Positions 1 through 64,000 of a stretch of DNA of 64,000 nucleotides are shown here, piece after piece. The DNA lies in the NCBI GenBank assembly GCA_001599295.1, contig BCGN01000008.1:1116001-1180000 (forward strand), written 5' to 3'. The DNA comes from Sporopachydermia quercuum. Lineage: Eukaryota. The position numbers were made by a program, and so were the translations under genes. The first letter of the stretch is position 1, and every line of letters begins with the position of its first letter. The notes beneath the pieces were generated by a model, which was given only the letters and a program-made list of their open reading frames with translations, had not been told where the DNA came from and ran no database searches.

Positions 1-516
1 ATGCATAGATGGAGATACCCATCACTGTCATTACATGGTATTGAAGGTGCATTTTCTGGTGGTGGTGCCAAGACTGTTATTCCTGCTAAAGTCATTGGTA
101 AATTCTCTATAAGAACTATTCCTGATATTGTATCTTCTAAGCTAGATGAATATGTTTTCAAGTATATTAATGACGAATTTGCTAAGCTTGGATCAAAGAA
201 TAAGCTGACTGTTGAATTGATTCACGACGGTAACTATTGGTTAGGAGATCCTAGTAACTTCAACTTCCTTGCTGCTAGAAAAGCAACAAAGGATGTTTGG
301 GGAGTTGAACCTGATTTAACAAGAGAAGGTGGTTCCATTCCTATCACGCTTACTTTCCAGGACGAGTTGCAATGTAGTGTTTTATTGCTCCCTATGGGTA
401 GAGGAGATGATGGGGCACATTCTACTAATGAAAAGATTAACATCAGCAATTACATTCAAGGAACTAAGACATTAGGTGCTTACTTACATCATGTTGCCCA
501 TGAATTGGCTAAATAA
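1..516 (+). CDS. DUG1: Cys-Gly metallodipeptidase (M20A family, CNDP2-like), 3' portion only; the gene starts upstream of the window
   Basis: Motifs [44 protein letters not shown] and [16 protein letters not shown] are characteristic of the Dug1/CNDP2 C-terminal half. The Met at position 1 is internal. Confidence 0.93.
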
Positions 517-2134
517 GGATGGTCCTATCATGAATAGTTGAACATGTATAATACCATATACGAAGTAGTCTCCAATAGAAAGTTTACTATCAGAATAATG
601 TGGGGTTAAGGGATGCTTAGTTTGATTAATAAGTTTTAAAGGGAACCAATATTGATAAAACCGGTACTGGAAAAGCCCGTATGATACTAAGAAGCTGTTG
701 AACATGTACAATAGGTAATAGACAGATAGGTAGTAAAAAGCCGAACTGCGGAAAGGATTAGCCTAAATTTTGTAGAATTACCGCTAGCCACTAACGGCGT
801 AATCAATGGCTCTGATGTACTATTGATATCTCGTAGAAAGGTATAATATATGAATTGTAGTAAATTTGTTCCTCCGTGAGGGGCATAGATTAAATATTAC
901 GTGAACAGAAAAAATGTTTTGTGGAGAATTAGATGATTATGTATACCTACTATTTGACATCAGTCATATTGATATTGATACATGCATGATATATCTAATG
1001 GCTATCTTGATTGATCCCAAGTGATTTCATAATGATACCTCCAATATCCTTCAATGTCTATTTGATTGAATGTCTTATCATTGAGCCAATCATGATCCGC
1101 TTTCTATTGTTTTTCTTGACGCAGCTCACCAGTATCTCCTGCTAAATGCCTATATAGCTGTCATAAGCATTGCATGAACCATGCATAGAGTAAAACCTTA
1201 TTTTGACTAATCTCATCGTAAGCAAAATTAACAACATTGCGACAAGTTATCAGAACTCTGATATAGAAACAAATCGACAGCCGGAAATCACTCATTTTTA
1301 CCTGGTATTTATGCTTTTTAACTCTAACAAACATTTTCATCAAACTTCTTCACTTCTTTCAACATTCTCTCTCACCTGACCTGTCATTAATTTAAACCTT
1401 CCTACTTATGCACAACATCTGTATGCTGATGCATATAGCAAAACATGCCAATAACGCTTATTTCACCTGCCTAATCGAGACAGGTTATATCGCCGTTCTG
1501 TCTGCGGTCTTTTCCTTCCTCCAAACGTTCTGAGTGAATTTGCTGCTTATTTCCTTTTATGGATTGTTTTATTGATACTTGTTTCACGTTTTGAAGATGC
1601 TGTGCTTTTTATTATTGCTAAGATCATTGAGCTTGATTTGTGATTCTTAAATGTTGATTTAAAAGGTTGCGGTGATTGGTTCGTACAGGAAACTGTGTAA
1701 CTATGGGACTGTTGAATATTGCTGTGAGAATCTGTATACAATTCTCTCTATCAGATTGATAGCGGTTTGACGAGATTAGCAAGCTTGATTTGATGGTTCA
1801 ATAATTAAAAGCATTATTGCATGTTAATACTCTTAATACTCTGCCTTGTAATGTGCACAAGAAAGTTAAGTATTCAATTGTAAGATAAGGTTGGTACTTG
1901 CACTGGTATTGCTTTCTGGCTGAACATTTGATTGTATTGTTTGAACGTCCATTGATTCCCCTGTTGGTTCTGTGTTTATCGCCTGCTATTTTATCTTCCA
2001 CGGTCTATTTAACAAACACTTTTTGATTGTATTGAGAGCTGCATGTGCTGGCATTGCTTGTTCCTATCCCCATATTAGCTCATTACTCGCATTTCATTAT
2101 TCCTGCGTTTGCATCGAAGCACACAACCTACAAA

Positions 2135-3037
2135 ATGACTAGCCCTTTGCATCCTTCAAGAAAGGATATCAAATTCGAAGAATATCCATTAAAAGAAACC
2201 CATGACGATGGTGATTATGTCATAGAACGAGAAGAAATAACCCCCGTCCCTACAGAAACTTATCCATCAGAATTCATTCCTCCGCAGGGCTTAACATTCT
2301 TTTTCGATATAGATAATTGTTTATACTCACAACGTTATCAGATTCATCAACTAATGGGGAAATATATCCATCGGTATTTTGTCAAGGAACTCAAGTTAGA
2401 TGACGAGACAGCTGAAATGTTGCATCAACAATATTATAAGCAATATGGTTTAGCATTAGAAGGTCTAGTGAGATTTCATGAAGTGGATGCACTCGAATAT
2501 AATAAAGAAGTTGATGACGCTTTGCCATTAGAAGATATTTTGAAAGCAGATCCGAAATTGAGACAGCTGATATTAGGTATTGATAGAAGGAAAGTACGAA
2601 AGCTTTGGTTATTCACTAATGCTTATATAAACCATGCGAAACGGGTTGTGAAGATATTAGGTATAGATGATTTGTTTGATGGAATTACGTACTGTGACTA
2701 TTCTCAAGTTCCTATATTATGTAAACCAATGAAAGGAATGTTTGATAAAGCTTTAAAGGAAGCAGGTGTCGAAGATGTCAGCAAAGAAACATATTATATA
2801 GACGACAGTTATATGAATATAAAAGCTGCTGATTATTTAGGATGGAGAAAGACAATTCATTATGTCGATTCTGAGTTTAAAGAAGATGAGATACCAAAAA
2901 AGAAAGCTGGTACATTGATGATACGAAATGTTCTTAACTTGGTGTTAGTTGTGCCAGAGATCTTTAAGCCTGATGCTTTAGAAGTGATGTTGAAAGATCC
3001 TGAATTTACTGCTTCTTATAGAAAGAGTTTACAATGA
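2135..3037 (+). CDS. SDT1: Pyrimidine 5'-nucleotidase, HAD superfamily (Sdt1/Phm8 family)
   Basis: HAD motif FFFDIDNCLY, plus YGLALEGL, WLFTNAY, FDGITYCDY, CKP and YIDDS. The ORF track starts at a GTG (2045); the first in-frame ATG, in good context (caaaATG), is 2135. Confidence 0.88.
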   Translation: MTSPLHPSRKDIKFEEYPLKETHDDGDYVIEREEITPVPTETYPSEFIPPQGLTFFFDIDNCLYSQRYQIHQLMGKYIHRYFVKELKLDDETAEMLHQQYYKQYGLALEGLVRFHEVDALEYNKEVDDALPLEDILKADPKLRQLILGIDRRKVRKLWLFTNAYINHAKRVVKILGIDDLFDGITYCDYSQVPILCKPMKGMFDKALKEAGVEDVSKETYYIDDSYMNIKAADYLGWRKTIHYVDSEFKEDEIPKKKAGTLMIRNVLNLVLVVPEIFKPDALEVMLKDPEFTASYRKSLQ

Positions 3038-3916
3038 ATGTTTGAGGGTACTGTTAAGGTAGATAGGTAGATATATGGAATGTATGTTAGACGACTGTTC
3101 GGTATTTGACATGGGATATTCATATCTAGCATGTTTTGAGTGTGAAGGTAGTAGAAGATGGACCTGCTGCATAATCAGCATCAGATGCTCAAATTTAATG
3201 GCCATCTGTTTGACTGGTAAGAAGATTCAACTCATTGAATAGAAGAAAATACTATGGCAGTCAAATAAGTTGCTTACAATGAGCAAAATAATCATTGAGG
3301 CATTGTTGGCTGCCAGACTTCTTAAATGTGATATATCACTTAGATATGATTTGATTAGATATCATATGATCAACAATTCAGCAGCTTTTCTTTCTGATCT
3401 TTGGATATATTGAGTTTATTAAATAGCAATGTGTTTTATCGGACGATAATCGTGTTGATTTGTGAGAAGACCCATTGCACAAACTGTCATGTAGATATTT
3501 TATGATGCTATAATAGCCAAATACTGTTGTAACCAACCGGAATATGACAAGTAGGATTGGTTGGATTATTAGAGGAAGCCCGAGTTCTATTTCAGTTTCA
3601 GTATATATCAAAAATAACATATTCAAAGAAAGGCTACCAACGACATCAAGAATGAAGAATGAAACAACTGAGAATTGAAGTAGTATGATTTGGTTTGAAT
3701 GCATGTCTATTCAGTTTGGACTTGGCTGTAAGGCCATGCTACTTTTAATATCATCTGCATTATACTTTGTGCATGCATCGTTTGTACATAAATCTACCAT
3801 TTAAGCAATCAAGTTTCATCGAAGCATTCATTAAAGTCTGTATTATATATTGCATCAACTACAGTAACTATGATGTGTAAAAAACCCATATCAAGTAGAT
3901 ACTCTGTTGATAATCA

Positions 3917-6900
3917 TTATGCAGTTAGTACAGGTGAATCGGTGATCACCAATGACTCCAAGTACTCCTTATTCAGGTCTCTTGCTCGTAATTCAAGTAT
4001 ATTCCTGATCTTTGCTTCATTCCACGTTATAAATTTCTTAGTAATCATTATATATGGATCGTCAAAAGCCTCATACTGGAAATTATCCTGTGAAATATCA
4101 ATAAGCAACTGATGAATCTTCCTCAAAGCTTCAATGCAATGGGCATCGACTTGATGGATCAAATTATAATCAGAACCAAGATTCACTGAAGGCGATATCG
4201 ATTGACTCAATAGTCTCGATGTTGAATTTGATATTTTTGCCGGAGATAACAGTTTGCTCTTCAGATCTACGGGAGACATATGAATAACACCTTTTTCACC
4301 TTTGGAACGTAGAACCAATGGTTCAGAAACAACTTCTTGGACGGTCAAGCTCATTAGAAGAAATCTGTATGCTAATTGCTTATAGTCCGTTTCTTTAGTG
4401 AAGGGGGTCTTTGATAGTTGTTCTAAGGTTTTTAGTAGGAAAGGATAACAAGCCGCGAAGACTTTTTGCCTAGAAGAAGACGTAGAAGTAAGTTTAATGC
4501 TAGGATTTATTGGAGTTTTAGGTATTCTAGCTGCGGGATTTGTTGTGGGAGTTGTGGATCCAGTGGTTGTAAAAAAAACAGTGTTTGAGGTGTTGATTTC
4601 TTCAATACCTTCACCTTCAAGAGAAGAATTTGTAGTACCAATACCAGAATTATGAACAATAGGTTCAATGGCGGTTACGTTATTTGTTGTTCCTATTGTT
4701 GTAATTTGATCAGCAATAGATACCTTCTCAGTATTAGAAGCGCCATTTCTTTCTTGGCTCTTGCTATCGTTATGACTATGATTTCTATAATTACCATTGT
4801 GAATATCCTTGTGATTCGATATATAATGATCATTTTCTCCGAGGTCTATAGTACTCTTATCATGCCTTGGAACTCGAACAGGCGTAGTAGGTCTAGAATT
4901 AATGATATTCCCGCCTTCATCATTGCTACTATCGCCATTATAGTTACTAGCGTATTGAGAATTAGTAACTGTCTTCTTGATAGTAATATTATCTTTTGTT
5001 GGACTTAAAACGTCTTTTCCACTTTCACCGTCATTATTATCACGTCCTGCACTCCTTCCATTGCATATATCTTGTAAACCTTCAGCAGTCTCGTTAAGCA
5101 TCCTTTCGTTCGACTCATCAAATCCAACAACTGTCAATATACTTATCACACCTCTCAATACTAACAACTCACTACGCATAACAACAGGAATTCTTTCTAC
5201 TATCATATAAATTTCCATCAAATCTCTGGTACATTGAAACAGAATCAAAGCCGCAACAATAATAGGGTGGAAGCCATTGCCTCCGTCGTATCCTTTCTTG
5301 AAAGCATAATCAGCTACTATACAGAACAGTTGAGATATTTCCTCGTGACAATTTTCTTTTCTAGTGTTGTAATCAAGTAGCGTGTAGAATAACAGTTTAC
5401 ATAGATATCTGAATAAATCTACATTGAATAGTTCTTGCTTATTAGTCACCAAATCGTAGAAGCAACATATTTGTTTTAGACGAAGTCTAGTTGGTAATAA
5501 TGAAGCCTTGTTGTCTATTGATAGCAAAGCATCAATTGAGCTGGTATCACTTTCAGCTTTTTCCACAGCTGCGTAGTTATTACCAGTGATAGTAATGAAA
5601 AATTGTTTAACGTCGCTGATGACTCTGGAGACTGGTAAATCTTTCAGGCGTAGTTTTAGCAATTTGGCATAAGCATCAAGTAACTGTCGATCCTGGGTGA
5701 ACGGAAGCCTTTGGTATACTAGCATTAGGCCTTCAAATGATACTTGATTAGCCCATATTATAAAAAGCTCATCAGTTAAACTTGAGAGAACCTTTGTCTG
5801 GATTCTGTTGTCTTTTGTTAAAATCAAATCAGCATTTCTACCATTGGAGGTACATTTGTTATTGGCCTCATTGAAAGAGCTATTGATATTCTTCAAAAAC
5901 TCCTTTGATACTGAATTAAACGCATTAGAAGCATTAATTGTTTCTTTGAAGAAGAAAAAATGAAGAAAAGATTCTAATCCTGATGTTTTCACCCTCTCAA
6001 ACAAAGACTTAATATACACATCATCATCCCTTATAGAAGGATGCAATTGGGATTTCAGTTCTTCTTTCAGTTTGAATTCGTCTTCCGCTATTTTCAATTG
6101 GGCTTCTCTTATTGAGTCGACTTTCTGTTCTGATTTTTTCACTTTCAGCAGCTTTGAATAGAATTCGTTATCTTTCTGTCGTCTATCTGCTGTGAGATAT
6201 AACTTGACTACTGATTTGGTAGGAGTGGGTGTTCGCGATTTAAGCAGTAACTCTGTCTTCGATGAATTTAAGGGAATAGCAGGTGTTCTGGTTGATATTC
6301 TAGGTGCGTTTATATAGTAATCCTCATCATTTGCTGTTGTTGATGACGACACTGATGCTGCTGTTGATGATGATGATGATGGCGCGAGATCCGCGTTTTT
6401 CTTGAGCGTCTTCTTTTTGGATACTCTACCAAACAGTTCATCTACTTCACTGATGTTCAAATCAGAGTCTGAGTCTGAGCCTGGGCCTGGGCCTGAAGCT
6501 GAATCTGAATCTGAATCTGAATCTAAATCCGAATTTATGTCTTGGCTGATAGCAGTTCGAAGATCCGAATCTCCTATTGAATTGAAACACGGTAGAACTG
6601 TCGATTTTTCTTCAGTAGCTGATGTAGACCTTTCATTGATGTGTAGTTCTCTTTCCTTTAATAGCGATTCAGTGGTTTCACTATACAACTCAAAGGATTG
6701 GATAGAATCTTCCTCGAAATCGGAAGAGAGAATCTCCTCTATAGCTGAACCAGGACTTGACGATAGAACAATTGTTTCTTGACATCTACTGCTGTCTTTA
6801 GATTGGCTTTTCGTTGTTGTTGATATCCTGGCGTATGTGTTAGAGGCATTAGTGGTTTCGCTGGACATATGAGACTTAGAATCAAAGTATTCGACATCGC

Positions 6901-7030
6901 TATCATCTGATGTTAAAATTTCAACGGTATCATTAATATTTAAACCGTTTGCCGAAGAGAATGCATTATTTGAGAAGCTCCTGCTGAAATTTGATTCTGT
7001 TCTGTCATGATGCATTATAGGTGTTTTCAT
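3917..7030 (-). CDS. Uncharacterised 1037-aa protein: acidic/Ser-rich N-terminus with SIM-like motifs, helical central domain, N/T/S-rich insert; tentatively Nse6/Kre29 (SLF2/CANIN)-like
   Basis: A 3.1 kb ATG-initiated ORF in AT-rich DNA is very unlikely by chance. The family guess rests on architecture only. Confidence 0.8.
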   Translation of the reverse strand: MKTPIMHHDRTESNFSRSFSNNAFSSANGLNINDTVEILTSDDSDVEYFDSKSHMSSETTNASNTYARISTTTKSQSKDSSRCQETIVLSSSPGSAIEEILSSDFEEDSIQSFELYSETTESLLKERELHINERSTSATEEKSTVLPCFNSIGDSDLRTAISQDINSDLDSDSDSDSASGPGPGSDSDSDLNISEVDELFGRVSKKKTLKKNADLAPSSSSSTAASVSSSTTANDEDYYINAPRISTRTPAIPLNSSKTELLLKSRTPTPTKSVVKLYLTADRRQKDNEFYSKLLKVKKSEQKVDSIREAQLKIAEDEFKLKEELKSQLHPSIRDDDVYIKSLFERVKTSGLESFLHFFFFKETINASNAFNSVSKEFLKNINSSFNEANNKCTSNGRNADLILTKDNRIQTKVLSSLTDELFIIWANQVSFEGLMLVYQRLPFTQDRQLLDAYAKLLKLRLKDLPVSRVISDVKQFFITITGNNYAAVEKAESDTSSIDALLSIDNKASLLPTRLRLKQICCFYDLVTNKQELFNVDLFRYLCKLLFYTLLDYNTRKENCHEEISQLFCIVADYAFKKGYDGGNGFHPIIVAALILFQCTRDLMEIYMIVERIPVVMRSELLVLRGVISILTVVGFDESNERMLNETAEGLQDICNGRSAGRDNNDGESGKDVLSPTKDNITIKKTVTNSQYASNYNGDSSNDEGGNIINSRPTTPVRVPRHDKSTIDLGENDHYISNHKDIHNGNYRNHSHNDSKSQERNGASNTEKVSIADQITTIGTTNNVTAIEPIVHNSGIGTTNSSLEGEGIEEINTSNTVFFTTTGSTTPTTNPAARIPKTPINPSIKLTSTSSSRQKVFAACYPFLLKTLEQLSKTPFTKETDYKQLAYRFLLMSLTVQEVVSEPLVLRSKGEKGVIHMSPVDLKSKLLSPAKISNSTSRLLSQSISPSVNLGSDYNLIHQVDAHCIEALRKIHQLLIDISQDNFQYEAFDDPYIMITKKFITWNEAKIRNILELRARDLNKEYLESLVITDSPVLTA
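6464..6530. repeat. Coding hexanucleotide microsatellites (GAGTCT, GGGCCT, GAATCT units) encoding Asp-Ser and Gly-Pro repeats
   Basis: gagtctgagtctgag, cctgggcctgggcct and gaatctgaatctgaatctgaatct are read directly from the sequence. Confidence 0.85.
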
Positions 7031-8206
7031 ATGAGTTCTCGATCTGCCATACTGTCGATTGAGGGTCTGACCGAACGTTTATATAGTTGGCAGGAGTTGC
7101 GGAGCCTGGAGAAAATACTATTAACGCGATGGAGTGCGCAAGTGAAAATTTGAGACGTGTTGATGGTAGAAGTGGACCGTTTGCATGATTGTAAATGTAG
7201 TACAGTTTCGCCATATATTGGAAGATAAGAAGTGAAGAGTGAGGAAATAAGAGTAACTTGAGTGATTAACGTTTGCTTTTATATGCAATATTCACATATA
7301 TATGCATAAAAGTCGTGAACTATAATTTGGAGCGTGAAGAGAGATAAACCTGATTCTTGCTACTTTCTATATATCCGGCCGAGATGACCTGTATCGGCCG
7401 ATCCTCATATAAGAAAAAGGGGAAAAAAGACTGAGGTGTCAAATTCTATTGCAGCTGTTTGAGGTTTCGTTGGCAACACCTGGCGAGCATTATGCTAGTA
7501 GGAGAATAGGTCAGCGAAGGAATACTTTACCCCGTATTCAAATATTATTGTCAAGAGTAAAATCATAAAAAAGCGAGGGCGCTTGTATGGCCTAAAACAT
7601 AATGTCACATAATTATGCACAAGAATGCATAAATACTTAGAACACTATTCAATGGCTTCCAGAAGAGATCTATACCCATGCCAGCATTTTTCCAGAGAAC
7701 TTGATACCAAAAACTAGAATCCAATCTGTTTTAATGCTACTTTCCTATCAACTCTCAAAATCAAATTCCGTGGGCAGTACACAATATATCGTCTTCTTTA
7801 CTTTCTCTTTGCCCTTTTCCCTTTTGACGTCCGGTTATGCACTAATTAACCCGGTTCTCCAAATTGGGCAAACCCGATAAACTCAATTTCGCGTAAGGCT
7901 TGAAAGGTGATGAGTTATGTATGAGTAAATATTATGTAGAGTATGTGCTATTTACTGTCGTATATAGCAAGTTGGATATCCTAATGAGAATAATGCTATT
8001 GAGTATGAGAAATAAATGGGCACTGGAAGGTCTTTATTGAAAAGATTTGATGAGGAAGATATATATGATTGGTTGTCGTTTGGATAGTTTATTTAGCTCA
8101 TTTAGTTCACTGCTGTTGAGTCTTATACTGTAGAGAGATTGCTTGTGGACCAGTGTTGGAGCTACGTGTTGGAACATTATTATTGAGCTATTCTAAAAAA
8201 TAGAAG

Positions 8207-9286
8207 ATGAGTAAACCACAAGTTTTATTGATAGGAACAGGAGGTGTTGGTGTGATTGCAGCCCTTGGAATCGAAACAGGGGAAAAAGCAGAAGTCACCG
8301 CTGTTGTAAGAACACATTATGATCTTATTGTTAAAGAAGGGTATACTATTGAATCCTGCGATTATGGCGTTATCAAAAGCTGGAGACCGACAAATGGTAA
8401 GTACAATCGTTTCCTCTGTTGAATAGCCTTATCAGGACCTAATGGACCTTTCCTAACGTACCTTCTAGTTGCTTCATCTATTGATTCAGCAGTTGAACTA
8501 GTCAAGAAACCATTCGACTACATTATTGTTGCAACTAAATCATTACCTGATATAACTAAAACCGAAGAGTTGGTTGCACCTGCTGTAACAGAAGGTCATA
8601 CGACAATTGTGTTGTTTCAAAATGGTATTGATAATGAAAAGGCTTTAGTGGAAAAGTTTCCTAATAATATTGTCTTGTCAGGAGTATCGATGATTGGTTC
8701 GCACAACTTTGGTGGAAAGATTGAACAACATGAGCCTGATTCAATTATAATTGGACCTTACGATAATGATGCAATTCCTTTTGAAAAAAGGGAAGCCGCA
8801 GGCAAAGCATTCGTGGAGATTTACTCTAGTGGTAAAAATTCTGTGAAGTACGATGCTGATGTTAAAACTACAAGGTGGAGAAAGCTCGTGTATAATTCTT
8901 GTCTTAATACTATATGTGCGTTGGTTCAATTAGATGTTGGAAGGGTGGAACTTGGTGGCGGTCTAGAAACGCTAGTAAGGCCTGCGATGAACGAGATCGT
9001 AGCTATAGCAAATGCTGCGGGTGCTAGTCTGCAGGACGATATTGCTGACTTCATGATCCATAGTGACGACGGAATATACTATGCTCCTTCCATGTTAATT
9101 GATGTTCAAAAAGGAAATCCAATTGAATTAGAAGTTATCTTGGGTAATCCTCTACGAGAAGCTAAAGAGTTGGGTGTTCCTACCCCAGTCCTTTCAATAG
9201 TATATGATCTATTGAAATTAGTTCAATTCAGATTGAAGGAAGCTGCGGGTTACATTGAAGTTCCAAAGGAAAGACCTGTCAATTAA
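8207..9286 (+). CDS. 2-dehydropantoate 2-reductase family protein (ApbA/PanE-like); join(8207..8396,8469..9286), 335 aa
   Basis: Rossmann motif LLIGTGGVG; FDYIIVATK, LFQNGI, RWRKLVYN, PSMLIDV and ELEVILGNP. Splicing 8397..8468 fuses the two track ORFs in frame (...WRPTN-V-ASSIDSAVELVKKPFDY...). Confidence 0.92.
8397..8468 (+). other. Spliceosomal intron, 72 nt, phase 1
   Basis: Donor GTAAGT at 8397, branch TCCTAAC at 8451-8457, acceptor ttcTAG ending 8468; removal restores the reading frame. Confidence 0.9.
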
Positions 9287-9454
9287 ATAGATAATTCAAT
9301 AGTTATTAATTTTCAAATTCTTTAGTTAATATCAATAGCAATTAGTCTGACTAGTGGTACGTAGTGGTGTAATTAGTAGCTGGGATGAATAATCGATTGT
9401 AAAATTGAAAACAGATATGAATGATGTTCAAAGAAAGAAAGAAGAAAAACGAGG

Positions 9455-9461
9455 AAAAAAA
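9455..9461 (-). terminator. RNA polymerase III terminator (T7 run) of the tRNA-Ile gene
   Basis: A7 on the + strand is T7 on the - strand, about 9 nt downstream of the tRNA 3' end. Confidence 0.75.
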
Positions 9462-9469
9462 TTACTATA

Positions 9470-9543
9470 TGGTCTCTAGCGGGATCGAACCGCTGATCCC
9501 CGCGTTATTAGCACGGTGCCTTAACCAACTGGGCCAAGAGACC
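9470..9543 (-). tRNA. tRNA-Ile, anticodon AAT, intronless
   Basis: Reverse complement GGTCTCTTGGCCCAGTTGGTTAAGGCACCGTGCTAATAACGCGGGGATCAGCGGTTCGATCCCGCTAGAGACCA folds into a cloverleaf: acceptor stem GGTCTCT/AGAGACC, A box TGGCCCAGTTGG, anticodon loop CTAATAA, B box GGTTCGATCCC. Confidence 0.98.
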
Positions 9544-10060
9544 TCTTCGAAGCCTGAAATAGGTCATAGTACATAAGATTGTTAATGCGTAAGAATATCC
9601 TTTTGTGCTATTTCATGATTAATCCGTTTGGTGCAATAAATTCATGAATATTTTCTTTTTATAATAGAAGAAGTTATTTACTGCATAATAAAAAATGACT
9701 TGCATCCTATTGTTTGGGCTAGTAGGTATTGTCTTAAGAAATAACCTTCAAGTCTAGAGCAATTTTGGTTATTTTTCAATTGGATATGTATGCATTAGAT
9801 TCTATGTGTTAAGGATTAAATTGAAAGAATCATTTGCTTTCATTATGAAAGATATTTATTTTTATATGAATAAAAAAATTAGAAAAAAAAATACATTTAG
9901 TCTTGAAAATATGAGGATAATCAAAGAAGTGCCAAGTAGATTTGTTCAGCATAGTTATATAGTAGGGTGGGCGTTCATAATGAGCCGTTTCTCTGTCAAA
10001 TGTAGCCTTATTTGTCAACACTTTTGTATATACATAGTTAGCTGTTTATAAACTTTTCTT

Positions 10061-10753
10061 TCAATTCCTCGAAGCCTGAAGATAAGATGTTATTTGGCCC
10101 GTTGCTAAGGGAATCAAAACCTCTTTTGTTCTTAAGTAAAACTCATGATATGTTGCATTAGGTTTTGTATTTGAAAGAAACTCCTCAGAAATTAGTGATC
10201 TCAGCATTGTTTCACTATCATTTAAACCAAAAAGAAACAGTTCTACAATCCATTTCAAATCTTTCTGTTGATCGAAAACTGTCCCTTGAATTGTCCTATA
10301 ACCTGTATTGAACTCATTGAGGTATTCTGTTAAACTGGTTTGCTTTTGTTGAATTTTACCTGATTCCAATCTTTTAGCAACATCACTATAACGAGATAAA
10401 ACTCTTGCATCAGCTTTAACCAGTTTTTTAACTATTCCTGGTACTAAATCCTCAAGTGTTGGCTCTTTTGATTCCAATTTTTTACTATGAATTATTTTAT
10501 CAAGAACACTGTATACCTCATCAAATATTGTAGGTGTTTTGGTGACTGGTTGCAAACCCTTGAGCATTTGAATAAACCACAATGTAAAACCTAACAGATC
10601 ATTGCAGTATCTACTTTTAACGGTATTTCTCCATTCTGTAATATAATACTGAACCGTTTCTTCTGACGTTTTATAAAATGGTCGTATAGCGGTGTATGGA
10701 GCTACAATTTTGCCCAATGGCCATTCTGCTTGTGGACAAGGGTAGATCCGCAT
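10061..10753 (-). CDS. Stand-alone retrotransposon Gag (Ty3/gypsy capsid-like) protein, ~230 aa
   Basis: PFYKTSEETVQYYITEW resembles the capsid N-lobe PxFxGxxxEDVxxW/F pattern. IQQKQTSLTEYLNEF resembles the major-homology-region QxxxxSVxEYxxEF pattern, and ELFLFGLN the FxxGL motif. First in-frame ATG is 10753 (the track starts at GTG 10783). Confidence 0.62.
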   Translation of the reverse strand: MRIYPCPQAEWPLGKIVAPYTAIRPFYKTSEETVQYYITEWRNTVKSRYCNDLLGFTLWFIQMLKGLQPVTKTPTIFDEVYSVLDKIIHSKKLESKEPTLEDLVPGIVKKLVKADARVLSRYSDVAKRLESGKIQQKQTSLTEYLNEFNTGYRTIQGTVFDQQKDLKWIVELFLFGLNDSETMLRSLISEEFLSNTKPNATYHEFYLRTKEVLIPLATGQITSYLQASRN

Positions 10754-11160
10754 TTGCTGGTGCAGTTTTTTACCATTTATCACCTCTACTTGAACTTAAA
10801 CATGCTACCTCCGTATTGCCGTATGATGATTGTTGTTTCTTATTTCATTCTTTTCAAGACTAGCAAATAGTATAGGTCAAGAAAAAAAAAGAACAATCAG
10901 AACCTCGGAATACAGATAACAGAGATTGATTTTGAGACTTGAATTATACGAAACTGAAATGAGCCTTGAAGTTATATTATGTTTATATAATCTAAAAAGG
11001 TACTTGTAACAGGAACTTACAATGGCTAATATTATATTGAATCACATGAATAGAAAGTCATAAACTACATGAAAGGGCAAGCAAAAAAAACATAATAAAT
11101 ATGCATAATTTAGTTAGCACTATACTGATGATTCATACTACAATTATGCTCAGTACTGGA

Positions 11161-13812
11161 TCATTCTTCGAAGATAAAACTTTCATTCTCATTCAGAGTA
11201 TGTGGTTGATGAAAATGATTAGCATAATATTCAAGATTTTCTGGTTCTTCCTCAGCATCAATTTCAGCTTGCGATTCATGTGGAAATAACGTTTCCAGAA
11301 TATTAGAAGTCTCATAAACATTTGGAAACACTGGTCTATGAGCAAACAAAGATGTAGATGGTCTTTTAGATGTCATTCGAAATTTGCGATTTCCCGTTTC
11401 CCCTACTTGAGCTTCCTTACTTATTTGATGTTCTAAAATTAAGCTCATATTTCGCTCCAAGGAAAGAAACAAGCTTGCCATCAAGAACGTCGACTCCCGC
11501 AGTGGGTATTTCAGTGGTGATGTATCTGATAACCAATACCAAGGGTTTTCTGAACTTAACATACCTCGAGTTCTGGTTCCTGACTCACAATGCTTTACTT
11601 CAGTCCAATCACCATAGTTATATCTTTTATCTGGATACCTTAGTACATCAATCATTAGTTTCCTTATGACGCCTAGAATTTCAATGTTTTCCCAGATTTC
11701 TTCGGAAACTAGTAAACTCTCAGGGTTCGTTTGCTGATCTTCAATAGAATGATTTTCACTTTCGATATGCGCTTCTTCATCAAGAATTTCAGAGGAGCCT
11801 GGTCTCAGAGTTGTGTCTTTCCCTTGCATATTCCCTTGCATATTCCCTTCAGCTTCATTTCCCTTATATCTATTACTACTATTTGCATAGTCTTCTTCTC
11901 CAATGGTATGAAAAGACAACCAGGATTTCCCTCTGTTAGCTTCCTTATTCGATTTATTTTTTCTTTTGACATCGGCAAGAATATTCTTAACAGGACGTAC
12001 ATATTCTAGGTCATCTGTTTCCAGAGATTCTACATCAGTACGATTCTGATCATCTTTATTTTCCGTTTCAGAGTCATTTTCATCAGCAGTTGAACGACCA
12101 ACCATTGCTTTGATAAGGCCAATTCTAACCGAGATGGAACGCGATACAGATAAGGCAAAGGCGACAAAAGAAGCCATCCAGGTAGATATTATTTCTGAAA
12201 ACTCATTAGCTACAGAGAACAATGAATCTCCCACACTTGAAATAAGAATTGTCATCAGTGGCACAGCTCCTAAAGCCCATGCACAAAAAAAAGGTCTACC
12301 GAAGTTTGAGTTTGGAGATAAATCACCATATCCAATAGTTAATAAGCATAAGAAGCAGAAATAGAAAGAGTTGAAGTAGTTCCAATGCTCAGCGTAATGG
12401 AACCAAAGAGCACCCATCATAAGAAAAAGTAGGAAAACAAACACAGTTAGAAACAATGACATACGTTTCTGGCGTAAAATAGACTCTTTTCTAAGAGCTC
12501 TCATTAGATTGAAACATTCCTCATCGGAAAGCGAGTATTTCTCTTTCTGCAGCTTTCTATACAACTTTTTCCTACGTTTTTCTAACCTATCCCAAAAGAA
12601 AGCAGGACCAGTAGTCACCAGGACTAAATTTCTAATCGTAGCGATGATTAACCCAAGAATCAGTACGCCGAACACAGCAAATACCAACGTAATGGCTTTA
12701 GATCCATATGAATTAGGTGCGACATCACCTAAACCTACAGTCAATACTGTAACAACGCAGAAATATATTGAGACGTTATATGGCGAATGAAGCTGTCTTG
12801 AGAATATAGCAGCAAAAACCCCCAGCCAGATAGCAAATAGGAATGTGAAAAAGATAAGGCCTCGTTGTGATTTATCCAGGTTATATTTGGCAGGATATTT
12901 TTTTCGATGGAAGCCAATTTGATTAACTGCTAGCACCATAAAACAGACAAAATAAAGGAAACATGCAATACAACCATAATAGTAAGAAGCCGATTGAGTA
13001 TAAATGCTATCTCCTGAAAAATACTTCACTTGATTCATGACCAAATCACCAAGCAAAAAGCCAATAGCAGTTATCCATGAGGCTATTGATACAGGTTGAG
13101 CTCTTCTATAAGTAACTCTCCCACTGAAATTCAGAAACAAGGCAACATTACCTATTAAGCCAAATAATAAGGAAAAAGCATTCAAGATTAACACCAATTT
13201 ACCATCATGAACAGCTTTATAAGTTCCTTTCATTTCTCTCCATGAGCCTGTCAGGGAAACAATATTGTTGAGGTTGGCCAAAGGTCCAACACAGGCTGCA
13301 ATGATAGGTAAATACGTAGCTAGTGAGAACCAGAAACTGCGAGATGTTAGTAATGATGATAACGATAGTGGTCAAAACAGTGCTAGTTAAAAAGAGACCA
13401 GCCACATTAAGATATTGTGAGTATTGTGAAACTTGTGAATAAATACTTACATGAATAGATCTTCACCAGGTGATACTTTCAATGAATTGTATAAATTGGT
13501 ATCTATTCGTAAAGCTGTCTTTGCTAATTCAGCAATTTCTGCTTCTTCATTGTGCTTGCTCCAACTCCTGATCGCACTGCAAGTACTTAAACGTGCTGAT
13601 GGAGATGATGTTGGGAGATTTTCTGAGGCTGTTGAGTCTGAGTTTTCGTTACTATTATCACTTATATTATTTTTCCCCTTGTCTGGAAACTTTTTTCCAC
13701 GGGTCAATCGTATTGACAATAAGTTTGGTGAATCATCGTTCGTCTGCGTAGTCGTCGCTCCACCATTTACTTTCTGCTTAGCAAATTTGAAACTGGGGTT
13801 TAATTTCCCCAT
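11161..13812 (-). CDS. TOK1: Outward-rectifying two-pore-domain K+ channel; complement(join(11161..13336,13451..13812)), 845 aa
   Basis: Two pore loops, TVLTVGLGD and CLLTIGYGD, and multiple TM segments. The spliced junction gives GEDLF-I-FWFSLATYLPIIAACVGPLAN, matching the Tok1 first TM region. Confidence 0.94.
13337..13450 (-). other. Spliceosomal intron in TOK1, 114 nt, phase 2
   Basis: Minus-strand donor GTAAGT at 13450, perfect branch TACTAAC (13352-13346), acceptor gCAG ending 13337; the frame joins the two track ORFs. Confidence 0.93.
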
Positions 13813-14256
13813 ACCTAGTTCCGTTCAAATACCTATTGTTGATCTGGTGTATAGGTATGCGACTATGAATAGAATAGGAACCTGTGCTATTAGTGCAGCC
13901 AATAGAATGTACTGTAAAGTAGTTAGTACAATGCTCAAAATAAAATTAATTAGTTAATAAGTATAATCCGTTCATAATAAAGTATAAGCTTCTATTATTT
14001 TCCGAAATCAATCAATTAGTGATCAAGCTGTTGTCTCTCTTTGCATTCTGTATAGTATGATTCAAGGTTTGATATTCAACTTGGCTCCTCAGCTGATTCT
14101 ACTGATAATGATCCTTCAGCTGCAAATTATGGGGTACTTGAACATCTCATACAGCTACTTCAGAGAAAAGTCTGATCACGCAAAAAGAACATAAAAAAAT
14201 CAATTGGTGATACCGATTCTTCTCTTCAACATATAGATGAAAGATCAATTTGCGTC

Positions 14257-14308
14257 TTTATATCTTGCAGTAGTAAAGAATATTTATATCTTGCAGTAGT
14301 AAAGAATA
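14257..14308. repeat. Perfect tandem duplication, 2 x 26 bp (tttatatcttgcagtagtaaagaata)
   Basis: Read directly at 14257-14282 and 14283-14308, in the TOK1/MRP51 divergent intergenic region. Confidence 0.95.
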
Positions 14309-15245
14309 TTTTTCTTGGTTTTTATGTACATGCTTGCTAAACAGCCATTATGCATAATAACGCAGAATATTGCATGAAAGCTGGACTACATACTATAACA
14401 CAAAAGCCCTGAAGACTTTGAATAATCTCGCATATATGGCTCTTGATAAAGTTACAAACTACTCCTTGTTTTAATCTTAGAATAATAAAAACCGTTTATG
14501 ATTAGATATAATTATTCAAGCGATATTCGCCTAGTGGTGCATTGCAGTTTATTGTAGGAAACTTTACTTTTCAATACTGGCTCTGCATTTATCAACACTT
14601 TGCAGGAAGTTTGCATAACAAAGACATCCTACAAAGATGAATTGAGGGATGAGCCAATTTGTTTGGACACAGGGCTTGAGACACTATCGTAAGAACTTCA
14701 AATGATAGATCTTTTTTGATTGATTAATCTCTTTTCAACCACTCAATCATTTGAGCATGAAGTTAGTCGAATAAATTCTCATGGTTCTTAGTCTTATCCA
14801 TTAATAAGTTTATATGTCAAACAAGGGTAAACTTAAATCTTCGGTAAGACCAAGGCCCATGCAATGTGTCTGCAGAAAACCTTCACTTGCATATTACAAT
14901 CATAGCTTAGACTTGCATGTATTATGAAGTGAAACTCCAAGTCAACATCCATACACCTAGGATTTTCCAACCACAGGACGCTCGAAAATGAAAATTTGGA
15001 CGACGACCAGTAATCCATCGAGATATCATATTATGGACCAAGTCAAGTGATCTGACAGATGAAATAAAGGTATAGTAATTGTTTTTCTCTGACATTCAGT
15101 AGCTTGTGAGGTTACAATAAGATATCCATTTTCCAGATTTGACGGGAAAGTATCAAAGCTGCAGCAAAGTGAGTAATCAATATTAAGAGACTACTAGGGA
15201 GTGAGGGAAGGAAGACCCTACTATTGTTTATTCAGTATTATCAAC

Positions 15246-16346
15246 ATGTCCCTTGCCACTGAGACCATGAGAGGGGTTATATCCAACTCAAGGCTTGTTT
15301 CATTGCCAAAAGCATTGAAAAGCAACCCTAGATATCTACCTGTGCTACCAGTTCTTCATGCCCCAAGTGCCAGTAGACATCGTTTGGATTGGGGTTTGAA
15401 AGCTCCAATACCATCAAAAATGAACTTGAAACACATGGTCGTTGAACAACTCGACTGTCTAGAAAGAATCACGATGTTTGATCATGGTGAAGGACCTGTC
15501 AATTCCTTGAACAGAATCAGACAGTTGAATATTCCGTTCAGATACGCAAATGAGAGGAACGGGATAAAGGTCGAAGAAAACGGTTGCCATAATCCTCTTT
15601 TCACAAAGCCTACTCAAGCTTATTTTGAAAAAGATGTGATGAATATGACTCAAGTATCAGAAATCACCGAAACTTTGCTTGATCTTGAGCCTCATACTCA
15701 TGCTAAGAGATTGAAGCAATTGATAGCATCAAGTCGACAACTAAGAGACGAGTTCCGTCAATTCGTTATCGAAGAAAAGAACCAGGATATCAGTCAGATT
15801 CAGAAAACGAATACTGATACACTTGTAGCCGAATTTTTCAACAGGAGGAAACAAATACAAAGGCATCTGACTAATAAATCTACCCAGATATTAAACTTGA
15901 AAACTACTGGAGGCAGAACAGCTGCAGCGGGAACTGGTGGTATTTCTTATGCCTTACAAGGAAGATTGAGAAATAGCCCCAATGGTATTGAAAGAACAAC
16001 TATTGTTCCAGGTAGATTATTAAATTTTGTGAATAATAATGCCGCTGTTGGAGTAGCAGGTATTGTGGGGGTAACATCCAAGCATGGATTATCAGTTGTA
16101 TCCAACAAGAGCAGCAGAGCAAAGAATTTGATGCATCCTAAGAATTTTGTCGTTACAACTGCTGAAGTGAATCGTTCTGGAACTGTGAACTTACAATTGG
16201 ATCCTGCAGTACCTAAACTGTCCCACTCTCGAAGTAGAACAGCCAACAAACAATTCTCACCATTCAGACGTGATACTTCCCCTTCTCAAAATGAAGAAAT
16301 ATTTCAAGCTATTTTGGATACTTTAGAACACGACAAGTTTTCTTGA
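15246..16346 (+). CDS. MRP51: Mitochondrial small-subunit ribosomal protein bS1m
   Basis: N-terminal SRLVSLP, RHRLDWGLKAPIP, TGGISYALQG, VPGR and AAVGVAGIVG fit the Mrp51 family. First in-frame ATG is 15246 (the track starts at GTG). Confidence 0.82.
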   Translation: MSLATETMRGVISNSRLVSLPKALKSNPRYLPVLPVLHAPSASRHRLDWGLKAPIPSKMNLKHMVVEQLDCLERITMFDHGEGPVNSLNRIRQLNIPFRYANERNGIKVEENGCHNPLFTKPTQAYFEKDVMNMTQVSEITETLLDLEPHTHAKRLKQLIASSRQLRDEFRQFVIEEKNQDISQIQKTNTDTLVAEFFNRRKQIQRHLTNKSTQILNLKTTGGRTAAAGTGGISYALQGRLRNSPNGIERTTIVPGRLLNFVNNNAAVGVAGIVGVTSKHGLSVVSNKSSRAKNLMHPKNFVVTTAEVNRSGTVNLQLDPAVPKLSHSRSRTANKQFSPFRRDTSPSQNEEIFQAILDTLEHDKFS

Positions 16347-17424
16347 TCCTCGCAATGTCATGTATATAATAATATTACTTAAATTTGTCATCACTTCCTT
16401 ACAATTGAATCACTTTACGTAGCTTGAGCAGTGTTTTTCTTCTCCTATCAGCATCTTGTTCCATTGCCTAATTTTCATCGAGAGCCGATTTATTTTTCAT
16501 TATCACCACATTATAAGGTCTCATCACGTCACATCCTGTGGGAAGAAGTTAGCTATTCTTTTATATATAGCAATTCTGGATAAGAACAACTTCAATGAGT
16601 GAGAAGAGTTATAGTTTTGTTTGGTTTATTCATGCCGAGCTTGCTAACGACTTCAAAGACATAATAATCAGCAGGCGATCATTTCAGAGCCGTTTAATCA
16701 CGTTTAATCAAGTCATTATTATATTGCATACAAAAAAAAGGTACCTGGTCATCACTAAAATTGTTGCTTTGATCTCAGCTCATGCATGTGATGAAACCTT
16801 ACTGAGTTCTATCTGAAACAATAAGAATAATACTGACACGAAAATATCTAACGTTCAGAAGTCGCATTAATAGTGAAAATTGAACCTTTTATTAGTGAAA
16901 CTTTTATCAACATTAATATTAATATACATATAATATACATATACCTTAAGATAATAGTCCATCAATTGGACACAGGAGTACTATAATATTCTGATTATGA
17001 TGCCCAACTACTCTTTCATGCAATACTTGCATATTTATGCATGTATTAGTAATTGCCCCATTATTTCCGAATCGAGCAAGATACCGAGACAATAAAGCAA
17101 AAAATGAGATAATCAAAATGCAGGTCATTGAATTAACAATAATCCTAGTCTTTCTGGTGTTGCTGATTAATCGTTGACTTAAATACCACAAAAGTCCTCT
17201 ATTTGTTCTTCTTTGATCCCATAGTCGAGTCATGTTCCTAAAAGCTGTTTATGCTACATTGGTTTACTCAAACACGACTCAATCGTTCGAAATTCAGTCG
17301 ATAACTGTGTCTGTACATTCATTTACATGCTCAATAATCTAATTACTAGCATCTATTCATCACAAACCGCATTGTAACACAGATCATACGTCTATTTTTT
17401 ACATTATAGGCTGTTTCTATTTTC

Positions 17425-18918
17425 ATGAATCCAACAAAAGATAAGATGACTGAAAGAAAAGCCAAAGATCTATCTCACAAATTCTCGGAAGAGGCCAACA
17501 GACGGAAGCCCTCAAACTTGAAAGGGTTACAGCGATTTCTGGATATTCCTGATCTTGTTTTCCTTGCTGGTGGTCTTCCTGCCCCTGCCCAGTTTCCTTT
17601 CGAAACAGTATCATTTACAGCAGCAGACCCATCAAGCGATGAACTAATCAACGCTGAGATTAAGAAATATAACGATCCCGCAAATGGAACAGATTTCCAG
17701 GATATTCCTTTGAGTCAAGCATTACAATATGGTGCAACTATTGGTGAAGCACCTCTGTTGAAATTTGTAAAAGAGCATACAGAAATCATTCATTCCATCC
17801 CATACCAAGACTGGGATGTTATTCTCAATGCTGGTGCTACTCAAGGTTGGGACAGCGTTTTAAGAACGTTTACAAACAATGGCGATTGGATTTTGGCAGA
17901 AGAGTTCACGTTTCCTCCTCCTTTAGGTGATGCGAATGCACGGGGTGTGAATGTTGTTCCTGTACCATTGGATGATCAAGGACTTATTCCCGAAGCTCTA
18001 GAACATATTTTGGAAAACTGGCAAGAAGATAAGCTCCCAAAATTGTTGTATACAATTCCTACCGGTCAGAATCCAACCGGTAGCACCCTACCTAACAATC
18101 GAAGGGAGGAAGTGTATAAAATTGCTCAGAAGTATGATTTTATCATTGTAGAAGATGACCCTTATTATTATTTACAACTAGATGAGTATTCGCCGCTAGG
18201 AACCGAAGGAAAAGTGTATCAAAGTCCGATTAAAACCAAGGAACAGTTTATTTCATCTTTAGAAAACTCTTTTCTTCATTATGATGTTGATGGTAGAGTT
18301 GTTAGATTAGAAACGTTTTCCAAGGTTGTAGCTCCTGGTTCTAGATTAGGATACACTATTGCTCAAGTATCAGTTATTGAGAAAATCACCCAAGCACAGG
18401 GAGCGGGAATTCAATCTCCTGGCGGGTTCCCTCAAGCTCTAATCTATGCTTTATTAGGAAGATGGGGACAAGATAAGTATATTGATTGGTTGATAGAACT
18501 TAGGAAAGAGTATTCGGTAAGGAGAAACATCGCTGTGAAAGCTATCGAGGATTCTTTAGCAGGTGTTGATTATAAGAATGCTGGAATCTCATGGTCAATT
18601 CCTAGTGCAGGAATGTTTTTTATTATCAAAGCTGATGCAACCAAACATAAATTGTTTAAAGAGGGCAAAGGGGATTTGAACTCTATAGAGGATACAATAT
18701 TTGAAAGAGCTAGTGCTAATGGAGCTTTACTTGCACCTGGACATTGGTTTGCTACCGGCGATTCCAGAGTTAATAGACCAGCTAATTTGGACAAAAACGA
18801 ATTATTGTTCAGAAGTACATTTGCCGCAGTTCCTGTTGATCGGTTGACATTAGGAGTTAACAGATTTGTCGAGACTTTGATTGAGGAATTAAATTTGAAA
18901 GACACAACTGTTGAATAG
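17425..18918 (+). CDS. ARO8: Aromatic amino acid / 2-aminoadipate aminotransferase (class I PLP), Aro8-like
   Basis: LAGGLP, ALQYG, KLLYTIPTGQNPTG, EDDPYYYLQ and the PLP-lysine motif RLETFSKVVAPGSRLG. Whether it is an ortholog or paralog cannot be resolved here. Confidence 0.85.
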   Translation: MNPTKDKMTERKAKDLSHKFSEEANRRKPSNLKGLQRFLDIPDLVFLAGGLPAPAQFPFETVSFTAADPSSDELINAEIKKYNDPANGTDFQDIPLSQALQYGATIGEAPLLKFVKEHTEIIHSIPYQDWDVILNAGATQGWDSVLRTFTNNGDWILAEEFTFPPPLGDANARGVNVVPVPLDDQGLIPEALEHILENWQEDKLPKLLYTIPTGQNPTGSTLPNNRREEVYKIAQKYDFIIVEDDPYYYLQLDEYSPLGTEGKVYQSPIKTKEQFISSLENSFLHYDVDGRVVRLETFSKVVAPGSRLGYTIAQVSVIEKITQAQGAGIQSPGGFPQALIYALLGRWGQDKYIDWLIELRKEYSVRRNIAVKAIEDSLAGVDYKNAGISWSIPSAGMFFIIKADATKHKLFKEGKGDLNSIEDTIFERASANGALLAPGHWFATGDSRVNRPANLDKNELLFRSTFAAVPVDRLTLGVNRFVETLIEELNLKDTTVE

Positions 18919-20853
18919 AGGAAATGATTAAAGTATGGAGCTGTTTGTATTTTATTGCTTAATTGTTAAATACAAAGCGACCGACTCTATCAAATTTTGA
19001 TGTGTTAAGATGAACATCAATGCAAAACAGAAATTTTGCTTAGCTTGATTGTCAGTATGTTATAGGTTCGTTGAGCTAGAGATTGTATAAAATGGGGAGG
19101 GAATGAATGACAATCGAAAATATCTTTCAACTAATAAGGGATGTTAACTATATTATACAATATACGGTAATTGTTTTGTTTAGAAGTGGAATCTTTCTGC
19201 GGTGGATAAATCAATAATGGCTTGATTTTATAGTTAAAGCATGAGAAATGACGTATATAATGAGCCTCAATGCATCCAAAGATCATATGAAGCTTTAAAT
19301 CCGATAAAAGCAATAATATTTGGCAGAGACTTTTCTATTAGAGTAAAGTAATTGATATGCTGATTTATTTTTGTCCTCAACAACTGAAGTTTCAAGAACA
19401 TAGATTTACAGTAAATTGAAAAGAGGAATTTTCACTGTATTGTAAACAATTGGAATTTGATAACTTTAGCTACTTGAATCAAATAATTTCTAACTTGTAC
19501 CCAAGGAACATGCTTGGTTGTTAGTTATCTGATAAATCCATAATAATTGTAAAATATCAACAAGACAACCAATTCTTACCCTTGACCATAATTATGTTAA
19601 CATATGCCCCGAAAATATATTAAGATTAAAGTCAGTATTTTATGCATATGCTAAGCATATTTCAATTACTAAATTGAGAATTATTACAACAAGATTCAAC
19701 TAATGGAAGCTTGAAGTGATTTTTATTGATTAAATGCATCATCACTTATTCAATTACCGTAAATGATGGAATTAATTGTAATAACATAATACATTAAAAA
19801 CAAAACAAATCAGTATCATTTACATTTTCAGTCTGACCCAGATGAAATGAAATGATAAATTTATTTATCCACCAGCTTAGCTCATTCTAGTATTCAAGTA
19901 GTCGAGGGTATTGGAAGAATCAATTACTAGAGAAAACTGCCTCAAGCATTTCACACAACTTTAACATGCCAATTGTACCAAGAGCAGATGTATATCATTT
20001 CAAATGTTTATTAGATAAGTGTACATATTCTTATATCTACATCGAGATATGCCATGCGACTTCTATGTTCGAACATGAATTCTGAAATTAACTATTATTA
20101 CTATGTTTCTTCATGATTCGTATTTATCTCCATTGGAAGCTATGTTGAAGAAAGATAAATTGTGTAATGTTGTTGACTACTGTGTTGATATTCAATAACA
20201 ACTATGAATAGTTTACGGTTGAATGTTCTCTAATTAAGTTGCAATATCTGAGTTCCGAGATCAAATCACAAAATTTATATACAAGTATATTGGAATTGTT
20301 TGAATACTCTTTTGGACATGGCCGATAATTCAAGTAATTTGAGTTCGACAGAGTCTCCCGTTGTCCACATTTTCAATCACAAATAGACCATTCTGAGTAA
20401 TTGCAGTAAGTGATAGTTCTCGGAATCAATGTTCAGATATTAAGATTACCGGTTTTCACTGTTACCTTGCTCCGACTGAAAATTCCGGGTTAGCCATTTG
20501 GGCAATCGGAATACAAATGAAAAAATAAGGCATAGGATATTTCATCGAATCATTTGAAACGGTGTGGAGAATGACTCTTCTTGAAATGGAAACGATAGCT
20601 GTTAAATACCATTGAAGGATGATTGCCGAACGAAGTAAGTTAGGTACTAATATTCCAAAGATAACTATTTCGGGATAAATTCGGATCTCAAAACCATGCA
20701 ACGTTTCATTGGCTGTCCCCGTTCTAAACCAGAAAGAGGAATGCGTGTTATTGCCGCTATATCACTAACTCAGAATTTTCAGGTGGGCTTTTTGAATCAA
20801 CAGATTTGAAAACTGATTGGGATTGGGATACTATTTCCACTATTTTTCTATCC

Positions 20854-22857
20854 TTATTGTACCAGCTTCTCAAGCTCTAATCTTCGAACCAACCAATCTA
20901 GTTTCTCATCTGCTTCACACTGTTCTCGGATATGTCCCTCAATTACCCCACATCGGTCTCGAAACCCTAGTCGGTTCCATTGCTTCATGGCCAAGATCCC
21001 CCATAGTAGCATTTTTCTATTTCGACTCATTCCTATTAATAACGGAGCATTTTCGGGGTCATACCCCGCTTTCGCCAAGCCAAGTTTCTGCCTGTATATA
21101 TAGCTTTCATAACTACTGCTTATTCTTTCCAGTACTAATGAGTACCCAATTTTACCCACCAGTAAACTTTCTTTGGGAACCGGAGCGATGGAACTGGATT
21201 TTGAGCCAGAAGCACCTGAAACGGAATTAGATACGTTTCGTAGGCTCCGAAACTCCAAACTTTCTTCATCGAGAGCCCTTCGGAACCACCGCACCGAGGT
21301 TTCTACTGTATTTTCTCCTGAATCTTTTCCCAAAGTAGGAGATTGCCGATCTAACCACAATAACAGCTCTGACATAATAAAAACACATCGAGCAGCATAG
21401 GCAAAAAGATTACACCGGGAAACATAGGAATACAACGCGGAATCTAATGCTGTATCCAGTAACTCTTTTCGAAGTTTACTTGCCGATTCCGCAAAAAGAA
21501 GACTGCTTATTCCAATCATTTCCTGACAAGCGGCCAAATGGCTCCAGGCTTTATCAGAATGGAAATCTTTAGCCGCTAGATCGTAGATACTGTTGGCATG
21601 TCGGAAATCTCGGAGCATAAGGGCGAAATCGGCAAGTCTTCGGAGTAAAGATTCCGGACTTGCTGGTGCATAGAAACCTCTTTCGGCATCATAACCGGAA
21701 TCTCCACCTTTATCTGTTCCACGATTCCCGGAACCGGATGAATTGCCCATCCACCTTTTGGACACAGAAAACAGACGTCCAGTAATGCTTCGACGCGGAG
21801 TTACTACTTGTTCTGTCCATAAGTTTATGCACCTTTCCATGTAAGGAACGACTGCTTGTGTGACTACTTCCCGAACGAACGTTTGTATCGCATTGAAATC
21901 GTCTATGTGCAATACGTATTGTTTGGACAGTTCATCAGCTTGAGCTTCTAAAGATGCATCCAGTCCGGAAAGATAGGATCCCAAAGCATCCACTACTATT
22001 TCAGGTTTCACGGAGACCATGCTTTTATTATCGGAACCTTCGGGACTCTCAGAAGCTCGGTTTCGGCCAATCCGAAGCATATAACATTGCATACCGAAAT
22101 GCCGTTTTAATGCTTCAAAAGTAGCGGCAGAGCGGGATAACTCATGCCGAGACTCATCATGCAGTAGTACAAAACATCGGATGGTCTCTCGGCTCACAAA
22201 ACTCGGCATCTGTTGTTCCTGGACAAACTTGAAATGCCTAGATAATGTGTCTATTGCCTCTCGGGGCTCCAGTCCGGAAGAAACAACCAACATGGACGCC
22301 ACCGGATGATTGAACGTCTCAAAAGGGGTCAATTGTCCTGTATGAGCAAGTAATTGCTGGAAATACTTCAAATATAGTCTCTGATCCCGACAATCATGGG
22401 GTACTTTTTTCAAATGTGATAGAAATTTTGCTTCAACAGGTCGGATTGTCGCGGAAGGTGTGGGAAATGGGGCTTCGGTTGTGAATGTGCGGGCATTGGT
22501 AAATCTTACTTTGAAATTATTGTGGTTTCGGACAACGTTTCGGATATCCCGGATGGAAACGTAACCCTTCACTGTTGATCCCACTGTTCGGAGGAGCTCC
22601 GAGAGGGAAGTGAAGCCCAAAGCTTGGACCGTTTTATCAGCATCATCCGAAGCAACGACAGAAACTGTGGGTGCGAAATGCCGCGTTATAAGTTTGTAGC
22701 AGCTGTTTTCCAACGGCTCAGGCGTATCAATGAGAGTGGATGTTCGCTGTGGAGTTTCTAATCCGTCTCCGTCTCCGCTTCCGTTGACAGATTCTTCTGA
22801 TCCTGCGAGTTTAACCGACTGGAATGACTCGGTTGAATCCAACTGGGCAGAGGCCAT
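20854..22857 (-). CDS. TRS85: TRAPPIII-specific subunit (TRAPPC8 family)
   Basis: TPFETFNHPVA, FVREVVTQAVVPYMERCI, WTEQVVTPRRSITGRLF, SPESLLRRLADFALMLRDF and DKAWSHLAACQEM. First in-frame ATG is 22857. Confidence 0.9.
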   Translation of the reverse strand: MASAQLDSTESFQSVKLAGSEESVNGSGDGDGLETPQRTSTLIDTPEPLENSCYKLITRHFAPTVSVVASDDADKTVQALGFTSLSELLRTVGSTVKGYVSIRDIRNVVRNHNNFKVRFTNARTFTTEAPFPTPSATIRPVEAKFLSHLKKVPHDCRDQRLYLKYFQQLLAHTGQLTPFETFNHPVASMLVVSSGLEPREAIDTLSRHFKFVQEQQMPSFVSRETIRCFVLLHDESRHELSRSAATFEALKRHFGMQCYMLRIGRNRASESPEGSDNKSMVSVKPEIVVDALGSYLSGLDASLEAQADELSKQYVLHIDDFNAIQTFVREVVTQAVVPYMERCINLWTEQVVTPRRSITGRLFSVSKRWMGNSSGSGNRGTDKGGDSGYDAERGFYAPASPESLLRRLADFALMLRDFRHANSIYDLAAKDFHSDKAWSHLAACQEMIGISSLLFAESASKLRKELLDTALDSALYSYVSRCNLFAYAARCVFIMSELLLWLDRQSPTLGKDSGENTVETSVRWFRRALDEESLEFRSLRNVSNSVSGASGSKSSSIAPVPKESLLVGKIGYSLVLERISSSYESYIYRQKLGLAKAGYDPENAPLLIGMSRNRKMLLWGILAMKQWNRLGFRDRCGVIEGHIREQCEADEKLDWLVRRLELEKLVQ

Positions 22858-23724
22858 ACTATAAAGTTTCCAGTGATACCTCAAGAACAGCTCGGCCCAA
22901 TTACTTTGGGAGGTATTTCTTTTTTTTGACTATGAGATGCACAAGCAGGTTGCTCCGCTCGTTTATCCGATAGATATTTTTGTTAATGGTCATAATTTGT
23001 GTTATCGTTTATTTACTTTTGGGTAATAAATGTATTGAGTTTGTAGGGGGTAACATACAAGATAAAATATACCTGGACACTGAGTGAGGGATTGTTACAT
23101 TACCGGACAATAGGAAGTATACGTGTCTTGTCCGGATAACCGTATTACTGGACCATGTGACGCGTCCAATTTTATAGCAGGATTGAAATCTCGATACAAC
23201 CTGAGCGCGGAAAGAGGCTCCAGAAAGGTATTATTGATTCGTTTTACTCACTTTTTAACATTAATCAATCAATGGAAATACTCAGGGTTATTTCTGGTTT
23301 CGGTTATTGTGATAGTCCAAGTAGGTGATTTTTGTTACGATTGATCACGATTATCTGAAGACATACTTGCAGTTGGGCTTCTATCAGGAGTGATCTGAGA
23401 AGTTGCAAACACGACCGGAATAGAGATACAGAACCCAATAGGATTGATCACAAAAGACTGATCAGCTATATGAGGTGTTGCAAATAAAAATTCAAAGTGG
23501 CAAGAACGAGCTGAATAACTGATACTTTACGAAACAGGGAAGGACTTTGTAGAAATTATCATCAGTAACAAGTTAAGAAGTCTGACATTTATTGTCTCAA
23601 GCTTCAATTCAGAATAATTCAGCTATCTCTTTTCTTCTATCGAACAATTTAGGAACAGATTTACATTATTAATTACATCTAATATCAGGACTTTCCTTTA
23701 GATTAGCAACATTCAACTAGCACA

Positions 23725-25614
23725 ATGAAAAGTTATCTTATTATCTTTCAAACAGTCCTTGCGGTCTTACTCTTGGTAACACCATCAGCAGCATTCTATT
23801 TACCAGGAGTATCACCAAAAGACTACGAAGTTGGTGATCCAATCCCATTACTTGTCAACCATATAACACCATCATTGGACAAAGCGGAAACTAGTAAAGT
23901 GAATGTGTTTTCTTATGAATACTATGATCCAAGGTTCAATTTCTGTAAACCAAAGGACAATGCTATCAAAGTATCCGAGTCATTAGGGTCTATTGTGTTT
24001 GGTGATAGAATCATGACTTCACCTTTTGAATTGTTTATGATGAAGAATGAAACGTGTAAAACATTATGCTCATCAGGGTATCTTAAGCAAACAATTATAT
24101 TTGTGAATAGAAGTATTAGAAAAGGATATTCATATAATTGGCTGATCGATGGATTACCAGCGGCTAGACCCATGTTTGATACTCGTACTGAATCGGAGTT
24201 CTATGCTAATGGATTTAATATTGGTTCTGTTGATGATAACAGGGTTGCACATTTATACAATCATTTTGATATCACAGTGGAGTACCACACTACTAAAGAA
24301 AACAAGCATAGAGTAGTAGGTGTTCTTGTGGAACCATACTCTTGGGACAGAGATTCCAAGAACCCCCCGTCAGAAGGCTTATGTGAGGCGAAATGGGAAC
24401 CAGTGACTTTGATGCCAGATAGTGATAAAGAAGTACTGTTTACATACGGTGTTAGATTTGTTGAATCCCATACTGTCTGGGCTACAAGATGGGATAAATA
24501 TCTCCATGTTTATGATCCTAAGATCCAATGGTTCTCTCTAATTAATTTTTCTGTCATTGTATTACTATTATCAGGTATATTGACGAATGTATTGGTCAGA
24601 GCATTACGCAAGGATTTTACCCGCTATAATGATCCTGAACTTGAAGACGCCTTACAAGAAGACGGTGGATGGAAACTTGTTCATGGTGATGTATTTCGAC
24701 CACCTTCTCGTCCGGCACTTCTATCTATATTCATTGGATCTGGTGCTCAACTGTTTGTAATGGTTCTGGTGACTACAGTGTTTGCTTTACTTGGATTCTT
24801 GTCACCTTCAAGCCGAGGATCTCTTTCTACTGTGATGCTTCTTTTGTTCTGCTTGTGTAGTGTTTTTGGGGGATTTTTCTCCTCTTTGGCATATAAATTT
24901 TTTCAAGGAGAGAATTGGAAGCTTGTTATGGCATTTACACCTTTACTTGTCCCTGGAGTAATTTTCTTGGTCTTCGTGTTTTTGAATTTTTTCCTTATTG
25001 CTGTGCACTCATCAGGAGCTGTTCCCTTTGGTACCATGGTAGCAATCGTTTTGATGTGGTTTGTTGTTTCTATCCCACTCTCGGTAGTAGGTTCACTCTT
25101 AGGATGGAAATTCAGAATTCCAGTCTTCCCTATACGAACGAATCAAATTCCTCGTCAAATTCCTCCTCAGCCTGCTTATTTGAAACTCATTCCATCTGTC
25201 ATGTTAGGTGGTATTTTTCCCTTTGGGGCAATGGCAGTTGAACTCTTTTTCATTGTCAGTTCTATCTGGTTCAATAAGGTATTCTATATGTTCGGTTTCT
25301 TATTTTTAGCTATCGTTTTGGTAATCATCACTACCGCTATCATTAGCGTTATGATGACATATTATTCCTTATCAGCAGAAAATTATCATTGGCAATGGAG
25401 AAGCTTCTTCATTGCTGGTGGTTGTGGTATTTATGCTTTCCTTCACTCTCTTCTTTTAACTGGATTTAGATTAGAAGGTTTTGCATCTGTTGTGTTGTAT
25501 TTTGGATACTCCTTATTGTTATCGATAATGATTTCATTGGTTTGTTCTTTTATTGGTTTCCTGGCCAGTGCTGTGTTTGTTTTTAAAATCTATGGATACC
25601 TGAAAATTGATTAA
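23725..25614 (+). CDS. EMP70: Transmembrane 9 superfamily (nonaspanin) protein, Emp70/Tmn2 type
   Basis: Signal peptide followed by FYLPGV; SLGSIVFGDRI, WATRWDKYL, IQWFSLINF, GWKLVHGDVFRPP, RTNQIPRQIP; C-terminal KID. Confidence 0.95.
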   Translation: MKSYLIIFQTVLAVLLLVTPSAAFYLPGVSPKDYEVGDPIPLLVNHITPSLDKAETSKVNVFSYEYYDPRFNFCKPKDNAIKVSESLGSIVFGDRIMTSPFELFMMKNETCKTLCSSGYLKQTIIFVNRSIRKGYSYNWLIDGLPAARPMFDTRTESEFYANGFNIGSVDDNRVAHLYNHFDITVEYHTTKENKHRVVGVLVEPYSWDRDSKNPPSEGLCEAKWEPVTLMPDSDKEVLFTYGVRFVESHTVWATRWDKYLHVYDPKIQWFSLINFSVIVLLLSGILTNVLVRALRKDFTRYNDPELEDALQEDGGWKLVHGDVFRPPSRPALLSIFIGSGAQLFVMVLVTTVFALLGFLSPSSRGSLSTVMLLLFCLCSVFGGFFSSLAYKFFQGENWKLVMAFTPLLVPGVIFLVFVFLNFFLIAVHSSGAVPFGTMVAIVLMWFVVSIPLSVVGSLLGWKFRIPVFPIRTNQIPRQIPPQPAYLKLIPSVMLGGIFPFGAMAVELFFIVSSIWFNKVFYMFGFLFLAIVLVIITTAIISVMMTYYSLSAENYHWQWRSFFIAGGCGIYAFLHSLLLTGFRLEGFASVVLYFGYSLLLSIMISLVCSFIGFLASAVFVFKIYGYLKID

Positions 25615-26267
25615 ACTGAGATCAGAGAAAAGTACTATTGGTTTGAAATCAGTCAGTGGTTCAATTTGAAAGTAATTTAGTTGCGAGCGATAATCAGGTA
25701 AGTGAGTAAGTAGCTAGCTATCTACTGATCAATTTTCAAAAATTAATAAATGTAGTACGGTTATAGTTTAGTTGAACACTGCATGTCATTTCATCTTATT
25801 TATGTTAGCTATATCAAACGAGTATCAATCTTTCATATTTAAGAGTTCTTGGTCGTTCTGCTGTAACTTCATCTCTCAAACTACCCTAAGTAACTCATAA
25901 GCTACCATATTTTCTTTCCTGGCCCTTGGCATTGGCTTCGAATATATGACTTAAAAGAGTAGTTTGCCATGTTATCTGTCTGAAATTTACATTGTCTCGA
26001 TCGAAAAGAACCAAGCAAACTGCTACGAGAAAGAATAAATTATAAAGTGATATCTAAGGTTTCTTGCTTTGGGTTATTGGTAATCGATGATATATGATGA
26101 GTTACATATATATTTATCTATTTAATATTGCGTACCGATGATTGACCTAACTTACGAAAGAAGTACAAGTTTTAACATTTATTGTTGATATAAGGCCAAA
26201 AGAAGAGGACCACATCAGACAAGATGAATAAAGTTGAATAAACTGCCTCGATTGTTATCTTAGGAAA

Positions 26268-26307
26268 CTGAAAAAGGCTTCCTAATTCTGAAAAAGGCTT
26301 CCTAATT
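26268..26307. repeat. Perfect tandem duplication, 2 x 20 bp (ctgaaaaaggcttcctaatt)
   Basis: Read directly at 26268-26287 and 26288-26307. Confidence 0.95.
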
Positions 26308-29300
26308 CTTACCAAAGATATATCTATGTTGACTTCAGAAAGGGAATACACAATATTGACATTGAATTGTTAAAATCAGACCCTGATGAAACGAGGCTTC
26401 CCGTGATCTCCTAGAAAGAAAACAAGTAAGAAAAAAGTTCGCAGTCCAGGAGGAGATCAGTATTCTTCCATGTGATAGCGAATAAATGTTAAGGTGAAGA
26501 AAGCATGCGAATTTTTTTGATGGATTTTGATGGAGTCTGCATACATGTGAAACCTATTTCCAGAAGGTATAAGCTTAAAGTTAGGTTACCGTTTTAATCT
26601 AATTGAAAGCTTATATCCTGTAAGACTTGAGACGATCGAAGTCAAATAATAAAGCAATAAAACATTCGGGTTCGAATTCATATATGTTTTTTACTTAGAT
26701 TAATTCTTTAGTAACGCTCAAGTTATATGATTACTTTCTTTATTTCTCTTCATGTTCGATGGAGAATTGATACAATTGATATCATTACTTCAGCTCTAGT
26801 ACCTTAAAATTCAAGATAGAGTTGGAATGGCAATATTCTAAAATAGATGAGAAAGTTGTATTAGGTTGCCTTATTTGGTTTATAAAATTGTTATCGTCAA
26901 GCCCTTCGGTCTGATTAAGATTTGCCTTAAGGTTTTATATAGTCAAACGTTAATTGAATCAGGTTTTGTTGTAGAAATGCTTTTAATATATCGTAGCGAA
27001 GCTACCCCTAGTTCTTACATTCCGATTCCACGCGTTCCAACTCGGGAATCTTGAATGACTCTTGCATCGCCTAATTTACATAGCAAACAATATATAGTTA
27101 TTGCTCAGAATATCTTAGGACTCTTATTCTCTGATTCGGGTGCTTTCGCGGAACTGACAATACTATCTCAATAAATAAGGCGGTGTAAAGATAGCGCAAA
27201 AGTCACTATTAGTTGTTTCTGGTTGTATAACAAAGGCAGAGCAAGCTGAATAGATTTTTCTGGAACCTACCAAATATGCATTTCAATTTCGTTAGGATTA
27301 GCAATAAGCAAGTGAGACAACGCTTTTCTTTTGATTCGCCTTACCTCAATGATATTCGCATAAACTCGGGCAGGAAACAGCATGATTCTCCAACTTTAAA
27401 GTGATCTTTAAGATCAATTTCACATAGTGACAAGAGTACAATTAAGTTACCGACAGTTAGGTGAAAAATTGTTCCAAGCTTTAAGTTTGGCTTGATCTCT
27501 TTTTGGTTCATTTTGGGATCAAGAAGATTGATTCAAATTAAAAATTTGAAGCTAAATAATGCAATCTAAAGAGGAAGTAACTTTATTTTATTATTTTTGA
27601 GTGAAGAAACTTTAATGAATAGCACAGGTCAAAGAAATTGAACCGGTAATTGTAATAAATGATCTTTGGAGTCAAGATTTCGTTGCTATAAGATCAGTGA
27701 ATTTTTTAATGAAAGTCAGGCTTACAAGAAAGGTCAAGTAGCAACAGATATAATTAAGAAGTCACGGAAGGTCTATTGCTTTAGGTAATATATACGACAT
27801 TTGCAAAGCTGTTTCAAATGACATAGCTCTTATGCTTTTAGCGGGATAAAAGATGAAAAAGTGTAAAAGAAGTTTTATACAAACATAAAATTTGTGGGTT
27901 TATTATATTCATCATAATAGAATTTCTCTAAGACTGCAATCTACTTATGGATTCAAAATATTTGAAGAAGCTAGAGTTTGCTTGGGTTATTATGCAGGAA
28001 AGAATCGAATTTGAAGCATTTAAGCTCACATCGGATTCATTAACCAACTTCCTAGTCTTCCTCTAATGGCATTTCTAAGTTGTTCGAATGTAACTTCTTT
28101 GAATCTTATTTTTCCTACAGCTGTAAGCTGTAATTATAGAAAGATATATCAAAATCAATCAGCTCTAGAGTTCAAGAGTGGCTTAATATCTTAAAATGTA
28201 TGCTGAGTTGTTCTAATACGAGTTCCCAAAAAATCAATTTGTATTTGATCGATAAACAAATTATCTGGAAAAGTTCTTTAAGACTTATTATTACCTTAAT
28301 TTGCTAATATAATGAATAGAATAATATAAAGTGTGCACTCTGCTCAATGATATATTAATATAACATATTATATATGTNAAAGTATATATATTAACTATAT
28401 ATTTGAGTGAGAAAGCTATCTTTCATTCTCCTTTTAATGCTCCCTACCACAACCCGTTTTCTCAGATAGTTTGGCAGAAAGATTTAAGAAAATAAGAAAT
28501 GATAATTTTAAGATGTCTCCTTTAAAAATAAATCATAGATGTCTGAATATGAAAACAATAAGACAAGAAAAAGCCATAGAGGCCATGATGTAATATTACA
28601 ATGAACTGGTGAAAGAAAAATAAAATATTCACTATCAGCTTCTTGCCCAAAAAAATTCCTTACTTATCTAAAAAAATTTCACACGCTTGCTAGTTCTATA
28701 TAAATCGGAAATCTTTTAGTTGTTTATCAACAATTTTCTCTATTTTCACTATTAGGAACTTCACACTATTATTTTCTTTTTACCAATAAATCGTTATTCG
28801 AGTAAGCTTAAAAAAATTTGTTGTCGAAAAACATCGGCAAAGAATATAAGAGAACCATCAAAATTATAAACGCAAAACTGTAAAGATTAGAAACTTATTA
28901 GATGTACTATATATTAATAGGTTAAATCAGATTTTGGAGGACAGAGCTTACTACGATCACATTTATAATGTTGCATTATGATAATTAGGGGCTATTATAG
29001 TACAGTAGAATAACAATTTTATTTTGTAAGCAAGTATCTCCACACATAGAAATGGAACTGAAGTTCTTAAAAATTGTTTTGAGAGAAGAAACACGATTGT
29101 GTAAAGCTATGAAGTTTAGCTCTGCAACCTCACAATAATCTCCCTATTGGCTTATAATTGCTTTACTTAAACTCGTCAAAAAGAGCATTCTCATAGCCTT
29201 TTCGATAAGTTTCTACATCACTAGATTCATCAGCGGCTCAGGATAAAGATCGGAAAATCTAACTTGATCTGGCTGGCATTAAGGAGTTAAGTTCAAGCTA

Positions 29301-29637
29301 ACGACTCTTCATATTTTAAGCTTATGATTAATTATATTTATTCAGTTATGATTATATTGAACCAATGGGTAGGTAAAACCATTCGAACGAAAGAAAATCA
29401 AAAAGAAAAGCTATAGAATAAAGCATACCGCTTTCAAAGCTATAGTAATTACTTGCAAAATAATCGTGCTCATTAATCATAAAATTACTCCATAATAAAT
29501 TAGTTAGCTATTGACTGCTTTAACGAGTATCATCAATGAATTTCAGAAACTTTGAATGAATCGTGTTTTTGCAACTTCTTGCCCCAATCAGTCATGAAGT
29601 AAGAATAAATACAAAAGTAGATCATTGTTTAAACTTC

Positions 29638-29670
29638 CTCTCAGTAGACTCTTAGTAGACTCTCAGTAGA
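29638..29670. repeat. Tandem repeat, 3 x 11 bp (ctctYagtaga)
   Basis: ctctcagtaga / ctcttagtaga / ctctcagtaga. Confidence 0.9.
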
Positions 29671-32600
29671 AAGTTTTAAATCTAAAGTCTCTATTATATT
29701 CTTTTATCATACTCAGGAATGATAATATTTTGTTTTCTTTGAATGCCTGAATAATCACCAATCAGTCGAACAAAATATCAATTGTTGATTCGAAAATTAG
29801 AGTTTCTTAATAATTAGAGTTCAACTTTTTTATTTACCTAAAATTAATTTCCAATCTTAGAGTTCATGTTTATGCTTCTTTGATAGTAATTGAGTTTGGC
29901 CTTAATACTTTAACTTTGATTAGATCAGTAGGTTGGAAATGGAACAAATTCCAACCTCAGTTGAACATAATCTACTAAGGGAGAAAGCAAAGAATCTATA
30001 TCATCTATAAATATAGCATATTTTATGGAATGGAGGGAGAAAACTTGATTTATCATATTGTTTTTTAAAAATTTGTTTGAGCAGCAAAACAAGGACAGGA
30101 GTACAGAAAATTTTGACTGGACTTCATTATCGTTTGGATTTAACCTATCGAAGAAGTTCAATCATTCGAATAAAAATGAACAAAACTTTTGATTAAATTC
30201 AGTTTAAATTTATTGGTTTTTTATTGTAATATGGTTGTAGTAAATTATTCCATCTCGCAGCCTTTTCTTTTCTTTTCTTTTCGTTAGTCCCAATAGCTTA
30301 TAGTCAAGTATTATGCTGTATAATATCATACGCAGAACATATATCTATACTACACAGTTGCGGATATACTTCCGTCCAAATAAAAACGAAGTTTCTGCTT
30401 TCAAAATCTTGCATAGATGTGATTCAGTAAAAAAAACGCAGTTCATGGAACTGCTTCGAGGGGAAGACTCTTCAAATTACAAGAATTGCCGAGGCATTGA
30501 AGCTATACAAGTTTCATCACTATTATTAGTTATACATGAATAATAAGTAAATAAATGGTAAATAAGTAGTAAATAACAATATTTAGAAATTAATTGCAGA
30601 TTAGCAGTAGACATATACAGTCTACAGACATATACTGACTTTCTACTCCAGAGCCACCCCTTGCTGTGTCTTAACGTTTTTCTTATATTTACTTTTAGCA
30701 TTACTTCCTAACTCTCAGACGGCAATTATTACACTTTATATCCTAATGCATTGTAACCAGTGTAAACCTTGGTGCGCTATGTCTTAGGTTCTTCTTTCTG
30801 GTGGCTTCTGGCTTAAATTAGGCACAGGTCTAAGTTGCAAATAACAACAATCGTTGCAGCACTCTAGCTGGCAGAAGAGCTGAAACTTCAAATGACTTTT
30901 TCTACAAACAGTAGTTATGAAAGGTTTATTACAACTAGTAATTATGAATCTATCCTAATATTACAACAGAGCAAATGACAACTTGAACATAAAACGGGAT
31001 CTCTTATTAGTGAAATACTTCAAAGCATTATCAGTGTCAAGCAAAAAATCTGATAAGATTGTGTTAACAAGTTAAAAGTAAATATTTTTCAAAAATAGCC
31101 TTTTCCTGGTTAAAAAATCTCAAATCAACAGGGGAAAAAAGGAGGAAAAGGAAATGGATTGAAAGTTTTTCTTCTAACTGAATACCTAAACTAAAAAGTT
31201 ATAGTGGAAAACATATCTATGATATTTTTTATTTGCTTCGGCTATATATCGTATCAAGTTTTTCGTTAAGTGTTTTCAAGGGGAAAAAGAATCAATAGCA
31301 GAAGAAGGATTGTTTACTAAAGGACATCCATCATCTTTTGACTATTCTAAGTCATGAGCCACAGTATATCGGTTGTTCCTAGTCACATTCTAGTAAACTA
31401 TATCCCTGAAAAAGTGTAGACTCATTAGTTTTTGGGTCACAATTAAATAACTTGCTTTATTAAGATTTTCGTAGAGACAAATGGAAATACTCTCATTAAT
31501 AAAAGTTGGAATTGGCTATGAAGTTGTAGAAACCTAGTTCCATTTCATAGAAGTTTATTGCCTAAGCGAAATAAACAGTGTTCACTCTTTCTTCAAGCTA
31601 CCTATGAACTTCTAAAGTGCCAACTGTGTTGATTTTTTTAAGTATGACTCTCGTGAGCCAGAGAAGTACTCCCGGCAAAATTAGCTAGTGAAATAATAGA
31701 AAATGAACTACAAACTACAAAAGAAGGTTACCAAAAGCATCCGCAACAACTTGCCTAGATTATTATAAATATGAATTGTTCTATGATAAAGCCCTGTATT
31801 TTGAAAATGAAAGAAGTTGATCAGAACGTCAAATTCGCTTTATCATTAATAGAATGGGAAAACAAATTTGTGTAGTCACGCCTGTAGAGATCCCTGTTTC
31901 CGGTGTTCTTAAGAAACCTGATTATTTTAACTCTCAGGGAAAAAGGAAATAATGAAAATAACCCAATGAATTAACAAAAGTCCGCCAAATAATATTTGAA
32001 GTTATACATTGATGAAAAAAGTTTCGTTTCATTAAATAAAAGTAGATGATAGATTCATACCTTCCTTTTGCGTGATGGCCACCACATCATCCTAGGATGT
32101 TCATACTTGCTACTGGTCATTAGTTTGAGTTATCAGTTTGATTGGGAAGTCAAATAAAAGTCGATGACTGTTGTACCTGAAATGACTAGTGAACAGAAAC
32201 TTAAACTTAATATCTAGTTTATTATTCGGCCCTTTAAGATTCTCTTACAATCTTTTGTTGTTTCTTTTATCGAGTCATAACTTAGAACACAGAAAATTTG
32301 ACTAAAGACTCAAACCAATTGAAATAAATCAATAGACTGGTTTTGACTTTACTATAAGATGCAAACCAATCGAAGATTAAGATGAAGTACGAAGATGTTA
32401 GTGAAGAATTCTTGATTTGGAGTTAGGTTATTTAGAGACATATATTTTTTGTCCTAATAAATGAAACCTTGATTATCATTATAGGTATTTATATGAGTGC
32501 AATCCCACCTTGAACAGAACCTTGCTCCATATTCTTCTCTTCTTGCTATTTATCATCTTTTCTCTTCTAACATTGCGTTGCATATACGCTCAATCATACC

Positions 32601-33567
32601 CATTAAGAGATCCGATGCTTTTCCCTACTTTTACTGGAAATTTGAATCTCCAGCTGAATGAATAATCCAGACAAGTAACTTACTAACCGTAATTTTCATC
32701 TCACTCAGTAAGCTTTCTATTTTTAGTTGATATTTTCTATTCAACTATAAACTAAGTTTAAATAACAAGCGAAATAGAGTTAAAAAAGACTAAAAAGAAA
32801 TTTCCTTATCCAATTATTTTCTCTTGAACTCTAAAGAGATCAGATCAAGTTTATTTTTACAAGAATTTAAAGTTCGTGATGCTTTTAGTTCATGTTTATA
32901 GTGGCCATTTGTCATTGTTGGAGAGTCAATCGTATCAAAGATATCACATTCTAATCATACAGCTAGCTAGTTAAATAATTATATACTGGAACATACCAAG
33001 TTAGTCCATAAATCATTGTCTATCTATTTCTATTTTCTATTGTCTTTCTTCGCGGGTATTTTTCTATTCTTTCAGATTCTTTTCGATAATAAGTTTTCCA
33101 TCTTGAAAAGCATCTTTTTTTCTTCTTTCCTTCTCTTTCTTTTTAACATTTTTCTGTCCATATATTCTTTGTTAAGGACAATCACCACTTCCTTAAGTTA
33201 AACACGAAGTCAAAGCCAATACGAAAATATCAAGGAATATTAAACGCGTTTTAGAATTGTTATTACAAGAGATTTAATAAACATGTGCATTAAAATCGAC
33301 GTTATTATGTCAGCACAACAGTAACATAATTAGAAGTTGAAACTAGTAATCAATCATCTACAGTATAGCAGGTTTCTTCCAAGTTTTCTAGCAACCCGGA
33401 AAACGAAGAGGATTATATTACTATACAACTATATGCACATTCGCACACCAAGTTATGAACTCACAAGTGAAACCAATCACTACTATGTATTGTGAAACTC
33501 TTGTCATCAATGTTTTGAATAGTCAATAATTACGGTGCTATTAGATCAGAATTAACTACCTTTTGCA

Positions 33568-34413
33568 ATGAATTCTGGGCCAAAGAAGGCGTGCTATAAA
33601 TGTGGAGATCTTGGCCATTTGGCGAATGAGTGTATATATTCTGAACGATTATGTTACAATTGCAAACAACCAGGTCATGAATCAACCAATTGTCCATTTC
33701 CTAGAACAACATCAACTAAACAATGTTATTACTGTCAGTCAATAGGACACGTTCAAAGTGAATGCCCTAAATACCGAAGTGAAAGATTGATAGATTATAT
33801 GCAAATTCCAAATAACTCAAGTAACTCGTTTATTCATGGTAATTATCCTCAAATTTCTTATACAGCTCATCTACCAATAACCGATCTACAAACATCAGCA
33901 TTACCACATTCTACCAGCATACCAAGTTATCACCTTCATTCTCATCCGAGTCATCCTCACCAGTTGTTACTACCAACATCGCGTCCTCCTTCAGAACAAA
34001 TGCCTCTTATACCCACTTATGCACAATACTACTCTGATAACTCAAATTCATATTATATACAGAATCCAGAAATTCACATTCCAACAACAAGCTATAAAAC
34101 TCAATGTTATAACTGTGGTAATTATTCACACATGGCTACTGACTGCCCTCAAGTGTTACTGAATTTAACGCCAGGGTGTACCAACCCAGGGAATCCTAAT
34201 ACTACGGGATATGCACAAATTGTTTGTTATAGATGTGGAGCACCAAACCATCTAGCAAAAGAGTGTCCCCACAATTCAGACAGGTGCTACTCGTGCGGTG
34301 AAGCAGGTCATCTAGCAAAAGATTGCCCTTCAATAGAAAAGGAAAAAACATGCTATCGCTGTGGGGAAAAAGGTCATATAAGTAAGGATTGTCCCTCGGC
34401 GACTGTATTATAA
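33568..34413 (+). CDS. GIS2: CNBP/Gis2-like RNA-binding protein with seven CCHC zinc knuckles and a long low-complexity linker
   Basis: Seven CX2CX4HX4C units. The opening KACYKCGDLGHLANEC..ERLCYNCKQPGHESTNCP.PRT..KQCY is Gis2-like. Confidence 0.85.
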   Translation: MNSGPKKACYKCGDLGHLANECIYSERLCYNCKQPGHESTNCPFPRTTSTKQCYYCQSIGHVQSECPKYRSERLIDYMQIPNNSSNSFIHGNYPQISYTAHLPITDLQTSALPHSTSIPSYHLHSHPSHPHQLLLPTSRPPSEQMPLIPTYAQYYSDNSNSYYIQNPEIHIPTTSYKTQCYNCGNYSHMATDCPQVLLNLTPGCTNPGNPNTTGYAQIVCYRCGAPNHLAKECPHNSDRCYSCGEAGHLAKDCPSIEKEKTCYRCGEKGHISKDCPSATVL

Positions 34414-35883
34414 TGAGTTAGTTCACAATATACTCTATATGTACTTCTTTTAAATTTTCTTACTCCAATGTCCATGCACTTACTACTGCAGGCTTTCAGG
34501 ATGTAGATTCAGATAATGAGTTAAGGTATTATATTGAACAAACAACTCTTTACAACAGTTGATTGATATTAACATAGCCCCACTACTGAAGCTGACGTGG
34601 ATTATTTTGCTGTCTATAATGTCACCGGTTTCGTTATTTATTTCCTCAGCCTCACTTTCGATGATAAAGTTATTGGCTCCGAGTCGGAAATTGATTTCTA
34701 CACTTTTTGTGTAATATAACTTTTACAAGAATGAATTTTCATCTGTAAGATTAATAGGGAAAAAAGACAACAAGAAAATGACCGCAATAGAAAATGAACT
34801 AAGCTTGCTGTTTCATACTAAACAGGTAGTTACTTTGTAATTGGAAACATCGTCCTTGGGGAAACAATTAGCAGAATTTCAGTAGTCGCTCTAGGCGAAA
34901 CTAAAGGTCAAATTTCGAGGCACTTTCCTGCATAGCACATGAAGTTTCAAAATAATATAATGCGTGTAAAGTTTGAATAGGTAAGCTTTACGATCACCTG
35001 TTTCGGGGAATAAACAAATGTTAGATCAGCGGAATGGACGTGGTGTATTAGGTTCAAAACTGATATAAATTGAATTTCTGGAACAAAAAAACAACGTTCT
35101 TGGATATAGCGGATTGTTAGCCATCTAAACTCCGTAGGGTATTCAGTACGTACCACATCTACTGTATTTCTGTGAAGAAGGATCATTTGTCCCGATGACA
35201 ATAGAACTTACAATTTCAAGAACTTTAACCTTATTTTATTTAATATGATATGAAATAACTTCAACACTTTTCCATTTATGGTTAACCAGAATCGTTTTTC
35301 CATTAAGCTCTGATAACTCTAATAAACAATGTTTTCGTTGAATTAGACTTTGTTCCAACTTTATTATACTTCAAGCTGTTGTTTTCGTCTCCTGCATTCG
35401 AATCAAATTACTCCAACCACCAAGCTTTCAGTTGGATCAACTTCTGCAAGTACCAACTACAAACTGGTTCAAAATTCTAGTAAATCCTTTTTAAGTTGTA
35501 GACTCATAATGCTAGCTTATCATAAGGAAAAGAGAAATATGCATATTAAGTATATTAGATACCTTTACGCATTTGGTTTCTCCAAGACTTAGATTGCCTT
35601 CAAAACAATCCTATCTCATAATCATGTATTTCAAAAATAAGAATGGTGAAACCTATTTTATACTTAAAAAGAATGGCAGCTCGAGAATTGTTATTACAAA
35701 ACACATAATATGATTCTATGATTTATTTGTTTAAGTTACAATCTTATATAATAAAGCTTTGATATGTGGTTCAAAGTAGTAGTCTTCGCCTAACTTGATC
35801 ACCCTGATCAATTGACACTTATCAAATAGTTAAACAGCAACATTCAATGACATTCATGTGACTACATTCTCATGCTTGAGCCT

Positions 35884-37293
35884 CTAATAAGCAGAAAAGC
35901 GATCAGGTAGAACTACTGGAGCTATCAATGTCCAGACATATATGAAATAACATATCCATGCGCTGACTATCTTTACCCAGGCAGAAAAGTAAGTTCTACC
36001 AATCGGAACAAAATCTCCAATCTCATCCTGCTGAATATTCATTGTCAATAGAGTGGCTACCCATTGGGTCGCTAAGAAAAAAATTATGTGGAAAATTGTA
36101 TAGTTATACTTCACGGATGTGGCTTCATCGTCCTCTTCATCATCTAGTAAAGAAGTATCAGTTAAGGCAGAGGCTGGTAAAGAACCAGAATCTACTGCTT
36201 GTTGTAAAGCTTGTATTCTTAATTGCTGTCTTTCACTAGGTTGATCTGTAATTGGTTGATCTCTCAATGGTTCATAATTATCATCATTACCACCGAAAGT
36301 TGAAGTTTTTGTTGCTGCTGTGGTAGTAGTATAGGCAATAGCCAGTAATGTAAATAGAGCACCTAGAACAATGCTTGCAGTACGTGTACCTCTAGATCTA
36401 ATCAAAGGATTACACATTTTGTCATCTGGTTCTGATGCCACAGCTGCAACGGTCAAATACGTACAATAAATGGAAACCATCGCTCCCTGGGCTAATCCTG
36501 CCCGTGGGTTTGCTTCTTGTACTGCTGGATTTATACTCACGAACGATGCTAGTATTGTGAAAATAAGATTGATAGTTATAGCGGCTTGATTCATTGAGCA
36601 ACTTTTGCCAGCGAAAAAGACATACATTAGCACCGTGAGAACTATTGAACCAACATACATTCCAACAGTCGATCCTATTAGAACTGTTCTCCAGAAGTTT
36701 GAATCAGTATCTTCAATTTTATCCAAGCAGAGCTCAGCCCATGAATGAGCAAAATCAACTAGTAAGATCAATCCTATAAGAATAAACAGCGAAGAAAATC
36801 CCATAGCAATATAATTACCCCAAAAGACAAAGAACGAGTCTGGAATTATAAACGCAAGTATTATTAAAGCAAACCATGCTATAATTTTGATTCCCCAATA
36901 GCCATTTTGCACAGCTGCTCTTGGATTCTTAGTCGATCTTACCCCAACAAGAAATAAACCTAAGATAATATGGAACATTCCTAATGCTAAATTTATTCTG
37001 TGAACAGCTACAAACCCATAGCATTCTTCTCCGTGACACTTCAAGTGAGCAAAATTGAACGTAAGCTTTTCCAATTGTTTAACAGCCCAATCAGAAAGCA
37101 TTATCCATGATAGTATTGAATTGATGGAGAACATTATAGCATATCCAATTCTTGTAGCGATCGACGAAGCACATTTGCCACAAGCTGAGCAGAGAACTGA
37201 ACAAACAGCTCCTCCAAAACAAGATGCAATCCATGAACCTACAATACCTATTGATGGAAGTGCCAAACATGGCAAAGACATAGCGGCCCCCAT
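35884..37293 (-). CDS. TMS1: Serine incorporator (SERINC/TDE family) membrane protein
   Basis: MGA start, SIATRIGYA, CYGFVAVHRI, PRAAVQNGYW, LVDFAHSWAE, EPDDKMCNPL, YNYTIFHIIF and WVKIVSAW. Confidence 0.95.
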   Translation of the reverse strand: MGAAMSLPCLALPSIGIVGSWIASCFGGAVCSVLCSACGKCASSIATRIGYAIMFSINSILSWIMLSDWAVKQLEKLTFNFAHLKCHGEECYGFVAVHRINLALGMFHIILGLFLVGVRSTKNPRAAVQNGYWGIKIIAWFALIILAFIIPDSFFVFWGNYIAMGFSSLFILIGLILLVDFAHSWAELCLDKIEDTDSNFWRTVLIGSTVGMYVGSIVLTVLMYVFFAGKSCSMNQAAITINLIFTILASFVSINPAVQEANPRAGLAQGAMVSIYCTYLTVAAVASEPDDKMCNPLIRSRGTRTASIVLGALFTLLAIAYTTTTAATKTSTFGGNDDNYEPLRDQPITDQPSERQQLRIQALQQAVDSGSLPASALTDTSLLDDEEDDEATSVKYNYTIFHIIFFLATQWVATLLTMNIQQDEIGDFVPIGRTYFSAWVKIVSAWICYFIYVWTLIAPVVLPDRFSAY

Positions 37294-37766
37294 TCTGATT
37301 GTATCAATGTTTTGGTAATAATGTTCCTATAACCAACAGGAAATAACAATGGCCCACTATTAGCTGATGTGCACCTTTTCAAAGAACAACCTAATAGCAC
37401 AACTATAAAAATATTTATCTCATGTAAACTGCTGATTTTTCATTTTAGGAATCAATAACAGTTGTTCTTGATTTTGAATGCATTTCTTCAGACCAAGAAG
37501 ATGGATGATAAGATCGCAGAGAGTGATAAGAAGCAGAAACAAAAGTAGGGAATTTTAGCCGTATTTCGTGACCTTAAGGAAATCTGTTAGGTTAGGTAAA
37601 GTATTATTCAGAAGATAAACGATTACGTAATCTGGGTTACTTTTTCGAGTTGGAACGTTAGGTACTATTACTAATATAGGTAGAATATGTTAAGTTTATT
37701 AAGAAAGTACATTGCTTTTTATTCATGATAGAATAATGCTATTAATTATTTATAGACACTTTAGTG

Positions 37767-40700
37767 TTAGTCTACACGTTCATAGAACAACAAATATGCT
37801 CCTCGTTGAGCAACATGATTGTTCTTATCACCATGCCGTATCGAAGTCTGGGCTTTATCATCATCAAAATAGCACCAAACTTTCCTACCATCATTAACAC
37901 TATATCGACTAGCAATAGTAGTATAATGACCAGATTTTAGTGTCCCACAATGATTAACAACTGCACACAATGTATATAAAGGAGCTGAGGAGTTGCTATC
38001 TACTTTCTGCTCAATTTCTTCATGATATTTTGACGTCATCTTGTGTAATGATAATGATAATGGATAACTCAAGATAGTCTCAATCTTTTTTGTTTTTAGG
38101 CCATCTGACTTGAACCTGCTCATGTGTAGAATGAGTATCTTGGGGAATCTGCAAATAGAGAGAGATTTAACACATTCTCTCTGGGAAATATATTGTTTCA
38201 TCATTGCGTCAGTGCTTACCTTCGTTGGCGTATTCTTCTTGCTAGATCCAAACAATCCAACCCCTGAGCTTTTCTTATTAAACATACGATCGATATTTGC
38301 AACTTCTATACTTGCTGCTTTAGCCTTTGTTTTACATTTAGGACAATCCCATGAGTTTTCTCCTTTCAACGTTTCGCTGGCTGTGAACTGATGTAAACAA
38401 TTTTCTAATGATACAGCTCTCTTAGGTTCATCAGGCATTGGTAACGTCAAGTATGAAAATGAAGTAAATGTGTCAGATTTCGTACCGCATCTTTTACATC
38501 TTAAACGGCTCTGTAGCTGTCCTTGAAATAACTCGCTAATTAATGATCCTTTAGACAAGAAGTATGAGTCCCATTGAACTCGACTATCTTTCACATCTGA
38601 GTAGCAAAATTTATCATCGATGGTAAACCATTTATGTATTATACTTTTCCCGGTTTGATTTGGTTCGTATTTTGTTACTCTGTTCCAATCGTCTGAAATG
38701 GGGTGCTTATTGTTCAATTCATCATGTAGTCTGTCAAGGATAAAGCTGAGAAATTCCAAGGCATCCTGTTGTTCTACACCAATATTGAAATCTGGCCGAA
38801 GCTTGGCACACCGAGCTAAGAAAGGAGTTGGAACCAACGCTGAACCGTTGTACATAAAGACGGCTTTCAATAAGGCATTAAATTCATTAGCCAAGGTTGA
38901 CTGTACAGCAGCAGGTGATTGTGCTATCGCATCATTATAGTACTTCGCATAAAAGTCTGAATAGAGCACTGCAACAAATGGTTTCAAGGAGAATAATGCT
39001 TGTAAAGTCGCATTGATGAAGCAAGTATTTCCTATATTCTTCAATGGTGTGATAACGTCCACTTCGTTGAGTTTCATCAGCTGATTTCTAGGGTCTTTAC
39101 CTTGAGAATTAAACTGTTGATTAATTGTCGCTGGAGGTGCGTTACGTTGGATCATTGGAGAAGCAAATTGTTGATTACTTGTCGCTGGTGACAAAGGAGT
39201 GTTAGGTTGAGTCATCGGAGGAGCAAACTGTTGATAGGATGAATGGCCAATGTTACTATTCGGAAGAGTTGAGGATAATGGCCCGGCCAATGGGTAAGGA
39301 GGTAGTTGAGAGATACATGGGATAACCATAGGATGTTCCGATGGCACTGGATGTCGTACAGGAGTAATATTGGAGGTATTATTAGCTGTTTGATGGTTTG
39401 GAATATAAGCATTATTCATTTGAGGAGTCATAATACTGTTACCTGTCGTTTGGTTGGGTCTATTACTTTCATCGTGATATTGTTTATATTGCTGCTGCTG
39501 TTGCTGATAAAATTGACTTTGGGATGGATGAAATCCATTGTTATTGTTTTCGGCTAGTCTGCTCATTTGAAGCTCTTGTTCTTGCAATTCATATGCATAT
39601 TGATACTGTTTCCATGCATCATATCCTCCCATTAAAACTCTGGGAGGTCTGCGTAGCTTTTGTCGTAAATGGCTAAAACCAAATACTGCCATGAACAAAT
39701 TAGTGAATAAGTCTTTATGTTTCATGGTCTCATTATCAGTATAGAATACTAAATATTCGTATTTGGCTCTTATTTGGAAAAGCCCCACTTCTTCCAAGGG
39801 GATTGCCTGGGATAGATTGTTTTCTAATGCAACATCATCAGTAGGATATTTCAAGAATAATGGATCAATATTAACAATATGACTATAAGGTATATGTTCA
39901 TCTGTGAAGAGTCTTCTTGACCTGACGTCTATCAATAAGAGCGAAAAAGGATTATTGCTGAGTATCAAGTCGTGAAGAGCATTACAATCGATTGGCACCG
40001 GGGCGACCATTTCTGGTTTCTGCTGAAGTGGCTGGGGTTCTTGGGTTTGTATAGGTGGCTGAGACTGAGGAGGAATCGAGTTAACAGATGTGTTCGATCG
40101 ATTTTTGGGTTGCATTTTACGTTGATTGTTAGGTTGTTGATAATGAATTCCTTCTTCTGATGAAAATCTATCGTTTGCGTCATGAATGGAACGAGAAATA
40201 TCTTCTCCAGAACTATTCAATCCTGGCTCTCTGTTTCTGTACGCGTTCTTAGATTGCGAATGTGCGTCATTTGCACCTATCACTGTTCCCGGTTGGTTGT
40301 AAGCTTCATTCAGAGATTCGTTTGACTTGAAATATCCATCATTCCTAATATTAACAAGAGGCGAAGCTTGTGATTGAGTCCGGGGTTCACTATTCTTATT
40401 CATAGTACCAAAGCTATACCTTTCTTTATCTCTACGTTGATCTCTGATAAAAGTTGGTTCCCTAAACAATTCCACTTGTTCAGTTTTCTTTGAAATAGAC
40501 AGACAACCTCCATCTGACGGTACGGATGGTATAGCATCTAGCGCCACTTCCTCTTGGGCATCTAATTGTTGCAAATCTGTTTTTCCATCAATAATTTTAC
40601 CGCCGTTTTCTATTCCATAGTACTGTAAGAAAGAATCGGTATAGTGCTCGTGGCTGCTGCTTCTACGGTTAGGGTCTGTACCTAGCACATTTTTTCCACT

Positions 40701-42452
40701 ATCTGATAAACCATCTGAACTAATCTTAGGTCCTGATGAGGCATTGCTTCCCGCCAACGGTTCATCCTGATGAAACGCTCGAGCTTCAGATTTACTCGTG
40801 TTAGGTGGTTGTTGTTCCTTCAAGGTTGAATCCTTATTTTTTTCATTCTTGCTTTTCCCACTTGCAGACTTCTTGGTGTTGGATTTAGTATCTTTAGTTT
40901 TGAATGACTCCTTACTGAAAGTCCCTGACATTATTTCTCTTGCATGGGAATAAACCTGAGAATCTATAAATTCATATAGTTTTCTACCAGGTTTACTTTG
41001 CCGGAAATCAGTATATATTTTAGAATACCTTTCAAACGTATTATGATCTTTTTCATTCAATGATGGATATCCTGGATCCATCGCAACGTTAATAGTCAGT
41101 AGGATATACCCTTTGATAAATGACAAAGCTGCAGTCTTATGTTCACCTTCGGCATAACTGAATAAAAAAGTATCAAAAGATGATTCTGCAAAGTTTACTA
41201 GCTGAGGAATCTTATACCCTGTTTTCCATGATTTATTATATGTGAATTTTGTTGCTTGCACTGCTAAAGTCTCTAGATTATCTTTTGTTATGTTGATTTC
41301 CAGTTTTGATGAGGAACTAGCTGACATGGATTTCATTGAATATTCGTCCTCAGATTTCCTTGGTTTAATTGGATTATTAACCTTTTGTAGCACTGGCGAG
41401 TTTAACGTTTGTTTGATAGTATTAGGCTGGTGATAATGCTGATTCTGTGCCGGTATACGTTCAGGTTCTGATGGAGGATTTGATTTGGAGCGCTCAGAAT
41501 GCTCAACCTGTGGCTGTGGTTGGGTATTATTTATCGGTTGTTGCTGGTGAGCAATCTCATGATAATTCTGGCCTTTATCCCACTCAGGCTGATAATAATT
41601 TCTGCGGGTTTTATCATTTGAGTTCCTAATGGTTGGCTGTGGATCATTGCAAATCTCTTGTTGAGTATCAGTATTAATGTCGCCTCCATAGGCACCTCTA
41701 GCAGTAGAAGTAGAGCTGATAGTTGATATAGCAGTATTATTCTTTGAAAATACTGGCTTCCGCTTGGAAGCTTCGTATAGGTTCATTGAATCCATTGAAT
41801 TTCGTAATTCTTGAACTGGTTCATGTTCCTGATGTTGCCTTGTATATGCACTAGAGCTATAGTCTTGCTGATGCTTATGTTGGATACCAGTACTCCTATT
41901 ATTATTACTATACCTATCAACAGATCCATCACTTTGGAAATTTTTATTCTGATTTACCAGATAACTGTCATTAGTATTATTTAAATCATCATTTTCGCTT
42001 GGATGAGACCAGTTACTACCGTTAGAATGTTCCTGAGTAGATGAAGCACAACCATTGTTACTATCTATAGCCCCGTTTGGTTCACTACCATATTGGGTAT
42101 GTTCGTAATAAGGTTGAGTACTATGGTTCTTAGAATGAGAAACAAGAACAGAATTTTTTTGCTGGTTGTCGCTATATAATGATGTTTGCTGAACTCCACG
42201 ATAAGAATCAGATTTCTCTGGTAGTGATGTATTATTTACTTGCTTTCCCTCTAGAGAATATTGTTGTGGAGGGTTTTGCAACGTGGGTTGTTGATAATGA
42301 TAAGGCTGTTGCTGGTTTGTAGTAGTGTTAGGTAAGTGCTGTTCATTGTAGTTGAACTTCGTTGATGGATAACTCACACCACGATAATCATAGCTAATAT
42401 TCTGATTGTAATTAGAGTGTGAGCCATTATAAGAGCCTTGTTGAGGATTCAT
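37767..42452 (-). CDS. Ubiquitin-specific protease (USP/C19) with rhodanese-like domain, Ubp7/Ubp11/Doa4 group; long Q/N-rich N-terminus
   Basis: Cys box LKNIGNTCFINATLQAL, QQDALEFL, zinc ribbons CKRC and WDCPKC, His box AVVNHCGTLKSGHYT, and AYLLFYER; rhodanese-like LLLIDVRSR...LMGGYDAW. RPDFNIGVEQQD looks closest to the Ubp7/11 type. Confidence 0.9.
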   Translation of the reverse strand: MNPQQGSYNGSHSNYNQNISYDYRGVSYPSTKFNYNEQHLPNTTTNQQQPYHYQQPTLQNPPQQYSLEGKQVNNTSLPEKSDSYRGVQQTSLYSDNQQKNSVLVSHSKNHSTQPYYEHTQYGSEPNGAIDSNNGCASSTQEHSNGSNWSHPSENDDLNNTNDSYLVNQNKNFQSDGSVDRYSNNNRSTGIQHKHQQDYSSSAYTRQHQEHEPVQELRNSMDSMNLYEASKRKPVFSKNNTAISTISSTSTARGAYGGDINTDTQQEICNDPQPTIRNSNDKTRRNYYQPEWDKGQNYHEIAHQQQPINNTQPQPQVEHSERSKSNPPSEPERIPAQNQHYHQPNTIKQTLNSPVLQKVNNPIKPRKSEDEYSMKSMSASSSSKLEINITKDNLETLAVQATKFTYNKSWKTGYKIPQLVNFAESSFDTFLFSYAEGEHKTAALSFIKGYILLTINVAMDPGYPSLNEKDHNTFERYSKIYTDFRQSKPGRKLYEFIDSQVYSHAREIMSGTFSKESFKTKDTKSNTKKSASGKSKNEKNKDSTLKEQQPPNTSKSEARAFHQDEPLAGSNASSGPKISSDGLSDSGKNVLGTDPNRRSSSHEHYTDSFLQYYGIENGGKIIDGKTDLQQLDAQEEVALDAIPSVPSDGGCLSISKKTEQVELFREPTFIRDQRRDKERYSFGTMNKNSEPRTQSQASPLVNIRNDGYFKSNESLNEAYNQPGTVIGANDAHSQSKNAYRNREPGLNSSGEDISRSIHDANDRFSSEEGIHYQQPNNQRKMQPKNRSNTSVNSIPPQSQPPIQTQEPQPLQQKPEMVAPVPIDCNALHDLILSNNPFSLLLIDVRSRRLFTDEHIPYSHIVNIDPLFLKYPTDDVALENNLSQAIPLEEVGLFQIRAKYEYLVFYTDNETMKHKDLFTNLFMAVFGFSHLRQKLRRPPRVLMGGYDAWKQYQYAYELQEQELQMSRLAENNNNGFHPSQSQFYQQQQQQYKQYHDESNRPNQTTGNSIMTPQMNNAYIPNHQTANNTSNITPVRHPVPSEHPMVIPCISQLPPYPLAGPLSSTLPNSNIGHSSYQQFAPPMTQPNTPLSPATSNQQFASPMIQRNAPPATINQQFNSQGKDPRNQLMKLNEVDVITPLKNIGNTCFINATLQALFSLKPFVAVLYSDFYAKYYNDAIAQSPAAVQSTLANEFNALLKAVFMYNGSALVPTPFLARCAKLRPDFNIGVEQQDALEFLSFILDRLHDELNNKHPISDDWNRVTKYEPNQTGKSIIHKWFTIDDKFCYSDVKDSRVQWDSYFLSKGSLISELFQGQLQSRLRCKRCGTKSDTFTSFSYLTLPMPDEPKRAVSLENCLHQFTASETLKGENSWDCPKCKTKAKAASIEVANIDRMFNKKSSGVGLFGSSKKNTPTKVSTDAMMKQYISQRECVKSLSICRFPKILILHMSRFKSDGLKTKKIETILSYPLSLSLHKMTSKYHEEIEQKVDSNSSAPLYTLCAVVNHCGTLKSGHYTTIASRYSVNDGRKVWCYFDDDKAQTSIRHGDKNNHVAQRGAYLLFYERVD

Positions 42453-43689
42453 TATTTATGTAAACATTAAGGCAATTGATTGCTTGGTTTATTCATCTGT
42501 TCTTGGGATGCCAAGTAGTGTTATGTTTTTTGAATCGAAATATCTATATGGCAATAGATGATACTTCAAACTCTAGCCATATTGTAAACTATGGTTGAAA
42601 AGCAAGGTTGATAGTTAAGTGTTTAAACAAAGGTATCTCAGTATTCGGACTAAGTTAATTCATCAATGAACGAGAGTTTTTTATAGAGTAATTTCAACAG
42701 TATTATAGGAGTAGTAATTCGTTATAGTAAGCGACGCAAATGGAAAGAAGCTTTCTTAGGTAATCCTCAACGAGAGGAGAAGATGCAAGATTTTTCGGAA
42801 TCGATAACTTGAAAATCAAAGTTATAATTTCCATATTAGGTTGCAACTGCAACAGGTAATTATAGTCAACACATGAAATGTCTTAGGAAGGAGAATCAAA
42901 TCATAAAAAAAAAAAAAAAGAGGATACTTTATCTTAGGGTAATATAATTTATGCATTTTTTGGATTCCTATGAGTTATTGAAATTAGAAGTACTTTACTC
43001 ACAAATAGGTCATCGTTGCTTTCTGCGAACCTATCAAATTCCCACCTAAAGAATGCCTTAATGAGAAATGAAATGACAAACCATCCAATATTGGGCCCAC
43101 AAGTCAGTGTTTTAGTATTTTTGCTTGATTGTCATTTAACTTTTTAAGATTCTGTATCATAGAAGTTGATCTTTATGCAACTCAAAGCAGTTGCCGTGCC
43201 AGAACTTCTCAGGAGTAGTGGTGATAGACCCGGTTCCTTGTAGTGGTGTATTGCTAGCTATTGACTGTTAAAGTGCTGTTATTATACTCTTTGTTCTGCT
43301 ATTGTTATAATTTTCCCCCTTGAAAGTTAGGGTCAGTACAATAGAATCTAGAATGAGGTTTTCACACGTTCTAGAATCAAATTACATATACTACAACTGC
43401 AATCTGAAATACGCTAACCATTAAATATAACCATTATTTTGCAGTTTATAAACTTGTTCTTTTTTCTCAAATTCGGTTCCATACCAAAACCAGATTATTA
43501 TCATATTATCTGAGATTATCCTTAAAGCAAATAAAAAAAATAAACCTCGATGACCTCTCACACCTTAACCATGTTCTAATCTAACATTTTTCTTCCAGAT
43601 ACCAATCTAACATTTAAATCTGACCTTAGATTCCATAATCATCAACATTCAAATCAATATTTGTATCTATTAATCTAATGTATAGAGCT

Positions 43690-45495
43690 CTACATTGTTT
43701 TAGATGTACTACTCGAAGTAAGTCTATTACCAAGTCCACTGTAAGCCTCCTCATCGAGATTCCTTAATGAAATGGCTGCGTTGTTCAGCACATCATCATT
43801 TTCATTATCACTAGAATCGTTGTTCTCGTTTTCATAGTTATTCATGAGCCCACTAATTATTAAATCACCAGCAGTAATTGAATCGAGAACTGACAAAACA
43901 TCCTCAGGGAAGATTTTAGGAAATAGCAAAGTAGCACATGCTGCTAAACCAACCAAAATTACAGGAAACCCTATTGCTGCAACTGTTTGGGTAATTGCAA
44001 TTTCTGCTGTTGCACCAACCACCTCAAAAATGAGAAACAAATCAAAATATCTTCTTGGATTCTTATATTTATACTTTAAGTCCTTGATCAGAGCTAATGG
44101 ATGATCAAGAGGAACAAATGAAGCTTCTGAAAAACGATAAACAAGATCGTATGAAATAGAGTTTCCAAATAATCCGGTAGACCCCATTAAAATGAACAAA
44201 CCTGCTAACACACCTTGGGGAACTTGATGCAAAACAATCAATAGTGGTCTTGACATAGTTCCGAGAATTAACAGACCTTGACCTAAATTAGTAACACGCT
44301 GTTCGACGACACGCGACACTTGCTTAGTAGATTTTAGGATTTTTCCATCATGATCATATATACTCTTTGTTTCATACACACATAACGAAGTAGTATGTAA
44401 AGGAGCTTGAGGAATAAGCCCATTAGGTGCAGGAATACCTATAAGTCCAGAAACACCTGTAGTGATACCTAACAAGAAAATATCCCAATGAAAACCAGCT
44501 GGCTTTTTCAAAGGGTATTGAGGACCTTGGCACATCAACGACGATACATTATGATCAAAAAAAAACAAAAATGTCAGAAGGATTCCAAACGGAACAGCTA
44601 AAAAGACATCGCCAACAGAAATGCCTTCCCAAAATCTAATAAACCAATTGTTACGACCTTCAGCTGTTGGACTGAATGCTTTGGTGATTGGTAAAGTCTC
44701 CACGTTGGTCCCTGACAAAGCACCACCAAAATGAACGAATGCTGAAAAGAAAACAACTGAAAAAGGAGTATAATAATCAGCAAAAATATTTCTCACAGTT
44801 TGATTCAAAAGTTTTGATTTGTTCCCAAGGGCAAATAAAAACAATCCTGTCGCTGTTACTAGTAGAGCAACGACAATACTGAGGTAACCTGAAGCAATTG
44901 TAGCATAATCATCACCAAATTGATTCAGCAAGATCTCAATTGCTTTCCCAATATATATAACATTGATAAAGAAACCAAACATATTACAGGAATACATCGT
45001 AATAAATCTCATAACCTTAGCTGAGTTGAATACAGCAAGCCCAATATGGAATATCATAGCCCATAAGCAAATCCAGCACATAAATTGGAAATAGGGAATC
45101 TCTGCTGATTCGTTTGACTTTCTTTTCTTCAAAATATCATATACAGTATAATTAAAGATTGATATAGGGCCAGTGACACCAACAATACATAATGGTTGAC
45201 CAGAGAGTAAACCAAATACAATGCCAGCTATGGCTGATGATAAAAGTACTTCATTAACACCATAGGAATTATCAGTACGATCAAACATATCTTGAGCAAA
45301 AGCAATAGCTGGTAACAAATTTGTGAAATACATGAAAATAGTAGATGGAATTACTCTATAATCAATCGCATCAGTGAAATCAGAGCCATAGTGCGGGAGC
45401 CTAGCTCTAATGTCAGAGGATAAACCTTTTCCAATGGAGCAAAGACCTTTCTTTACTTTTGACCAAGTAGAAACTTTCCTTCGATCGGACGCCAT
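43690..45495 (-). CDS. BOR1: Boron efflux transporter (SLC4/HCO3- transporter family)
   Basis: YFTNLLPAIAFAQDMFDRTDNSYGVNEVLLSSA, GQPLCIVGVTGP, FDHNVSSL, GFHWD, PAPNGLIPQAPLHT and EQRVTN. Confidence 0.96.
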   Translation of the reverse strand: MASDRRKVSTWSKVKKGLCSIGKGLSSDIRARLPHYGSDFTDAIDYRVIPSTIFMYFTNLLPAIAFAQDMFDRTDNSYGVNEVLLSSAIAGIVFGLLSGQPLCIVGVTGPISIFNYTVYDILKKRKSNESAEIPYFQFMCWICLWAMIFHIGLAVFNSAKVMRFITMYSCNMFGFFINVIYIGKAIEILLNQFGDDYATIASGYLSIVVALLVTATGLFLFALGNKSKLLNQTVRNIFADYYTPFSVVFFSAFVHFGGALSGTNVETLPITKAFSPTAEGRNNWFIRFWEGISVGDVFLAVPFGILLTFLFFFDHNVSSLMCQGPQYPLKKPAGFHWDIFLLGITTGVSGLIGIPAPNGLIPQAPLHTTSLCVYETKSIYDHDGKILKSTKQVSRVVEQRVTNLGQGLLILGTMSRPLLIVLHQVPQGVLAGLFILMGSTGLFGNSISYDLVYRFSEASFVPLDHPLALIKDLKYKYKNPRRYFDLFLIFEVVGATAEIAITQTVAAIGFPVILVGLAACATLLFPKIFPEDVLSVLDSITAGDLIISGLMNNYENENNDSSDNENDDVLNNAAISLRNLDEEAYSGLGNRLTSSSTSKTM

Positions 45496-45935
45496 TTTAG
45501 AGTATAAACATTCTTTTTGAAGTCCCAGTAAGTCAGACCTTTAGATCCTATATCGCAGTTATTATTATAATAGCATAGATAACAAAGAACATTCCTTCTC
45601 AATATCTGAGTGTAAAATAGATGATTCAGAATCTAGGTATCTATGTCCAGTTCCCATCTAGAGTTATATTTTCTAACATTATCAATCGATATAACAAGAA
45701 GCAGATGAAAATATGAAAAAAGTTGCAAACCTATTGCCCTAAAGTGTGAAAAAAATTCATTCAGAAGTATGAGTACAAATAAAATATCCTATTCACTGAA
45801 CAAGCATTGATCGAATGTAATGAGAGGTGCACTAAAACTTATTCTTGGTTTAATGCCTGTTTTGAATAAATTTTTATGTTCTTCTATGTTAGCTCTGTTA
45901 GGTATGCTTCCAGTTCTGTCCCAATATATATGGAA

Positions 45936-45953
45936 GGGAAAGGGAAAGGGAAA
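45936..45953. repeat. Short (GGGAAA)3 purine microsatellite
   Basis: gggaaagggaaagggaaa, upstream of BOR1. Confidence 0.7.
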
Positions 45954-47067
45954 GAATGTCTGATATCTGTTAGGTCAGTTTCTTTTCTATGAAGTAATCA
46001 AATTCACGTGTTTCATTGTGGATTTTAGATCCAGCTCGAATAGTAATAATGTATGAATGATGACATTGTACAACTCATCGCATAAAAGGACAGTGGACCG
46101 TTTATCATCAGTTCAAAGAAATTAGACAAAAAAGAAAGGAAATCATTCATCTTGTTCCGCTAGAAAAAAAGCAATCACTTTATGTCGTGTATTTTATTTT
46201 CCTTTGTTACATATTTGTTTATCTTGGCAGCTTAGCTCAGTAATCACCGCCTATTTCGCGAAACAAGATGATCTCTCCTATTCCCCCCTTCATTTTTGTT
46301 TGTGTCTTTACCATTTAAAGTAGTTTGTAGTTACGTGTTTCGGACTTCCTTACATAATCAAAATCTCGATTAAATATCGGAAATAATTCATTCATTTTCT
46401 TTTAAATCCTTCTCTCATATCATCCGAAATTCCTCTAGTAACACATACTCCGAATCGTCCTCTCCTATTAAGCACGAAACAATCAACACATTGTCAGCCA
46501 ATTGTATATCAAACCGACAGGTTGTCGTCGAAATAATCATAAAAACATCAACCAATCCCTTTTGAAATCTGCTTTTCCACACTTCGCGAGGTTCTCCCCA
46601 TAATATCAGGATTCAAAGCGGTACCGAACTCAAAGTGTCGTTTGTTCAGTGTTTCTCTTTCCGTCCCTTCAGCATCATCAATTTGCTAAAAGTTGTGCTG
46701 TTCCAGCGCCATTGAAACATACAAGCTTAATTCTAGGGTCTTTCTCTTTTTAAAAGTTGGTTTTCCCGTTATTTGTTGGTTTACCAACAACCTGACACGT
46801 TCATTCTTGTGGTAATTATTGTTGTACACCTGTTCTAGTCTGCGTTTCATGATCTGACGCAAAACTGTCGAACAGCAGGTTCTATTAGCAGTGCTATAAA
46901 AATAAACAGCAAAGAAACTGTAATTGTCAATTTGTTAAATTGATGTCTATACACATCAAAGACGTGGAGTATCTGGTTTTATTATAACTGAATTTCAACT
47001 TTTTTATACTGGTATATTGAATGGTGCCTCTCCTACCACTACCAAAACTACCAAAAAAACTATCAAT

Positions 47068-50000
47068 ATGTCCGGGGAAGAAAACATCCCTGGCCATCAA
47101 AAGCTTTCAGGCTTTCAATTTCGAATCAAAACGTTCAAATCGTTAGAATCTGCACAACAGCCGGATTTTCTACTAGCTTATCTAACGAATATTACCAATG
47201 CTTTGCAGATAAAAATAGCTGAAAAGTCATCTACAAGAGTCAAGCACGATCAAACAAATAGTAGTAGTACTACAAATAATAGCATCAGTCATGCTTATTT
47301 GTTGCTTGCTGAGGAATATCTTTCTGACGGTATAATCGAAGACAGTCTCAAGGATATAATTGAATGCTACATACTTAATCGTGAGATGCAACCACAGCTT
47401 ACCAAACCAATCAGAGACCTGCTTGCCAAAACGTACACTTTGACTTTAACTCTTAACGATCAGAAAGGTTGCTATACTACATCGGAGTTTCTGATCAACT
47501 CGCTGGCCCAGAAAACAAAAGGAGAACAGTATTCGGGGCTTAAGCACTTGATTTTAGTTTGCATAACAAGCATCTATCTTCAGTTTGGCTCTGGCTTAAT
47601 TTCATTGTCGTATTTGGTAGTAAATACTATACTGAAGCTTTTTAAGAGCTCTTCGCACACAGGATTTTCTGCTTCTTGCTTGCAATGTGCTGCTGTTGTT
47701 TTGCGAGTTGCTGCCTCTACGTTTGATGAAGCTATGCTGAAATCTGTTTTTAAAGCAGGTAAAAAGGCAACTGGAGATGCCAGTGCAGCAATTGCTAGTG
47801 CAGGATACGAAATACTTACTGCTATTATCTCTACGAGAACTCATTTCAAAAGCAAGTCTGACTTTGATGGGATACGCTCTGTAGGTTTTACAGGGCTTGA
47901 GAGTTTCTATGAACCTGTACGGATATCTGCTGCTAAATATCTTGCTGCTGCAGTTTTTGAATTAGAGCAAACATTTGTTAGAATCAGCATGGAAACTGCA
48001 GCAATAGCCGAAGCTGTGAAAACTGCGAATAATGAAGAAGAAAGCAAAAATCAGCCTGGGGAGAATTCCTCGGACTCCAATAAAGATTCTGGCAAGGGCT
48101 CCAGTACAGGATCTACGTCCGGAGTGATTTCCAGTGCTGTCTTTTCATCATTAAAAAGTCTGTATGCCATATCATTCCAAGAGGCTCTGCTGTTCTACAC
48201 TTCACATTACATTAAAACAAGAAACCCCAGACTTCGCACGGGACTCGTTGAATCATTAGGGGAATTCCTGTTATCTTATAACGCTACAACCATATCGAAC
48301 AACTATTCCACTATTGTCACTGCTTTGTTAGATCATTTATTACTGCTGCAGCTTGATCAGAAGCCAGAAAATGAACATTTGATCATAAAAGCTCAGTTGC
48401 ACGTTTCTTTTATACTGTCGAATGTAATTCAATCAAGGATCTTCTCTCAGTTTGAGCAAATAGCTACTTTAAAGTGCTTATTGGTTGAATATCTAGGTAT
48501 AGCAAGTTCTGCGGATTCTCCTTCTGATAGTGAAGATGATTCAACTGTGGTTACTACCCCTGCAACGGCGAAACAGAAAACTGTACTAGCAAACGCGCCC
48601 AGTACCGCTGTAAAGACTACAGCTGTTGTAGCGGCCATTTCGCATTTACTACGCCAATTGAATTTCTTGACTCCAGATCTTCAACAACCTCTGCAAATTT
48701 CCTTGCTGTCGTTGCTATCTTCGCCCTCTCATACCTTGTGCATTACTATAGTCCACTGTTTGCGAGAGCTCATTAATATTGCCCCAAATAATATCTCTCC
48801 GCTCACGAAAACTTGCCTGGCCCGCATTTCTCAGGATATAAACCCATCCCGGAAACCCAACGAGCTTATCATTGCTGCCAACAGAGGATATGCTATGGCC
48901 CTTTCAATGCTCTGCAGTATCACTATGGAACACAAGGAGTTCTCCTCTTTAGATGTCACTACCAGAGCATTATCGTTGGCATCATCAATCCTACGACCAG
49001 CTTATAGTACTCATAGTAGTGATCTCAGCATAGCACACCAAATCTCGACTTTTGGAGCCTGCAATCTGGCATGGACCCTTCTTACAGGACTTATGTCTCT
49101 AGGGGCAGATTTCGTACAGGTTCATCTATCGCAGCTGCTTCTGTTCTGGAAAGGTGCATTGGCAAGACCCATGTCGCGAGAAATGGAGAATTTATCAAAC
49201 AGCAGATGGGTTGCTGGCTCATTGGAAATGAGATACAGTGCATTAAATGCTGTGCTACAGTTTATCCGGTGCAACGGCAGGTTGATCAATAGCGATGTTG
49301 GTAGACGGCTGATTGCTTTATTCCATAATACTGAAGGATTTATTAATATGATTCCTACTGATCTTAGTGCTGCTGGACCTACGAGTACCACGTTTGCACG
49401 AGTGGGTAATTCTAGAAGTATACAAACGCTAGTGCAACTAACGAAAAAACGGGTTTTACAGTGCTTCTTGGCCATCACAGCTATCAACCACCACGAAGGA
49501 TTCCATCCAAGTATTCTTATCTCTGCCCTGACGTCGTTTGCTGATCCAGCGCAGTTCACGCAGTCTTCTGTAGCAGCTTCAACAGGTGAAAAACTCGCCA
49601 GTACTAAAGAAACTCTCCTGGGACAGAATAGCCATAACCCAAATGCAATTGTATGGGAATGCAACGACAATTCAGCCTACGGAGTGACCAGCCTCCTCAA
49701 CAGGTTTTGTTTGACAGATTTGAAGTTTTCTGGCCGTGAAACAAGGGAAACAGTTTCTGAAGGAGAGAACAGAAACAATTTGGTGAATTTGCAATGGTAT
49801 TATGATGTTTTGGAGGATTATTTGTATATTCCTGTACCCAGCGGTGTTGAGTATGAAGATATCAGCATATATGGACATACTGTAGGCTGCTTCACTGCTC
49901 CTGGAACAGAAGTAAGCCTTGCTGGGTCATCATCAGCAGCTACAGATGTAATTGATTATTCGATAGAATTGTTTGGCGTCTTGTTCTTCCGTCAAACGGA

Positions 50001-53000
50001 AAAAGTCCAGGAATCGTTACTGGAACAGCTCACGAACTACCTTTCTGGTACAGGAATTGGGGAGGTAGCGAGCGAGGGAAGAATGACTGCCATTCGCATT
50101 AATACTGTTGTAGCATTGTACAAGGCTCTAGCTGTGACTAGCAGTGGTACCAATAGCGGCAACAGTGCTAATGGTGCCAGTAATGGAAGTATTTCACTCA
50201 GAATTATCACTAGAATCATGGAAATGTTGAAACAGCTCCTCAAGGAGAAGGATCCTTTTCTGTTTGTCCTGGCTGCTGAAAGTATTGGTTTCTGCTGTAG
50301 TTTGCATACTGGACACTCATCTCTTTACCCAGCTATCATTAAATATCTAATTGACCAAATTGTTGATAATCCCGAACCAGAAACTCGTGCGGGATGTGCT
50401 CTGGCGTTAGCAAACGTATATAAAAACCTCCCTTCCAGCGGAATGCCTGTGCCAGAACGCAACCAGCACTTGCGGACAGTCCTCAATGTGGTTCTCCAAC
50501 TGGTGGAAGATCCTCATCCTACAGTACATTTCTGGTGCTTAGAGGCATTAGCTATCGTGATACAATCTACCCCAAGCGCAGGATTGGCACTTGCAGCCAA
50601 TGTTGTTTCTTGTGTTGGAAAAGTATACAGCTGCTTAGTACGGTCTGATTTTTGTACCAACGAATGTGAATCTACTGCTTCCTCTAACTTGGAAGTCCGG
50701 TACCGGTCTTCAAGGGCCCTGGCGCGTGTTTTCCATTGTTTGGTTGAGATTTTAGGACCTGACGCTGATTCTAGCACAGGATCTAGTACTGGTGCTGAAA
50801 AGATCATGCCTGTAGTAACTATGTTTACTATAGGCAATTGGGAAACAGGAACAATATACCGGATATATGAAGCTGTCAAAGAGCTTATCGTGTTTTGTCC
50901 TAACATGCTATCTCTTCCTGTGATAATTCAACAACTCATTTCCTTTATTTCCAACAGAAATAACGCTTTATACCTTACCGGTACTACAGGACTTCACCAG
51001 GTGGTGAAATGCTTCCCTGTGGGAGAAGTGTTTGGCGCGTACAGAGGTCTGGCACAGAAGATATGGGCAGCGGTTGAAGAAAACCCTGAAAACAAAGACT
51101 TGCGTGGTTTTATTGATTGCTGGCTAATAGGAACTGCTGGTCAAGAACCTATTATATGGTTTGAACGTCTCCGGAAGCTTTGGTCTATTCGGAGGGAGGA
51201 ATTATTGGGCGTTACGGAAAATACACCTGGTGCAAATGCTATTACGAACAATTCTGGCCCTCAACCATCTTCCACTGATGCTGAAGACGAAATTTCATCT
51301 TTTGCTAAGTCAACTACGGCCAACAGTGCTGAAAATAGCTCAGCGACAACATCTCAACTTTGTTTCCCTACAAAATTGCTTGTGCTCCAGTTGGTACGAC
51401 AATTACTAGTTCTGTCGTCAAGTCGCAACGGTAATACCAAACTTCTGTTTGCCAACCGAGTAGGTGAATTAATCAAGCTATCCTTTGCTGGTGCTACTTC
51501 TTTATACCCTCCTTTGCAATTAGTTGGTGTCGAGCTGCTTGGAGATGTAATTGACCTGTTTTCCAGTGTGAAAGATCCTGAATTCCCTGAAGTTTCGCTC
51601 TTGGAACAGTATCAAGCGCAGATCAGTTCTGCCTTAACGCCTGTGTTTTCTGCAGGAGCTTCGCCCGTTCTGGCTGCTGAAGCGGTGGGAATTTGCGGCA
51701 AATTTATAGGCAGTGGTATTGTAGAATCTGTTGATCGTATGGGTAGAATCTTGCGGATTCTTACTGGGGCTTTGAATAGTATTGATACCGGAAATGGGAT
51801 TTCTGTGGGAGACCTGTGTCCCAGCAGTAGTAATGCTCAAACGATGCTGAAGCTGGCAGTTTTATCGGCTTGGGCTCAATTTGAAGTTTCTGCTGCGCGG
51901 GACAGGTATTTGAAGGAAGTTGTTGCGCCGTATCGAGAGCAGTTAATAAGTCTGTGGGTGGGAAGCCTAAAGAAGTATGCAGAATTGAAGCTTGAGACAC
52001 AAAAGGTGCAGCAAGTGCAGCAAGGTACATCGGGAGGCGCAGCTGGAGGCTCCGTATTCCATTCTTTGGATAACGTTTATATGGCATTGTTAAATCAGGG
52101 GGAGTTGGAGTTTTATAAGGACAAATGGCTCGAGTATGTTGAAGCGATTGGAGAGGTTGTTACTGAGGATGGAAACAAGGTTCAGGAGATGCTGCGCTAC
52201 CAAGGATTTATTTCAAATGAAGAAATTCATTCTTTTTTCTTTGTGCTAGTTGGTTTATGTGTTGAAGCATTGTGTGGCATTGGAGCAGGCAGTAGTGGTA
52301 ATATAAATGGAAACAGTAGCGGAGAACACTCTGGAAACGGAACCAGCAACGGAAACATTAATGGAAAATCTGAGGATAATTATACAGTTAAAGTTGTAAG
52401 TGGGATGCAAAAAGTGATAAATCCGAAGATGTGTGGCCCAATTTTGTATGAGCCACCAGTATTTGTTGAACTTATTGAGCTTTTTGATAGACTGGTGTTA
52501 ACTAAAGGGGCTCAAGTGCAAGCAATTGTGGCGCAAATCTCTCATGAGTTAGCTTTGGGAATTGTGGCCCAGGGAAAACCCGAAACGGTATTAATTGAGG
52601 CAAAAAAAACTACACCTATTGCTAATACTACTAATGACAGTGTTGCGACAGTGGACTCTACTCTTGAAGCCACAGTTACCCCGACAGGAGCAGATGTTCC
52701 TCATTTAGAAATTGTGGCTTATTCCGAAACTAGCACAACCACAGAAACAGCCGCTGCCGAACTACTTCGGATTATCTCCCTCTGTCTCATATCAGCTGCC
52801 CCCATACTTTCTGAGTCTTCGGAAAATCCATCTAGCAGCATTTCCAATGTTCCCCTCCTAAAAACCTCATTGGTATCTTTTGCTCACGTGATCAGCATAT
52901 TCCCGGCTCAGCAGAAGCTCGATTTAACTTCAATTTTCCTCCATTTCGTTCTCACATTATATGAATTGCCATTCACATATCAAACAGCTTTTCTTGTGAC

Positions 53001-53943
53001 TGTTTTACCTGCTTTGAAAGTTGTTTTGGCGGCTGTTCAAAGTTTGCTGAGTACTAACCAGGAGATCATGAAAGACACAGTAGTAATGTTGAATGTGTTC
53101 TATAAGAAATTAGCATCTGGAACAGGCTTGAAAAGTAGTTCAGATGTGGCGCATGCAGATGACTTGGGTTCCAATTCAGAAGCAACAGACTTTCCAGTAC
53201 TTAAACAGCGGAATTTCATTGTTGTGACAAGCCTTTTGTTAACTACTACCAGCGAATATCTTTATTTGTCTTCTGAGGATATTTCCTTGTATGTGAAACT
53301 TCTGGTAAATGGTCTGGCTAATGATGAACTATCCATTGCCTGTGTTCAAAGCATCAAGAGCGTCCTCACAGCAGAAGCAAATGTCAGCAGTAGCAACGAT
53401 AATACTATCAGCAAGCCCAACAATACTCCAGACCAAGGAAACCAAGGAAATGTGTTGCTGGATGTGAATAAATCTATTGTTCAGGCTTTGATTAAGTTCA
53501 TCACCCAAGATAATATACCCATACAAAAGTTGAACCAAGATAAGGCAGATATAATTGTTAAAACCTGTTTAGAGCTTATTTTATTGTTCACGAAACAAAT
53601 TGGGAAGCAGTCAGGAAATAAGTCTGCAGGTCTTGCTTTATCTTCCACTATTTCCCGTGTTCCGGCTATTTCAATTGTTATTCCGTTGATCTTATGGCTT
53701 AGTCAACCATCATCTCCTAGAGATAGTATTGTAAAGCAGCATATAGAGCCAAACTATGCTCGCAATAAGCTGCTAGATTTGGCAGCTATTGATCCTCAGG
53801 GATTCAAACAAGTTGTAACCAATCAGTTAACAGATATACAGCACACACGCTTTGAATCTATTGTGAAGGGCCTTGGAAATGATGGTATTGGTGATTATGA
53901 CAGTAACGGTGCTGGACACATTCATTTGAAGAATTTTGGTTAA
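47068..53943 (+). CDS. LAA1: Large HEAT-repeat AP-1 accessory protein (HEATR5/Laa1 family), ~2290 aa
   Basis: AWTLLTGLMSLG, VHLSQLLLFWK, RAGCALALA, DPHPTVHFWCLEAL, RVGELIKLSF, DPEFPEVSLLEQYQAQI and C-terminal IHLKNFG. First in-frame ATG is 47068 (the track starts at TTG). Confidence 0.9.
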   Translation: MSGEENIPGHQKLSGFQFRIKTFKSLESAQQPDFLLAYLTNITNALQIKIAEKSSTRVKHDQTNSSSTTNNSISHAYLLLAEEYLSDGIIEDSLKDIIECYILNREMQPQLTKPIRDLLAKTYTLTLTLNDQKGCYTTSEFLINSLAQKTKGEQYSGLKHLILVCITSIYLQFGSGLISLSYLVVNTILKLFKSSSHTGFSASCLQCAAVVLRVAASTFDEAMLKSVFKAGKKATGDASAAIASAGYEILTAIISTRTHFKSKSDFDGIRSVGFTGLESFYEPVRISAAKYLAAAVFELEQTFVRISMETAAIAEAVKTANNEEESKNQPGENSSDSNKDSGKGSSTGSTSGVISSAVFSSLKSLYAISFQEALLFYTSHYIKTRNPRLRTGLVESLGEFLLSYNATTISNNYSTIVTALLDHLLLLQLDQKPENEHLIIKAQLHVSFILSNVIQSRIFSQFEQIATLKCLLVEYLGIASSADSPSDSEDDSTVVTTPATAKQKTVLANAPSTAVKTTAVVAAISHLLRQLNFLTPDLQQPLQISLLSLLSSPSHTLCITIVHCLRELINIAPNNISPLTKTCLARISQDINPSRKPNELIIAANRGYAMALSMLCSITMEHKEFSSLDVTTRALSLASSILRPAYSTHSSDLSIAHQISTFGACNLAWTLLTGLMSLGADFVQVHLSQLLLFWKGALARPMSREMENLSNSRWVAGSLEMRYSALNAVLQFIRCNGRLINSDVGRRLIALFHNTEGFINMIPTDLSAAGPTSTTFARVGNSRSIQTLVQLTKKRVLQCFLAITAINHHEGFHPSILISALTSFADPAQFTQSSVAASTGEKLASTKETLLGQNSHNPNAIVWECNDNSAYGVTSLLNRFCLTDLKFSGRETRETVSEGENRNNLVNLQWYYDVLEDYLYIPVPSGVEYEDISIYGHTVGCFTAPGTEVSLAGSSSAATDVIDYSIELFGVLFFRQTEKVQESLLEQLTNYLSGTGIGEVASEGRMTAIRINTVVALYKALAVTSSGTNSGNSANGASNGSISLRIITRIMEMLKQLLKEKDPFLFVLAAESIGFCCSLHTGHSSLYPAIIKYLIDQIVDNPEPETRAGCALALANVYKNLPSSGMPVPERNQHLRTVLNVVLQLVEDPHPTVHFWCLEALAIVIQSTPSAGLALAANVVSCVGKVYSCLVRSDFCTNECESTASSNLEVRYRSSRALARVFHCLVEILGPDADSSTGSSTGAEKIMPVVTMFTIGNWETGTIYRIYEAVKELIVFCPNMLSLPVIIQQLISFISNRNNALYLTGTTGLHQVVKCFPVGEVFGAYRGLAQKIWAAVEENPENKDLRGFIDCWLIGTAGQEPIIWFERLRKLWSIRREELLGVTENTPGANAITNNSGPQPSSTDAEDEISSFAKSTTANSAENSSATTSQLCFPTKLLVLQLVRQLLVLSSSRNGNTKLLFANRVGELIKLSFAGATSLYPPLQLVGVELLGDVIDLFSSVKDPEFPEVSLLEQYQAQISSALTPVFSAGASPVLAAEAVGICGKFIGSGIVESVDRMGRILRILTGALNSIDTGNGISVGDLCPSSSNAQTMLKLAVLSAWAQFEVSAARDRYLKEVVAPYREQLISLWVGSLKKYAELKLETQKVQQVQQGTSGGAAGGSVFHSLDNVYMALLNQGELEFYKDKWLEYVEAIGEVVTEDGNKVQEMLRYQGFISNEEIHSFFFVLVGLCVEALCGIGAGSSGNINGNSSGEHSGNGTSNGNINGKSEDNYTVKVVSGMQKVINPKMCGPILYEPPVFVELIELFDRLVLTKGAQVQAIVAQISHELALGIVAQGKPETVLIEAKKTTPIANTTNDSVATVDSTLEATVTPTGADVPHLEIVAYSETSTTTETAAAELLRIISLCLISAAPILSESSENPSSSISNVPLLKTSLVSFAHVISIFPAQQKLDLTSIFLHFVLTLYELPFTYQTAFLVTVLPALKVVLAAVQSLLSTNQEIMKDTVVMLNVFYKKLASGTGLKSSSDVAHADDLGSNSEATDFPVLKQRNFIVVTSLLLTTTSEYLYLSSEDISLYVKLLVNGLANDELSIACVQSIKSVLTAEANVSSSNDNTISKPNNTPDQGNQGNVLLDVNKSIVQALIKFITQDNIPIQKLNQDKADIIVKTCLELILLFTKQIGKQSGNKSAGLALSSTISRVPAISIVIPLILWLSQPSSPRDSIVKQHIEPNYARNKLLDLAAIDPQGFKQVVTNQLTDIQHTRFESIVKGLGNDGIGDYDSNGAGHIHLKNFG

Positions 53944-55133
53944 TCGATGGATGGAAGTATTTGATATACTTTTATGATGGAGATTAGTTACTTGGTTAGT
54001 TGATACTGATTGCAATAAGGAATCAGGTCTCGATTTAATTTGCTGAACATGAACTAATAATTTCTGTCGTGTCCCTGTTTTGAAATAGTAGGTGGGAGAA
54101 TAAAGGTAAAAGATCTTCCGAGTAAATTGAGTTTGTGTGTTTAACCATGATCACTACTTTACATTTGGATCATAATCTCTCATCTTGCAATTGATTGTAA
54201 TCTAGACATTTGGTAAAGAACTTGATAGTAAGTCCTTTGGAGTTAGAATTACGTTTCTATTGTCAACATTGATTCAGGTACTTCTTGCTGGTAACCTCCA
54301 TTACTGCTACTATCATTACTATTACAGAAATTCGGATGAATTCAAAGTATCTGAGACTCCGACTGGTTCAAATATCTGTAGTTAAGGATTATTTGTAGTT
54401 TGTAGTTAGAATATACAAGCAGTAATGTGTTGATAATTGCAGTATCTGATGTATAGATATTGCACTATAATGAATCATCTAGGTGCTACATACAGGATCA
54501 AATCTGTTTCAATATAACCATCATGTTTATCTTTTTCTAACGATCAAAGAAACAAATTGAGATCAACAAAATAGAAATAATCAAGTGGCTGCTAGTGATG
54601 AAAAGATTTGTTAATCAGTTCAGTTGTGTATCTACAATTTGATATCAAAAAGAATACCAAATGTTCGCCGTTTCATCATCATCGTCATCATTGGCCACCA
54701 GTTGATTGATTCATTGTTATTTATTTCGTATACAGTAAATGGGAAACAACTATCAGGAATTAATATGATTCATGAATAGTTGGAAAACCTTGATTCCTAG
54801 CTATTGGTATTACAAATATTGAAAAGAAAGGTTTTGTGATTGGGAGTGAAAGTTCATTTGTGTTTGTGAATTTTTAGCGAAAAATCAGTGTACAACTCCT
54901 GTTATTTCGTGCTTTGCCGTTTGTATAATTACTTTTATTGCTTTATTTTGTTTGTGCTCTGTTGATCTACAATTTATACAACTCTACAGAAACAAGCATC
55001 ATATATAACTACAACTTTATCACAATAAAAAAGCAGATTGCTTATTCGTATTTTAATGGGCTCCACAACATGTAGAATCATTGTCCCCCTAAACACTTTC
55101 ATTCTTTATTCATTTGATTTATTTACTTCTCCA

Positions 55134-56975
55134 CTAATTAACTTTCATTGTATTCAAGTATCTCCTTGTTTCTTCTTTTTCCTTCTGAATGGTTTGATGG
55201 CTCCACTTCAACTCCTTAGCCATAACATCAACAACATTATCAACACAACTTAGAGCAGCACTAGCATCCAAAAATCCTAATCTGCATCTTCTGGTAAGGA
55301 AATCAACTCCGGTTAAAGCATACTCGTATCTGATGGAGTAAAGTAATTCACCAAGGGTAAATTCATACTCAGGATGAAGCTTTTCTTTCAATTTGGGGTC
55401 TTCTTGCATCATTGACAAAATAGTAGAAGCTCTTGAACCATAGTTATTAGCCAGATGTTTGGCAAGATGACCAGGAATGTTGAAAGTTTGAGCCAGTTGG
55501 ATATTGAGATTTTCGTGGTAGTTTTCGCCTCCTACAACAGGAGTCTTAGTAGTAGAACACGCTTGAAGCTGATTTCCAGTAGCCAAGCTAGGGTTCTTCT
55601 CTAATAATTTATCAATAGCTTCTTGAGCCATTTCTCGGTAAGTGGTCCACTTACCACCAGCGATAGTCAACATACCGGAATTAGAAAAGGTGATTAAATG
55701 GTTTCTAACAAGATTTTGGGTAGAATTGGTAGCAGGTTTACTCAAGTCACGGACTAATGGTCTGATACCAGTCCAAGCACTCAAAATGTCAGATCTCGAG
55801 ACATCAACCTTCAGATATGATTGGACAGCATTAAGAATGAAATCAATGTCATCTGAAGTAGGCTTTGGCTCTTCTGGGACAGCAGGTAATGCAGTATCAG
55901 TTGTTCCTACAAGAATCTTTCCTTGCCATGGCAAATAGAACACCATACGGCCGTCGGGGGTAGAAGGATCAAGGATACCAACTTCAGGATTACCAAAATA
56001 CTCTGGGAGAATGATATGAGTGCCAGAGGAAGGAACAACGAGTTTCTTGCTGGCGTCATTGGTAAGAGAAGGGTCATCCAATGCTAGCAATTTATCAGAG
56101 TAAGGTCCAGTGGCATTAATAACAGTCTTGGTGTTGATGGTGAATTCTTCACCGTTGATATTATCAACCGCTTTAACTTGCTTGATGTTTGACCCATCTT
56201 CTGATTTGACAAGTCCGGTGACACTGGCATGGTTAACTACTGTAGCGCCTTTGTCAATAGCAGTTACGGCCAATGAACTGTTCAATCGAGCATCGTTGAA
56301 GGATCCATCATGATAAACTAAACCACCAATGAGTTTGTCGTCGTTCAACATAGGAAACAAGCTTCTAGCTTTAGTAGGGGATACAAGGAAACTGTGACGC
56401 AAGTTATATCTACCAGCAAATAAATCGTAGAACTTGCAACCGACATACATATAAGGTAATTCCCAGTATCTGTAAACTGGAATGAAAATAGGTAACACCG
56501 AGGTCAAATGAGGTGCGATTTCAAGCATAGTGTGCCTTTCATGCAAGGCCTCAATGACCAAGTCTAGCTGAGACTTGTCTAAGTTAAGAAATGCTTTCTC
56601 TAAATATCTTACACCACCATGGGCCATTTTGGTGGATTTGGATGATGTGCCTGATGCAAAATCATCACGTTCAAGTAGTGCTACTTTCAAACCTCTTGTG
56701 GCAGCATCAAGAGCAATACCGGAACCCGTAGCACCACCACCGACGATTACAATATCATACTCTTCGCCAGATTTAAGCTTACTCAAAAGCTCTGAACGGC
56801 TTGGAGGTTGAGAAGCTGGTGGTGATAATGGTGGATACTTAGAACCTGTAGTTCTGGTTTCATTAGAAATAAAACTTGGCTTTATAGCATAGTAAACTGC
56901 TGGGGCAGCCGCAATAGCAACTGTGGCTGCTACTACCTTTTTAGAAAAAAGGCGGAAAGATCCTGCCTGTGCCAT
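55134..56975 (-). CDS. GUT2: Mitochondrial FAD-dependent glycerol-3-phosphate dehydrogenase
   Basis: IVGGGATGSG, DAATRGL, DFASGTSSKSTKMAHGGVRYL, INATGPYSD, GIRPLV and GGKWTTYR; basic N-terminal targeting sequence. Confidence 0.97.
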   Translation of the reverse strand: MAQAGSFRLFSKKVVAATVAIAAAPAVYYAIKPSFISNETRTTGSKYPPLSPPASQPPSRSELLSKLKSGEEYDIVIVGGGATGSGIALDAATRGLKVALLERDDFASGTSSKSTKMAHGGVRYLEKAFLNLDKSQLDLVIEALHERHTMLEIAPHLTSVLPIFIPVYRYWELPYMYVGCKFYDLFAGRYNLRHSFLVSPTKARSLFPMLNDDKLIGGLVYHDGSFNDARLNSSLAVTAIDKGATVVNHASVTGLVKSEDGSNIKQVKAVDNINGEEFTINTKTVINATGPYSDKLLALDDPSLTNDASKKLVVPSSGTHIILPEYFGNPEVGILDPSTPDGRMVFYLPWQGKILVGTTDTALPAVPEEPKPTSDDIDFILNAVQSYLKVDVSRSDILSAWTGIRPLVRDLSKPATNSTQNLVRNHLITFSNSGMLTIAGGKWTTYREMAQEAIDKLLEKNPSLATGNQLQACSTTKTPVVGGENYHENLNIQLAQTFNIPGHLAKHLANNYGSRASTILSMMQEDPKLKEKLHPEYEFTLGELLYSIRYEYALTGVDFLTRRCRLGFLDASAALSCVDNVVDVMAKELKWSHQTIQKEKEETRRYLNTMKVN

Positions 56976-59757
56976 TGTTCCGTTCCGAAGTTCAGTAATA
57001 TGATGGTATGTGATGACTTTAACAACACCTTATCCTGGCACGTGAAAAAACAATATCAGGAGTACTTCTGCTGTCAAGTTGATTAAACTGTCCAGTCACA
57101 GAATAGTAAAACAATGTAGTTAAATAAAGGGTAAGTATGATAAAAAAATTTTGAAAAAATTGAAATTCGTGCGGTAGCGAGGGTGCGCATTTTTCATAGA
57201 GAATAGATGATGTAAAGAAGGAAAGGGTAGGCACCTGAGACCAAGTGAAAAGTTGTGAATGAGGAAATGAAATGTTGCCCGGAATAACTTGGGAATTAAG
57301 GTTCTAAATAAGGTTAAGTTCAATGTTATGAGAACTTTATTAGTTTCTCAATGTACGGAACTCGGAATATTAAGAAGTTGTTTTTTCAAGCAATATATGA
57401 TATCGATTTACTGGTTGATAAAAATAAAGAGATGAAAGGCATTACGATAGAATTGGTGTATATATAATCGATCAATAGATAGAAAGATTATATTATTTGT
57501 GTAGTGTGTGGATAATAGTATCACAGTGTTGGTTCAATCTTTGGAATTGGATACTCGTAATTATGACTAATGCGTTAGATGAAGTAATAAGGGTAAGAAT
57601 GCATGTATACCTCATGCTTAATACTTTGAGTTTATCCAGATGAGGCCTGATTTGATGGATTTGTCTTCTCGGCACTCAATTCATAGTACTCGAACATAAG
57701 CTATTTAATCATCCATTACACTTGTTATAGTTGTTAGAAGGATTGCCAAAACAACATAATTCCATCCAACACAACCATCTTGATTATACACTAGTAATCT
57801 TAGGATTTAAATTTTGGAGTTAAGATTTGGCTAAACCTTTACAACCTTTTCATGTTCTTCCCAAAAGAGAGGAGAGATAATGATGGAAATCTCGGATTAA
57901 TAAATAATTGTTGAAAAAACAAGACAGATAAATCTGAATGCAACCTTGTTCCTTTGGTTAAAAAGGAGGTAATAATTATTAGTTTTATCATGCGATTCAG
58001 TTGTACATAGGAATTCTATAAGAAAAATGAAATGTGAGACTGCTCGTGGTTACTAAAACTATGGCAATGAATAAGTGTACGTACATATACAACTGGTATT
58101 TTATTCTTACATTATTCTGCGTTATGCAAAAGAGATCAATGATTGAACAGATTTATTCCCAAGCTTCGGTTTTTTTTTTAACTCATTTGTGGTTGAATAA
58201 GTATTTCCGATGCTAGTGATAAATGCTACTACTGTTCTTAACATAGTTTGCATTTCATTGGCGCTATAGTTGATTGTGAAAGATTAGTAGGAACGGTTTG
58301 AGCAGATTGTATGTTAATTATTGGTAGTAGTTTTCTCTAAAACTATGAAATTCGTATTTCATCTCTTCTGGTATACTGGTGCAAGGGGCATTCTTGAATA
58401 TTCAATAATATATAGTTAAGAGAACTGATATAATCATTCAAAATACGGCTTTCTATCCATAGATAACTGTTCTTCAGCATTGACATTTCTTTGATAGGTA
58501 AATCACCTTTAACTATATACATGAATCTGCTAGGAAAAACCAAGTGTTGAGCACAGCTCGAGCATCCATCTATTCAATATGATGTCTGTTGAACAAGAAT
58601 TTGCTTCTCGGAATATCCCAATTAACGTTCAACTAGTATATGCACAATCATGAACTTAATTCAACTTTAAGTTTCTTGTTGCGTCTCATACTCACAATCT
58701 TCAGTTTACTACTCCATCTGTTACCGGTAAATTTGACTACTTGAAAGAGAATCCAAAGTTGGAACTAGGGTCAATACTTTCTTCGTATGATATGAAGTAG
58801 GTAAGATAATGAAAATTAGCTTGCGAGTAAAGTATTCTCCTACTTCAGCCCTGGTTGTAGTTACAGTCAGCATATATGCAGAATAAGTGAGCCACTTGCT
58901 TCCTGATAATCATTACCTTTCCGTGAAACTCAGCCTTGATTTCAATAGTTTGGCATATCCTTTGAATTTATAAAATGAGACAAGGTGGCTATTATATCTG
59001 AAGACAAGCATAGTGTATGAAATGTGGAATCATGCAACTGCAGTTATATACCGGTTCAGTTCAAAGCAGTCAAAAACAACAGTGAATTTGATTTACTTAA
59101 TGCTGCCACGCAATTGCTAATCCATATTTTCTTTTCTATCATAATTATGTGTTGATTGATATATAAAAAGTCTATCGATGTCATACTTCGCCAGCAGCCT
59201 GGAGTCAAATTGTTTATTCTTCTCTTTCTCCCTGGTGGAGTTGCTTCTACGCAGGGTGTGTAAATAAAGTCCAAACCTCCGGAAAAACATGTCATCAAAG
59301 CTGAGCTCCTTTTGTAATAACGTGATCATCGAACTTTGTATTTTCAATTAATCATTACGTGATATTAAAATGCTTTTTATTCCCATAATATTCTCCGGTT
59401 TTCTTTAATTACGGAAATTATTACTTTTTCTTCTTCCCGCCTTGGTTAAAAAAAAAGGCACAAAGTCTCACCAATTTGTACTGCGTTCAAACAGACAGAA
59501 TTCAGAACATGAACAGGATCAGCAATAAGATAATATATATTTATGTGTTGATAATACATCATCCTTTTGAGGGGTCAAAGCGTTAGATTTTTGTTGTTTT
59601 ATTTGCATTGGAAAAGTTGTGTTCTTGGTTATGCTGCACCGTTAAATGTATCACCCTGTGCCTTCCTATCTCTGACTCCTTCACTCAGTTTCATCTCCAA
59701 GTTAGCTTCTTTTGTCATTCTCCTCTGGTTATAAATCTACTGTACAATACGCGCATC

Positions 59758-60759
59758 ATGTTCCGAAAGCAATCACAGGAAGCAATAGAGAGGATCAAAT
59801 CACATTGCAGAAACGATATATCGTTATGGAATACGTTACCCTTAAGAAGACGATCCGCTGTGCTAGTTCTTCTGTTCTATGGTAAGCTTGGTGAGCTAAG
59901 AGTTCTCCTATCAGTAAGATCGCGAAAATTATCTTCATTCCCAGGTCATGTAGCTTTTCCTGGAGGTAAATCTGATCCAAATGAATCTCCGTTTGATACA
60001 GCGAGAAGAGAAACATTTGAAGAGATTGGATTGCCAATTAATTCATCTGATCTACCGAAAAATGTATCAATTGATCATCTCGGCATCTCCGCTGACTATA
60101 TGAGCCGGAATTTGTTATGTGTCGATCCATGCGTTGCCTTTCTTACTGTTAAAGACCCTCTTGACGTCGAGGAACTCATCAAGTTCAAATTAAACAGAGA
60201 GGAAACAAGTACTCTTTTTTCTCTGCCTTTAAAGCTATTTCTCACTGGTAATAACTTGTCAAAGTATAAAAGAAGTATTCCAATTGATGAGGAGACCANG
60301 CAACAATTTGAGCTCCAGAAATTCAAAGACGTTAAGTATAAAGGCTTTGAAACTGATTGGGGTGGTGTTCCTTATGTTGTTTATAATTTCGGTGTTATCA
60401 CACGAGCTGAGGATGAAGTTGAATGGTTACAAAATATTGTGGATTATTCTGGTACTGACTCGGACTCTGATAATAGTATTAAGAATTCGCTGCTTCGGTC
60501 TGGAAAGTATCATAACTGTTGGGGTCTGACAGCAAGTATACTAGTTGATTTGGCTAAAATTGCATATAACAGGCCTCCATATTTACCAAAGTTCAATCCT
60601 CAGATTGGTGATTCTGAGTTAATAAGATCATTAGTTGAGCATGGTGAAATGAAAGAGGATAGAAAGTCATGGGAGAAGGAAGGTAATTTCAGTGGAGTGT
60701 TGCCGTCTGATGTAATAAAATCCATTTGGTTGAATAGACAGCATAGTAAGGAGCCATAG
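59758..60759 (+). CDS. PCD1: Nudix CoA diphosphatase (Pcd1/NUDT7 family)
   Basis: RRSAVLVLLF, CoA motif LLSVRSRKLSSFPGHVAFPGG, Nudix box GGKSDPNESPFDTARRETFEEIGL, and WGLTA. First in-frame ATG is 59758; one ambiguous base (n) at 60299. Confidence 0.9.
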   Translation: MFRKQSQEAIERIKSHCRNDISLWNTLPLRRRSAVLVLLFYGKLGELRVLLSVRSRKLSSFPGHVAFPGGKSDPNESPFDTARRETFEEIGLPINSSDLPKNVSIDHLGISADYMSRNLLCVDPCVAFLTVKDPLDVEELIKFKLNREETSTLFSLPLKLFLTGNNLSKYKRSIPIDEETXQQFELQKFKDVKYKGFETDWGGVPYVVYNFGVITRAEDEVEWLQNIVDYSGTDSDSDNSIKNSLLRSGKYHNCWGLTASILVDLAKIAYNRPPYLPKFNPQIGDSELIRSLVEHGEMKEDRKSWEKEGNFSGVLPSDVIKSIWLNRQHSKEP

Positions 60760-61377
60760 GTGATGATAATTACATGTACTTATTTTGGTATTGAGTGATT
60801 GAATGTAGAATGATTGAGTATAAGCTAGATTATCATTGGATTTTACTAGTATTCCATATAGTCATATAATCTACAAGATAGACCCTCAATTAGCATTGTT
60901 GATAGAGTTATCAAACAGTTACTCTATTATTTATTTACTTTATTGTTTGATTGCTAAGCATAAACAAATGTGAATAACAAGTGAAAATGAAGGATCAACG
61001 TAAATAATTGACAGGTTCTTTACTGAACTCAATTTAAGGATTCATCTGTTCTATACATTTTCTCATTTCAGTCTATGAGTACCATATGGTTCTAATGATT
61101 CAATAGAAAACCTATAATTTAATAAAATTCTAACTGGCCTGCAAAAAAGATTCATTTTAATTATCATAATTCATTCTAACGACGGAATACAAGAAATGGA
61201 GCATAGGATAGCGTAATTTGTCTTTTCTTATCTTTCTTTTCTCTCTTCTCTTTATCTCGTTTCTACGTAATGGACACATCACAGAACTACTATATTACAT
61301 ATAAAATGTAATTGAACCATTATCCACTATCAATTAAACTAAACACTACTAAAGACTCTATAAAATTCACATGATCG

Positions 61378-63213
61378 CTAATATTTTCCCCAGTCTACTA
61401 GTCTTTTAATGAAAGGCACAAGACCTGGTTGTAACACTTTTTCATATTTTGCAATCTCCTCTTGACTCAGTTTGATATCGTTTGTTATGTCAACATCCTC
61501 AGCGTCATCTTCATTGACCTTTTCCTCCTCCTTATCTTCATCTTTTCCTTTTTCCTGTTCTTTTGTTCTTAAAAACTGTAGATACTCTCGTTCATCTATT
61601 AGAGCTATTCGAGTGTCTCTCCGAACATTATATTCTCTTAATAACCATAAGAAGATTGCTGAAACAAAGAAGCAACAACCAGAATATATCTGAGCGTATA
61701 TAAACTGGGTATTTGATACTTGTGACTTCTTGAGCTCTAAAGCAATTACTTCAGACACAATTAGAGGTATACCTGACGAAATACTGACAAAAGCAAATGC
61801 ACTTGGTAATCTCTTCAATCCACTAGCGTCGGCTGTTAATGGAGCATAGCTAACCCATCCAACCCCCATAGTGAGACCTGATACTAAACCAAAACCTATC
61901 AACCCTCCATAGTTTCTTAAAGGTATCCAATAAGCAAATGTGATCAAAGCATTGAACATTGTAGCTAGTAATGTAATATTGATTCTGCCAAATGCGTCAC
62001 AACTGAATCCCAACGATGGCCTTCCTATTGTTTGTCCTGCGCTTTGGATAGCCATGACAATAGCACCCTGCTGAGAGGTAAGGCCAATTGATTTAGCAAA
62101 CGTTGATAGCGAAAACAACAATACAATGAAACCACCAAGAGAACAAACTTGCCAAAATATTATCAGCATCAATGGATAGCTAAGTAGGGCTTTAGGGTCA
62201 AATATCCTTCTACTGGGCTGAACTAAATGATTTCTGCTTCTAACTAATGTACCTGTGATAATACAAAGTGTTACTGACATAATTGCCATCGTTCTTAAGG
62301 CCCAGTGCACTCCATACAAAGAAATCATCTTTTGGCAAACTAAAGAATACGTCAAACCACCGGCTCCTGAGCCTCCTGCTGAAATACCGTTAGCTTTACT
62401 TCTGTTCTTTTGAAACCACTGAGGAATAACTGACACACTCGGTAAATATATGAAGCCAACACCAATTCCAAATGCTACTCCTTGAGATAAAAACAATTGC
62501 CAGATTCTCGTTGCATAACTAGCACCAAATAGCCCAGCAAATTGAAATGCGCAACCCAGATAGATACATTGTTTGGTGCCTAATTTTTCTATAGCCTTAG
62601 TAACGAAAGGAGCAATAATCTGAGGTAAGCCGTTGGATAAACCTCCTACTAGGGCATATTCTATTGGGGTTGCTTCAGAAAAGTGATTCGTAGATAAGTA
62701 GAAGGCTAGGAAAACACCATAACTAGCTGCAGCACCCCAAGTGTTGAAATTGAGCATGAACTGAGCAAATACGCATACCCATCCATAGCCACCATCTGGA
62801 GGTTTCGCATCATCGTCAAGAACTTCGACTCCATTGACAAAACCTGCACTGGAGGCCCTTATTGTATTTCTTGCTTTCGCGCTTCCATCTTCTGTGTTAT
62901 TTTCTTCGATTACATCAAATTGCTCCGATGATTGCTTTCTTATCATATTACCGGTACTTTCTCTGGTTAGTCTTCTTGATAATTGTAGTTCCAGCTGTAA
63001 TTCTTGCTCGTCGGAAAGAATAATGCCGTCGTTGGCGATAATGATATTTTGGTTTGCTTCTTCCTCGTTTTCAACATAGTGCATAGGATTGTTTACATGA
63101 TGTGTCCATTTGAATGAATGTGATCTATGAGCTTCATGCGGGGACTGAGAATCAGGAATAGAGATAGGTGGATCCTCACTATCAGGCGTCTGGTTATCGG
63201 TTTCCTTCGTCAT
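61378..63213 (-). CDS. MFS monocarboxylate-transporter homolog (Mch2/Esbp6 type)
   Basis: PPDGGYGWVCV, TWGAAASYGVFLAFYL, IPQWFQKNRSKANGI.AGGSGAGG and GRP..G..DAFGRIN; about 12 hydrophobic segments. Confidence 0.9.
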   Translation of the reverse strand: MTKETDNQTPDSEDPPISIPDSQSPHEAHRSHSFKWTHHVNNPMHYVENEEEANQNIIIANDGIILSDEQELQLELQLSRRLTRESTGNMIRKQSSEQFDVIEENNTEDGSAKARNTIRASSAGFVNGVEVLDDDAKPPDGGYGWVCVFAQFMLNFNTWGAAASYGVFLAFYLSTNHFSEATPIEYALVGGLSNGLPQIIAPFVTKAIEKLGTKQCIYLGCAFQFAGLFGASYATRIWQLFLSQGVAFGIGVGFIYLPSVSVIPQWFQKNRSKANGISAGGSGAGGLTYSLVCQKMISLYGVHWALRTMAIMSVTLCIITGTLVRSRNHLVQPSRRIFDPKALLSYPLMLIIFWQVCSLGGFIVLLFSLSTFAKSIGLTSQQGAIVMAIQSAGQTIGRPSLGFSCDAFGRINITLLATMFNALITFAYWIPLRNYGGLIGFGLVSGLTMGVGWVSYAPLTADASGLKRLPSAFAFVSISSGIPLIVSEVIALELKKSQVSNTQFIYAQIYSGCCFFVSAIFLWLLREYNVRRDTRIALIDEREYLQFLRTKEQEKGKDEDKEEEKVNEDDAEDVDITNDIKLSQEEIAKYEKVLQPGLVPFIKRLVDWGKY

Positions 63214-63731
63214 TTTGAAAGCCTGTTATGAGATGATATTAAAAAAATATAGGAAGACTAATAGCTGTAGTTCTGCCTATAATTATGTAAATGCAATTGT
63301 AGATGCTGGTGTAGTATTGAGCATGCTAAATCTAGTGGTTGGACCCATCAGATGAACATGGATAATTTCTGTGTGTTCCAGGAGAATCAAACTTTTATGT
63401 ACTGCGTGCTAACAGTCAAAATGTTCTACTATCCTAGTTTCAAAACTTATTGAAGATTGTAGATAATATATGATAAAAAGTTATACCATATTACCACTAA
63501 CTATTGTCTATTGATTCTCTTCTGCCTAGTTTACAAAGATGAGCTGGATCCGACACTTTTGGGCGATATTGTGAAAGAAAAAAAAATGCACAGACGGAAA
63601 CGCAGATATTATCCAAAGCTCAATTAATCACAAATTTGTTATAAATTTTCTCTTACCTTCCCTTCTTCTATTGCTAGAAGGTAAATGAAAAGAATAGAGG
63701 TTTTTTTGGATAATAGTCATAAAAATAAGGT

Positions 63732-63751
63732 TACGGTGAAATATCACCGTA
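63732..63751. promoter_or_regulatory. Palindromic CGG-N10-CCG element, putative Zn2Cys6 (Put3-spacing) binding site
   Basis: TACGGTGA-AATA-TCACCGTA is a perfect 8-bp inverted repeat about 520 bp upstream of the MFS gene ATG. Confidence 0.45.
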
Positions 63752-64000
63752 TTTGGTGTTTTGCCGCGGTTTCTAGGATTAAGGTTGATACCGTTATGCC
63801 AGTACAGGAAAGAAGCTTTAGAGTTAAGCCTATATGAGGGTATGAACTGGAACTGGTCGAGGGTTGTTCTGATAGAAATGTTGTACCAGAGTGCGGTTAC
63901 TATTAGGTTTTACAGGCATAAAAACAGTAAATCAAACCCTTATGGTTCTGTTGTTTTCAAAGAATTGAATGTGTGATTTCTGCTTTTCCTTTTAGATATT

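Follow-up and report, generated by a model that had tools for sequence, protein, structure and literature searches.

A 64,000-nucleotide stretch of Sporopachydermia quercuum DNA (here, the window) carries on its minus strand a solitary, single-copy open reading frame (ORF), a genuine coding sequence, whose sole family-level likeness, weak but specific, seems to be to retrotransposon Gag. Judged on sequence, the ORF is likely to be Gag-derived. On balance we read it as a solitary, Gag-derived capsid remnant, a statement on identity and solitary state that we keep apart from function; as a domesticated gag gene it is a plausible candidate and a lead, and we offer a domesticated restriction factor as a hypothesis. 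Coordinates are given in Table 1.

Table 1. Features of the ORF encoding P0001 and of its surroundings (positions are those of the window).
Feature	Position	Strand	Remarks
ORF, protein P0001	10061..10753	minus	230 codons plus TGA stop (10063-10061); ATG at 10753
Upstream extension of the ORF's open frame	10754..10795	minus	no ATG; in-frame GTG at 10783-10781
PFYKTSEETVQYYITEW (N-lobe-like)	10631..10681	minus	residues 25-41
Retrotrans_gag (PF03732) match	10220..10369	minus	residues 129-178; profile positions 49-96 of 97
TATGTATATA	10027..10036	minus	25-34 nt past the ORF stop
T9 run (poly dA:dT)	10882..10890	minus	129 nt upstream of the ATG
TATATAAA	10982..10989	minus	229 nt upstream of the ATG
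Three upstream ATGs, out of frame	10774..10848	minus	at 10848, 10803 and 10776
tRNA-Ile (anticodon AAT)	9470..9543	minus	same strand as the ORF
TOK1-like two-pore K+ channel gene	11161..13233	minus	upstream neighbour; two Ion_trans_2 stretches

The earlier note on this DNA had described an uninterrupted frame of about 230 codons at 10061..10783; the length stood, and the upper coordinate had to be moved, 10783 being an in-frame GTG and the ATG lying at 10753. The open frame measures 244 codons from 10795 and is bounded by a TAA at 10798-10796. The probability of 244 open codons was 2.6e-8, which gives a chance expectation of 2.3e-4 such frames in the window. In-frame, the ORF had a codon score of 0.199 bits/codon, within the range of 14 host genes (0.116 to 0.312), and the two other frames of the coding strand scored 0.008 and 0.045. 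The ORF is a genuine coding sequence, not a chance frame, because 2.3e-4 frames are expected by chance and codon usage is host-like. The empty homologue searches described below would suit a frame that is open by chance in AT-rich DNA between genes, with no gene behind it, an explanation that the same expectation and a codon score both frame-specific and host-like make very improbable. In length the ORF ranks 17th among the 125 open frames of at least 70 codons in the window, and Pfam families were present in 15 of the 16 longer ones. Both its open frame and its Pfam match are independent of the reading of CTG (the three CTG codons of a GUT2-like gene, set against a solved homologue, fell on S, in an unalignable stretch and on L). 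P0001 (26.7 kDa; pI 8.9) was predicted to be all-helical by AlphaFold2 models that were made without an alignment and are unreliable.

Three motifs lie within P0001 in the order reported by the earlier note: PFYKTSEETVQYYITEW (residues 25-41), the MHR-like QQKQTSLTEYLNEF (residues 135-148) and LFLFGLN (residues 172-178). Scanned with 24,736 Pfam models, P0001 matched a single family at E ≤ 10, Retrotrans_gag (16.2 bits; E, 0.013), over a stretch that includes QQKQTSLTEYLNEF and LFLFGLN and covers only half of the profile. The match persisted under translation tables 12 and 26 and in two N-truncated forms (E, 0.0038 to 0.01; best, 17.9 bits), with only profile positions 46-96 of 97 covered, and all scores (16 to 18 bits; E, 0.004 to 0.014) were under the gathering cut-off of 24.1 bits. 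Since the E-values were calculated over all models, the per-model chance for a family named in advance is about 5e-7, to be read with the fact that the ORF was first picked for its Gag-like looks and the match is not fully independent of that choice. None of the 231 other sequences taken from the window (122 frames of at least 70 aa, 21 flank fragments and 88 gene-desert fragments) matched Retrotrans_gag. Unrelated families appeared at like E-values among about 105 non-genic frames (DUF2975, 0.0053; Peptidase_S68, 0.0096) and in one of the 88 gene-desert fragments (Poly_export, 0.008), so the weight of the P0001 match lies in the identity of the family alone.

Language-model searches of the ESM Atlas pointed the same way. 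Whole P0001 reached a top score of 0.92, with Retrotrans_gag clusters making up 10 of its 30 matches. Residues 1-125, which lie outside the Pfam match and contain PFYKTSEETVQYYITEW, had as named neighbours among the matches listed DUF4939, DUF7041, Retrotrans_gag, DUF7746, DUF1759 and Ty3_capsid (0.82 to 0.88), every one of these N-terminal scores being below 0.9 and so a lead only. Shared features (of 256) numbered 100 to 119 for whole P0001 and 59 to 101 for the N-terminal half, against a typical 170 within one family. Of the Gag capsid identity put forward earlier, then, a family-level resemblance to Retrotrans_gag and Gag-type clusters is what held, at 16 to 18 bits in Pfam against the 24.1-bit cut-off. 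As the earlier note had it, the ORF encodes no CCHC nucleocapsid knuckle (C-x2-C-x4-H-x4-C): the pattern was not found anywhere in P0001 and is excluded because the protein has Cys at residues 6 and 50 only and His at residues 89 and 203 only.

The ORF is solitary, without an LTR pair, primer-binding site, pol or nucleocapsid, and the reported lack of the first three was borne out. None of the 21 open fragments of at least 25 aa in the two flanks matched a retroelement domain (Pfam, E ≤ 1), and pol is absent downstream, where the tRNA follows the stop after only 517 bp. No LTR pair was found, the flank-to-flank alignment score of 28 standing at shuffle level (23.1 ± 2.9; 8 of 200 shuffles reached 28), and no repeats of at least 14 nt rose above chance level. 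For the primer-binding site, nothing on the minus strand of 10754-11160 matched with three or fewer mismatches what we take to be the initiator-tRNA motif. A single degenerate LTR may lie within the 407-bp upstream gap. Two candidates were dropped: a 15-nt repeat considered as a target-site duplication, which was at chance level (blastn E, 4), and a short LTR picked out by eye in the upstream gap, which had TGTT...ACAACA ends alone and no other support.

In each of the assemblies X1 and X2 the ORF falls within a single contig of 18,846 nt and shows 0 differences. Depth at the ORF came from that contig alone, with no other record there at a likeness of at least 80%. Records matching at this level numbered 10 of 5,274 (X1) and 10 of 2,918 (X2); the 16 listed of these 20, and all excess depth, were accounted for by the tRNA or the two main contigs. 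The ORF is thus single copy in X1 and X2, but the window itself may derive from them, and a single copy there does not equal fixation across strains. A tblastn search of the window with the ORF returned the ORF itself alone. Since neither assembly contains a second copy at 80% identity or more, the ORF does not represent a recent fragment of a family that is still live; near-identical copies inside complete elements, which the earlier note had named as a finding that would speak against it, were likewise absent at that identity.

Homologues were sought at several levels. Exhaustive phmmer found none among 1,835,955,588 representative proteins at E ≤ 0.001. Word-index searches gave 181 candidates at near length (none at E ≤ 0.01), 783 at longer lengths (none at E ≤ 1) and 17 with residues 95-200 (none at E ≤ 10). 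The protein collection lacks the proteome of the source genome (0 of 15 window proteins in the standard code and 0 of 5 re-read under tables 12 and 26 were present), and the empty searches therefore say little about close relatives. Scans with the ORF yielded 106 pattern matches in metagenomes and three in viral contigs, with no relatives in either. A metagenome scan with the TOK1-like neighbour, made for synteny, returned one 1,949-nt contig (31% identity, residues 534-605 only) and was uninformative. Searched against PDB sequences as a whole and in both halves, P0001 found no Gag, Arc or Ty3 chain at E ≤ 10, and the rows returned were at chance level (E, 0.6 to 1.3). The AlphaFold2 models had a pLDDT of 39.9 at full length and 45.3 for residues 122-230; Foldseek with the former, a kind of model that gives meaningless matches, retrieved nothing from PDB or BFVD at E ≤ 0.001. 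Homodimer prediction (score, 0.00; mark, 0.32) decided neither way.

Two further explanations have to be weighed. The single family matched by P0001 is the family predicted beforehand (about 5e-7 per model), the match is stable under code changes and truncation, the N-terminal half falls separately among Gag-type clusters, and the ORF adjoins the only tRNA gene in the window; we accordingly think it unlikely that the ORF is a lineage-specific orphan gene, fast-evolving or de novo, whose helical K/L/T/E-rich sequence mimics Gag profiles by chance. Such a gene would nonetheless suit a Pfam match under its gathering cut-off, matches of like E in 3 of about 193 meaningless frames, language-model scores no higher than 0.92 with few shared features, and the lack of homologues at E ≤ 0.001, Gag proteins included. 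Pfam is also blank for clear genes of the window (the 1037-aa ORF at 3917-7030 and the 168-aa ORF at 13451-13957), which suits it too.

The other explanation, a functionless young relic, makes the same claim on identity as our preferred reading and disputes retention and function alone: a Gag-derived piece, recently stranded from a family otherwise gone from the genome, would be open for lack of time. In budding yeasts, LTR-LTR recombination often strips all other copies of their internal parts, and given this a gag fragment that stands alone is not necessarily old. Under substitution-only drift, the frame would still be open with a probability of 0.61 at 1% divergence and 0.36 at 2%, falling to 0.10 at 5% and 0.011 at 10%, and searches for homologues and orthologues gave no sign of conservation. 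The leader suits a relic as well: the frames from the upstream ATGs at 10848, 10803 and 10776 are 2, 5 and 24 codons long, the last overlapping the ORF's ATG, and three such ATGs within 95 nt together with a C instead of an A at position -3 argue against an optimised mRNA leader. As described in part of its source, the DRT2 locus of Saccharomyces cerevisiae started as a relic of this kind (PMC10951436). Young relics, however, usually keep recognisable neighbours, and here the LTR pair, primer-binding site, nucleocapsid and pol are all gone; no other sequence at 80% identity or more turned up in X1 or X2, and the codon usage cannot be told apart from that of host genes. We regard a young relic as possible but the less expected outcome.

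If the ORF is the solitary Gag-derived capsid remnant that we favour, a Ty3/gypsy-type LTR retrotransposon would have inserted in a Pol III-associated region upstream of the tRNA-Ile gene; afterwards the nucleocapsid knuckle, pol and all recognisable LTRs would have gone from the element, with the CA part of gag left. The distances of about 500 bp to the tRNA and about 400 bp to TOK1 given earlier were close: tRNA-Ile lies downstream, its 5' end 517 bp past the ORF stop, and the ORF ATG follows the TOK1-like stop by 407 bp. The Ty3-like placing of the insertion suggested earlier has to be corrected on this measurement: the only tRNA gene of the window is 517 bp away from the ORF, which lies upstream of it, and Ty3, in the account given in part of PMC5911963, places its insertions within 1-4 nt of where Pol III transcription starts. 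The spacing fits the wider Ty1-type range (up to about 1 kb) or a later rearrangement; by the same partial account, budding-yeast Ty elements accumulate upstream of tRNA genes, in a zone that takes in 517 bp (PMC5911963). In the window, tRNA-Ile was the single Rfam match; it is multi-copy in the genome, and contigs of the assemblies break there.

P0001, as a likely Gag derivative, probably has a two-lobed CA fold. Selection rather than youth as what holds the frame open is more doubtful, a question about evenly balanced once Gag identity is granted. If expressed, P0001 might, by analogy, act as a restriction factor, which we consider improbable. A CA-only protein would be unable to package RNA, and P0001 would bind the Gag of related elements through CA-CA contacts and so poison particle assembly, a step with analogues in Ty1 p22 and DRT2 of S. 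cerevisiae and in the action of RTL8 on PEG10. In its most specific form, and at long odds, the proposal is that a budding yeast retains as a host gene, upstream of a tRNA gene, a capsid-only descendant of Ty3/gypsy gag, with both CA lobes and no nucleocapsid, which would be a trans-dominant inhibitor of Ty3-like particle assembly, possibly made from an internal Met63 start as well, on the model of Ty1 p22.

Animals offer well-documented host genes of Gag origin (Arc, RTL/PEG10, Fv1). To our knowledge, those of yeasts come from the Ty1/copia lineage only (p22, DRT2). Like the capsid of Ty3 Gag3 (S. cerevisiae, Metaviridae), P0001 is predicted to be all-helical and is of similar size, 230 aa against a CA p24 of aa 1-207 and a p27 of aa 1-233; in the double CA fold, the N-terminal lobe has four helices and the C-terminal lobe five (PMC6525542, in part). 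The sub-threshold Retrotrans_gag match, the Ty3_capsid-bearing neighbours and the nearby tRNA gene add to the likeness. In contrast to Ty3, the ORF is without a nucleocapsid zinc knuckle, pol, LTRs and primer-binding site, has no similar solved chain at E ≤ 10, and lies 517 bp from its tRNA, not 1-4 nt from a Pol III start (PMC5911963, in part).

Among known systems, DRT2 of S. cerevisiae comes nearest to the ORF: this gag-derived reading frame sits between tRNA genes and restricts Ty1' (PMC10951436, in part). DRT2 and the Ty1 products p22 and p18 share with the ORF a gag-derived frame that adjoins a tRNA gene and lacks the remainder of the element, and capsid-capsid interference, which for the ORF is proposed (PMC10951436). 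They are Ty1/copia proteins with the CA C-terminal domain only, whereas the ORF would be of Ty3/gypsy type with, apparently, both CA lobes; and DRT2, from what part of its source relates, is bordered by solo-LTR fragments, transcribed and restricting, whereas the ORF has no recognisable LTR fragments and is known from sequence. Arc/dArc, RTL/PEG10 and RTL8 are likewise capsid-only or capsid-first Ty3/gypsy genes held as single host loci, and RTL8 antagonises PEG10 particles (PMC11684626, in part); these animal genes have conserved orthologues, solved capsid folds and demonstrated expression. Crtg12-14 (Wang and Han 2021) are single-copy fungal genes of LTR-retrotransposon gag origin, differing from the ORF in that they come from the Ty1/Copia and Bel-Pao lineages rather than from Ty3/Gypsy and that their conservation in Dothideomycetes and Tremellomycetes extends above the family rank (PMC8321522, in part). 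That systematic survey counts three fungal gag co-options, none from Ty3/Gypsy, and its main text describes none in budding yeasts (PMC8321522). If true, the ORF would be, within the literature searched, the first case in fungi of a gag co-opted from the Ty3/gypsy lineage, and Gag-based restriction would have arisen in yeasts a second time, independently of Ty1 p22/DRT2. It would then represent convergent evolution of capsid-based transposon control and offer a small, tractable system for the transition from capsid protein to inhibitor in a compact yeast genome.

Around the ORF, two sequence signals pointed out previously were located again. The first, TATGTATATA, starts 25 nt after the TGA and presumably belongs to the yeast 3'-end efficiency-element type; the second, the upstream poly(dA:dT) tract, is a run of nine T. 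Farther upstream, TATATAAA may be a TATA element or may belong to the 3' end of the TOK1-like gene.

The ORF, a minus-strand candidate for a solitary Ty3/gypsy-like Gag capsid (CA) gene, was recovered intact at the length of about 230 codons claimed for it in the earlier note. The note had also correctly spaced it at about 500 bp from the tRNA and about 400 bp from the TOK1-like gene, and had correctly placed TATGTATATA and the T9 run (see table). The frame is open since 10795 (244 codons, bounded by a minus-strand TAA at 10798-10796), and 10783, given earlier as its upper limit, is an in-frame GTG. With a stop-codon chance per codon of p=0.069 (window base composition), an open frame of 244 codons has p=2.6e-8, with 2.3e-4 expected over the six frames of the window. 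It ranks 17th in length among 125 open frames of ≥70 codons, and 15 of the 16 longer frames contain Pfam families. Codon log-likelihood (trained on 14 other window genes) was 0.199 bits per codon in frame (0.116-0.312 in the training genes), 0.008 and 0.045 in the two other coding-strand frames, and 0.152 and 0.124 in two antisense frames. The ORF is still coding sequence or lost that status only very recently, and a frame open by chance is scarcely credible. Three out-of-frame ATGs within 95 nt 5' of the start (10848, 10803, and 10776, the last opening a 24-codon frame that spans the start) and a C at -3 count against an optimised mRNA.

Features of the window at the ORF and elsewhere
Feature	Position	Strand	Details
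ORF, 230 codons	ATG 10753 to TGA 10063-10061	minus	
tRNA-Ile(AAT)	9470-9543	minus	517 bp past ORF stop
TOK1-like channel gene		minus	ends 407 bp ahead of ORF ATG; basis, two Ion_trans_2 stretches
TATGTATATA	10027-10036	minus	
T9 run	10882-10890	minus	
15-nt direct repeat, one copy	9544-9558		abuts tRNA 5' end
15-nt direct repeat, other copy	10066-10080		over final ORF codons
1037-aa ORF	3917-7030	minus	
Ketopantoate-reductase-like gene	8207-9286	plus	ApbA + ApbA_C; intron 8397-8468
168-aa ORF	13451-13957	plus	
Gene-free stretch	25615-33555		~7.9 kb; one N at 28378
CCHC protein, 281 aa	33568-34413	plus	seven zinc knuckles (Pfam zf-CCHC, E 5e-44)

Judged by its sequence, the ORF probably derives from Gag. 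The three motifs quoted in the earlier note stand in the order described (residues 25-41, 135-148, and 172-178), and with two Cys and two His in total the protein lacks a CCHC knuckle, as claimed. It also carries, in colinear order, the landmarks typical of Gag: F..W near the N terminus, L-x-G-x-x-x-W, then Q...S-x-x-E-Y...F, then F-x-G-L. Retrotrans_gag was the only Pfam family at E≤10 (E 0.013; 16.2 bits, short of the 24.1-bit cut-off), aligning residues 129-178 with profile positions 49-96 of 97, and the match survived CTG read as Ser or as Ala and two N-truncated forms (E 0.0038-0.01). In a control scan of 123 of the 125 window frames of ≥70 aa (two of >1500 aa were scanned separately), the ORF alone matched this family, as did 0/21 flank fragments and 0/88 fragments of the gene-free stretch. 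Matches to some Pfam family with an E near 0.01 arise routinely as noise (DUF2975, 0.0053, and Peptidase_S68, 0.0096, in ~105 non-genic frames; Poly_export, 0.008, among the 88 fragments), so the evidential weight rests on which family matched. For a family named beforehand the chance per model is 0.013/24,736, or ~5e-7, in a match not fully independent because the ORF had been picked for its Gag-like look. In the ESM Atlas, the whole protein had a top score of 0.92, with Retrotrans_gag clusters making up 10 of 30 matches (feature overlap low, 100-119 of 256). Residues 1-125, outside the Pfam match, had DUF4939, DUF7041, Retrotrans_gag, DUF7746, DUF1759, and Ty3_capsid among the named neighbours listed (0.82-0.88; overlap 59-101). 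With the latter scores below 0.9 and overlap low in both cases, the Atlas matches are leads only. That the ORF is instead an orphan gene without relation to Gag is rather unlikely.

Sequence homologues numbered 0 of 1,835,955,588 representative proteins (E≤0.001), three word-index searches were empty, and no solved Gag, Arc, or Ty3 chain matched at E≤10. The protein collection lacked 15/15 window proteins, and also the 5 re-read under tables 12 and 26, so the empty homologue searches are no sign that the gene is missing from close relatives. AlphaFold2 models built without relatives were poor (pLDDT 39.9 and 45.3), and fold searches, which used the first model only, are void at such quality.

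As the earlier note held, the ORF has no pol, LTR pair, or primer-binding site beside it. Retroelement domains were found in 0/21 flank fragments and nowhere else in the window by Pfam scans of open frames, the gene-free stretch, and the longest ORFs; tblastn of the ORF against the window returned the self-match only. The flanks resemble each other no more than shuffled sequence (alignment score, 28 versus 23.1 ± 2.9; reached by 8/200 shuffles), and no primer-binding-site-like match lay on the right strand nearby. A single degenerate LTR may sit inside the 407-bp upstream gap. The locus is present in three DNA runs (two studies, one organism), and the list of runs carrying it includes no RNA run. 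In X1 and X2, sequencing runs whose assembled contigs carry it (compared at ≥80% likeness), a single contig of 18,846 nt contains the whole ORF with 0 differences, and contig breaks occur only where the multi-copy tRNA lies. Sequencing depth across the ORF is that of its single contig (33.1 and 104.3, respectively) and few records align at ≥80% (10/5,274 and 10/2,918), so a second copy of ≥80% identity is absent, including the near-identical copies in complete elements that the earlier note had raised. The ORF is unique within the genome; X1 and X2 may be the window's own sources, so the result does not extend to conservation between strains.

At least three other tRNA-Ile copies in the genome have different upstream flanks (loose contig ends of X1 and X2; window 9543-9547). 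In one, the flank opens with TGTTG directly beside the tRNA, as LTR termini usually do, which hints that LTR elements sit at tRNA-Ile genes in S. quercuum. The proposed tRNA-targeted insertion of a Ty3-like element needs correcting as to distance. Insertion sites of Ty3 proper fall 1-4 nt from the start of Pol III transcription, and those of Ty1 in a window reaching ~1 kb upstream (PMC5911963, in part); the 517 bp seen here fits the Ty1-type window or later rearrangement. The 15-nt repeat (14/15 identical, 522 bp apart) is curious in its placement at the tRNA edge and ORF end, but statistically no more than chance would give (blastn E 4).

In a substitution-only simulation of a 244-codon frame under neutral divergence, the probability of remaining open was 0.61 at 1%, 0.36 at 2%, 0.10 at 5%, and 0.011 at 10%. 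Since the remainder of the presumed element has disappeared or can no longer be recognised, and no relative survives at ≥80% identity, the frame is more likely to be older than a few per cent divergence, which in turn favours selection. A young relic, open through recency, nonetheless has about an even chance, being possible if the LTRs and pol were deleted, not decayed, and sister copies were lost by LTR recombination. Overall, retention by selection is a tentative and somewhat doubtful reading.

If made, the product would be a CA-only protein about the size of Ty3 CA, at 230 aa against 207 aa for p24 (aa 1-207) and 233 aa for p27 (aa 1-233) of the 290-aa full Gag3 (PMC6525542, in part). Without NC, it would be unable to package RNA, and its most likely activity, which we purely infer, would be CA-CA contact with Gag of related elements, disturbing particle assembly. 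Ty1 p22 has been shown to interfere in this way, as has DRT2, whose gag-derived ORF lies between tRNA genes (parts of PMC10951436), and RTL8 is reported to act likewise against PEG10 (parts of PMC11684626). On our analysis, a restriction factor, as the earlier note suggested, is unlikely overall. We found no Ty3/gypsy-type gag co-option in budding yeast in the literature searched; a eukaryote-wide survey describes three fungal gag co-option events, of Ty1/Copia and Bel-Pao origin, and "Saccharomyc-" is absent from its main text, the part considered here (PMC8321522).

Elsewhere in the window, the 1037-aa ORF matched no Pfam family at E≤1e-5 or E≤0.1, and the 168-aa ORF none at E≤1e-5. The ketopantoate-reductase-like gene looks interrupted by a stop but in fact contains a 72-nt intron (GTAAGT, TCCTAAC branch site, TAG), with which its frame is restored. 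The CCHC protein, which we take to resemble a cellular GIS2/CNBP-type protein, is unrelated to the knuckle-less Gag-like ORF. The gene-free stretch has no open frame of ≥80 codons in any frame, no long repeats, only two tiny tandem arrays, a GC content of 0.27-0.38 per 500 bp, and retroelement families in 0/88 fragments of ≥35 aa; a stretch of this kind is unexpected in such a compact genome, and it may be non-coding DNA of a centromere-like or other type.
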